In this document: one piece after another, positions 1 through 40,049 of the stretch
Layout: every line of letters starts with the position of its first letter
Position numbering within the stretch: position 1 is the stretch's first letter
From: a virus
Lineage: Duplodnaviria > Caudoviricetes
Direction: 5' to 3' (one strand)
Length of the DNA: 40,049 nt
IMG/VR virus record: IMGVR_UViG_3300038365_000080
Span: 1-40,049 of that record
Notes under the pieces: model-generated
Seen by the model: the letters and a program-made list of their open reading frames with translations, nothing else
What the model was told of the DNA's origin: nothing
Databases searched by the model: none
Position numbers and translations under genes: made by a program

Positions 1-1195
1 GGTGAGGGAATGAAACTCAAAGAGTTTAATTCCTTGCTGGGTCAAGATTCTTATGTGCGTTGCCAGGGTAAAGAAAGAATTGACCCTGCCATAGTTGACG
101 TAGAATCTGCCGAGAATCACCTATTCTCTGGAGGAACCATAGGTTGGTGGATTAAATCAGGATATATAGTAGTAGACATAGATGAGGGTAAAGAACAAGC
201 CTTACAGGTAATTAAGCAATTAGGGTTGAAAACTTTCATGGCTGAAACTCCCAAGGGTATCCACCTGTACTTCAAGACAGACAAGGAGTTTCCCCAAAAA
301 ATCGGTATGGTTCTGCCTTGTGGGTTAAAGTGCGATTTTAGGTGCGCCAATAAAGGCTATGTGATATTGCCTTTTGGTTTACCTGATAGGAAGTTTAATA
401 AAGTCAAAGAAGTCATAGATATGCCCCTGGAATTCACCCCTATACCCAACAGAAAAGAATCTTTGCTGGATAAGAAAGAGGGTGATGGGCGTAATTCTAC
501 CCTATTTGCCCATCTTATGGCTTATAAACACAGAGGGGCCAGCGATACCCAGATAGCAACTATGGCTGAAGTAATCAATAACATAATATTTGCTGAGCCT
601 ATGGCTGAGGATGAGCTTAACGGTATTGTAGAGAATACCAAAAGATACCCGGCCCAGCCACAGGGAGATAACCCATACTTATTATATACCGCTAAAGGCA
701 TACCCAGCCAGCCTAATGCCAGAGCTATTGGCGATTATTTTGTGAATAAAGGTGATTTATTTGTGTTAGGGGGTGAGTGTTACCAATACCGGGAAGGAGT
801 GTATATAGAAGCATCTTCTTATGTAAGAAACACAATTAAGGAGATGATTGCCTATGACCCCCTTATAACTAATTCTCGTGTGGTAGAATGCTATCGTTTG
901 TTGATAGATGATACCCGGATACAGCGCAAAGCCTCAGACTTGAATTCAGACAAAAATTTGATAAATTTCAAGAACGGTGTATGGGATATAAAAAGAGGTA
1001 AGCTAATTGAGCATGATAGCAAATACTTACATACCGTACAGATACCGCACTCAGTTCTTAAATCGGGTAAAAAGTGGAAGGATACCCATTTGTATGACTT
1101 CCTGATTGATAAAGCACAATTAGACAAGCCAGAACTTGATATGTTGCTGGATTATATGGCATACTGCTTGACTCTTGATTATGGCCTGAAAACTT
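1..1195 (+). repeat. Left copy of an imperfect terminal direct repeat (matches 38855-40049)
   Basis: Ungapped alignment at offset 38854; first 77 nt and last 93 nt identical, many mostly synonymous substitutions in between. Confidence 0.95.
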
Positions 1196-1938
1196 TCTTG
1201 ATACTATATGGCCAGTCTAACACAGGTAAATCGGTACTCATACGATTTTTTGAAACTATGGTTGGTAGGGCCAATACGGCATCCTTATCAATGCATGAAC
1301 TGAATCAGCGATTCTACCCAGCTCAACTGTATAATAGGCTGCTTAATTCTTGTGCAGATAATTCGTCTTTGCCTCTGTCCTCTATTGAGAATCTCAAAAA
1401 AATTACAGGTGGGGACCAGATAATGCATGAAAAGAAAGGCAAAGAACCTTTTTTCTTTGTTCCTTTCACAAAATTAGTGTTTTCATTCAATCAGATGCCC
1501 CTCCAGCTGGAGGAAAAATCCAATGCTTTCTACAAAAGGATGAGGATACTGCCTATGCCTCTTGAGCTAGACTTGAATAATGCCTATGTAGACCAGCTGT
1601 GTAGCCCTGAAAGTGTCGAAGAAGTATTACCCTTTTTATTGGAAAGATTGCCACTTACAGAAATACCAACAACAGAGGCTAGCGATAAATTGGTCGAGGG
1701 CTTGCGCCAGGATAGTGATAGTATTCATGCTTTTCTGTCTCAAGAGTGTAAGAAAGGCCAGAAATATTGGATTCCCAAAAAGACTTTATATGATTCTTAC
1801 CTGAGATTTTGTCTTGACACTGGCCGTACTGCTCATAAGCCTCATGGTTTTATCCGGCACTTACGGTCTCAAGGCTATAAAGAGGCCCGAAAGGGAGATT
1901 CAAGGGAGGCTTGTTGGAAAGGGATAGCCCTAAAGTAA
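10..1938 (+). CDS. Primase-polymerase (Prim-Pol) fused to primase C-terminal domain and D5-like SF3 helicase
   Basis: N-terminal VVDID and TPKGIHLYF Prim-Pol motifs; EGDGRNSTLF PriCT-like motif; INFKNGVWD D5_N motif; Walker A GQSNTGKS; LKKITGGD..EKKGK helicase motifs. Confidence 0.92.
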   Translation: MKLKEFNSLLGQDSYVRCQGKERIDPAIVDVESAENHLFSGGTIGWWIKSGYIVVDIDEGKEQALQVIKQLGLKTFMAETPKGIHLYFKTDKEFPQKIGMVLPCGLKCDFRCANKGYVILPFGLPDRKFNKVKEVIDMPLEFTPIPNRKESLLDKKEGDGRNSTLFAHLMAYKHRGASDTQIATMAEVINNIIFAEPMAEDELNGIVENTKRYPAQPQGDNPYLLYTAKGIPSQPNARAIGDYFVNKGDLFVLGGECYQYREGVYIEASSYVRNTIKEMIAYDPLITNSRVVECYRLLIDDTRIQRKASDLNSDKNLINFKNGVWDIKRGKLIEHDSKYLHTVQIPHSVLKSGKKWKDTHLYDFLIDKAQLDKPELDMLLDYMAYCLTLDYGLKTFLILYGQSNTGKSVLIRFFETMVGRANTASLSMHELNQRFYPAQLYNRLLNSCADNSSLPLSSIENLKKITGGDQIMHEKKGKEPFFFVPFTKLVFSFNQMPLQLEEKSNAFYKRMRILPMPLELDLNNAYVDQLCSPESVEEVLPFLLERLPLTEIPTTEASDKLVEGLRQDSDSIHAFLSQECKKGQKYWIPKKTLYDSYLRFCLDTGRTAHKPHGFIRHLRSQGYKEARKGDSREACWKGIALK

Positions 1939-1983
1939 CTTGTCGATTTCTCCTGTACAGATTTGTGCGAGGTGGTGCGAAAA

Positions 1984-2337
1984 GTGAGTGTGGTGGGTAA
2001 AGGTACACCCGAATATAAGAACCCCTTAGAAATGCTCTTGAAGAGTTGTCGTAAAGCAATTCAAGATAAGGTTGACGTCAACCCAAAATCTGGTTTAAAA
2101 GTAGGGGACAATAAAATCAGATATTCTGAGGCTTTAGACTTACTTACTGCCCTAGAGCATCATTTTGCTGTAAAAGGAGCATTCAGTTTTGGTATTTGCC
2201 TAACTTGTACTAAGTTCAGCTCTAAGGGGATGTATCCTGAAAAGCCAGTTACTTTGGGTAAATGCGGCAGCAAAGTAGTCAGTATTTTTGATTGCTGTGA
2301 ACAGCACAGTAAGGAAGGTGGGGGTTATGGCCTATAA
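1984..2337 (+). CDS. Hypothetical protein with Cys-rich C-terminus
   Basis: ORF 1963-2337; GAGGTG RBS precedes in-frame GTG at 1984; CxxC...C...CC..H cluster; overlaps polA start. Confidence 0.65.
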   Translation: MSVVGKGTPEYKNPLEMLLKSCRKAIQDKVDVNPKSGLKVGDNKIRYSEALDLLTALEHHFAVKGAFSFGICLTCTKFSSKGMYPEKPVTLGKCGSKVVSIFDCCEQHSKEGGGYGL

Positions 2338-4051
2338 ATATGCTGTCTTAGATATAGAATCTACTGGGGTAAACCGATACAAAGACGACATAAATTACAC
2401 AGGTATTGGTTTAGTAAGAGACTTGGGTTCTGACATGGATAAACGAATTATTTGCAATATGCATCAAGACAAAGACCTGGATAAGTTCAAAAGAATAGCC
2501 CGAAAACTGAAAGAACAGAAAGTCATACTTATTTGGCAAAACGGCAAATTTGATACTCTATTCATTCAGTTAAAGTATGGTATCCTATTACCCATACATC
2601 ATGATATTATGGTTATGGGTACAGCTTATGACCTAGCTGCTCCCCACGGGCTCAAAGAAATGAGCAAGAGTTGGCTGGGATTGCCCGATTGGGATATACC
2701 CCTGAAAGAAAAGAAAAAACCCAATAGCCTCACAGTTGAGAAATACTTGGTAAAAGACTTGGAGAACCCATGGAAATTGTTCCAGTTCTTTAATCGAAAA
2801 CTCAATACCCAACAGTGGAAAGCTTACAAGCATCTGCTCAGACCAGCGTTTTTGATGTATCGTAGGGCTGAACGAACTGGAATATACCTCAATAAACCTG
2901 AACTATCCAAAGTTCGTAAGACTTACCGTAAACAACAAGAAGATAAGCTGGCTGTACTCAATAAACAATACAATATAAACTGGAATAGCCCAAAACAGGT
3001 ATCTGATGTATTATTCAATAAAGAGCATATGCCTGTGATAAAGCTATCCCAAAAGACTGGAGAACCTTCCAGTGATGCCAAAGTACTCAAAAGACTGAAA
3101 TCAAAGGGATTCACCCTTGCTGAACAATTACTTGATTACAAATTCTATTATGGGGCTAACTCAAAATTTCTCAATCGCTGGGAAGATGATGCTTTTTATG
3201 ATGGTAGGATACACCCAAATTTCAATCTTACCAACGTAGTAACCGGCAGGACATCTTGCTCAGACCCTAATTTACAGCAGGTTCCCAGGAATAAAGAGCT
3301 CAGAACCCTATTTACAGCCCCTCCAGGCAGGGTACTATTAGAGGCAGACTACTCACAGATAGAGCTGAGAATAGCTGCAGATTATGCGAATGAGCCCACT
3401 ATGTTGAAAATATACAAAGAAGGAGGTGATATACACACAGAAACGGCCATGTCTTTAACAGGATTATCCGCAGAACAGGTAAAGGGAGAACCCAGAAGTA
3501 GAGCAAAGCCTGTTAATTTCGGATTTCTGTATGGAATGTCAGCTAAAGGATTTGTAAGTTACGCTTTTGACAATTATGATACAGTATTCAGCAAACTGGA
3601 GGCTGACAGGTATCGGCAATTGTTTTTTATCAAGTATCCGGGTCTACTGAAATGGCATAAAGAAATGGAGATTATCTGTGAGGCTCAAGGAGGTGTCGAG
3701 AATAGGTTTGGTAGATTCAGAAAACTACCAGACATATATTCTTCTGACAACTATATTCGTAGCAAGGCTGTGCGCAGAGCCGTAAATAGCCCAGTTCAGG
3801 GTACAGCCTCAGACTTGTTACTGTTAGCAGCAGTAGAAATAGACAAAACCTTGAGAAAACCGCTAGACCTGAGTATAGTTGGTACGGTACATGACAGTAT
3901 ATTGATGGACGTACCAGAGAATAATGTCGATGAGGCTGTTAGAGAGGTCAAAAGGATTATGGCCCACCCACAGGCTCTTGATATATTTGGCGTATCCTTT
4001 AAAGTACCTATTGAGGCAGATGTAGGTATTGGGGCCTGGGGTAGTAAATAA
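2327..4051 (+). CDS. polA: Family A DNA polymerase with 3'-5' exonuclease, no 5'-3' exonuclease
   Basis: ExoI DIES, ExoII QNGKFD; TGRTSCSDPNLQQVP; motif A ADYSQIELR; motif B RSRAKPVNFGFLYG (Phe762-type); motif C TVHDS; ATG 2327 follows GGAAGGTGG RBS. Confidence 0.96.
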   Translation: MAYKYAVLDIESTGVNRYKDDINYTGIGLVRDLGSDMDKRIICNMHQDKDLDKFKRIARKLKEQKVILIWQNGKFDTLFIQLKYGILLPIHHDIMVMGTAYDLAAPHGLKEMSKSWLGLPDWDIPLKEKKKPNSLTVEKYLVKDLENPWKLFQFFNRKLNTQQWKAYKHLLRPAFLMYRRAERTGIYLNKPELSKVRKTYRKQQEDKLAVLNKQYNINWNSPKQVSDVLFNKEHMPVIKLSQKTGEPSSDAKVLKRLKSKGFTLAEQLLDYKFYYGANSKFLNRWEDDAFYDGRIHPNFNLTNVVTGRTSCSDPNLQQVPRNKELRTLFTAPPGRVLLEADYSQIELRIAADYANEPTMLKIYKEGGDIHTETAMSLTGLSAEQVKGEPRSRAKPVNFGFLYGMSAKGFVSYAFDNYDTVFSKLEADRYRQLFFIKYPGLLKWHKEMEIICEAQGGVENRFGRFRKLPDIYSSDNYIRSKAVRRAVNSPVQGTASDLLLLAAVEIDKTLRKPLDLSIVGTVHDSILMDVPENNVDEAVREVKRIMAHPQALDIFGVSFKVPIEADVGIGAWGSK

Positions 4052-4064
4052 AGGAGGAAATTTT

Positions 4065-4568
4065 GTGAAGATATTTGTTATTAACGGTTATCCTGGTAGT
4101 GGTAAGGATAAGTTTGTGAGATTGTGCGCCCGGCACAGTAAGATACCTGTAGTTAATTACGTTACCAGTACCCCAGCTAAATTGGCTTTACACCTATTAG
4201 GCTGGAGAGGGGAAGAAAAAACCCCAGAAGTACGCAAAGCCCTGGCTGATTTAATGGAGTTATCTGAAACCTTATTTAATGGGGTTATTGCTGCTACTGA
4301 GGCTAAACTTATTAGAGCTATGGAGGACTACGGCGATAATTGTATTGTATTTATACACTGCAGAGAACCCAGGAATATAGACTACTACAGAGAAAAGCAC
4401 GGAGCTGTGACAGTATTCATAAACAGAAACGATACAAAGCAGAAACGATTCAGTAATGAATCCGATGCAAATGTGGAGAACTATGAATATGACATAGTTA
4501 TACAGAATAACAAATCTTTGAAGATATTGGAGCAAAAAGCTGTAGATTTTGTAGGGAGGTATTGCTAA
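4065..4568 (+). CDS. P-loop deoxynucleoside-monophosphate kinase-like protein
   Basis: VINGYPGSGKD Walker A; FIHCREP; NHxSD-like NESD and YDIVIQN motifs; AGGAGG RBS before GTG 4065. Confidence 0.75.
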   Translation: MKIFVINGYPGSGKDKFVRLCARHSKIPVVNYVTSTPAKLALHLLGWRGEEKTPEVRKALADLMELSETLFNGVIAATEAKLIRAMEDYGDNCIVFIHCREPRNIDYYREKHGAVTVFINRNDTKQKRFSNESDANVENYEYDIVIQNNKSLKILEQKAVDFVGRYC

Positions 4569-5221
4569 TGCTTATTAATTGTGTTAATAATGCAACAGAG
4601 GCCTGGGAATGGTGGTATGACAGACTATTAGAACAAAAGAACCAGCAACCCTCCAGAGATGGGACTGTAGTTGGTGAATTTCTTAATGCTTGTACCGTTA
4701 TTAAAGACCCCCGGCAGGGATTGGTTTTATCCAAAAAACGTGATTTATCCATAAAATATGCTGTGGGTGAGCTGCTCTGGTATTTATCTGGTAGTAACAT
4801 GGTTTCGGCCATATCCCCTTACTCAAAAGTCTGGGAAAAGTTGTCTGACGATGGAGAAACTGTTAATTCTGCCTACGGTCACCGAATTTACCACAAGTTT
4901 GGGTTTGACCAGTGGGAATATGTGAAAGGTCTATTAAAGGCTGACCCTCTTAGCCGTCAAGCAGTTATACACATAAAAGAGCCAAATAATCAACCTACTA
5001 AGGATTTACCATGCACTATCTGTATACAGTACTTTATTCGGGATAATAGGCTTCATAGCACGGTATATATGCGTAGTAATGATATCTGGATGGGTTTTCC
5101 TTATGACGTATTCTGTTTTACTTCTCTCCAGGTCAAGATGGCCATGGAGCTAGGAGTTAACTTGGGCGAATATACCCACATAGCTGGTTCGCTACATCTT
5201 TATGAAAGGAATGTGAAGTAG
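4562..5221 (+). CDS. Thymidylate-synthase superfamily enzyme, dCMP (hydroxy)methylase-like
   Basis: SAYG, SRQA, catalytic PC (DLPCT), MRSND, HIAGSLHLY motifs; GFPYD has Asp where canonical ThyA has Asn (GLPFN). Confidence 0.85.
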   Translation: MLMLINCVNNATEAWEWWYDRLLEQKNQQPSRDGTVVGEFLNACTVIKDPRQGLVLSKKRDLSIKYAVGELLWYLSGSNMVSAISPYSKVWEKLSDDGETVNSAYGHRIYHKFGFDQWEYVKGLLKADPLSRQAVIHIKEPNNQPTKDLPCTICIQYFIRDNRLHSTVYMRSNDIWMGFPYDVFCFTSLQVKMAMELGVNLGEYTHIAGSLHLYERNVK

Positions 5222-5523
5222 TGGCATTAAGTAAGATTCAGTACAAAATTGGAGATTCCTGGGTACATTTTTGTTATGTAGAGGACATGTTTAAAGACAA
5301 GATAGGAGAAGCAGTTGAAAAAATCAATCGCTGGGCTCAACAGGATTTTGGTATTGAATCCATCAAAACTAGGAAAGACCTGGCGAATTTGAAAGAAAGA
5401 ATCAAGAATAACTACAAGGAACTGTACCCAGAACTGTTTCGGGCAAGCCGAACTGATAATCAGGGGTGGGCCAGAGTATGGTTTACCCAACACCTGAGGG
5501 AGGAATTGAAAAATGGCAAATAA
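5221..5523 (+). CDS. Hypothetical protein
   Basis: 100-aa ORF translationally coupled to flanking genes. Confidence 0.7.
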   Translation: MALSKIQYKIGDSWVHFCYVEDMFKDKIGEAVEKINRWAQQDFGIESIKTRKDLANLKERIKNNYKELYPELFRASRTDNQGWARVWFTQHLREELKNGK

Positions 5524-5884
5524 CAAAGAGATAAGTCTGCCGCCCATAGTGGCGGTGGACTTTGATGGTACTCTAGTAGAGGACAAGTTTCCAGAGATAG
5601 GGCCAATTAATCAGGATATGTTCGACAGAATACATAGGTATCAACAAGAAGGATATAAAGTCATCCTGTGGACTTGTAGGACTCAGCAAAGGCTTGATGA
5701 TGCCATACTTTTCTGTGCCTTTAACGGTCTGCACTTCGATGCTGTAAACGACAATATACCAGAAGTTATTGAAAAATACAACGACAATGCCCGCAAAATA
5801 TATGCTGATATTTACATAGATGACAAAAATTTATCTATCAAGGAGGCATGCAATGTCTGGTTACATAAATTCCAACAGGCGTGA
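5513..5884 (+). CDS. HAD-superfamily phosphatase (nucleotidase-like)
   Basis: AVDFDGTL motif I, ILWTCR motif II, K..ADIYIDDKN motif IV. Confidence 0.88.
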   Translation: MANNKEISLPPIVAVDFDGTLVEDKFPEIGPINQDMFDRIHRYQQEGYKVILWTCRTQQRLDDAILFCAFNGLHFDAVNDNIPEVIEKYNDNARKIYADIYIDDKNLSIKEACNVWLHKFQQA

Positions 5885-6284
5885 GGTTATTTACTGGGCA
5901 GCAGCAATGCAACAATATTTCAACAATCAGAAAGAACACTACTCAAAAAAGTCTTTAACTTGGCTTAATTCCATAACTATTAGCTTAGACAATTTTCTTC
6001 AGGTAGAATTAAAAGGAGCAGAGCAGAATGAGATGAGAGCTATATTCAATTTGATAAAACGAGTAACCCCCAAGCTTATTGTAGATAGCTTAGTAACAGA
6101 GGACACTCAAGCTATCAAAGTTAACAGAGATATGGTATTCGACTTTGCCGAATACGCTTTGGAATATTGCGTTAACTGTAAGGAAAACCCAACAGAGTGT
6201 AAACTCAGGAAATTGGCTCTGGAATTAGGAGTGCCGCCTTATGTAGAATCTGGGCCTTGCCAATACTGGAGAAAGGAGATATAA
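5853..6284 (+). CDS. Hypothetical protein with C-terminal Cys cluster
   Basis: AGGAGG RBS before ATG 5853; CxxC-x6-C...CQY pattern. Confidence 0.7.
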   Translation: MSGYINSNRREVIYWAAAMQQYFNNQKEHYSKKSLTWLNSITISLDNFLQVELKGAEQNEMRAIFNLIKRVTPKLIVDSLVTEDTQAIKVNRDMVFDFAEYALEYCVNCKENPTECKLRKLALELGVPPYVESGPCQYWRKEI

Positions 6285-6401
6285 CATGGGAATTATACTG
6301 AGAAGGTGCGTTGTTGGCTATTTCACAGCTTTAGCTGGAAAGTAGCAGGGGTTTTTGGAAACTACTATAGGTGTCCTAAATGTGGGGTAGGGAGTGATTA
6401 C

Positions 6402-6809
6402 ATGCCTTTAGAAAGTGTTATAGTCAACAAAATGCTGGACTACCTGAATAAAGAGGTTAAAGGCTGTATAGCCGAAAAAGTTCATGGAAACAAATATCAA
6501 GTGGGTAGGTCAGACATAAACGGATGTTGGAAGGGCAGGAGTTTCCGCATAGAGGGTAAGAGCCCAGACCACGGCAATAAACCCAGTAAGGCCCAGATAT
6601 TAGATATGAAAATGTGGTCTAAAGCTGGAGCCTTGTGCTTTGCTACGAATAATCTGGAGGATGTAAAAAGAATAATAAACAACACAAATAACCCTCTAAC
6701 TATTGGAGTTATCTTGGATAAATCTGGCTGGCTTATAGAGGTAACTAGCAGCGAAAGTCTATGTAGTCACGGTCAGCCTTGGGAGGATTGTCCGGTATGC
6801 CGTCATTAA
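6402..6809 (+). CDS. VRR-NUC family (PD-(D/E)XK) nuclease
   Basis: E..I..K N-terminal helix, G.SDI, IEGK.P, PS.AQ motifs; upstream of SNF2 helicase as is typical; GGAGTGA RBS before ATG 6402. Confidence 0.8.
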   Translation: MPLESVIVNKMLDYLNKEVKGCIAEKVHGNKYQVGRSDINGCWKGRSFRIEGKSPDHGNKPSKAQILDMKMWSKAGALCFATNNLEDVKRIINNTNNPLTIGVILDKSGWLIEVTSSESLCSHGQPWEDCPVCRH

Positions 6810-8173
6810 AATTCTACACTAAACCATGGAAACACCAGCTTGAAGCCCTTGAATTTCTTATGCCCCGGTCTTATGGAGCCTTATATACAGACATGGGCTC
6901 TGGTAAAACCAAAGTAATGATAGACCTTATTGCCAATAGAGGCTTTAAGAAGGTGCTGGTGTTGACTACTAAGAAAATATGCCAGCGCAGAATTTGGGAA
7001 ACTGAGTTTAACAAGCATTACAGTGGAAATATTTACAACATATTAGACATTTCTAAATACGCTTCTGACCGTAAGGGTAGGGAAGTAGAAAAAAGCATCA
7101 AATTGAACAACAATTCTCCCATAATAGTCGTAAATAATTACGATAGCGTATGGAGAAAGCCCTTTAGAGAATTTGTCTTGAGATTCGGCTTTGATTGTGT
7201 TATTTGTGATGAGAGCCATCGTATTAAGGGTGCTGGGAGTAAAGTGTCTAGATTCTTGGCTTTATTGGGAAAGCGTGTCCCTAACAGATATATTATGACC
7301 GGCACCCCTTTAGCCCAAAGCATATTTGATATTTACGGTCAATACCGTTTCTTAAACCCAGAAATATATGGTACTAGGTATGATGTATTTAAGCATAGGT
7401 ACGGTACTTGGATAAACCGTGGAGACTATGAAGTATTGGATAAATATCAGAATCTTGATGAGTTTTATGAAAACATGTTCTCTTGTGCCTTTATTGTCCC
7501 TGGCCTAGATTTGGACTTACCTCCCGTACACAATTTGCCTTGGAAATTCTACTTGCCCAAAAAGACCCAGAAATACTATAAAGAATTGGTGAAAGAAGGG
7601 GTATTGGAAACTAAGAAGGGTAATGTAATAGCAACTAATATACTGACTAATATAATTAGGCGTCAGCAACTTACCAGTGGTTATTTACCTACCGATGAGG
7701 GAGTAATAAAGGTGGACGAAGCCAGGGTTGAGGCTTTTAGAGAGCTTTTGGAAGATTTGCCTGATGAACCTATAGTTGTATTTGCCAAGTTTAGAAGGGA
7801 TATCAAGAATATAAGAAGGGTTGTAAAAGAGCTGGGTAGGAAAAGCTCTGAACTGTCGGGCAGGAGAGACACCTCAGATAATTGGTATTATGGTAAAACC
7901 AATGTTCTGGTTGTACAAATATCTGCAGGGGCAGAAGGAATAGATTTGACCAGAGCTAGATTTGGTATTTACTATACTAAAACACATGCCTTATGGCAAT
8001 ATGAACAAAGCTGGAAAAGACTACATCGCCCTGGCCAAACCAGGTCTACAACCTTTTTTCACTTAACAGCTTGTATGGATAAAGGTAAGACCATAGATGA
8101 GAATATCAATGAGAGTCTGGAAAAAGGCCAAGATTTAATTGATAGGGTAATGGCTGGAGAAGTCTATATATAG
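6797..8173 (+). CDS. SNF2-family helicase
   Basis: Q motif WKHQ, DMGSGKT, DESH, MTGTP, AEGIDL, QSWKRLHRPGQ. Confidence 0.93.
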   Translation: MPSLKFYTKPWKHQLEALEFLMPRSYGALYTDMGSGKTKVMIDLIANRGFKKVLVLTTKKICQRRIWETEFNKHYSGNIYNILDISKYASDRKGREVEKSIKLNNNSPIIVVNNYDSVWRKPFREFVLRFGFDCVICDESHRIKGAGSKVSRFLALLGKRVPNRYIMTGTPLAQSIFDIYGQYRFLNPEIYGTRYDVFKHRYGTWINRGDYEVLDKYQNLDEFYENMFSCAFIVPGLDLDLPPVHNLPWKFYLPKKTQKYYKELVKEGVLETKKGNVIATNILTNIIRRQQLTSGYLPTDEGVIKVDEARVEAFRELLEDLPDEPIVVFAKFRRDIKNIRRVVKELGRKSSELSGRRDTSDNWYYGKTNVLVVQISAGAEGIDLTRARFGIYYTKTHALWQYEQSWKRLHRPGQTRSTTFFHLTACMDKGKTIDENINESLEKGQDLIDRVMAGEVYI

Positions 8174-8192
8174 CCCCAGTTATTCTGGGGCT
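8172..8192. terminator. Hairpin between convergent gene blocks, probable bidirectional terminator
   Basis: AGCCCCAG-TTATT-CTGGGGCT spanning the convergent stop codons. Confidence 0.6.
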
Positions 8193-8467
8193 TTAAGCCC
8201 TTCAATACGGTTGAATAAATCATGTATAAAGTTAGCACCCCTACTAAACAAGATACCAGTTATTATCTGGCCTATTATTGGGTATATGAATATTAGCCCA
8301 AGTAAGGCGCAGACATCTAGTTGACCAGCAAGTGCAATTAACAAGCCTACCACAAGAGCACCTATCCGGTCTACTTGGAACTTGCCTTGTTGCCATACCA
8401 TTTTAGATGTCTCCCAAACAGATTCAGCTATTATCGCAGCTACCAAAATAATAAACAATACCTCCAT
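8180..8467 (-). CDS. Holin-like membrane protein
   Basis: 95 aa with 2-3 hydrophobic segments, GILFSRGANFIHDL motif common in Firmicute phage holins; last gene of lysis block. Confidence 0.8.
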   Translation of the reverse strand: MEVLFIILVAAIIAESVWETSKMVWQQGKFQVDRIGALVVGLLIALAGQLDVCALLGLIFIYPIIGQIITGILFSRGANFIHDLFNRIEGLKAPE

Positions 8468-9234
8468 TATATCCCTCCTAACCCATGCCGGTTACAAAAC
8501 TTCCGCAGGAATTCACTTCTAACCGCAAAACCCATACCTTCCACAGCCACATCAACAAACTTGCTTCTGACTACTCCAACAACTTCGCCCCTACCGTTTA
8601 TAACTGGCCCTCCGCTATTTCCAGGATTGATTGGAGCGTCAGTAGACAATAAATTTGGGTCTTCAATTGGGTTGTCTGACCGCCTAGGGCTGGTAATTAC
8701 CCCCTGTGACCAAGTATAGGGGTAGCCTTGGGGAGATCCAATTACAGCTACATGCTGACCGTGATAGACCTCTCCTTGATAAACCTTTAAGGCGTTATTA
8801 GACACAGGAGCTTTGAGTAAGGCCAAGTCATAGTTGGTATCTACAGCTACTACTGTAAGCGGTTTTAAGTGGATCTTATCATTATCCGATACAATAGTTA
8901 GCGTACCAGCCCCATTTACTACATGGAAATTTGTAATAATATATTCAGGGCTTACAAAAAAGCCAGTACCTAGGCCACCATCCTTCCTATACACAGTAAC
9001 TACAGAATCTAAGACCTTTTTAACCAAGTCTCTTCCAACAATACACGCCTGGAAGGTTATGCGGGAAGCAATTGACGCCATTTCTTCCCTAGTGATGGCA
9101 TTACCAGGCTTAAAGGTGCCGTCAGGATAGCCCGACATAACCCCAGTATCTACACACCTAACAATGTCTGGATAACTCCAACTAGCTGGGTCTACATCCT
9201 TAAAAATACTGCTCAAAAATACCTCTCCTTTCAC
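8467..9234 (-). CDS. SLH-domain plus trypsin-like serine protease (likely start TTG 9216)
   Basis: SLH: FKDV..W....GVMSGYPDGTFKPGNAITREEMA; protease triad TNFHVV, DLALLK, GNSGGP; no PDZ domain, no signal peptide. Confidence 0.9.
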   Translation of the reverse strand: MKGEVFLSSIFKDVDPASWSYPDIVRCVDTGVMSGYPDGTFKPGNAITREEMASIASRITFQACIVGRDLVKKVLDSVVTVYRKDGGLGTGFFVSPEYIITNFHVVNGAGTLTIVSDNDKIHLKPLTVVAVDTNYDLALLKAPVSNNALKVYQGEVYHGQHVAVIGSPQGYPYTWSQGVITSPRRSDNPIEDPNLLSTDAPINPGNSGGPVINGRGEVVGVVRSKFVDVAVEGMGFAVRSEFLRKFCNRHGLGGI

Positions 9235-9330
9235 CAGTTGCCTTACTTTGTCAACGTCAAAATTCTTGCCGGGGCAAGCTGTAGGTATGTAATCTCTATG
9301 GCCTCCTACCTCTTTAATAGGGTGTCGGCC
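9235..9330 (-). pseudogene. C-terminal remnant of a second amidase, in frame with the SLH-protease
   Basis: Translates GRHPIKEVGGHRDYIPTACPGKNFDVDKVRQL, closely matching TRWPIKYIGGHRDYYATACPGQKFDVEMVRKY of the 9443-10039 amidase; in-frame TAA at 9346-9348. Confidence 0.85.
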
Positions 9331-9442
9331 ACTGCTGGTGCTGGGTTAGCCCAAACTAAGCCAGTAAGGCTCAGGGCTACAATCACCAGTATGCCGGCAT
9401 CAACTAAATCAAGCTTTTTTGTTCTCCATTAAACTCACCTCC

Positions 9443-10039
9443 TTACTTCACTTCTACTGTTAAGGTCTTACTATCCCAGCCTATACTGGGTTGAAGAGCC
9501 TCAATGACTTCTCTCACAGAGACACCTTCTTCAAAATAAGTAGTTGCCCTTTGAAGATAGCCGGGAAATTCTTTGCCTCTAATTACAATTTTGCAGGGTG
9601 TTTTTTCTTGTCCCACACTATTACCCTCCTTAAAGTATTTTCGCACCATTTCCACATCAAATTTTTGGCCAGGACATGCCGTAGCATAATAGTCTCGGTG
9701 GCCTCCGATATATTTAATGGGCCAACGAGTAGCTATGTCTTTACATAATCCAGCTACAAATCTGTATAGTTCAGGAGTAGGTGTTTCTACCATAAAGTTA
9801 CCTACACAACAAATGTGGATAGCTCTGGTATTCATGCCTGGACATGCTGCAGCATCCTCTTTTTCAGGTCTACCTTTCTTGGCTACTAGCACATTTCCAA
9901 CCTTCTCAACAACCCAGTGATACCCAATATCTCTGTACCCTCTAGTTTTCATGTGGTAATTTCGGATACTATCAAAATCAGGTAAAGTTGGGTGGTCTAC
10001 CCCGGCAGAGTGATGTAGCACTATGTATTCTTTACTCAT
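9443..10039 (-). CDS. Endolysin: Amidase_2 N-acetylmuramoyl-L-alanine amidase with C-terminal copper-amine-oxidase-like cell-binding domain
   Basis: IVLHHS, IGYHW, GR, GGHRD..TACPG motifs; C-terminal VREVIEAL..IGWDSKT.TV. Confidence 0.9.
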   Translation of the reverse strand: MSKEYIVLHHSAGVDHPTLPDFDSIRNYHMKTRGYRDIGYHWVVEKVGNVLVAKKGRPEKEDAAACPGMNTRAIHICCVGNFMVETPTPELYRFVAGLCKDIATRWPIKYIGGHRDYYATACPGQKFDVEMVRKYFKEGNSVGQEKTPCKIVIRGKEFPGYLQRATTYFEEGVSVREVIEALQPSIGWDSKTLTVEVK

Positions 10040-10285
10040 CTAATTCGCCACCTTCTCAAATACCCAAAAGCCTACGTATACCATAAAGCCTATAATTCCA
10101 GTACCAATCAAAACTGAAAAAGTCTTAAGAACTCCCACAAGGCCATCCAATTTTGTGCATAGAACATCAATTCTTCCAGACAAGGTTATGTCCTCCTTTT
10201 CCAGAGAATTTATGCGTACATCATGGTTATCTAGGCGTTTTTCATGACCATCCACCCTCTTTTCAAGTTCTTCAATCTTTGGCAA
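10040..10285 (-). CDS. XhlA/hemolysin-like holin-type protein
   Basis: Coiled-coil N-terminus (RLDNHDVRINSLE) plus one C-terminal TM segment, directly upstream of the amidase. Confidence 0.75.
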   Translation of the reverse strand: MPKIEELEKRVDGHEKRLDNHDVRINSLEKEDITLSGRIDVLCTKLDGLVGVLKTFSVLIGTGIIGFMVYVGFWVFEKVAN

Positions 10286-10297
10286 CTTTCTACCCCC

Positions 10298-10387
10298 TTA
10301 CACTTTAAGTTCTTCTGGGTCAGCTGGTTCACCATCCCAATTATAGAAATTTGCTAGGAGTCTGACAGTATTACCTTGTTGGAACAC
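10298..10387 (-). pseudogene. Short or truncated phage gene (29 aa)
   Basis: GGAGGTGA RBS, GTG start, MFQQGNTVRLLANFYNWDGEPADPEELKV-stop; resembles the N-terminus of longer phage proteins. Confidence 0.45.
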
Positions 10388-10477
10388 CTTACTCACCTCC
10401 TTTTTCTTGAATTGTAATTACTCTCATAACTTCTCTAGCTGTGACTGCTATGTCGGCACAACAACAGTTGTAGCCCC

Positions 10478-10579
10478 CTACCTGCCCGTTGGGTAGCCGA
10501 AGCATTAGGGGCAGAAGTCGAATGGGATTCTGACACAAAACAAACAACTATTAAGATGCCAATAGAGCCGGGGAATTAA
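10478..10579 (+). pseudogene. Fragment of a copper-amine-oxidase N-terminal-like domain on the opposite strand
   Basis: Reads LPARWVAEALGAEVEWDSDTKQTTIK, the typical motif of this domain; no convincing RBS or start seen. Confidence 0.6.
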
Positions 10580-10588
10580 ACCCCGGCT
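10566..10588. terminator. GC-rich hairpin, probable terminator
   Basis: AGCCGGGG-AATTAAA-CCCCGGCT overlapping convergent stops. Confidence 0.55.
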
Positions 10589-10761
10589 TCTGGCTCTGAC
10601 ATCGGTTCCTCTGCTGGCAAGGCCTCAAGTAAAACAAAGAGCCTAGCCTGTTCATCCAGACTTCTGTTATTCTGGTTAATTAGTCCTTCTATATTACGGT
10701 TGTTGCTGGAAACCCTAATATCCTCAATTTCAATTCGTTTCATAATTTCCTCTTTGGTCAT
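10576..10761 (-). CDS. Small coiled-coil protein after the tail fibre (possible chaperone)
   Basis: GGAGGTGA RBS, ATG overlaps tail-protein stop (TAATG); 61 aa. Confidence 0.65.
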   Translation of the reverse strand: MTKEEIMKRIEIEDIRVSSNNRNIEGLINQNNRSLDEQARLFVLLEALPAEEPMSEPEAGV

Positions 10762-13700
10762 TAATCTATCACCTCCATAAGCCGTATTCCGGCGTAATTT
10801 TTGCGTGTAGCATAAAACCACCAGCCAAAACTTCTGTTACTCTCACTGCCATTGCTTTCTTTTACCTTAAAATAGTTCTCGCCCCATTCAATCACCCTAA
10901 TATCCTCGCCCTCACCATAAACCTCAGTCTTAAAAGTCCAGGGAGTCAAATCCGTATCAGGTTCTATGCACTCAAGGTGAATAGGGTCAATAAAAACAGT
11001 AGCCTTCCCGTCTTCCAAACGCCCCCTGCCTCTATCGAATAAAATTATTTCAGGAGACTCAACCGCATACTGCCTTACCCTCCCATAATTAATAGTTGGG
11101 ATAACAGCCGGCTTATTGCCATCGGCTTCTAAATCTCCAGTTGCATGTACGGTTCCCAGCACATTCAATCTTCCCGTCACTTCCGTGGTCCCAGTAATGT
11201 AAATCTTATTACCCACTATAACCACTTCGTTACCGTTGACTTGAGCCTTAGAGCCTGCGCCCCGACCGTACAGGCTGACGACATTGGGAGATTCCAAGAC
11301 TACCCGGTCGGGGGAATATGCCCTTATGCCATTGTTGCTCGTTACTTCATTGGTCTTTCCTATCGTAATTGAGCCACCTATCTCTGACCTTAAATCTATT
11401 CCTTTTTCATTTCGTAATAACAAATCTTTCGTGTCCAGCAGAGTCCTTACCCTTATTTCGCCGATTGGGGTTCCATTGTCATAAAAATAAATTTGTGGCT
11501 GATTTCCCTCTGAAGATATTTCCATTTGAGTGTTGCCGTGCTGGTTGTTAAAAATTATATTTCCCCAGCTATAACCCGGATACTCCGGCAAAAACTTGCG
11601 GTCAATTTTTATTATACCCCGGTTTTCGCCCTCTTCCCCAGTTTGAATAAGGGAGCTGTAAAATTCCCCGCCTATGATCTTAATCCCATACTTCCTGACC
11701 ATATCCTGCATCCAGCTGCCTATCAGCACCCTGAGAGCGTTGGAAGAGTCATAAACCTTATACCCGTCTGTCTCGGCCCTCAGGTACCCAGGCAGCTGCT
11801 TCATGTCCTCTGATGTGTAGAAGGGGGTACCCGCCTTATGCCAACCCGTTCTGGTGTTTACCTCCCTGTAAACCTTGTCTATCCGCAGTTCGTCCACAAG
11901 GGTGTTGATGCTGTTTGCTCCATTGCGATCAGTACCGATGTAAACGTAACTACCAAACGCTGTCGGTAAACCAGGATTCTCGATGTAACAGGCTTCGGAG
12001 TCGTTGACTACCAGCGACAAGCGGTCGGACTTCCAAGCCAGTGATACAGAGTCCCATGCGGTTAAAGTAGACTTATTGGGGCCGTAGACGGTAGTAACGT
12101 TGTCAGTTATACAGACTTCACCCTCATGCCCTGCCACATTACTAATACCGCAGGATATTGCTGGGTCGCCAACCGTTGTTCCGCTTGTGTCTACATATGG
12201 ATACTTAACCATCAGTTCATCAAACGTTAAATTGTTGTATTCATCAGCAGTAATTTCAATAACCATAATTCCGTCAAGACGAGCCGTACCGCCATCAGCA
12301 GCATTGTATAGGAGTCTGAATTCTATCTGAGACGCATCTGTCACAGAAACTTTATCCCCAAATCTGTGCCAACTCGCATTATTTGAACCGTAAATATTTT
12401 GTGGGGTCATGCCTGTGTAAGATATTCGAGGCGTTCCGGCTCCGGAAACGACTTTACCATATGCGCTTATAAAATAGTGTTGTCCGTTTGTAAGACGATT
12501 GGTAAAATTCTGATAGCATTCCCAAGCATAGCCGTACTCAACGCAGGTACTTCCAATTGCCCCATCATTAGTAATCAAAGTTCCTGTATTATTCCAATTG
12601 GTTAACGATGTGATACTACCGTCAATCACCTTGTTAGTGTAATTTATGCTTGCCGTTGGTAAATCCACCAGTACACTACCATTCGCCGATGTAGACAAGT
12701 TTTTTACCCGCAAGGAAATAACCCCTTGACTTATGGCCGTATCAGTAGTTGGCATTTTAAGAACGCCCAAACGAGAAGTACCTCCCAATATCCATGACGT
12801 AGCGTAGGCTTTTGCTTCTAACTGCAAGCCATCTGCCCAAAAAGTCACCGCCCCAGTGTGTTGCCTGCAATAGCAATATAGAGTACCTGTACTATTTGCC
12901 GTTGCTGTAACAGACACTCTAGTCCATGTTTTTGCGGGGATGTTAATGTTGGCAGTAGTAGAGGGGCATGCTGTATCCATTGTAAGGCTAATGAAGCAAG
13001 CCACTTCACTATATGTATAAACTGAAAAAGTATAAGTAATGCCAGAAGTAACGCTACTTGTGAGATAAAACCCTGCATCGGTTGCCGAACATACCGTTTT
13101 TATACTTGCTAGTCCTTGTTTTTTAGTAGAGGTATCTCTTGCTATAGTAGACCTAACACTGTATGCATTAAGTCCTGTCAAATCAGTTTCCACACTACTT
13201 TGATTCGCAGTTAAAAGATTGGTTGTGGCCTCTTCGACCTTCACCGCCTGCCCAAAACACCCTGCGTCAAATAGAGCATCCCCGATTGCAGCCACGCCCT
13301 TGTGAGAGTTCAGGCTTCCATCAAAATGCCAGAGACCTACACAGTCGGAGTCTACACCCATGGAAGCCCCGCCCTCTATCAGACTGGGGTCGTAGCCGGG
13401 GGCGAAGGCGGACTCGGGCCCGATTTGCACCACACCAGCGTCTAACTGCCCTGTCTTGATAAAATTTGCGTTAATCGCCCCATCCATCGTCATTGCGACC
13501 TCATACGTCCGATCCGGATTATCGGCTCCGGTAACGTTATCTGAGTACCCTAGCCCGCCCATGTTCCAGCGCCATATCTTTGTAGCTAGCTCGGGGTCTG
13601 GGTTATCCATAATTAGTATTTCATTGGTTTCATCTGGGTTCTGCCTGATAAGTACATGCCCTCCAATGGCGTCCTTGATTAGCTGGGCTGACTGGTTTGC

Positions 13701-14831
13701 TGACAGAGCCAAGTCTTGAGCTGCTCTGGCTATTGCTATTACAGATGAGGCTGCCTTTATCTGTTGGTTTTCTACCCCTCGGACTAGGCCATGTTTTCCA
13801 GCCCCCTTTAAGCTGTGAGAACCTCTATACTTCCAAGTAGAATGGGTAATAAGGGATATTACATCACCCCCACCCAACACTCCAGTACCAGCTAAGGTTA
13901 CAAAGTCTCCCGGTTGTAAGGAAGGGTCACCAGCTATTTCTGAATTAAAAGGTACATATACCACAGTAGTTATTTGAGCCAGGAAATAGTCCAGCATCTG
14001 ATTAATCTGAGCCTCAGATAACCCAGTAAGGAGCGGATTTTCTTCCAGCACCATGGTCATACCTTCAAACCCTCTGGAATACTCTATCTCCCCTACTTGC
14101 ATACTAACTTTAGTTATCTTCATGGCGAAGTCAGAAACTTTGGAATTAAAGCGTTCAGCCTTGTTTATGGTTTTTACACTAGCCCTAGCCTTAATTGGAA
14201 TAATTTCAAGCTCGCCCTCCCGATTCATGAGGGCAAAAGCCCCCATAATCTGGCAAGACCACATAAGCAAGTCTCTACAAGTTTTAATCTTAGATACATC
14301 TGGAGCAGCCAGCAATATTCCAGCATTAGCAAAGGTATCAAGCTCAAATAAGCTAGTACCCATAGTTATCCCAGTTTTAGCACAAACATAGGCTACAAAG
14401 TTTCTTGGGCTACTTGACCCTGGGTCTCCTACAGGAATATCCAATAGTATCATGCTATCCAGAGACGTAATATGGACACTAGAGGCTTGACGCTGTATGT
14501 CAGTTACATAGAAATAACCTAAAGACACATACTCCCAAAGGTTCTCGCCTATCAACAACCCGAATTTCAGAGCTACCCTAGCCCCATCCAAGCTATATGG
14601 GTTATCCAAAGGAGTACTTAAAGTTAGTCCCATTTCTGAAACGTAAACATTACCAACTTCTATGTCTTCTCCAGATACACATTGTTCTGTAATATACAGA
14701 CTTCCTTGTACTATGTCTTTGTCAGTAATGTCTATTACAGTATTGTCCACAAGCGTGATAGTACCAGTTATTTTCACGTCCCGTATATTTTGTTGTATAG
14801 CCGTTTTATAGACTGAGCTTACTGGGTACAT
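10761..14831 (-). CDS. Tail tip / host-specificity protein (hub domain, LamG-like and carbohydrate-binding modules)
   Basis: 1356 aa after Dit; WRWNMGGLGYS..AMTMDGAINANFI tail motif; LWHFDG...IG....DELRI LamG-like; NLL...DGLQLE..ATSW CBM-like. Confidence 0.85.
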   Translation of the reverse strand: MYPVSSVYKTAIQQNIRDVKITGTITLVDNTVIDITDKDIVQGSLYITEQCVSGEDIEVGNVYVSEMGLTLSTPLDNPYSLDGARVALKFGLLIGENLWEYVSLGYFYVTDIQRQASSVHITSLDSMILLDIPVGDPGSSSPRNFVAYVCAKTGITMGTSLFELDTFANAGILLAAPDVSKIKTCRDLLMWSCQIMGAFALMNREGELEIIPIKARASVKTINKAERFNSKVSDFAMKITKVSMQVGEIEYSRGFEGMTMVLEENPLLTGLSEAQINQMLDYFLAQITTVVYVPFNSEIAGDPSLQPGDFVTLAGTGVLGGGDVISLITHSTWKYRGSHSLKGAGKHGLVRGVENQQIKAASSVIAIARAAQDLALSANQSAQLIKDAIGGHVLIRQNPDETNEILIMDNPDPELATKIWRWNMGGLGYSDNVTGADNPDRTYEVAMTMDGAINANFIKTGQLDAGVVQIGPESAFAPGYDPSLIEGGASMGVDSDCVGLWHFDGSLNSHKGVAAIGDALFDAGCFGQAVKVEEATTNLLTANQSSVETDLTGLNAYSVRSTIARDTSTKKQGLASIKTVCSATDAGFYLTSSVTSGITYTFSVYTYSEVACFISLTMDTACPSTTANINIPAKTWTRVSVTATANSTGTLYCYCRQHTGAVTFWADGLQLEAKAYATSWILGGTSRLGVLKMPTTDTAISQGVISLRVKNLSTSANGSVLVDLPTASINYTNKVIDGSITSLTNWNNTGTLITNDGAIGSTCVEYGYAWECYQNFTNRLTNGQHYFISAYGKVVSGAGTPRISYTGMTPQNIYGSNNASWHRFGDKVSVTDASQIEFRLLYNAADGGTARLDGIMVIEITADEYNNLTFDELMVKYPYVDTSGTTVGDPAISCGISNVAGHEGEVCITDNVTTVYGPNKSTLTAWDSVSLAWKSDRLSLVVNDSEACYIENPGLPTAFGSYVYIGTDRNGANSINTLVDELRIDKVYREVNTRTGWHKAGTPFYTSEDMKQLPGYLRAETDGYKVYDSSNALRVLIGSWMQDMVRKYGIKIIGGEFYSSLIQTGEEGENRGIIKIDRKFLPEYPGYSWGNIIFNNQHGNTQMEISSEGNQPQIYFYDNGTPIGEIRVRTLLDTKDLLLRNEKGIDLRSEIGGSITIGKTNEVTSNNGIRAYSPDRVVLESPNVVSLYGRGAGSKAQVNGNEVVIVGNKIYITGTTEVTGRLNVLGTVHATGDLEADGNKPAVIPTINYGRVRQYAVESPEIILFDRGRGRLEDGKATVFIDPIHLECIEPDTDLTPWTFKTEVYGEGEDIRVIEWGENYFKVKESNGSESNRSFGWWFYATRKNYAGIRLMEVID

Positions 14832-14842
14832 CGTCTTACCTC

Positions 14843-15190
14843 CTAGTACTCAATTAAAGACACTGAAAGCTCCCAGAGGTCATTGTTACCGTCATAGTAT
14901 TTCAGGTTTCCAGTCCTATCCCCAGAATACATGGACTTGGTTGGATTAGTGGATGTAGTAGGGTCAAAAAAGGTTACGCTAAATTGGTCTGGAGCTAAGG
15001 CAGCAGTAATCAAGGATAGTTGGGCTTTTGTAACCAGCCAGGTAGCTTGAATCTTGTAAACTCCAGCCCTTACCCGGTCACGGTTTAATAGCCCTGTCTC
15101 GGTACGTTTGGTGTTTTCACTGTCTATATCCTGTAATGTGACCGAATACTCTATAGGGTTGGGTAAATGCGTGCTTCCAACTGTAATCAT
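14843..15190 (-). CDS. Distal tail (Dit)-like protein
   Basis: Position after TMP; P..Y.V...DIDS....RTE.G...RDRVR motif; GGAGG RBS before ATG 15190. Confidence 0.75.
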   Translation of the reverse strand: MITVGSTHLPNPIEYSVTLQDIDSENTKRTETGLLNRDRVRAGVYKIQATWLVTKAQLSLITAALAPDQFSVTFFDPTTSTNPTKSMYSGDRTGNLKYYDGNNDLWELSVSLIEY

Positions 15191-15194
15191 AGCC

Positions 15195-18098
15195 CTACCT
15201 CCCATTACTCCTTATGTTACGCTTATCTTGGCTCCGGTAGATGTAAGCATCAATTTGCTCATTGCCTATATAAACGTACACATCCCCAGAGCTATTTTCT
15301 GCTGATTTAGTTGAGCTAAACGGTGAAGGCCCAGGTAGAGCTAGGTCTGTCGAAGATAAACCAGCTAATTGCCCAGCAATTACCCCAACAGCCCCTTGGA
15401 CCATACCGGAATTTTGTAGTATGCCCTGAGCGTACATGCTTATAAGGTTAGGAGCCCACTTATCTGCTGTTTTACCTGGGCCTTGCTCAGTAGGTGATGA
15501 GAATCCAATATAGCTCTTTATAGTTCTGGCTACCTTGGATGCGGCATTCTTAACATCTGATATTTTGGAAGTAATGCCGCTAACTATGTTGGATACCATG
15601 TTTTTACCCCAATTCTTAGCATCGCTTATGATACTGGTTATAGCTATCTTAGATGATTGGAAAGGATCCAGCATTGCGCTCTGTATAGAGCTTGCTAAGG
15701 TAGCAACAGTGGTTTTTATGGAGGTCCAAGCATTACTTATAGTAGTTTTAATAGAGTTAAAAGTATTGGAAACGCTTTGCTTTAAGTTATTCCAAGTAGT
15801 AGTGAAGAAAGCTATAATAGCATTCCAGATATTTACAGCGGTAGTTTTAATCCCGTCCCAGACATTTTGTAAAAAGGTTACAATACCGTTCCAAGTGTAC
15901 TCGGTTGTTTGCTTAATCCCATCCCAAGTAGTTTGGAAAAAGTCCTTAATAGACTTCCATATGTCCTCGGCTTTCTTCTTTATACCTTCCCAGGTATCCG
16001 CAAGCCATCTGGAAACCTCTTCCCAAGTCTTTATAGTCCACTTTTTGATGTCATCCCAGTAATAGATTATCAATGTAGCTAATGCAATAACTGCCGCAAT
16101 TATCCAACCTATCGGGCCAAGAGCTATAAACCAGGCAGCAGCCATTTTAGCTGCGTGTGCAAGGAATTGTACCCCCGCCCAGGCCCACTTGGCTACCATT
16201 AAGGCTATTTGTCCTATAACAATAGCCCCTTGAGCGATAGCAGCTGCTGCTTGAGCTACAAAGGAAGCAACCACCTTAGCTCCATTTATGATAGCCGCAA
16301 TTCCTAGCTTGGCAAAGGCTGTTACAAGAACAACCCCTATAATTGTGGCTAGTACCTGGAACCAAGGGTCAGCCTCAGCCCATTTAGCCTTAATCATATC
16401 CCAAGACTCAGAGGCTATAGCCTTTACCTTATCCCAAGCCTCAACAGCCCCCTGCTTTAAGTAATCCCAAAATCCAGCTAGGGTAGGTTTGGCTTGGTCC
16501 AAATCTCCAGTTAAACCCATACCTGCGTCTAGACTTGGTAAGTCCATGGCCCCCATAGATATGTCTCCGATACTTAGAGCGTCAGCCAAGTCTGACCCAG
16601 CCCCTGCGGCATCCTTTTGTAATTGATTAATCTCATCAAAAGGTTGTAAGTTCTTGGCTGCAGCCTTACCAGCCTTTTTCATGGCGTCAGCTTGATCCTC
16701 CAAAGCCCCTGAAGAATCTTCTGTGCTACTAGAGATACCCTCTTGAGCTTTACGAAAGTCACCAAAACCAAGAGACTTTGCTTCTTGTAAAGATTTGGTA
16801 TAATTACCCCACATATGGATGCCAATTCCTGCAGCAGCTGATATACCCAGTATTAACCAACCTATGGGGCCAAGAGCTGACCACAAGGAGAATAGAGCTA
16901 CCCTCAACCTAGCAACAACCCCTGTAAGAACCATGCCTTGCTGGGCTGCTAATGCCATCTGAACCCTGTAAATACCCATAGCAGTACCGACAACATTTAG
17001 GATAGGTATCTTAGCCAATAGCTGGCCTTTTTCCGCAGCTGTCGCAGCTACCAGAGCCCACTGAGCTACCGCCAAGGCTTTGGTAAGAGTATAGTAGGTA
17101 GCCATAACGGTTACCACAAACTTCAGCTGTGTGCCGTACTGTTGAATAAACCCAGTAGCAGTCCTTACTATAGCAGCAAAGCCCCTCATAACAGCCGTCA
17201 AAATACTTACTAGGGCAGCTATTTCTGGTCCAAATGATTGTTGGATAGCTTGTTGTAGCCCCTGTTTACGGAACACGGCATAAAAGTCAGTAGCGAAGTC
17301 TCTGACCCCTTGTAACCAGGATAATAACCCTTTGAATAGATTCTCTCCAATAGCCCCTATAGTCATGTTCCACACGTCTTTGATAGTAGAAGTAACGCCC
17401 TCCCAGGTATTCTCCATATTCTTCATCATGTCTGGGAATTTCTTGTTCATCCCTTCTATAATCATGTCTATAGCTTTATCAGCTGGTATTAAGCCCTTTT
17501 GTTGCATGTCCATAATCTCAGCTGTGGTCTTACCCATAGCATTTGCTAACATTTCCCAGGCAGGTATCCCAGCCTCAGTAAGTTGCCTCATTTCTTCCCC
17601 AGACAGTTTGCCTTTAGCCCGCATTTGTCCCAGAGCCAATATTATCCTGTTTATACCATCGGCTCCCATACCTAGACCAGCTGTAGCATTACCCACAGCC
17701 TCCATGATAGGCAGTACTCTCCCCGCTTCAAAACCATAAGCCAACATCCTCTTGGAAGCGTCAAGTAATTCTGGGAATTCAAAAGGCGTTTTTGCAGCAA
17801 AATCAGCTAAGTCCTCCAAGAATACAGCTGCTCTGTCAGCACTTCCCAGCATAGTAGTGAAGCCTATCTGAGCTTGTTGCATTTGGGCGTTATAACTAAT
17901 AACAGTTCCGGTTAATTTTCCAAGACCTCTCCTAACAGCTTCAAATACACCTATACCCAAAGCTACAGAGAAAGCCCCCTTAAATACAGTTCCTAGGGTA
18001 GTGGCTTGTCTATTAGTAACTCCTTCAAGTCTACCCAATTCCTTTTCATAATTGGTGCTATCTAGCCCCATGCGTGCAAATACTTCTCCAACTAGCAT
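15195..18098 (-). CDS. Tape measure protein
   Basis: 967 aa; FAAKTPFE, LGQM.AKGK..GEEM.QL.EAGIP tape-measure domain; Trp-periodic repeats. Confidence 0.95.
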   Translation of the reverse strand: MLVGEVFARMGLDSTNYEKELGRLEGVTNRQATTLGTVFKGAFSVALGIGVFEAVRRGLGKLTGTVISYNAQMQQAQIGFTTMLGSADRAAVFLEDLADFAAKTPFEFPELLDASKRMLAYGFEAGRVLPIMEAVGNATAGLGMGADGINRIILALGQMRAKGKLSGEEMRQLTEAGIPAWEMLANAMGKTTAEIMDMQQKGLIPADKAIDMIIEGMNKKFPDMMKNMENTWEGVTSTIKDVWNMTIGAIGENLFKGLLSWLQGVRDFATDFYAVFRKQGLQQAIQQSFGPEIAALVSILTAVMRGFAAIVRTATGFIQQYGTQLKFVVTVMATYYTLTKALAVAQWALVAATAAEKGQLLAKIPILNVVGTAMGIYRVQMALAAQQGMVLTGVVARLRVALFSLWSALGPIGWLILGISAAAGIGIHMWGNYTKSLQEAKSLGFGDFRKAQEGISSSTEDSSGALEDQADAMKKAGKAAAKNLQPFDEINQLQKDAAGAGSDLADALSIGDISMGAMDLPSLDAGMGLTGDLDQAKPTLAGFWDYLKQGAVEAWDKVKAIASESWDMIKAKWAEADPWFQVLATIIGVVLVTAFAKLGIAAIINGAKVVASFVAQAAAAIAQGAIVIGQIALMVAKWAWAGVQFLAHAAKMAAAWFIALGPIGWIIAAVIALATLIIYYWDDIKKWTIKTWEEVSRWLADTWEGIKKKAEDIWKSIKDFFQTTWDGIKQTTEYTWNGIVTFLQNVWDGIKTTAVNIWNAIIAFFTTTWNNLKQSVSNTFNSIKTTISNAWTSIKTTVATLASSIQSAMLDPFQSSKIAITSIISDAKNWGKNMVSNIVSGITSKISDVKNAASKVARTIKSYIGFSSPTEQGPGKTADKWAPNLISMYAQGILQNSGMVQGAVGVIAGQLAGLSSTDLALPGPSPFSSTKSAENSSGDVYVYIGNEQIDAYIYRSQDKRNIRSNGR

Positions 18099-18104
18099 AC
18101 TTTA

Positions 18105-18518
18105 TCACCCCCAAGGCCCAGTTAGACCCTTAGATTTAGCATCCTGTATGTGGCGTTCCCAGACTTTTGGTTTCTTTATCAGTTTCTGGAAAGCATTCTT
18201 GGCTTCTTTACCCATGAAATCTTCAGGGCTAACTGTTTTTGGTTTGCGTTTACTAAACATACCCGCAATTCCAGAGAAACCATTAGTCATTACCGCTGCT
18301 AGAAAAGCCCAGTGATTTTGCTGTTCGTTATAGGTTTCTATACTTAGCTGGCGTTGTAATTCCGTAAGTACAGAAGCAAGCTCACTGGGCTTCAGCAGCT
18401 TGATTTCGTCAATAGTCCATCCGAATTGACGGCCAAGTAGTACAACTATTTCTGCGCTAACCCAGCCTGAATCAAACCCATCAGCGGGGTTACTGTCCGC
18501 TTCAGACCAGTAAAATTT
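18105..18518 (-). CDS. Tail assembly chaperone GT extension (-1 frameshift frame)
   Basis: Frame open from the slippery site through ..VSAEIVVLLGRQFGWTIDEI.. into the 18105-18290 ORF. Confidence 0.75.
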   Translation of the reverse strand, partial: KFYWSEADSNPADGFDSGWVSAEIVVLLGRQFGWTIDEIKLLKPSELASVLTELQRQLSIETYNEQQNHWAFLAAVMTNGFSGIAGMFSKRKPKTVSPEDFMGKEAKNAFQKLIKKPKVWERHIQDAKSKGLTGPWG

Positions 18519-18784
18519 ACGTTTACAAAAGCCTCAACTAAGTTCTCAATCTCGCTCATGTAAGAATTTTTTACATCGTCTTCAGTAATGTCTGGGAATA
18601 TCACAGGCAACTTGTTATAGAGCAAATCAAATCCAGCTTGCTCCAGGAGTTTGCTCAAGTCAATATTGCGTATATTACCGGCACTCTCTGGGAAAAGTTC
18701 AGCCACTATCTTCTCCAATTCTCCAATACGCTTTTCTTCAACTCTGATATCTTTGCCAGCAAAGCTGACTACTGCATTACGCAA
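18446..18784 (-). CDS. Tail assembly chaperone (gpG-like)
   Basis: Between tail tube genes and TMP; ends near slippery site. Confidence 0.8.
   Translation of the reverse strand: MRNAVVSFAGKDIRVEEKRIGELEKIVAELFPESAGNIRNIDLSKLLEQAGFDLLYNKLPVIFPDITEDDVKNSYMSEIENLVEAFVNVNFTGLKRTVTPLMGLIQAGLAQK
18512..18518 (-). other. Programmed -1 frameshift slippery heptamer A AAT TTT
   Basis: X XXY YYZ pattern in phase near the end of the chaperone gene; -1 frame is the open downstream frame. Confidence 0.65.
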
Positions 18785-18786
18785 GT

Positions 18787-19401
18787 TTAGCCCTCCCTTA
18801 TATATAATGGACCAGTACCTGTAAAGTCCACAGTCTCCTGGACTAGACCCTCTACAGGAGTTTCAACACCATCCCCGTTAATGATAGCCAGGCCTTCCAG
18901 GCAAGTCTTGTCTTCTCCAGAGCCCAAGAATAGCTGCATTACTACAGTTTTACCTAGAGAGTCAAAGAATTGAGTATCTCCCCAATAAGCCTCTGCACTC
19001 CCAGACCAGCCTTTTAAGGTACGGACAAACTCTTTCCAACCCTCGCTAGCGAATGTGGTAGCGTCCACATCTTCTCCGTCACCATCAAGGTTCCAGTTGA
19101 AAAAGCCTCCTGCTTGGGCTAGCGTCAGAGCTTTCCCAGACACAGTCACCTCATCATATATATCCCTAGCTTCTTCAAATACAACGATACCCCCAACAGA
19201 CTCCAAAATAAAGCCAGAGGTAACCGCTATGCCTTCTACCTCTACAGTTACAGTATTTGGGCTCCAGTACCGCAAGGAAGTGTCGTCAATTTGAAACCTT
19301 TTCCTGGTTACGTCACCAGTACAAGGTTCATCGGTAAAGGATATGGGAGCTGTATTTACATCAGAAACGTATACAGCTCCAGTCATTCCAGCTATAGCCA
19401 T
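18787..19401 (-). CDS. Second tail-tube-like protein with inserted domain
   Basis: C-terminal half matches 19414-19797 (WNLD..D.TTF...GWKEF...LKGWSGS; FTGTG.L). Confidence 0.75.
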   Translation of the reverse strand: MAIAGMTGAVYVSDVNTAPISFTDEPCTGDVTRKRFQIDDTSLRYWSPNTVTVEVEGIAVTSGFILESVGGIVVFEEARDIYDEVTVSGKALTLAQAGGFFNWNLDGDGEDVDATTFASEGWKEFVRTLKGWSGSAEAYWGDTQFFDSLGKTVVMQLFLGSGEDKTCLEGLAIINGDGVETPVEGLVQETVDFTGTGPLYIREG

Positions 19402-19413
19402 TTATACCACCCC

Positions 19414-19797
19414 TTATGCCGGTAATCCAAGAGCACCAGTACCTGTAAAGTCGCAGCTGAAACTAACCTTATCATCTACAGGGACTTCTATACTGGGCTT
19501 TACAAAGGCGTTCCCTGTGAAAGATACGGTATCACTGACTTTAAGGGTAAAGGTTAGTGCTGTGCCCGATAACCAGGCAGCTAATATGGCTTTTTGGCCG
19601 TTAGTGTCTTCAGGCATGAAGTTGCCTTCTAAACTACCAGACCATTCTTTCAGACCTGCCAGGTATTCTTTCCAGCCTTGGCTATCAAAGCTGGTAATAT
19701 CAATATCGTCAGCCCCTAAATCAAGGCTCCAGTTAGCAATCTCAGCTATCTTGTTAGCCCCAATAGAGACTCCACCACCAGTTCCTTCTATTGCCAT
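19414..19797 (-). CDS. Major tail tube protein
   Basis: WSLD..AD.IDITSFDS.GWKEYLAGLKEWSGS and FTGTGAL motifs. Confidence 0.85.
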   Translation of the reverse strand: MAIEGTGGGVSIGANKIAEIANWSLDLGADDIDITSFDSQGWKEYLAGLKEWSGSLEGNFMPEDTNGQKAILAAWLSGTALTFTLKVSDTVSFTGNAFVKPSIEVPVDDKVSFSCDFTGTGALGLPA

Positions 19798-19799
19798 AG

Positions 19800-20183
19800 T
19801 TAACCAACCTCCTTAATGATTTCAAAGTTTACAAAAAGCTCTACTCTGTTGTTCTCGTCACGCTTTAATATTTCTGGAGAGCCTTTGGCCTTGATAAGCA
19901 AATACTTTGTACCCGATAAAGTCTGTCCGTGAAGCCCATGTAGTGCCTTTACTACAGAGTCTATCTTTGTCCTAGCCAAAGAATAACTGGTATTCCTAGC
20001 CCTTACTTGAAGGCCTGGATATTCTCCCTTCCAATGCAAGTCTGGAGGACTCCCAGCGTACTCAAATAGAACGGTACAATTGTCTGGCTTATCTGGCATT
20101 TGACCTAAAAACAAGTCAGTACCTACAGTTCCTACTTGTTTGGTAGCCAGGTAGGTACTGATAGCTTCCAACATAGACATCAC
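19800..20183 (-). CDS. Tail terminator / minor capsid-type neck protein
   Basis: F.G.MPD.PD, P.LQVR.R, RDEN.R..F..NF motifs; position. Confidence 0.75.
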   Translation of the reverse strand: MMSMLEAISTYLATKQVGTVGTDLFLGQMPDKPDNCTVLFEYAGSPPDLHWKGEYPGLQVRARNTSYSLARTKIDSVVKALHGLHGQTLSGTKYLLIKAKGSPEILKRDENNRVELFVNFEIIKEVG

Positions 20184-20587
20184 CTCAAATCTCTTAGAGC
20201 TTTTTTAATAGCTAAGCCAGCAAACGTCAATACCTTGGCCTTATTACGGTTGAAAGGGTCTTCAAGGTACTTGGGCTTCCCCCCAAGAGGATGTACATAC
20301 CCTAGCTCTTCATGTTGCCTTCTAGCATAGGGAGTGTTAAAGCTGATATATACAGCTGGTTCCTTGCCCTCTCCAATACTTATGGAAGTTCCAGCTTTTG
20401 CTGCTTCATATACTGAAGGGCTGTCAGGCAACATCCCTACAGATACAACCCCGCTACGCCTTAGAGTACCTGACTCTACTGGGGCCTCATCAATAGCCTC
20501 GGTTAATATCTTTTCAGCCCCTAACTGTAGTGCTTTTAAGCCAGCTCTTTTGGCTACTAGGGCTGACTCCTTAATCTTCCACCCCAT
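20180..20587 (-). CDS. HK97 gp10-like neck protein
   Basis: APV.SG.LRRS, NTPYARRQHE, KYLE.P motifs. Confidence 0.8.
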   Translation of the reverse strand: MGWKIKESALVAKRAGLKALQLGAEKILTEAIDEAPVESGTLRRSGVVSVGMLPDSPSVYEAAKAGTSISIGEGKEPAVYISFNTPYARRQHEELGYVHPLGGKPKYLEDPFNRNKAKVLTFAGLAIKKALRDLR

Positions 20588-20883
20588 TACACAGATACCT
20601 CCCGGTGACTGTCGCTACCGTCCAAACTGGGCACCAGGCTGACATTTATAACTGGCCACGTACGCCCTCCGTACTCTAAAGTGTCGTCAGGCTCTACAGA
20701 GTCAGTACAAAATACCAAGGCTTCAGACACAACTTCTCTGCCTTCTTTGTCTCTTACCAACCTTCGTCTACCTTCCCAGCGAACCTTAATAGACTTAGAC
20801 TCGGCAAAGGTAGGTTCCCCATAGCTGTTTACTCCAGTAGCTTGTTGCCAAGTTGCGGTTTGGTTTAAATATCCTTTAATCAT
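20587..20883 (-). CDS. Head-closure (stopper) protein
   Basis: N.YGEP, VR...G.EVVS motifs; position after adaptor. Confidence 0.7.
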   Translation of the reverse strand: MIKGYLNQTATWQQATGVNSYGEPTFAESKSIKVRWEGRRRLVRDKEGREVVSEALVFCTDSVEPDDTLEYGGRTWPVINVSLVPSLDGSDSHREVSV

Positions 20884-21401
20884 GTTACCAACACCGCCCC
20901 AGCCAAATATGACTTTAACAGCTCTTTAGCTTCCAGAGACAGAAACCCTTTGCCTGGCATAACCCCATAAGATTCTCTCAATGACCCAATAGTTATGGAG
21001 GTTACGCCCTCTTGTCTGAGCTTTAGTCTTTGGCTGTTGCCTCTCTCTAACATAGCCAAAGCCTCTTCACAACAGGCCTTCTTGACGTTTTTGTGTACTG
21101 ATACTTCACAGTACCAATCCCGGTCATATATTGATTCAGCAAGATTACCCACATAGTCCCATTCTCCAGCCAAGGGGTATCTCTTGTAGCATCTTGGGAA
21201 TTTTAGAACCTGGCTAGAATCTTTGAGTTTACCCTTGTATAATTGCCTATCTAGTACTTTCGTTGCCATAATTAAAGCCTGTGCTTGCTGTTCAGCTGTG
21301 GCCTCAAACCAGGCAGTAGACCACAGCCTTTCAGCAAAATAGGCAGTTGCATCTGCTACTGAAATATAGGAATTTGTTCCGACTATGAGATTAACTGCCA
21401 T
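20880..21401 (-). CDS. Head-tail adaptor (DnaT-like domain family)
   Basis: NSY.SVA.A..YF, AL..AT..LD, Q.L.FPR, V..A..E.AL motifs. Confidence 0.8.
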   Translation of the reverse strand: MAVNLIVGTNSYISVADATAYFAERLWSTAWFEATAEQQAQALIMATKVLDRQLYKGKLKDSSQVLKFPRCYKRYPLAGEWDYVGNLAESIYDRDWYCEVSVHKNVKKACCEEALAMLERGNSQRLKLRQEGVTSITIGSLRESYGVMPGKGFLSLEAKELLKSYLAGAVLVT

Positions 21402-21427
21402 TAATTACACCCCCTTAGAAGGGTATT

Positions 21428-22047
21428 TTACACTACAAGATATGCGTCTACCACTTTCCCGGCCAGAGCTGAGTTCAGGTCAATTGTGTTACCCTCAAAG
21501 TCAGTTGCGCTAACCGCAACAGTCGGGGCAGTGCCCTCTTTGGTATTATCCAAGAAAGCAAACAGAACTGTGTTGTGAGCCAGTTTGAAGGGCAGTCCTA
21601 ACTTATCCCCAAAACCTATAGTCACAGTAACATCAGCACCATCCATAGCCGGAATCTCTACCTTGGTCACAGTCTTGAAAGCACTATTACCCGACACAGT
21701 ACCAGCAGTACCAGCAGTAAATGCCGGCAGGTCTTCAGTTATGACCTCGTCTGCATAGTTAGTTCCAGTAACTTTAACCTGTACCGCTTTGATATTGGCT
21801 GCGGTAGCACAAGCTACAGTGGCTGAGATATTTCTGGGTACTGCAGGAGCAGTAAACTCAGTTTCAACAGTAACTGTAGTATCTGCACTACACGCAATAG
21901 CAGCATGAACTGCGTCATTATCAGCAGCTACAGCATTAGCTGCACTTACCTGAAAATGAGCTAAAAAGCCCCTGTCTACGGATACACCTTCACTCCAGTT
22001 TGCATCAGTTGTCCAAGTAACGGATTAAACGGATAAAATCCACCCAT
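21428..22047 (-). pseudogene. Post-capsid structural (decoration-like) gene broken by a 1-nt frameshift near 21991
   Basis: GGAGG RBS plus ATG 22047 (MGGFYPFNPLLGQLMQTG) stops early; adjacent frame continues EGVSVDRGFLAH...VPRNI...AFKTVT to 21428; span of 620 nt is one short of a codon multiple. Confidence 0.7.
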
Positions 22048-22165
22048 TTTATTACCTCCCTTTTCATGCTAATCCGAAATATTTACAAGCAAATTCGTGC
22101 GTTTATATTCCCCGGTGAACTACCGCCCATTTAGAAATTTTTAGACAGTTTTTAGCTTGTAATTT

Positions 22166-23107
22166 TTACGGTACTAATACCGCAAAAGGATACCGGGATG
22201 CTTCGTCCGGGCTTTGTCTATTGATAGGATTAGGAACCTGCCAGGCTAACCGCATGACACAGCGCAAAGCTACCATGTCTTGCTGGGCCAGATTGTATAT
22301 GATTGCCCCGGTATTGTCCTGGATTACAGCCTCAGTCAAGATTTTGTAGGTAATGTCCTGACGCATGGAATATACAGCCTGTTTCCACTCTCCAGAGAAC
22401 ATATAGGCTGAAGCAGATGTGAAAGCACCATTCTTTACGAACTGCATTGCTTCACCGTCCAGCTGGTAAGCAGTTTTATCAGCCATAGATTTTGTAAAGA
22501 TAGGCACTCCATTAGCATCCCGCAAACCTCTCAACTTGGCTTTCATGGTATTTAAGGCTACATGGCCATCTACAGAAAACCCATCATCCTCAATCAGAGC
22601 CAGTACACCGTTTTCACCCATAATATCGTCATAGATATCAGCACCAGTGCCAAGTTTAACAGTGGAGCCGGCAGCGGTAGCAGCAGTCAGAATAGCATCA
22701 GGCCAAGAAGCAGGTTTATTGGTACCTACCAATACAGCAGCATCAATAACGATACCAAAAGCCTCCATGATTCTGGGCTTTACTTCGCCCCAGATGTCGT
22801 AATCAGCGTCATCCAGCACGGATTCAGGAATAGGTACGATACAAGCAATCTCTTCAGCGTTGAGATATTTGTTATCCCAGGCCATTTCAGTAGTCTGTTT
22901 CAGGCCATTATCGCCAGTAACAAAGTAAGCAGTAGGCAAAGCAGACAGAACCGGCATTCTCTGTTGAGCTCTGGACATATTGGGGAGTCTACGCAGTAAC
23001 TGTAAACAAGCAGAATTTACAGCAATTCCTTGGATTATCTCTCTGCTCACCTCTTCAGGAATAAGAGCAGCGGCATCAGTACGATTAATCAAACCATTGT
23101 ACGGCAT
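22166..23107 (-). CDS. Major capsid protein (HK97 fold)
   Basis: LIPEEVSREII, AEEIACIVPI, QQDMVALR motifs; follows scaffold. Confidence 0.93.
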   Translation of the reverse strand: MPYNGLINRTDAAALIPEEVSREIIQGIAVNSACLQLLRRLPNMSRAQQRMPVLSALPTAYFVTGDNGLKQTTEMAWDNKYLNAEEIACIVPIPESVLDDADYDIWGEVKPRIMEAFGIVIDAAVLVGTNKPASWPDAILTAATAAGSTVKLGTGADIYDDIMGENGVLALIEDDGFSVDGHVALNTMKAKLRGLRDANGVPIFTKSMADKTAYQLDGEAMQFVKNGAFTSASAYMFSGEWKQAVYSMRQDITYKILTEAVIQDNTGAIIYNLAQQDMVALRCVMRLAWQVPNPINRQSPDEASRYPFAVLVP

Positions 23108-23130
23108 ATTATCATTACCTCCTTAAATTT

Positions 23131-23694
23131 TTATCTACCCAAAGCACCACGGATAAAACTGTTCATACCGGCATTCTCTCCGGCAGTAGTATCGCCACCA
23201 GGAGGATTGCCCCCACCCCCTACAGGTTGGGTTTCACTGAACAGGTATGCATCCGATTGCTGTAGGTTTTTTAGTTGGTCATCAAGACCCAGCAATTTCT
23301 CACCATCAAGCTTTATGCCTTCAAGATTAAGCAGAGCCTTGACAGCTTTGGTATTCTTTACTTTTCCGGCAGTTAATGCTCTATCTAGAGCAAAATCAAA
23401 CTGTAATTGAGCTACTTTTTTGTCATACTCTTCAGTTGTGGTCTTATTGGCCTCCTGAAGTTTCTGCAGCTCTTTTTTCATTTCTTCATTCCCAGCAGCC
23501 TTACCCTCAAGGTCTTTTAACTGCTGGTCTCTCTGTTTGAGTTGGTCTTTTAGAGCTTTCAGTTCCTCATTGAACTTAGCACGTGGTATGTAACTCCCGT
23601 CATTAACCACAGCCAGTTCGGTATCGCCCAGAGCCTTTTCAACCTCTGGAGTAAACAGGTTTCCCAACAACTTTTTCAATACTTCTTTCGACAT
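23131..23694 (-). CDS. Capsid scaffolding protein (Phage GP20 family)
   Basis: YIP..KF.E, coiled coil, KAVKALL, GLDDQL..L..SD.YLF. Confidence 0.9.
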   Translation of the reverse strand: MSKEVLKKLLGNLFTPEVEKALGDTELAVVNDGSYIPRAKFNEELKALKDQLKQRDQQLKDLEGKAAGNEEMKKELQKLQEANKTTTEEYDKKVAQLQFDFALDRALTAGKVKNTKAVKALLNLEGIKLDGEKLLGLDDQLKNLQQSDAYLFSETQPVGGGGNPPGGDTTAGENAGMNSFIRGALGR

Positions 23695-23707
23695 CTTCTC
23701 AACCTCC

Positions 23708-23778
23708 TATTTTTTAGGCTGGCAATTCTCCAGCTAGAGTATCGTGTTCTTTAGGCTCTGCACCTTTAAAAAGAGCAG
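23708..23778 (-). promoter_or_regulatory. Tandem hairpin cis-element in the scaffold leader (GP20-type RNA motif candidate)
   Basis: Minus strand: GCTCT..AGAGC-CTAAA and GCTGG..CCAGC-CTAAA directly before the AGGAGG RBS. Confidence 0.5.
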
Positions 23779-23789
23779 TAGATACTGAA

Positions 23790-24587
23790 TCACCCCCTGT
23801 TTTCCAGTTTAGCTATCTCTGCGTCTAAGTCAACGTGCATACCATAAGCATGTTTACATCTGGGGTGGAATAACCCAGCAGCCTTGGCTTCTTCTAAGGT
23901 TGGATAGCCCTTTGTTTTACCAGTCAGCGATAGTATCTTACCCTCCCAGGGAGCACATTTTTCACATTCTCCTGGGTGATTCGTTATTTTAATCAAATCG
24001 TGACCATGTTCAAGTATTCGATTCTTAGTACCCTCCAGATGAGCCTCAGCCGTGGTGGTAATAGCAACCATTTCGGTGTATGCTCTCATATTCCATTTAC
24101 GACCAGCTCTGTCTGTAAACCCAGTAAGGCCATTCTTAGCCAAGTCCTCTTTGTACTGACGAGCAACTTGTTGCCAAGTCTTGTACCCAACCACACTAGA
24201 CCGCATATTTTCCAGAGCTAAAGCACGATAAACATCATCAACTCTGCGTCCTATGTAGCTGGTCATGTCTTCAAGCCTACCAAAAGCAGAATCTGCCAGA
24301 ACTTGAGCAGATTGCTGATGGATAGCTCCAAAACTAGGCATTTTACCAGGCATATCCTTATCTACTCCCTTAGTAGCATAAGTATATACCTGGGGGATAG
24401 CCTTTTTGCACCACTCTCTTGAGCCCTTACGCAAATCTGCCAAGATAGATTGAGTGTTTTTCTTTAACCCAACTAGATACTCAGTCTGATTGCCTTTCAT
24501 CAAGGCCCTCTCAATCTGTTTAGTCAGGTCTTTTTCGGCTCTTTCATACAGTTTTATCAGATTCTGTACTTGCTTGTCACTGAACAT
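23790..24587 (-). CDS. Minor capsid / head morphogenesis protein (SPP1 gp7-like)
   Basis: D.AGRKW...Y.EM, C..CAPWEGK, GLFHPRC.H motifs. Confidence 0.88.
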   Translation of the reverse strand: MFSDKQVQNLIKLYERAEKDLTKQIERALMKGNQTEYLVGLKKNTQSILADLRKGSREWCKKAIPQVYTYATKGVDKDMPGKMPSFGAIHQQSAQVLADSAFGRLEDMTSYIGRRVDDVYRALALENMRSSVVGYKTWQQVARQYKEDLAKNGLTGFTDRAGRKWNMRAYTEMVAITTTAEAHLEGTKNRILEHGHDLIKITNHPGECEKCAPWEGKILSLTGKTKGYPTLEEAKAAGLFHPRCKHAYGMHVDLDAEIAKLENRG

Positions 24588-25981
24588 TATTCCTCATCCT
24601 CTCCAGGGATAGTAACTTCTGGAGGTTCTGGTTTTTCTGCTTCTATCTTGTCCAGTTCTTCTTGCAACTGTTTCCCGGTTAACCCATACAATCTTTTGAC
24701 AGAACTCTCCAAGCTGCTGAGGCCAGCTCCAAATCTCTGAATCTCAACCTGAGTATCTTCCACAGGGTCATTAGGCAGTCCATCTTGCCAATCAATATTA
24801 ATATTCTCCAGTCTCATTGCCCCAGTTGTGCTCTGTGCTACTTCCAGTTCTGAAGCTATTCGCAAAGCCTTTTTCATAGCAGGGTCAAATCGCATCCTTA
24901 TCCTATTTACTTTAGCCAGAGGGGCCATCATTAATCTCTTTAAAGCTGACCCACTTTCTGCCAGTCCTGATTTAAGTTCACCAAAACAGGCTGCACTGGT
25001 TTCACTCAGCATAAATAACTGAGCCATTAACACATCTATTTCTTTGAAAGCTGCTTCTAATTGACCTTCCCACACGATATATCCTGGGGGTTTTTCTTGG
25101 TCATCTACTGGGAAGAATTTACCTCCAGCGATAAACTTGGTCTCTCCAGTAACAGGGTCAACAGTCAGAGCCGATTCTGGGCCGTACATATTTGGGTCAC
25201 TGTGCTTGTCCAGAATTTTAGCTATTTGAGCCAGTCTGGTTTCAAGTTCTTGAATAATAGCATCAAGGTCAGAATAATCATCCATACCTATAATAGTATC
25301 TGTGGTTACTATGTTATTTACTGGAATAATCAACATGTCCTTGATGTTAGTAGCTTGAATTTTTTCAGGCTCCATCAAACTACCCAACTTATCCCCAGTA
25401 CATTTGTACTTGCGGTATGTAATCTTGCCTTTCTCATGAATCTCGCAATATAATACCTTCTGTTTCTTGTTACCAACTACCCCCGGTACTATCTCTTCCA
25501 CAACCCAAGCCAGAACTTGATGCGTTATTTCTTTCAAGTTAGCAGGATTAACCACAGGAAACCAATAAGTAGGGGGTTGGCCCTCAATTATGCTCTTGCT
25601 ACCATCGTGTCTTACTTTGAGTAAACCCACACCAAATCTAGATACGTCAATAGCCACTTCATACGATACGTTGAGGAACTCATCACCCATCAGATTCTTC
25701 AGGGCTAACTGTTCTTTGGAGTCAGGGTCACCAGCAGTAATCTGAGGCGGTTCACCCAGCAGTAAGTCAGCCCACAATAGACTCAATCTCTTGTTCCAGT
25801 TCAGTATCAGTTCCAGAACAGCTTTTTCATCTTCCCGCAGCAGCTTGACCCAATTCTTGAATACTCTTTCGTGTCTTCCTTTAAACAGGTCTTTGTTTTG
25901 TTCATACAGTTTTAATCTCTCTGCCTCTTCTGGTGGAGGCCATTGTTTACCAGGATTAAGAAAGTACAATGACGTTAACAT
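24587..25981 (-). CDS. Portal protein (SPP1/A118-like)
   Basis: 464 aa after terL; G.DDY.D, ESG.ALK, I.W.DGLP.D motifs. Confidence 0.9.
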   Translation of the reverse strand: MLTSLYFLNPGKQWPPPEEAERLKLYEQNKDLFKGRHERVFKNWVKLLREDEKAVLELILNWNKRLSLLWADLLLGEPPQITAGDPDSKEQLALKNLMGDEFLNVSYEVAIDVSRFGVGLLKVRHDGSKSIIEGQPPTYWFPVVNPANLKEITHQVLAWVVEEIVPGVVGNKKQKVLYCEIHEKGKITYRKYKCTGDKLGSLMEPEKIQATNIKDMLIIPVNNIVTTDTIIGMDDYSDLDAIIQELETRLAQIAKILDKHSDPNMYGPESALTVDPVTGETKFIAGGKFFPVDDQEKPPGYIVWEGQLEAAFKEIDVLMAQLFMLSETSAACFGELKSGLAESGSALKRLMMAPLAKVNRIRMRFDPAMKKALRIASELEVAQSTTGAMRLENINIDWQDGLPNDPVEDTQVEIQRFGAGLSSLESSVKRLYGLTGKQLQEELDKIEAEKPEPPEVTIPGEDEE

Positions 25982-25984
25982 TTA

Positions 25985-27253
25985 TTAGCACCCCCTTGGT
26001 TTATTCACAGGCCCTAAGTGTTTCTTCATATCGTCCTCACAAGCGTACCGAGTAGCATCAATAGTGTGGTTATTCTCATCCTCCAGCTTGTTCTTGATGT
26101 TACCATCCTTATCTATCTGGTAGTCTATACTCTCGTATTCTCTGGCTATGTTTGGAGTTCTCCTAGAATCTATGACTATCTCTTCCAGGTCATCCAGCCA
26201 TTTCTCACCGTATTCTACACTGCCAGGGCCTTTTCTAGCCCCAAAGCACCTGAGCCCATACGTTTTCATTTCGTCAACACTCTTGGGCTCTGCTGAATCT
26301 GCCTTGATTCTTGTATCGTTGCACTTCTTACTTATTATTTCTGTAGCTGCTTCTCTGTTACTGAGCTTGACCCCATATACTTCATCGATAAAGTAAATTA
26401 TCCTTTTCCTCTTATCGTAGTGTAACCGAACAAAAGCAAAGGGGTCAGCAGCATAGCCCCAGTCTATTCCCTGTCGTATGTTATCAAATCTGGCTATCTC
26501 TGCATCTGTTATCTCTCTGAATACCAAATTATCAAAGGGTACTACTCCACCACCTATCGGTTCACCCAAATAAATCCACTTATATTTGTGTAGGTTCCTC
26601 TTCTTGTCTTCTTCTGCCTCTTCCAGAAAGGCTTCAGAAACATGTGGATTATCCATGTAGGTTGAGTGATGCACGTATGTATTAGGAGGCAGAAACTGGG
26701 TGTTGTACTTTTTGTTCACCCAGTTCTGCTTCCGTTTGGGGGGGTTATAGGAAAAGAAGATGTTGTATTTTAAGCCTCTGGCCAATTTGGCCCTGAGTAC
26801 AGACTTAACTATTGTGTCTACTTCTTCTTCAGTCTTAAATTCGCTGAGTTCTTCAATCCACAGTATAGTAATAGGGTATTTCGAGGTCTTGATACTCTTG
26901 ATTTTATTAGGCTCGTCTGCCCCTCTGAATATTATCCTATTCCCTCTGGGTAAGTATACCAGTCCTAATGGGCTCTTGGTTGATTTCCAGTATTTACCAA
27001 CACCCAAATAGTCAATAGCCCAACACAGTTGCTCAAATACCGACTCACTTAGGGTGTTTGCTACTTTCCTAATAACCAAAGCATTTACTGGGTGTCTCAT
27101 CATATCAACAATTATGCGTTCACTAATATGAGTGGACTTAGCACTGTTTCGTCCACCCTTTAATACTTTATATAGATACTTCTCATCGTTACAAGCTAAC
27201 CAAAAAGGATGAAACGCTGGAAGTATTTTTTCGCTCAGTCTTAACTGTATCAT
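25985..27253 (-). CDS. terL: Terminase large subunit (PBSX family)
   Basis: KGGRNSAKS, IEE, SYNPP, GIDWG..DP, ADSAEP, NH.IDA.RY. Confidence 0.96.
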   Translation of the reverse strand: MIQLRLSEKILPAFHPFWLACNDEKYLYKVLKGGRNSAKSTHISERIIVDMMRHPVNALVIRKVANTLSESVFEQLCWAIDYLGVGKYWKSTKSPLGLVYLPRGNRIIFRGADEPNKIKSIKTSKYPITILWIEELSEFKTEEEVDTIVKSVLRAKLARGLKYNIFFSYNPPKRKQNWVNKKYNTQFLPPNTYVHHSTYMDNPHVSEAFLEEAEEDKKRNLHKYKWIYLGEPIGGGVVPFDNLVFREITDAEIARFDNIRQGIDWGYAADPFAFVRLHYDKRKRIIYFIDEVYGVKLSNREAATEIISKKCNDTRIKADSAEPKSVDEMKTYGLRCFGARKGPGSVEYGEKWLDDLEEIVIDSRRTPNIAREYESIDYQIDKDGNIKNKLEDENNHTIDATRYACEDDMKKHLGPVNKPRGC

Positions 27254-27741
27254 TTGATATCGTCTATAATCTGAACCTGCATATCGGCATCAACCTTCAG
27301 ATTATCTGTAAACATACCCAGATGCCTACCCAATAACTCCAGGGCTTTCAACTTGTCATGCAACTTGACTTTCCTGGTCTTGGTTTTACCGTTTATAGTC
27401 TCTTCAATACTTGATAAGACCTTACCATCAACTTGGTCGCAAGGTCTAAGGCCGATTCTACCAGTTTTAGTCCATTTGACGAAGTCAGTCAAGTCAGCAA
27501 AAGCTATCCTGGCAAGCTCCGCAATAACCATATCAGGGGTAACCCCCATAAGTTTGCGCTCCTCAATTCTCTCGTCAATCAAAGCCTTTATGTCTGGATT
27601 ATTCAGCAGGTTCTGACCTGTACCCCCGTTCTTGTAACCAGCTCTAAGAGCAGCCTGGTAGGAGTCCAGGTCTTTCAGGTATTCCTCCACAAATAAAAGC
27701 TGTTTACCATAAAAAACCATATCCACCACCCTCACGCGCAC
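27250..27741 (-). CDS. terS: Terminase small subunit (start may be ATG 27720)
   Basis: KQ..FVEEYL.D....AA.RAGY, ELARIAF, KL.DKLKALELLGRHLGMF. Confidence 0.92.
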   Translation of the reverse strand: MRVRVVDMVFYGKQLLFVEEYLKDLDSYQAALRAGYKNGGTGQNLLNNPDIKALIDERIEERKLMGVTPDMVIAELARIAFADLTDFVKWTKTGRIGLRPCDQVDGKVLSSIEETINGKTKTRKVKLHDKLKALELLGRHLGMFTDNLKVDADMQVQIIDDIK

Positions 27742-27772
27742 ATACTATTAACTATCTCTATTATAACCTATT

Positions 27773-28267
27773 TTACTGTCCGGCGGGGCTTGAATTTTTA
27801 ATGGGCTTTAATCCGTAGCTTCTATCATCGAGATAGCCGAAACACCACGCTAATTTACGAATTAGTTTATTTTTCCTAGTGTAGAAAGGATACCGTGAGA
27901 TGCCCATAATATCACATATCTCTTCCCAAGTAAGCTGGTCCCAGTAAATCAACTTTACCATAGCTTTTTCCTCTCCGGTCAGTACAGTTTCCAGACTTTT
28001 TTCCACTATTTCTTTTGTAGCTTTCAGTTTACGTATCTTTCGCTGGAGCCTCTGTACTTCTTGATTCTCGATACGTTCAATTGCTGCTCTCTCCACCTTA
28101 TTACCGACACTATACATTTTACCCTCTACACGTTCATATCTCCCAACTGTTCTGGGGCTTATACAATCCTTTACAATATTCAATTGCTCCGTCAAAGCCT
28201 CAACTCTTACTTCCATACCAGGATATGTATACAGTAGCCGTTCCGTAGCTCTGTACCACTTATCCAT
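27773..28267 (-). CDS. ArpU/RinA-family late transcription activator
   Basis: E..L..Y N-terminus, VE..AI, C-terminal sigma4-like HTH; immediately upstream of terS. Confidence 0.8.
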   Translation of the reverse strand: MDKWYRATERLLYTYPGMEVRVEALTEQLNIVKDCISPRTVGRYERVEGKMYSVGNKVERAAIERIENQEVQRLQRKIRKLKATKEIVEKSLETVLTGEEKAMVKLIYWDQLTWEEICDIMGISRYPFYTRKNKLIRKLAWCFGYLDDRSYGLKPIKNSSPAGQ

Positions 28268-28295
28268 CCTTTCCAGCCTCCCTTCCCTTTCTTCT

Positions 28296-28325
28296 ATTAT
28301 ACCTAACCACTACAAAGCCGGTAAA
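28296..28325 (-). promoter_or_regulatory. Sigma-A-like leftward promoter
   Basis: TTTACC-18nt-TATAAT upstream of the ArpU-like gene RBS. Confidence 0.55.
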
Positions 28326-28810
28326 GGCCGATTTTTTCGTCCCTTTTTTCGAAAAAATCGTCCTCTCTTTTCATAAAAATCGTCCTCACATTTCGAAAAA
28401 TCGGCTTTTTTATCAACAAAAAACTAAAAAATCGGCTTCACTTTTACAACCAACTGCTCATTCTTCCACAGCTAGACCAAAAAGCCGATTTTTTCCCGAA
28501 CTCTTTAATATAAGGGACTTTTCTTTATATATAACTCTCTAGCTTTTAACTTAAAGAATAAAAAAACGTCGGTTATATACTCTAACTTAATAATTTACTC
28601 ATCTTACAGTGTAACCACCCCCGACGATTTTTTACTTTTTCCTTGGTAAAAAAGCCGATTTTTTATTTTCACCCTTGTAAAAAAGGGACGATTTTTTTCG
28701 CCTTCCCAAAAATAAAAGCCGATTTTTTTACCAACAAAACCGAAAATTTTCGAAAATCTTGTAAAAAAATTTTTCGACAAGAACTTGTAATCGTTTTTTC
28801 GATTTTTACG
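28325..28810. repeat. AT-rich region with iterated (G/A)CGATTTTT motifs in both orientations
   Basis: AAAAGCCGATTTTTT near 28480, 28650, 28714; inverted AAAAATCGGCTT near 28396, 28427; variants AAAATCGTCC and GACGATTTTT. Confidence 0.75.
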
Positions 28811-29147
28811 TTTTCCTTGTAAATTCACTTACAATAAATCCCACTTTTTTATTCCCCACTTACAATAAAACTTTCCCGACCACGACATAAAATCCCGGTT
28901 TTTCTTTCCGACTTGTAGTTACAAGTACAATAAATCCACGGCTATTGAGTACTTTCCCAATTTAACCACTTCTTGTATTTTGTCCGCATACCACGTTATT
29001 TTGTTCCCTAAACCCTCTTTATATTTTTACAAGTTACTATCCATACCCTGTCACAATCGCATCACCTTCAAAATCCCACCTCAAAAACGCAGTTATACCC
29101 ATCTTTTTACAAGTCGAAATTTCTCGAAAATATTTTTCGAAAAAAGC

Positions 29148-29176
29148 TTTACTTTTTAAAGTAAAAGCTTTATACT
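29148..29176 (+). promoter_or_regulatory. Sigma-A-like early promoter overlapped by an inverted repeat
   Basis: TTTACT-17nt-TATACT; imperfect palindrome AAAGCTTTACTTT..AAAGTAAAAGCTTT covers -35 and spacer. Confidence 0.7.
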
Positions 29177-29204
29177 AATAGTACCATAGTTCTCTATCAA
29201 CTCC

Positions 29205-29480
29205 ATATAACACCTCCCCACCGGGGGGTGAGGCGCAAGCCGTGCTCTTTCACTTTCACATAACTGAGGGAGGCGATACACGGTGCTAGCAGGAGACCAG
29301 AGCGATGAGCCGCACGAGGTCACGATGGGTGGTGAAATTCCACCGGGCAGCTGTCCTATAGGCTTTGCCAACTCTACGGAGGACAACGACAGCGAGGTAT
29401 GACGAAGTGAACCAGGCGGGGAACCAAGGCAATAAAAGCTGAGCTCTGTGGAAACGACAACTAGTCAGCAGCACTTGAAT
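29205..29480 (+). ncRNA. Candidate structured non-coding RNA, family unknown
   Basis: GC-rich, no credible + strand ORF, several hairpins (GGC-GCAA-GCC, GGTGG..CCACC, GGCA..TGCC, GCTGA..TCAGC) directly after the promoter. Confidence 0.5.
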
Positions 29481-29486
29481 TATAAT

Positions 29487-29557
29487 CACAGGCCCCCACA
29501 CCGGGCCTGTGTTCTTATTATTTGCAGTTCCTTAGTACGAGCTGTCGATAATAAGAA
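29487..29557 (+). other. Two consecutive hairpins (possible terminator or processing site)
   Basis: CACAGGCCC-7-GGGCCTGTG followed by TTCTTATTAT...ATAATAAGAA long stem. Confidence 0.55.
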
Positions 29558-29583
29558 TTTACCCAGAAAGGAGGTCACTTATA

Positions 29584-29970
29584 GTGACTGAACGAAAGAA
29601 AAAGAATCAAGGTATGAACTGGATACGTCAAGAAAAACGGTTAGCTATCTACATCAGAGACGGTCTTGAATGTGCTTACTGCCACTCTAATATAGAAGAT
29701 ACTAAACTCACTCTGGACCACCTCATCCCTTATTCTAAGGGTGGTTCTAATGACCAGACTAATCTGGTTACTTGCTGCCACAGATGCAATTCCTCCAGAG
29801 GAACCAAAGATTGGAAAGAATTTGCTGAGTCTGTAGCTCAATACTACAACACTTCCGGCTCATACATAATAGATTACATTACCAAAACTACTCAAAAACC
29901 TCTGAATGTACCTCAGGCCAAGCAGATACTCCAGCAGAGAAAGGAGGCCAAGAATGTACACGGAAACTAA
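29584..29970 (+). CDS. HNH endonuclease
   Basis: RD...CAYC, LTLDH.IP...GG.N...NLVT.C..CN. Confidence 0.9.
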   Translation: MTERKKKNQGMNWIRQEKRLAIYIRDGLECAYCHSNIEDTKLTLDHLIPYSKGGSNDQTNLVTCCHRCNSSRGTKDWKEFAESVAQYYNTSGSYIIDYITKTTQKPLNVPQAKQILQQRKEAKNVHGN

Positions 29971-30751
29971 GTACCCCGATAAAGTCTATAAGCACCACCA
30001 CTTTGAGGCTATTTCGGAACTTCTTTCCTATATTAATACTACTCCGATTTCGGATATATTCTCTTCACGGTCTCAATCCTCTCACAACAAGGGAAATTCT
30101 GAGTGGTACGGTACTTCTTCTTTTGAAGAGGCTCTCATACTACTTCAACAAGGTTGGTGCCCAGAGGCAAAACAACTGTCTGAGAAGGTTCCTATTAAAA
30201 CTACTCAATCCTCTCTACAGTCTCAAAGGCCGACACACTCAGTAGTGGGTTATCAAGCATCAGTACCCCGATACTTACAGGGTATACCAACTAACATGAT
30301 AACATCAAAGCCAGTCACTAATAAACAGAAAATAATAACTCTGTACAAATCCCTATCTTACGCTTCAAGAATATCTACTTCTGAAATTGAGCGTGAAGGA
30401 ATCAAGGCTCTGCAGATTATTCAGGCTCTGGAGGGTAAAGGATACCGGGTGAAACTCAATATGATTTGGTTATCTCGCAAAACTAGAGAGATTGCTACTT
30501 TGTCTCTTACAGTTAAAAAACCACAAGACCGTCTGTCTCTGATAAAGATGGCTTTTCCTCTGGTTCACCCCTCAATGCTGCGTAGAATCTGTTTAGCCTG
30601 GATGGAGCGCAATCCCCATCTTCGAGAAAATTTCACTCAGGGTTATGGTAGACCATGCCCAGAGGATTTCATACCTCAAAAGGGTGAGATTTTCTTACCC
30701 CCTTTTATTACAGATGTCGGGGAGTTCGTGGACTCACTAAATTTAAGTTAG
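29954..30751 (+). CDS. Putative degenerate VWA-like partner of the AAA+ ATPase
   Basis: AGGAGG RBS before ATG 29954; G....VP.YL.G.P..M, LE..G.RV, HPS.LRR, GYG.P motifs; adjacent to MoxR-like ATPase. Confidence 0.65.
   Translation: MYTETKYPDKVYKHHHFEAISELLSYINTTPISDIFSSRSQSSHNKGNSEWYGTSSFEEALILLQQGWCPEAKQLSEKVPIKTTQSSLQSQRPTHSVVGYQASVPRYLQGIPTNMITSKPVTNKQKIITLYKSLSYASRISTSEIEREGIKALQIIQALEGKGYRVKLNMIWLSRKTREIATLSLTVKKPQDRLSLIKMAFPLVHPSMLRRICLAWMERNPHLRENFTQGYGRPCPEDFIPQKGEIFLPPFITDVGEFVDSLNLS
29967..29999 (+). repeat. 33-bp direct repeat, copy 1
   Basis: CTAAGTACCCCGATAAAGTCTATAAGCACCACC identical to 32578-32610. Confidence 0.95.
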
Positions 30752-30763
30752 GAGGCATATTTA

Positions 30764-31852
30764 ATGAGAAAGCTTAACGAATTACAAGTCGGTGACGAGG
30801 TTGCTCTGGTAAACTTCACAGGTAAACTGAGGATAGACACACTCAAGATAGACAGTATTGAAATTGGTGACAGCGTAGACCTTTTCTTTGTAGTCAATCT
30901 CAAAAACGGTGCTGAGGGCCACTTCGATGTCAACACCGGCAAACAGCTGAATGCGGCTGAACCTAAGTACGCTAACTTTATTATGCTACCTGAATATGCC
31001 CCCGATAAAGTTGCCCCGACCAAGCGCAAGTCCAAACGTGAAAAGACTATAGATTTTGACCCTACTCCCGTCCAGACACAAGACGGTATCGTGAAACACA
31101 GTAAGCACTCCACCATCTTGACTTGTATCAAGGCTGATATCCCGGTCTATCTTGTAGGTGAGGCTGGAACTGGTAAAAACTTCACTCTACAGTCTATCGC
31201 TGAAGAACTCAATCTCCAGTTCTATTTTACTAACTCAGTACAGCAAGAGTTCAAAATTACTGGGTTTATCGATGCTGGAGGTACATACCACGAGACTGAA
31301 TTTTACAAAGCGTTCACCAACGGTGGATTATTTTTCCTGGACGAGATAGATGCATCAATCCCAGAAGTTCTTGTACTTCTTAACGCTGCTATTGCTAATC
31401 GGTATTTTGAATTTCCCAACGGTCGTATAGATGCCCACCCAGACTTTAGGGTTGTAGCTGCCGGGAATACTTGCGGCTCTGGGGCGGACGAGCTGTATAC
31501 TGGCCGTCTTGTACTTGACTCAGCCACTCTGGATAGGTTTGTGGTTATCGAATTTGACTATGACAAAAACATAGAACTCTCATTATCCCACAACAACGAG
31601 CACTTAGTCAATTTCGTGAGACAAATCCGCAAATTCGCAAAAAATCACGGTATCCGTGCTACATTCTCTTACCGCTGTATAATGTCAATCTCCAAGCTGG
31701 AGTCAGCCGGGATGCCTCTCAAGACTATCCTGGAAATAGCGGTATTCAAGGGCCTGGATAAAGACACTATAAAGATGTTCAAGACTGATTACTCTCTGGG
31801 TTCTTGCGGTAGATACTATTACGCTCTGGAAGAACTGAAAAAAGCTGCTTAA
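30764..31852 (+). CDS. MoxR/CbbQ-like AAA+ ATPase with extra N-terminal beta domain
   Basis: GEAGTGKN, FLDEID, HPDFRVVAAGNT, LDSATLDRF. Confidence 0.9.
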   Translation: MRKLNELQVGDEVALVNFTGKLRIDTLKIDSIEIGDSVDLFFVVNLKNGAEGHFDVNTGKQLNAAEPKYANFIMLPEYAPDKVAPTKRKSKREKTIDFDPTPVQTQDGIVKHSKHSTILTCIKADIPVYLVGEAGTGKNFTLQSIAEELNLQFYFTNSVQQEFKITGFIDAGGTYHETEFYKAFTNGGLFFLDEIDASIPEVLVLLNAAIANRYFEFPNGRIDAHPDFRVVAAGNTCGSGADELYTGRLVLDSATLDRFVVIEFDYDKNIELSLSHNNEHLVNFVRQIRKFAKNHGIRATFSYRCIMSISKLESAGMPLKTILEIAVFKGLDKDTIKMFKTDYSLGSCGRYYYALEELKKAA

Positions 31853-31854
31853 AA

Positions 31855-31916
31855 GTCGAAACCCCCTCCAACGAGGGGTCTACCAGAGATGGCCTACTGG
31901 TACTGATGAGACAGGC
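31855..31916 (+). ncRNA. Hammerhead ribozyme, type II
   Basis: GTC-GAAA-CCCC..GGGG-TC-TACCAG..CTGGTA-CTGATGA-GAC; loop GCCT can pair with 3' AGGC (pseudoknot); predicted cleavage after 31880. Confidence 0.9.
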
Positions 31917-31943
31917 TAATATTACATACTTGGGGGTGTGTGA

Positions 31944-32345
31944 ATGTTAAGAGGTATTGTTATTTCTACTGCTGGGCAAGTACAAATCAAGGATTTTCCC
32001 AATCCTGTGTACAAGTCCCTGGGTGAAGTCGTTGGTGGTTACATAGATGTGGTTAGACCCAAAGGAGCCATAGAGGCCCATCTACTCAAGAGAAATATGT
32101 GTTTCGTCTGTAACGAAGAGGGTAAACTCCAAAACCTGCCGGTTAACAATGTGGGTACTTATCTGTATAACATCTATAATGGCACCCTCTTCATGAGGGA
32201 CGTGATTGTGGGTAATATCGTTATTCTCAAAGAAGGTATGACCCCAGAAGGTATGGATTTTGTATCTCTGACCCGACCAGACATAGCCTTTCTCAAGGCC
32301 AGTCTTAATTTACCCATCAATCTCAAGGAGGTGAACCTGTGTTAG
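31944..32345 (+). CDS. DUF3846-like protein
   Basis: L...VGGYI, CNEEGKL..LP.N, D.IVG.IV motifs. Confidence 0.8.
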   Translation: MLRGIVISTAGQVQIKDFPNPVYKSLGEVVGGYIDVVRPKGAIEAHLLKRNMCFVCNEEGKLQNLPVNNVGTYLYNIYNGTLFMRDVIVGNIVILKEGMTPEGMDFVSLTRPDIAFLKASLNLPINLKEVNLC

Positions 32346-32458
32346 AATTTTACAGAACTCCTGCGGGCCGTGAGTTGATAGACCTTGTATTACACCGAAT
32401 AATGGTAGCTCTGGAACGAATAGCAGACCAGCTGGAGATAATGAACTCTACTAAATAA
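32339..32458 (+). CDS. Small hypothetical protein (39 aa)
   Basis: AGGAGGTGA RBS, GTG start; MLEFYRTPAGRELIDLVLHRIMVALERIADQLEIMNSTK. Confidence 0.65.
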   Translation: MLEFYRTPAGRELIDLVLHRIMVALERIADQLEIMNSTK

Positions 32459-32473
32459 AGGAGGAAACAAAAA

Positions 32474-32613
32474 TGAGACTTATAATTGTTGGTAAAGCTG
32501 GAGAGCTACTGGATGCCTTACAGCCATTAATCTTAATGTTTGGCGGGTATACACCACTCAGTCGCATTCCTCCTACCCTAAGTACCCCGATAAAGTCTAT
32601 AAGCACCACCTGA
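32474..32613 (+). CDS. Small protein (about 46 aa), weakly MciZ-like N-terminus
   Basis: AAGGAGG RBS; MRLIIVGKAGELLDAL...; stop lies in the hammerhead core; start coordinate approximate to 1 nt. Confidence 0.55.
32578..32610 (+). repeat. 33-bp direct repeat, copy 2
   Basis: Identical to 29967-29999; its 3' end forms hammerhead stem I. Confidence 0.95.
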
Positions 32614-32664
32614 TGAGTCCTAGCTGGGACGAAACACCTCCTATTATATAAGGGGGTGTCGTGG
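32606..32664 (+). ncRNA. Hammerhead ribozyme, type I
   Basis: CCAC-CTGATGA-GTCCT..GGGAC-GAAA-CACCTCCT..AGGGGGTG-TC-GTGG; predicted cleavage after 32660. Confidence 0.85.
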
Positions 32665-32711
32665 GATACCCACAAAATATTTAGCCGAAAGGCAGAAAGA
32701 GGTAGAAAAAC

Positions 32712-33251
32712 ATGGCAAAATTGGAGAATGTCAAAAAGGGAGAAACTGTAGCGTTGTTGGGGTTCACTGGGATGAATATTGGAGAATTCAAAGTAACAGC
32801 GGCAACCAAGTCTGAAATTACCATTGAGACCAAGAAGGGCACACTTTCCTTCTCTCGTAAAACCGGCAAGCAACTGGGCCTTCCCGAGGAAAAAGAAAAA
32901 TATGCCAACAAGATTGTGCTTCCTGAAGATGCCCCTCCCAAGGTTGAGCGTAAAGCCAAGCCGAAAGTCGAAGACAAGAAGGATGATAAGAAGAAACCAG
33001 CCAAGGAAGACAAGAAACCTGCTAAAAAGCAGCCGGCACCCCCAGAGGATGATGACGATGTTGAAGAAGAAGATGGCCTGGATGGTATCCTGGCCGGCAT
33101 GACATTAACAGAACTATTTGAGTATGCCGATGAGAACGAAGTAGACCTGTCTCATCTGAATAAGAAGCAGAAGAAGGACAAAGGCACTGTCATAGACGCC
33201 ATCAAAGAAGCCCTGGAAGATGACGATGATGACTATGAGGATGCTGAGTAG
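32712..33251 (+). CDS. Highly charged protein: N-terminal beta domain, Lys-rich linker, acidic-flanked helical module
   Basis: GAGG RBS; domain similarity to the AAA ATPase N-terminus and SSB C-terminus in this genome. Confidence 0.8.
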   Translation: MAKLENVKKGETVALLGFTGMNIGEFKVTAATKSEITIETKKGTLSFSRKTGKQLGLPEEKEKYANKIVLPEDAPPKVERKAKPKVEDKKDDKKKPAKEDKKPAKKQPAPPEDDDDVEEEDGLDGILAGMTLTELFEYADENEVDLSHLNKKQKKDKGTVIDAIKEALEDDDDDYEDAE

Positions 33252-33315
33252 CAGAGTGGCGTGGGGGCATAAGCCCCTGCGGGAATGCGCTGGCAGCGGT
33301 CACAAGCCCGTGCTA
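33249..33315 (+). ncRNA. Twister-like ribozyme (P5-type permutation)
   Basis: GCAGAGTG - GGGGC/GCCCC stem - GAATGCGC - GCGGTCACAAGCCCGT; order and motifs fit permuted twister, with GTG/CAC pseudoknot complementarity. Confidence 0.6.
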
Positions 33316-33335
33316 ACTATGAAGGAGGTGATTGA

Positions 33336-34298
33336 TTGATAAAAGTCAGTTATTCTAGGGTAAGTTGTTACCTAGATTGCCCTCAAAAACACCATTTTAG
33401 GTATATACAACGATTAAGAGCCAAGAAAATTGTGCGTCCTTTAACTTTTGGTAAGGATTTCCATACCCTACTTCAATACCGGGATAAAACCGCAGAGATT
33501 ATTGACTCTATAGCAGATACCTATTACGAAATGCCCCCACAAGCTCAGGCTGATTTGGGCGATACCTACTTGGACGATATACAGGAAATATACCATGATT
33601 ATTGCGCCGTTTGGAAAAACGCCACTTTACCCAAAGAAACAGAGCATGAATTTCTTATTCTTATGGCTAAACACAAGGGAGAGCCTATCTACTTCCATGG
33701 TATTATCGATGAAGTGTATGAGGACAACTCTCTGGGTGAGCACAAAACCTTCAGCACTATGCCGAATATGTCCCTGCTGGCTATGAATCTTCAGGTTTGC
33801 TTATATGCTAAAGCCTGGCAAAAAGAGTCTGGGGTAACTCCTTCCCGTATACATTGGGATTATATAAGAAGCACTCCGGCTAAACAACCCGTGTGGCTGG
33901 AAAAATCCCAGAGACTGAGCGAGGCCCAGAACAGTAACATAACCCCTAGGAGTTGGCTCAGAGCCTGTAGAGAGCACAAGATTACAGACAAAGCTGTTCT
34001 TCGAAAATCTAAACTCTTTACTCCCAATATATCCAATTTCTTCTTCCGTTGCGACATCGAGATTGTACCTAACATGGTAGAAGTGGCCTGGGACAGTTTC
34101 AAGCAAGTGACCAGAGACATAATAACACGGGGAGGTGATAATCAGGCCAAGAACATAAGCCGAAACTGCTCTTTTTGTGAGTACCAGCCTATATGCTATG
34201 CTCAGTTCACAGGAGCAGATGTCCAGTATGTCATAGACACAGATTACACAATTAAGGAGGAAAAAGAAGAGGATAGAAATAACCGTAAAGGGGAATAA
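33336..34298 (+). CDS. Cas4/RecB-like PD-(D/E)XK exonuclease
   Basis: SYS....Y..CP, G..FH, GIID...EHKT, Q...Y, C..C.Y..IC (Fe-S ligands). Confidence 0.88.
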   Translation: MIKVSYSRVSCYLDCPQKHHFRYIQRLRAKKIVRPLTFGKDFHTLLQYRDKTAEIIDSIADTYYEMPPQAQADLGDTYLDDIQEIYHDYCAVWKNATLPKETEHEFLILMAKHKGEPIYFHGIIDEVYEDNSLGEHKTFSTMPNMSLLAMNLQVCLYAKAWQKESGVTPSRIHWDYIRSTPAKQPVWLEKSQRLSEAQNSNITPRSWLRACREHKITDKAVLRKSKLFTPNISNFFFRCDIEIVPNMVEVAWDSFKQVTRDIITRGGDNQAKNISRNCSFCEYQPICYAQFTGADVQYVIDTDYTIKEEKEEDRNNRKGE

Positions 34299-34334
34299 GC
34301 CAGAAGTATTGGACAAATTTTTCGAGGTGAAAAT

Positions 34335-35069
34335 ATGAGCTATCTCAGTAAAGCCCAAGACATTTCCCAGCTGCCTGGGTCTAACTTGTGGGTTATCTAC
34401 GGTAAATCTACCAGCGGTAAGACTGAGCTGTTATCAACTTTTCCTAAGCCCCTACTGTATGTGAGAATCGGGGATGACGGCAGTAATACCATAGCCGGCA
34501 AAAAAGGTATTAAGGCCCTGGCCCCTGATAATCTTACTGAGCTGAGAGAAATTGCCCAGGAGCTCAAGAAAGATACAAAGTATGCTGCTGTAGGGGTAGA
34601 TACTTTTGGTCTGGTAGTCCATGAGTGGATAGACCAGAATGCTGTACAGAAAAAGAAACGAGTCACTCAACAGATGTGGGGTGACCTCAAGACGGATACT
34701 GAAGAGCTAATCAAGCTGTTTCATATAATTGCCAGAAACAAAATAGTAGTTCTTACCTGCCACGAGGTTGCTGACTCTATTGAGGGCTATGAGGACGAAA
34801 TAAGCCCAGACATAAGACCCAACGTATCCAGAGGGGCACGTACCTACTTGGAAGGTATGGCTAATTTCGGTATCCATACTACGGTTATCGAAAAAGAAAA
34901 GGAAAAGCCAGACGGTTCAATAGTTACTATCACTAGACACGCTGCCCATCTGGCTACCAACCCATATTATTGGGTTAAAACTCAGAAACCTGCTAATATC
35001 AAGTTACCTAAGTTGGTATATAACCCAACTTATGATAAAATCATGAAATTAATGAAAGGGGAAAAGTAA
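34335..35069 (+). CDS. Sak4-like (AAA_24) recombination ATPase
   Basis: IYGKSTSGKT, FPKPL, DT, W, V.L.CHE; between exonuclease and SSB. Confidence 0.85.
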   Translation: MSYLSKAQDISQLPGSNLWVIYGKSTSGKTELLSTFPKPLLYVRIGDDGSNTIAGKKGIKALAPDNLTELREIAQELKKDTKYAAVGVDTFGLVVHEWIDQNAVQKKKRVTQQMWGDLKTDTEELIKLFHIIARNKIVVLTCHEVADSIEGYEDEISPDIRPNVSRGARTYLEGMANFGIHTTVIEKEKEKPDGSIVTITRHAAHLATNPYYWVKTQKPANIKLPKLVYNPTYDKIMKLMKGEK

Positions 35070-35672
35070 ATGGCAACTAAAAAACTGGATTTTACAGGGG
35101 TAGAAAATTTCACTAGGTGTGACGAAGGACAGCACATTGCCAAGTTAACCAAACTGGAGGAAAAGCAGAGCCAGGCAGGAGATGATATGCTGGTAGGTAC
35201 TTTTGAAGTTATCAAAGGGGACAGCAAAGGCTCCAAGGTTTTTGAGAACTTCCCTCTGACCCAGAAGGCTTTGTGGAAATTGAAAACCTATTTTGAGGCT
35301 ATTGGCATTAAGGCTGAAGGCAAAATCAAAATTGACCTGGACAAGCTTATTGGCCGTGTCTGTATTATTGAAGTAATCCATGAAGAGTACAATGGTTCTC
35401 TTCGGGCTAAAATTTCCACTTTCTTACCGCTCAAGAAGGACGAGCCTACCCCAGACCCTGACGATGACGATGACCCTGACGATGACCCGGATGATGATGC
35501 TTTTGACCCTAAGAAGGCCAGCCTAAAAGAACTCCTGTCCTTCGCCAAAGAGAACAGTATCAGCATACCCAAGAAAGACCGGGAAGATGAAAAGAAAGTC
35601 CGCAAGGCTGTAGAGAAGCACATAGCTGAACAAGATGACGATGATGACGATGATGACTGGGAGGATGAATAA
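35070..35672 (+). CDS. Single-stranded DNA-binding protein (DUF669-like) with acidic tail
   Basis: DF.GVE, S.AG..M....F, ALWKLK, D...L.G..C...V.HEEYNG; acidic tail ending DWEDE. Confidence 0.85.
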   Translation: MATKKLDFTGVENFTRCDEGQHIAKLTKLEEKQSQAGDDMLVGTFEVIKGDSKGSKVFENFPLTQKALWKLKTYFEAIGIKAEGKIKIDLDKLIGRVCIIEVIHEEYNGSLRAKISTFLPLKKDEPTPDPDDDDDPDDDPDDDAFDPKKASLKELLSFAKENSISIPKKDREDEKKVRKAVEKHIAEQDDDDDDDDWEDE

Positions 35673-35680
35673 AACAAACT

Positions 35681-35701
35681 GGGGCCTTTGTGCCCCTTTT
35701 T
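35681..35701 (+). terminator. Rho-independent terminator
   Basis: GGGGC-CTTTGT-GCCCC-TTTTT. Confidence 0.65.
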
Positions 35702-35721
35702 GTATTTAAGGAGGTTGCTGT

Positions 35722-36705
35722 ATGTACAATATTCCTGGCGATACAGGTCATCCTTGGAGGCTTAATAAGTTTATGGAATACCACAGTTTGGGCGATTTCG
35801 ATATGAATTTTCCTATACTAACCCGATATGCTGAAAAACACCACCTATCTATCAAGAATAGGCTATGGATGGCTTATCTGTACTCTACCTGCTATTGTGT
35901 GGGTACTACAATTTTCTTGTTTGAGGAATTGCCCCTGGACGATATTCTGACTCCTAAAAAAGTCAGAGATTTCTGGAGTATATTCAAAGCCCCTCTGATA
36001 TTCCAGACAGACCGTAGATATGTAAAGAACATGAATTGGTTCATACCTTTGGTTTCAGACTGGATGAAGAAAGTAGGGCACAATCCTGTAAGGTATTTCA
36101 AATCTCTACAGGCTAAGAATCCCCACGAAACTTACCTTAACCTGTATAAAGAAATGATGAAGTGGCGTTACTTTGGGCGATTTACTACTTTCCTGTTTAT
36201 TGAAGCTGTTACCAAGCTTACCCCTATCAAAGCTGACGCTGATTGGTTTGACTGGAAAAATGGTAATACTGCTACTTCTGGTATGTTGCATATACTATAC
36301 CTAGACGAAGAGGCAAGTGATTTTGATATCCATGGGTATATTGAACCTTGCACCTTACGGTTGCTAGAAAAGAGACTGCCCCAAGTAATCAAGGCTATTC
36401 AGAAACAATATCCCCAAGTATCTACAAATATTACAGACTTAGAAACATCCCTGTGCGGTTTCAGAAAACTGTTCAAGGGCACTCGATACGGTGGTTACTA
36501 TATAGACCGGGTACAGGACGAAATCATAAAACTACAAGCAAATTTGCCCGATTATAACTATATGTGGGAGGAACTGTGGGGCTATCGCTTAGAGGCATTT
36601 AACCATCAATTTCTAGGTGAAGTTCAAGGATACAAGGGTATACAGAAACATCGTTGTAAGGAGTGGTTGGAAAAAGGGGTGGTTGGGATTGAGGGTATTA
36701 GTTAA
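35722..36705 (+). CDS. Amino acid:DNA transferase (aGPT-pyrophosphorylase, HhH-glycosylase fold)-like base-hypermodification enzyme
   Basis: W.AYLY..CY, TDRRY, FGRF..FLF.E, ETSLC.FRK....RY.GYYIDR motifs; neighbour of a P-loop kinase. Confidence 0.75.
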   Translation: MYNIPGDTGHPWRLNKFMEYHSLGDFDMNFPILTRYAEKHHLSIKNRLWMAYLYSTCYCVGTTIFLFEELPLDDILTPKKVRDFWSIFKAPLIFQTDRRYVKNMNWFIPLVSDWMKKVGHNPVRYFKSLQAKNPHETYLNLYKEMMKWRYFGRFTTFLFIEAVTKLTPIKADADWFDWKNGNTATSGMLHILYLDEEASDFDIHGYIEPCTLRLLEKRLPQVIKAIQKQYPQVSTNITDLETSLCGFRKLFKGTRYGGYYIDRVQDEIIKLQANLPDYNYMWEELWGYRLEAFNHQFLGEVQGYKGIQKHRCKEWLEKGVVGIEGIS

Positions 36706-37270
36706 CATAAGAGGGTGCAACGGTGCTGGTAAATCCACAATACCTATCTCTATGATGGATGACCCAAAGAGGGAGGTTATTGGTATTGAAGGAGGCAAAC
36801 GGCCCTATCTTACAGTATTCCCTACTTACGGCTGGGTTGCTCTAGGTACATACTTTAACAAGACTGGAGGCTTGGATACTTACAAGAATAACCTGGAGAC
36901 CAGACAAGCCCTGTTTGCAGCATTGAACTATACCGAAATGGATGTACTTATGGAAGGAGTCATAGCATCTACCATAAAATCGACCTATGTGGACTTATTT
37001 AGAGACTTGCAAAAAGACAGCTTTAAACGTAAAATTATCATAATGTCTTTCTTACCCCCAATAGAAACATGCTTGGAGCGTATATATCAACGAAATGGCA
37101 ATAAACCCATAAAAGAAGAACAAGTAAAAGGTAAGTGGAGAACAGTTGACCGAAATGTTGAATACTTCAGGCAGCAAGGTTTTACTTCTCTCAGGATTGA
37201 TACCTCCAGAGTTACCAAAGACCAGATGTTGCCACGATTCTTGAAAACCGTAGATAAATATAGGAGGTGA
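36689..37270 (+). CDS. P-loop kinase, candidate hydroxymethyl-pyrimidine DNA kinase
   Basis: VNIRGCNGAGKST, LG.Y....GG.D, V.MEG, C.ERI..RN; overlaps transferase gene end. Confidence 0.75.
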   Translation: MRVLVNIRGCNGAGKSTIPISMMDDPKREVIGIEGGKRPYLTVFPTYGWVALGTYFNKTGGLDTYKNNLETRQALFAALNYTEMDVLMEGVIASTIKSTYVDLFRDLQKDSFKRKIIIMSFLPPIETCLERIYQRNGNKPIKEEQVKGKWRTVDRNVEYFRQQGFTSLRIDTSRVTKDQMLPRFLKTVDKYRR

Positions 37271-37274
37271 GTCC

Positions 37275-37454
37275 ATGTCTAACAGAATTTCATTAACCCC
37301 AAAACCAGACAGAGACCAAAAGAACTACAGGTTAGCCAAAAGATTCCTACTAGCTTCAAGCATAGCCTTGGTACTAGCTGTGCTAGACCTTTATGTAATA
37401 AACATCAGCCCATACATTATTGCCTTTTACGTGGCTTGGAAGGTGATAAAGTGA
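37275..37454 (+). CDS. Small membrane protein (59 aa)
   Basis: AGGAGGTGA RBS; MSNRISL...FLLASSIALVLAVLDLYVINISPYIIAFYVAWKVIK. Confidence 0.65.
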   Translation: MSNRISLTPKPDRDQKNYRLAKRFLLASSIALVLAVLDLYVINISPYIIAFYVAWKVIK

Positions 37455-38077
37455 TACTAAAGCTGGATAAACACACATCCGGAGGTAATTATATTCCAGT
37501 AACAATACAAGTTAAGAGGGTAAAATCCTCTTTACTGTTGGAGTATCAGTGCGACTTGCCTACTCGCAATCTGAGATGTACAAAAGGTGATGGTTGTCCT
37601 AAGTATGGGGCAAGACCTTGTTGCCCTCCTAAAGCACCATTGTTTAGTCATCTTAAAACACGCAGATTTGTTTACCTTGTTATGGTTCAGATACGGACTG
37701 AAGACTATATCGCTATGCGGCCTAGTATGCCAGAAAACAAGAAAATATACTTTACTATGGGAGGCATCAAGATTATATCCGGTAAACTGGTAAACAAAAC
37801 AGTTAACCAATTTGAGGGCCAAAAATTCAAGTCTAGCGGTTGTGGAGGTTGCCAGTATTCTAAAACGGGTAAGTGCAAAGATTTTCAGCCTATGCTGGAG
37901 GGATTGGGTATAAATGTAGTAGAATTAACGAAAGACGTATTTGATTTTGATATACAATGGTTTATCAAAGGCTCCAGAGCTTTACCCGATATAATAACAG
38001 GCGTGGGCGGTATCTATACCGATGAAGTTATACCCAAATCAAAATTTAAGGAGGTAATTGAGAATGTTTGCCGTTAA
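37451..38077 (+). CDS. Cys-rich predicted metal-binding protein (DUF2284-like)
   Basis: C....CPKYG....CPP, GCGGC.....C, P.LEGLGINV..L motifs. Confidence 0.7.
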   Translation: MILKLDKHTSGGNYIPVTIQVKRVKSSLLLEYQCDLPTRNLRCTKGDGCPKYGARPCCPPKAPLFSHLKTRRFVYLVMVQIRTEDYIAMRPSMPENKKIYFTMGGIKIISGKLVNKTVNQFEGQKFKSSGCGGCQYSKTGKCKDFQPMLEGLGINVVELTKDVFDFDIQWFIKGSRALPDIITGVGGIYTDEVIPKSKFKEVIENVCR

Positions 38078-38525
38078 TATGTTAAAATTAGCAAGCACCT
38101 ACGCCAAATTACAGTCTGGATGTTTAAAGGTACAGGTTGGTTGCGTAATTGCCAGAGACAACAAAATATTAGCTCTAGGAGCAAATCGAACTATCCTAAA
38201 TCTATGTAAGACTTCTCGTGGTTGCCTAAGGGTAGAAAAGTATGGGGAAAATACAAAAGACCACCGCAATCCTGAAGATTGCCGGGCTATTCATTCAGAG
38301 ATTGATGCTATTTGTAATAGTCAAGGTAATCTGTATGGAGCTACTATGTACGTAACCCGATACCCTTGTGAGGCTTGTGCTAGAGCAATTATAGCTGCTG
38401 GCATAAGTAGAGTGGTATATGGTCGGGAACAAGAAATATCTCCTGAAACTGCCCGAATATTTGAACACTATAATGTGGACATAACCCATTATTGGGGATT
38501 TACAGAAGAGGACGTGAATTACTAA
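38064..38525 (+). CDS. dCMP deaminase-family protein
   Basis: S.C.K.QVG.VI, HSE.DAI, T.YPCEACA..I..AGI..V. Confidence 0.9.
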   Translation: MFAVNMLKLASTYAKLQSGCLKVQVGCVIARDNKILALGANRTILNLCKTSRGCLRVEKYGENTKDHRNPEDCRAIHSEIDAICNSQGNLYGATMYVTRYPCEACARAIIAAGISRVVYGREQEISPETARIFEHYNVDITHYWGFTEEDVNY

Positions 38526-38537
38526 GGGGGGAGAATT

Positions 38538-38867
38538 TTGGAAAAGTTGTTGAAGAGGGCCCAGAACACCTATGGTTACACTAATCAGATTACAGTAGCT
38601 ACTGAAGAGCTGTGTGAATTAGCTTGTGTGTTGGCTAAATATCCCCGGTATCATAACCATGAGGCTGCCTGTGCTGACCTAAGAGACAGAGTAGTTGATG
38701 AATTAGCTGACGTTACTGTAGTTAGTAAGCACGTACAGATGATTTTTGACATAACTGATGAAGAACTACAAGACCGAATTCAAGCAAAATTGGATAGATT
38801 GGAGCGTTGGCTGGATACAGATTCCTCCATGGAAACTACTGTAAAAGACCGTGAGGTGAGGGAATGA
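38538..38867 (+). CDS. MazG-like all-alpha nucleotide pyrophosphohydrolase
   Basis: YG...Q....EE..EL.....K, DELADV, K..R. Confidence 0.8.
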   Translation: MEKLLKRAQNTYGYTNQITVATEELCELACVLAKYPRYHNHEAACADLRDRVVDELADVTVVSKHVQMIFDITDEELQDRIQAKLDRLERWLDTDSSMETTVKDREVRE

Positions 38868-40049
38868 AACTCAAAGAGTTTAATTCCTTGCTGGGTCAAG
38901 ATTCTTATGTGCGTTGCCAGGGTAAAGAAAGGATTGACCCTGCCATAGTAGATGTAGATTCTGCTGAGAATCACATATTTTCTGGGGGAACAATAGGCTG
39001 GTGGATTAAAACAGGATACATAGTAGTGGATATAGATGAGGGTAAAGAACAAGCCCTGAAAATAATCAAGCAACTGGGCCTAAAAACCCTTATGGCTGAG
39101 ACTCCCAAGGGTATACACCTATACTTTAAATGCGACAAGGAGTACCCCCAAAAAATTGGTATGGTTCTACCTTGTGGGTTAAAGTGCGATTTCAGGTGTG
39201 CTAATAAAGGGTATGTAATATTGCCCTTCGGAATATCTGACAGGAAATTCAATAAAGTCAAAGAAGTCATAGATATGCCCCTGGAATTTACCCCTATACC
39301 CAACAGAAAAGAGTCCCTGCTGGGTAAGAAAGAGGGCGATGGCCGCAACTCTACCCTATTTGCCCATCTTATGGCTTATAAGCACAGGGGAGCCAGCAAT
39401 GACCAGATAGCTACTATGGCTGAAGTAATTAACAATACCATATTTGCTGAACCTATGGCGGAAGATGAGCTTAGTGGTATAGTGGATAATACCAAAAGAT
39501 ACCCAGCCCAGCCACAAGGAGACAACCCTTATCTGTTATATAACAGTAAAGGGATACCAAGTCAGCCCAACGCCAGAGCTATTGATGATTACTTTGTCAA
39601 TAAAGGTGATTTATTTGTACTGGGAGGCGATTGTTACCAATACCGGGAAGGAGTGTATACAGAGGCATCATCGTACATAAGAAATACCATAAAAGAGATG
39701 ATTGCCTATGACCCTCTGATAACTAATTCTCGTGTGGTAGAATGCTATCGTTTGTTGATAGATGATACCCGGATACAACGCAGAGCCTCAGACTTGAACT
39801 CAGATAAAAACCTGATAAATTTCAAGAACGGTGTATGGGATATAAAAAGAGGTAAGCTAATTGAGCACGATAGCAAATATCTACATACCGTACAGATACC
39901 CCACTCTGTCCTTAAATCGTCTAAGAAATGGGAAGATACCCACTTATATGACTTCTTGATTGATAAAGCACAATTAGACAAGCCAGAACTTGATATGTTG
40001 CTGGATTATATGGCATACTGCTTGACTCTTGATTATGGCCTGAAAACTT
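38855..40049 (+). repeat. Right copy of the imperfect terminal direct repeat
   Basis: Colinear with 1-1195. Confidence 0.95.
38864..40049 (+). CDS. Primase-helicase 5' part (truncated by window end), diverged allele of 10-1938
   Basis: ATG 38864 overlaps previous stop; colinear with 10-1195. Confidence 0.9.
   Translation, partial: MKLKEFNSLLGQDSYVRCQGKERIDPAIVDVDSAENHIFSGGTIGWWIKTGYIVVDIDEGKEQALKIIKQLGLKTLMAETPKGIHLYFKCDKEYPQKIGMVLPCGLKCDFRCANKGYVILPFGISDRKFNKVKEVIDMPLEFTPIPNRKESLLGKKEGDGRNSTLFAHLMAYKHRGASNDQIATMAEVINNTIFAEPMAEDELSGIVDNTKRYPAQPQGDNPYLLYNSKGIPSQPNARAIDDYFVNKGDLFVLGGDCYQYREGVYTEASSYIRNTIKEMIAYDPLITNSRVVECYRLLIDDTRIQRRASDLNSDKNLINFKNGVWDIKRGKLIEHDSKYLHTVQIPHSVLKSSKKWEDTHLYDFLIDKAQLDKPELDMLLDYMAYCLTLDYGLKT

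Follow-up and report, generated by a model that had tools for sequence, protein, structure and literature searches.

The closest described systems are those of phages M6, PaMx11, YuA, ViI, phiW-14, SP10 and SH-Ab 15599, which share with the DNA studied here the kinase and transferase families, the E-T-x-x-C motif and the transferase fold. In the literature searched, the characterised kinase/transferase systems start from a dUMP hydroxymethylase or a TET/JBP oxidase; in those of the M6/PaMx11/ViI type, dUMP is converted to hm-dUMP by an Asn177 enzyme, whereas the enzyme of our locus carries Asp177. We analysed a viral DNA of 40,049 nucleotides (hereafter, the window) and compared it with its relatives (group A) and with glycosyl-hmC phages (group B). 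The relevant genes are as follows:

35722..36705, + strand: amino-acid/amine:DNA transferase (aGPT-Pplase2, AADT), 327 aa, PF18724
36683..37270, + strand: 5-hydroxymethylpyrimidine DNA kinase (5-HMUDK family, P-loop), about 195 aa, PF18748
37275..37454, + strand: hydrophobic 59-aa ORF with no Pfam or PHROG match
37451..38077, + strand: DUF2284 Cys-rich protein, 208 aa, PF10050 (E 5e-9)
38064..38525, + strand: Zn-dependent deoxycytidylate deaminase of a distinct subfamily, PF00383 (E 3e-17)
38538..38867, + strand: MazG-like all-alpha NTP pyrophosphatase, 109 aa, phrog_2245 (E 4e-16)
2330..4051, + strand: family A DNA polymerase, PF00476 (E 3e-89)
4065..4568, + strand: deoxynucleoside monophosphate kinase, PF21448 (E 5e-6, just below cut-off), phrog_139 (E 1e-12)
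4568..5221, + strand: thymidylate-synthase homolog with the dCMP hydroxymethylase signature (by residues; best PDB match MilA)
5221..5523, + strand: conserved 100-aa protein of no family, directly after the hydroxymethylase in group A
5513..5884, + strand: small HAD phosphatase, candidate dTMP nucleotidase, phrog_1238 (E 4e-27)

The contig closes into a circle (about 38.85 kb), its two ends overlapping by 1195 bp at only 88% identity. The join of the two gene blocks (35722-38867 and the hydroxymethylase block) is unbroken in four independent contigs (L001, L003, L004 and L005), and within this one genome about 6 kb of the circle separates the hydroxymethylase from the deaminase. The five-gene set of the preliminary description was found at 35722-38867, all on the + strand with overlapping or abutting ends, and its reading of the last three genes as DUF2284-like, dCMP deaminase and MazG-like (NTP pyrophosphohydrolase) agrees with the profile matches listed above. 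The 59-aa ORF is additional to that set and probably unrelated to the pathway. A Pfam scan of the window, comprising 46 ORF queries with some small ORFs outside it, bore out the earlier statement that the known tailoring enzymes (PLP, radical SAM, GNAT, flavin) are absent; among the ORFs scanned there was also no match to TET/JBP and no glycosyl- or carbamoyltransferase. Among the 40 loci obtained from prokaryote genomes, a single one matched group A, a contig of 54 kb binned to Lachnospiraceae.

The 327-aa protein had been described as an amino-acid:DNA transferase, and profile and structure searches recovered the AADT family and fold, not an ordinary repair glycosylase. It matched PF18724 with 56.2 bits (cut-off 26.2; E 5e-15), contains ETSLC..RK..RY.GYYIDR, and is 25% identical to ViI gp247 over 93% of the query; the closest cultured AADT is that of LysYB1 (35%). 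A sequence search of the PDB returned nothing significant, so that the protein was placed by the fold search only: the structure model (pLDDT 92) best matched 8Z2N/8Z2M, PaMx11 gp46 (probability 1.00, TM 0.51-0.55), which filled the top three Foldseek rows at E ~1e-3, the next row standing at E 1.8. E241, T242 and C245 of the E-T-x-x-C motif align without gaps with E222/T223/C226 of phage 15599 Pplase2, where the matching residues are essential (PMC13458397), and the N-terminal D25/D27 corresponds to D25 of that phage. In PaMx11 gp46, Glu243/Thr244 hold a metal bound to thymine O4 (PMC11472151). From the alignment, D25, E241 and T242 are predicted to form the metal site and C245 to be the catalytic residue; the N4 amine of cytosine would presumably bind such a metal poorly. 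Of the 21 group A transferases parsed, 5 are without the metal Glu, which counts against the thymine reading. In the donor pocket, G246, K249, G257 and D262 fit neither pattern of the characterised transferases, K, Y for glycine and G, H, D, D for a diamine; tentatively, the donor would be neither of these and may be a larger amino acid.

The adjacent gene, claimed earlier to encode a P-loop kinase of 194 aa (195 aa by our count), matched the hmdU-kinase family PF18748 (HMUDK_HMUD1) with 80 bits vs 27 for the cut-off (E 2e-22). Sequence identity is 48% with the SP10 gp186 kinase domain and 47% with the kinase of LysYB1; Walker A and the MEG motif are present, with G10, G13, G15, K16, E90 and G91 invariant in comparison with the SP10, ViI and Ab18 kinases. 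Its TTG start was taken from relative L004, and a PDB sequence search gave nothing significant and no solved structure. The kinase and transferase genes overlap, and the kinase is found in most related loci. A PHROG label, 'terminase small subunit', was rejected for this gene because the genuine small terminase sits at 27250-27741 (Pfam scan). The original idea that the AADT- and 5-HMUDK-family genes belong to a DNA hypermodification pathway is supported.

The upstream hydroxymethylase, the only thymidylate-synthase-type homolog of the window, is of the cytosine type by its residue signature, just as had been proposed: KDLPC gives L143D, RSND retains D169 and FPYD gives N177D, in line with the residue rules for dCMP-type enzymes (N177D, L143D/E, D169; PMC13326640). 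The best PDB match was the CMP hydroxymethylase MilA (E 4e-30 vs 1e-17 for ThyA), and in the tree the enzyme groups with glycosyltransferase-linked Asp-type enzymes, apart from the dUMP hydroxymethylases. The enzyme is therefore predicted from its sequence to form 5hm-dCMP from dCMP. A 5-hydroxycytosine synthase was rejected because D169 is kept, and L143D makes a dCMP methylase less likely. The coupling recurs across many phages: among hydroxymethylases adjoining related transferases, 31 of 32 are Asp-type, often in one gene run with them. Asn was present in all eight enzymes examined in T-type contexts (Ab18, LysYB1, L092, SP10, SPO1, 15599, P26218 and ctfPj964), and those included in the tree make up a clade of their own; Rhodoferax phage P26218 and ctfPj964 had been considered as cultured or annotated Asp-type examples and were discarded, both being Asn-type. 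In SPO1 (gp30.2) and LysYB1, HAD homologs are the second gene past the dUMP hydroxymethylase; group A shares with SPO1, SP10 and LysYB1 the HAD and DUF1599 genes next to this enzyme, a further point for a thymine-type pathway. The HAD gene is absent from 18 group B loci; group B instead has a dUTPase_2-like enzyme, which is absent from group A.

The deaminase accompanies the Asp-type thymidylate-synthase homolog in all 19 near-complete group A records. Finding such a gene does not by itself discriminate between the two groups, and this criterion was rejected, because 15 of 18 group B loci carry one and a deaminase also accompanies Asp-type enzymes in C-modified contigs (PMC8670742). Its motifs do differ: GAN replaces GYN, HSEIDA is a further motif, and the GYN tyrosine is lacking in 26/26 group A deaminases and kept in 15/15 of group B. 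According to a preprint (bioRxiv 2024.12.05.627091), seven phage deaminases adjoining thymidylate-synthase homologs convert 5hmdC nucleotides so that 5hmdU appears in E. coli DNA, and mSCD-B5 deaminates 5hmdCTP; selectivity for hydroxymethylated substrates is polyphyletic there, and the literature searched gives no residue rule for the trait. The altered pocket motifs are only a lead toward 5m/5hm-dC selectivity. By analogy, the deaminase is likely to act on a hydroxymethylated nucleotide and would bridge hm-dC and hm-dU nucleotides. The MazG-like protein (profile match to YpjD 2GTA, E 0.005) has strong matches in 29/30 group A records and only weak ones in group B; no match was obtained in the cultured phage collection, in six reference phages or to the phage 15599 dTTPase/dUTPase gp18.

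Which base carries the final modification was approached indirectly, through counts of restriction sites, a deduplicated locus being scored as depleted when at least one of seven G/C-only palindromes fell below 0.35 of expectation. Such depletion was seen in 28/30 AADT-bearing loci, in 8/11 AADT-less group A loci and in 4/4 Asn-type T-modified controls (SPO1, SP10, LysYB1, L092), vs only 1/19 Asp-type glycosyltransferase phages, among them VPE25, a phage with demonstrated cytosine modification (PMC4999554). Because the two groups belong to different lineages and probably infect different hosts, kinship inflates the Fisher P for the contrast (3e-10). L048, L050 and L066 have CCGG at 0/33, 0/40 and 0/11 even though their hydroxymethylases are nested among those of group B. 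Against the pattern, the Pseudomonas phage Ab18, an Asn-type case not counted among the controls, has no site under the threshold; relative L005 shows no depletion of CGCG (14/13), and five GC-rich group B loci show mild depletion of GGCC and GGNCC (~0.5-0.8). In the window itself, CGCG occurs once vs 14.8 expected (P 6e-6) and GGNCC 56 times vs 123; CCGG (80/79), CCNGG (130/143) and GCNGC (95/92) are not depleted, and the pooled ratio of 0.79 indicates moderate depletion. GATC (7/106) and TGCA (69/120) are also depleted, although TG/TC hypermodification protects sites such as these in phage 15599, which counts against the thymine reading; TGCA stands at a similar level in the T-modified controls (median 0.74). 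Bare hmC DNA resists 82% of type II enzymes, whereas HaeIII, MspI and HhaI digest hmU DNA to completion (PMC7653180). Site depletion can alternatively be historical or due to modification-dependent nucleases.

A base at the thymine position is favoured because of the G/C-only site depletion, the O4-binding metal site and the shared PF18723, which occurs in 24/30 group A vs 0/14 group B records and in the T-hypermodifiers Ab18, SP10 and LysYB1. The preliminary description had leaned to a cytosine-derived final base; its cytosine-type hydroxymethylase held, while the cytosine product is less supported on these three grounds.

Taken together, the observed gene families, active-site residues, coupling across many phages and word-count pattern make it rather probable, in our judgement, that thymine is hypermodified through a reversed order, in which an hm-dC nucleotide is turned into hmU that replaces T before the kinase and transferase add an amine. 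The Asp-type hydroxymethylase would convert dCMP to 5-hydroxymethyl-dCMP, and the deaminase would convert hm-dCMP or hm-dCTP to the 5-hydroxymethyl-dU nucleotide. The HAD and MazG-like enzymes may drain dTMP/dTTP and perhaps leaked hm-dCTP, and the family A polymerase would insert the modified dNTP; hmU would replace T, and cytosine would stay mostly canonical. In DNA, the kinase would turn hmU into 5-phosphomethyl-dU; Cys245 of the transferase would attack C6 with the metal on O4, the phosphate would leave, and the donor amine would then join the exocyclic methylene of some bases. The modification probably serves to shield the DNA from restriction by the host. Such a cytosine-first order is without precedent in the literature searched and would likely yield a new modified base, in agreement with the earlier suggestion that the base may be undescribed.

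A wider proposal, that a widespread phage group of anaerobic Firmicutes (39-57 kb) decorates 5-hydroxymethylcytosine, by itself or in addition to hmU, with amines or amino acids, the 'hmdU' kinase and the transferase working on cytosine to create a base class of new chemistry, and that DUF2284 is a new metal-dependent enzyme acting on such DNA, is doubtful. We consider it unlikely that cytosine alone is hypermodified, hm-dCTP replacing dCTP and the kinase and transferase putting an amino acid on 5-hydroxymethylcytosine as a new base class, with the MazG-like protein as a dCTPase and the deaminase only supplying dUMP to the host. The N177D + L143D signature, the kinship with MilA as the closest solved relative and with the glycosyltransferase-phage enzymes, the 31/32 count and the intact CCGG and CCNGG of the window are consistent with this, and thiolate attack at C6 also works on cytosine, as established for C5 methyltransferases. 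This reading is opposed by the G/C-only depletion in 28/30 loci, the retained O4-binding site, the shared T-pathway markers and the lack in group A of the group B dUTPase_2-like enzyme.

Modification of both pyrimidines is improbable. Here hm-dCTP would enter C positions fully or partially, as in the logic of Xp12, which makes 5mC and T from one 5mdCTP pool, and a deaminated part would be placed at T as hmU and decorated. The moderate pooled depletion of the window fits this, as do 13 deduplicated loci that carry both AADT/HMUDK and a TAGT glycosyltransferase; however, full hmC should relieve the selection on GGCC, CCGG and CGCG, and these dual-set loci are among the most depleted (GGNCC in 11/13). 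Up to 2019, according to one paper, no phage modified on both bases had been observed (PMC6449724).

Just as improbable is the ordinary order with an atypical enzyme, where the deaminase would yield dUMP and the hydroxymethylase would use it despite Asp177, perhaps aided by its 100-aa neighbour, to give a T-position product. All T-type signals fit this equally well. The neighbour follows the enzyme in 39/41 group A loci and never in group B, a group assignment resting partly on this very protein, and its length resembles the extra C-terminal part of Asn-type enzymes (342-394 aa vs 217). Yet it had no Pfam, PHROG or Atlas match, and its profile did not match the Asn-type C-termini, so the idea of a split C-terminus of dUMP hydroxymethylases is not supported. 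Moreover, Asp177 switches the preference to dCMP in published mutagenesis, the eight T-context enzymes examined all have Asn, and three group A phages (L048, L050 and L066) carry an enzyme nested among those of group B. A repair-glycosylase role for the transferase, or an inactive cassette, with DNA that is canonical or bears only bare hydroxymethyl groups, is hardly credible, since the fold kinship with HhH glycosylases (weak Ogg matches, E ~4) and the group A phages lacking both AADT and HMUDK are outweighed by intact frames, conserved catalytic and metal residues, an always adjacent kinase, and best sequence and fold matches to characterised transferases.

The DUF2284 protein has seven Cys invariant across 12 homologs. 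The same gene slot holds either DUF2284 (5 records) or PF18723 (24 records), never both; DUF2284 fills the slot of the PF18723 protein (aGPT-Pplase1) of the relatives and is a swappable, non-core component. A nitroreductase-like or cobalamin-linked redox role, with a fold in common with CblD, the MetH reactivation domain and QueG, was considered: its model is weakly similar to the MetH domain (Z 6.4, rmsd 3.9, 134 aligned; below the tool threshold of 8) and to CblD (Z 5.8). Foldseek against PDB and BFVD gave no significant match (E 0.75), a PDB sequence search nothing significant, and an Atlas search DUF2284 clusters only. TAGT glycosyltransferases, named after TET-linked systems, share the slot in many relatives, a point against the reversed thymine route.

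Since the whole group couples kinase and transferase to a dCMP-type enzyme, either outcome would be new: a path to hmU via a deaminase selective for hydroxymethylated nucleotides if the reversed route is true, or an amino-acid-bearing cytosine if the final base is cytosine. The Asp177 rule for predicting C-modified genomes can mislead where a deaminase follows. Within the group, the genes that would tailor a single precursor are swappable (TAGT glycosyltransferases, radical SAM/SPASM, FkbM and other methyltransferases), the donor pocket of the transferase is of an uncharacterised kind, and DUF2284 gains its first functional lead, as a substitute for PF18723. A deaminase that prefers 5hmC and novel transferases for labelling DNA would be useful tools.

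The window resembles the M6/PaMx11/ViI-type systems in having a deaminase and an NTP pyrophosphatase alongside, and differs from the M6/ViI/SP10 type in that the scan revealed no gene for a PLP, radical SAM, flavin or acetyltransferase enzyme and DUF2284 stands in place of PF18723. With the Xp12/mSCD pathway it shares an Asp-type thymidylate-synthase homolog and a PF00383 deaminase, which lead there from a C5-modified cytidylate to a T-position nucleotide; in Xp12/mSCD, however, a dCMP methylase acts, C is replaced throughout by 5mC and the deaminase yields normal dTTP, whereas in the window deamination would give hm-dUTP for hypermodification and C looks unprotected. The glycosyl-hmC phages (T4, VPE25, AB434P2-like; group B) have the same hydroxymethylase family and signature, a dNMP kinase and a deaminase gene, but carry glycosyltransferases and, in group B, the dUTPase_2-like enzyme, lack AADT, PF18723 and HAD, show no depletion of G/C-only sites and keep the canonical GYNG in the deaminase. 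The Firmicute hmU phages SPO1, SP10 and LysYB1 share with the window HAD and/or DUF1599 after the hydroxymethylase, the family A polymerase and the site-depletion pattern, despite being Herelleviridae of 132-144 kb with Asn-type enzymes, in contrast to the phage studied here, whose genome is 39 kb and whose tail is of the siphovirus type, with an SPP1-like portal.

The gene block that the preliminary description had placed before the primase was found as noted, its five genes being tightly coupled up to the primase start. These genes, with their Pfam/PHROG matches, and the hydroxymethylase gene are as follows:

4568-5221: hydroxymethylase
35722-36705: amino-acid:DNA transferase AADT/ADDT (PF18724); ADDT, E = 5e-15
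36683-37270: DNA kinase HMUDK (PF18748); HMUDK_HMUD1, E = 2e-22
37451-38077: DUF2284 gene; E = 5e-9
38064-38525: deaminase; dCMP family, E = 3e-17
38538-38867: MazG-like gene; NTP pyrophosphohydrolase, E = 4e-16

The circular genome, ~38.85 kb long, encodes a family A polymerase as well as an SPP1-like portal, tail tube and tape measure; no integrase was found among the window ORFs scanned. The contig ends (1-1195 and 38855-40049) share 1195 bp that are 88% identical (140 mismatches, no gaps), so that the primase 5′ part is present as two alleles and the record may combine two strains as a mosaic; probably, the circle was closed across two strains or is a recombinant. The gene order is identical and unbroken in four relatives (L001, L003, L004, L005), and the sequencing runs that held the phage best were fermentation metagenomes. 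Clostridia are the putative hosts, given an S-layer-homology protein and a single related contig from a Lachnospiraceae bin. Further features observed in the window were:

8467-9234, minus strand: gene for a fusion of an S-layer-homology domain with a trypsin-like peptidase, adjoining an amidase and an XhlA-like holin; it suggests an S-layer-bearing host
29906-31852: DUF7192 gene, then a CbbQ/NirQ/NorQ-like AAA ATPase (MoxR-type pair), with no link to the modification cassette
35680-35705: short G/C hairpin with a T run after it, lying between SSB gene and transferase; judged by eye, it could be a terminator

The family searches showed that the 327-aa protein is a true member of the amino-acid:DNA transferase family, as had been proposed. 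It matched PF18724 and, with 25% identity across 93% of its length, ViI gp247, a reported serine:DNA transferase; its model (pLDDT 92) gave confident fold matches only to the PaMx11 5-PmdU glycinyltransferase structures. In a gap-free alignment, its E241, T242 and C245 correspond to E222, T223 and C226 of the phage 15599 enzyme, which are needed for metal binding and catalysis (PMC13458397). The kinase is likewise a true family member and shares 48% identity with the SP10 gp186 kinase domain, gp186 being an enzyme reported to phosphorylate hmU in DNA. As for the added group, the donor-choice positions of phage 15599 (G227, H230, D238, D243) correspond to G246, K249, G257 and D262 in the window. 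Glycine transferases carry Lys at the first and Tyr at the third of these positions, while the diamine enzyme requires an acidic pair (PMC13458397); in the ungapped alignment the window fits neither pattern, and since the pocket is roomy with one Lys, a larger amino acid is weakly suggested as the donor. The transferases of L009, L019, L045, L048 and L050, as well as of LysYB1, have no metal-binding Glu ahead of the catalytic Cys and possibly use a variant mechanism. Among the relatives, AADT is fused to HMUDK in a single 488-aa frame (L106:7654-9117), and two AADT genes stand in tandem at L087:9977-11901.

The hydroxymethylase had been said to look cytosine-specific, and, judging from its residues, the precursor enzyme is indeed of the cytosine type. 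It bears the motifs KDLPC...RSND...FPYD, is closest to MilA (E = 4e-30 vs. 1e-17 for ThyA) and follows the published residue rules, by which L143D makes a hydroxymethylase, a retained D169 argues against a hydroxylase and N177D specifies dCMP (PMC13326640). Among 92 loci fetched via the transferase, duplicates included, 32 included a hydroxymethylase in the stretch retrieved, 31 of these enzymes being Asp-type at residue 177; in many such loci, the transferase, kinase, nucleotide kinase, hydroxymethylase, 100-aa gene and HAD phosphatase form a single run. The eight Asn-type enzymes examined were all from T-type contexts. In a quick maximum-likelihood tree built from 65 sequences, Asp and Asn enzymes were separated with a support of 100, and transferase presence was dispersed over many branches. 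Outside the window's phage group (group A), a contig in a Paceibacterota bin (L272) has PF18723-like and PolA genes together with an Asp-type hydroxymethylase, and the arrangement may occur in other hosts too.

We lean towards a reversed route, in which the hm-dC nucleotide would be made first and then deaminated to the hmU nucleotide, so that hmU would occupy T positions. The likely bridge, to judge by residues and analogy, is the group A deaminase. It is present in 19/19 near-complete group A records and in 23 of the 27 searched (13 metagenome loci left out). The tyrosine of the GYN motif is absent from 26/26 group A deaminases, and an Asp follows the catalytic Glu by three residues in 24/26; an aromatic residue occupies the tyrosine position in four solved dCMP deaminases, and GYNG and HAExNA are kept in 15/15 deaminases of group B, the Asp-type hydroxymethylase phages with glycosyltransferases. 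Phage deaminases adjoining thymidylate-synthase homologs are reported to convert 5hmdC nucleotides, yielding 5hmdU in E. coli DNA (bioRxiv 2024.12.05.627091); Xp12 is described as making dTTP likewise from 5mdCTP. Against this route, group B too has deaminases.

Restriction systems of the HaeIII, MspI, BstUI and Sau96I kinds have typical hosts among Firmicutes. Observed palindrome counts were compared with Markov expectations for sites with at least 8 expected, after dropping loci below 11 kb and near-duplicates (AADT loci 57 to 30, AADT-less group A 20 to 11, group B 23 to 18). At least one G/C-only site fell below 0.35 of expectation in 28/30 AADT loci, 8/11 AADT-less group A loci, 4/4 Asn-type controls and 5/9 outgroup loci without a detected enzyme, vs. 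1/19 group B loci with VPE25 included, a comparison confounded by lineage and host. VPE25 cytosines are demonstrably modified (PMC4999554), and hmC stops most type II enzymes, whereas hmU does not stop HaeIII, MspI or HhaI (PMC7653180); therefore, group A cytosines look unprotected. In the window itself the depletion is moderate (observed/expected: CGCG 1/15, GGNCC 56/123, GGCC 104/136, CCGG 80/79).

The preliminary claim of a modified base stands as regards the cassette, by its gene families, while a cytosine end-point has become less favoured. An amino-acid-bearing cytosine would suit the cytosine-type precursor enzyme, but it is opposed by the site depletion, by PF18723 (24/30 group A vs. 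0/14 group B records; also in Ab18, SP10 and LysYB1), by a solved homolog whose Glu-Thr-held metal binds thymine O4 (PMC11472151) and by HAD and DUF1599 neighbours that group A has in common with SPO1, SP10 and LysYB1; we consider it rather unlikely. Counting against the reversed route, five GC-rich group B loci are mildly depleted in GGCC/GGNCC, Ab18 shows little depletion, and GATC and TGCA are depleted despite the TG/TC modification that protects them in phage 15599 (PMC13458397); the depletion could also be a relic of the past or the work of modification-dependent nucleases. Modification of both bases is improbable, at odds as it is with cytosines that look unprotected, and an Asp-type enzyme acting on dUMP, which would lead directly to hmU but contradicts the residue 177 rule, is equally so. 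Absence of any hypermodification is hardly credible given the gene families.

The Asp-type enzyme is common to groups A and B; the hydroxymethylase search covered the best 80 of 581 loci. Group A (PolA phages) carries the 100-aa and HAD genes, counts that are partly circular since either gene defines the group; the word-count, PF18723 and deaminase tests are free of this circularity. The group A slot holds AADT and HMUDK, a TAGT glycosyltransferase, radical SAM/SPASM, FkbM or other methyltransferases, or nothing. Group B (AB434P2-like) has glycosyltransferase-like genes and a dUTPase_2-like enzyme; GATC is depleted in 12/19, G/C-only sites are not. The transferase profile, run without a positive control, matched none of 32 group B and AADT-less group A records. 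Loci of particular kinds were:

L162:9600-11464, L156:9513-11457, L151:9646-11476: group A core (DUF1599, Asp-type hydroxymethylase, 100-aa gene, HAD) with an empty slot, PF18723 and deaminase lying elsewhere; candidates for bare hmU DNA via the reversed route
L015:11454-13421, L058:11516-14164, L127:7025-9031, L140:7361-9294: TAGT-family glycosyltransferase and radical SAM/SPASM gene together in the slot, which, if the group makes hmU, could yield base-J-like glycosylated thymine in phages
L069:4774-5421, L094:1662-2303, L110:8543-9388, L148:412-1227, L009:8967-9980: more genes with a possible tailoring role next to AADT/HMUDK, namely methyltransferases (FkbM, class I) and an iron-alcohol-dehydrogenase/DHQ-synthase-like protein
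L147, L113, L123, L130 and other group B loci, with AB434P2 (L006:416-5582): gut/rumen phages in which an Asp-type hydroxymethylase occurs with glycosyltransferase-like, radical SAM/SPASM and cytidylyltransferase genes; the cultured AB434P2 has its enzyme annotated as dUMP hydroxymethylase, yet it is Asp-type

The DUF2284 gene stands immediately ahead of the deaminase; in most relatives PF18723 is found there, no more than about 2.5 kb away. Among 30 group A records, 24 carry PF18723, five DUF2284 and none both; the remaining one, with neither, is a 75% complete record from which this region is missing entirely. L003:3266-3916 and L041:11715-12362 hold another DUF2284 allele (~43% identity to window 37451-38077) between flanks 94-96% identical, which suggests exchange under selection. 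DUF2284 has seven invariant Cys, and its fold weakly resembles those of MetH reactivation, CblD and nitroreductases (Z no higher than 6.4). As for PF18723 itself, M6 gp55 is described as dispensable for the initial transfer, and in several group A phages that carry PF18723 no kinase was detected; our guess is that DUF2284 stands in for PF18723 in maintaining or tailoring hmU DNA.

In the literature searched, neither an Asp-type hydroxymethylase with AADT/HMUDK nor a phage role for DUF2284 was described; members of the group may be present in the PMC8989533 contig figure, the PMC13458397 similarity network and the deaminase lists of bioRxiv 2024.12.05.627091. Taken together, the hypermodification cassette is real, and its post-replicative enzymes, of known kinds, are combined with a precursor route that was not expected, the modification probably ending on thymine. 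The kinase and transferase enzymes were already known; what is new here is the probable precursor route and DUF2284 as a slot partner.
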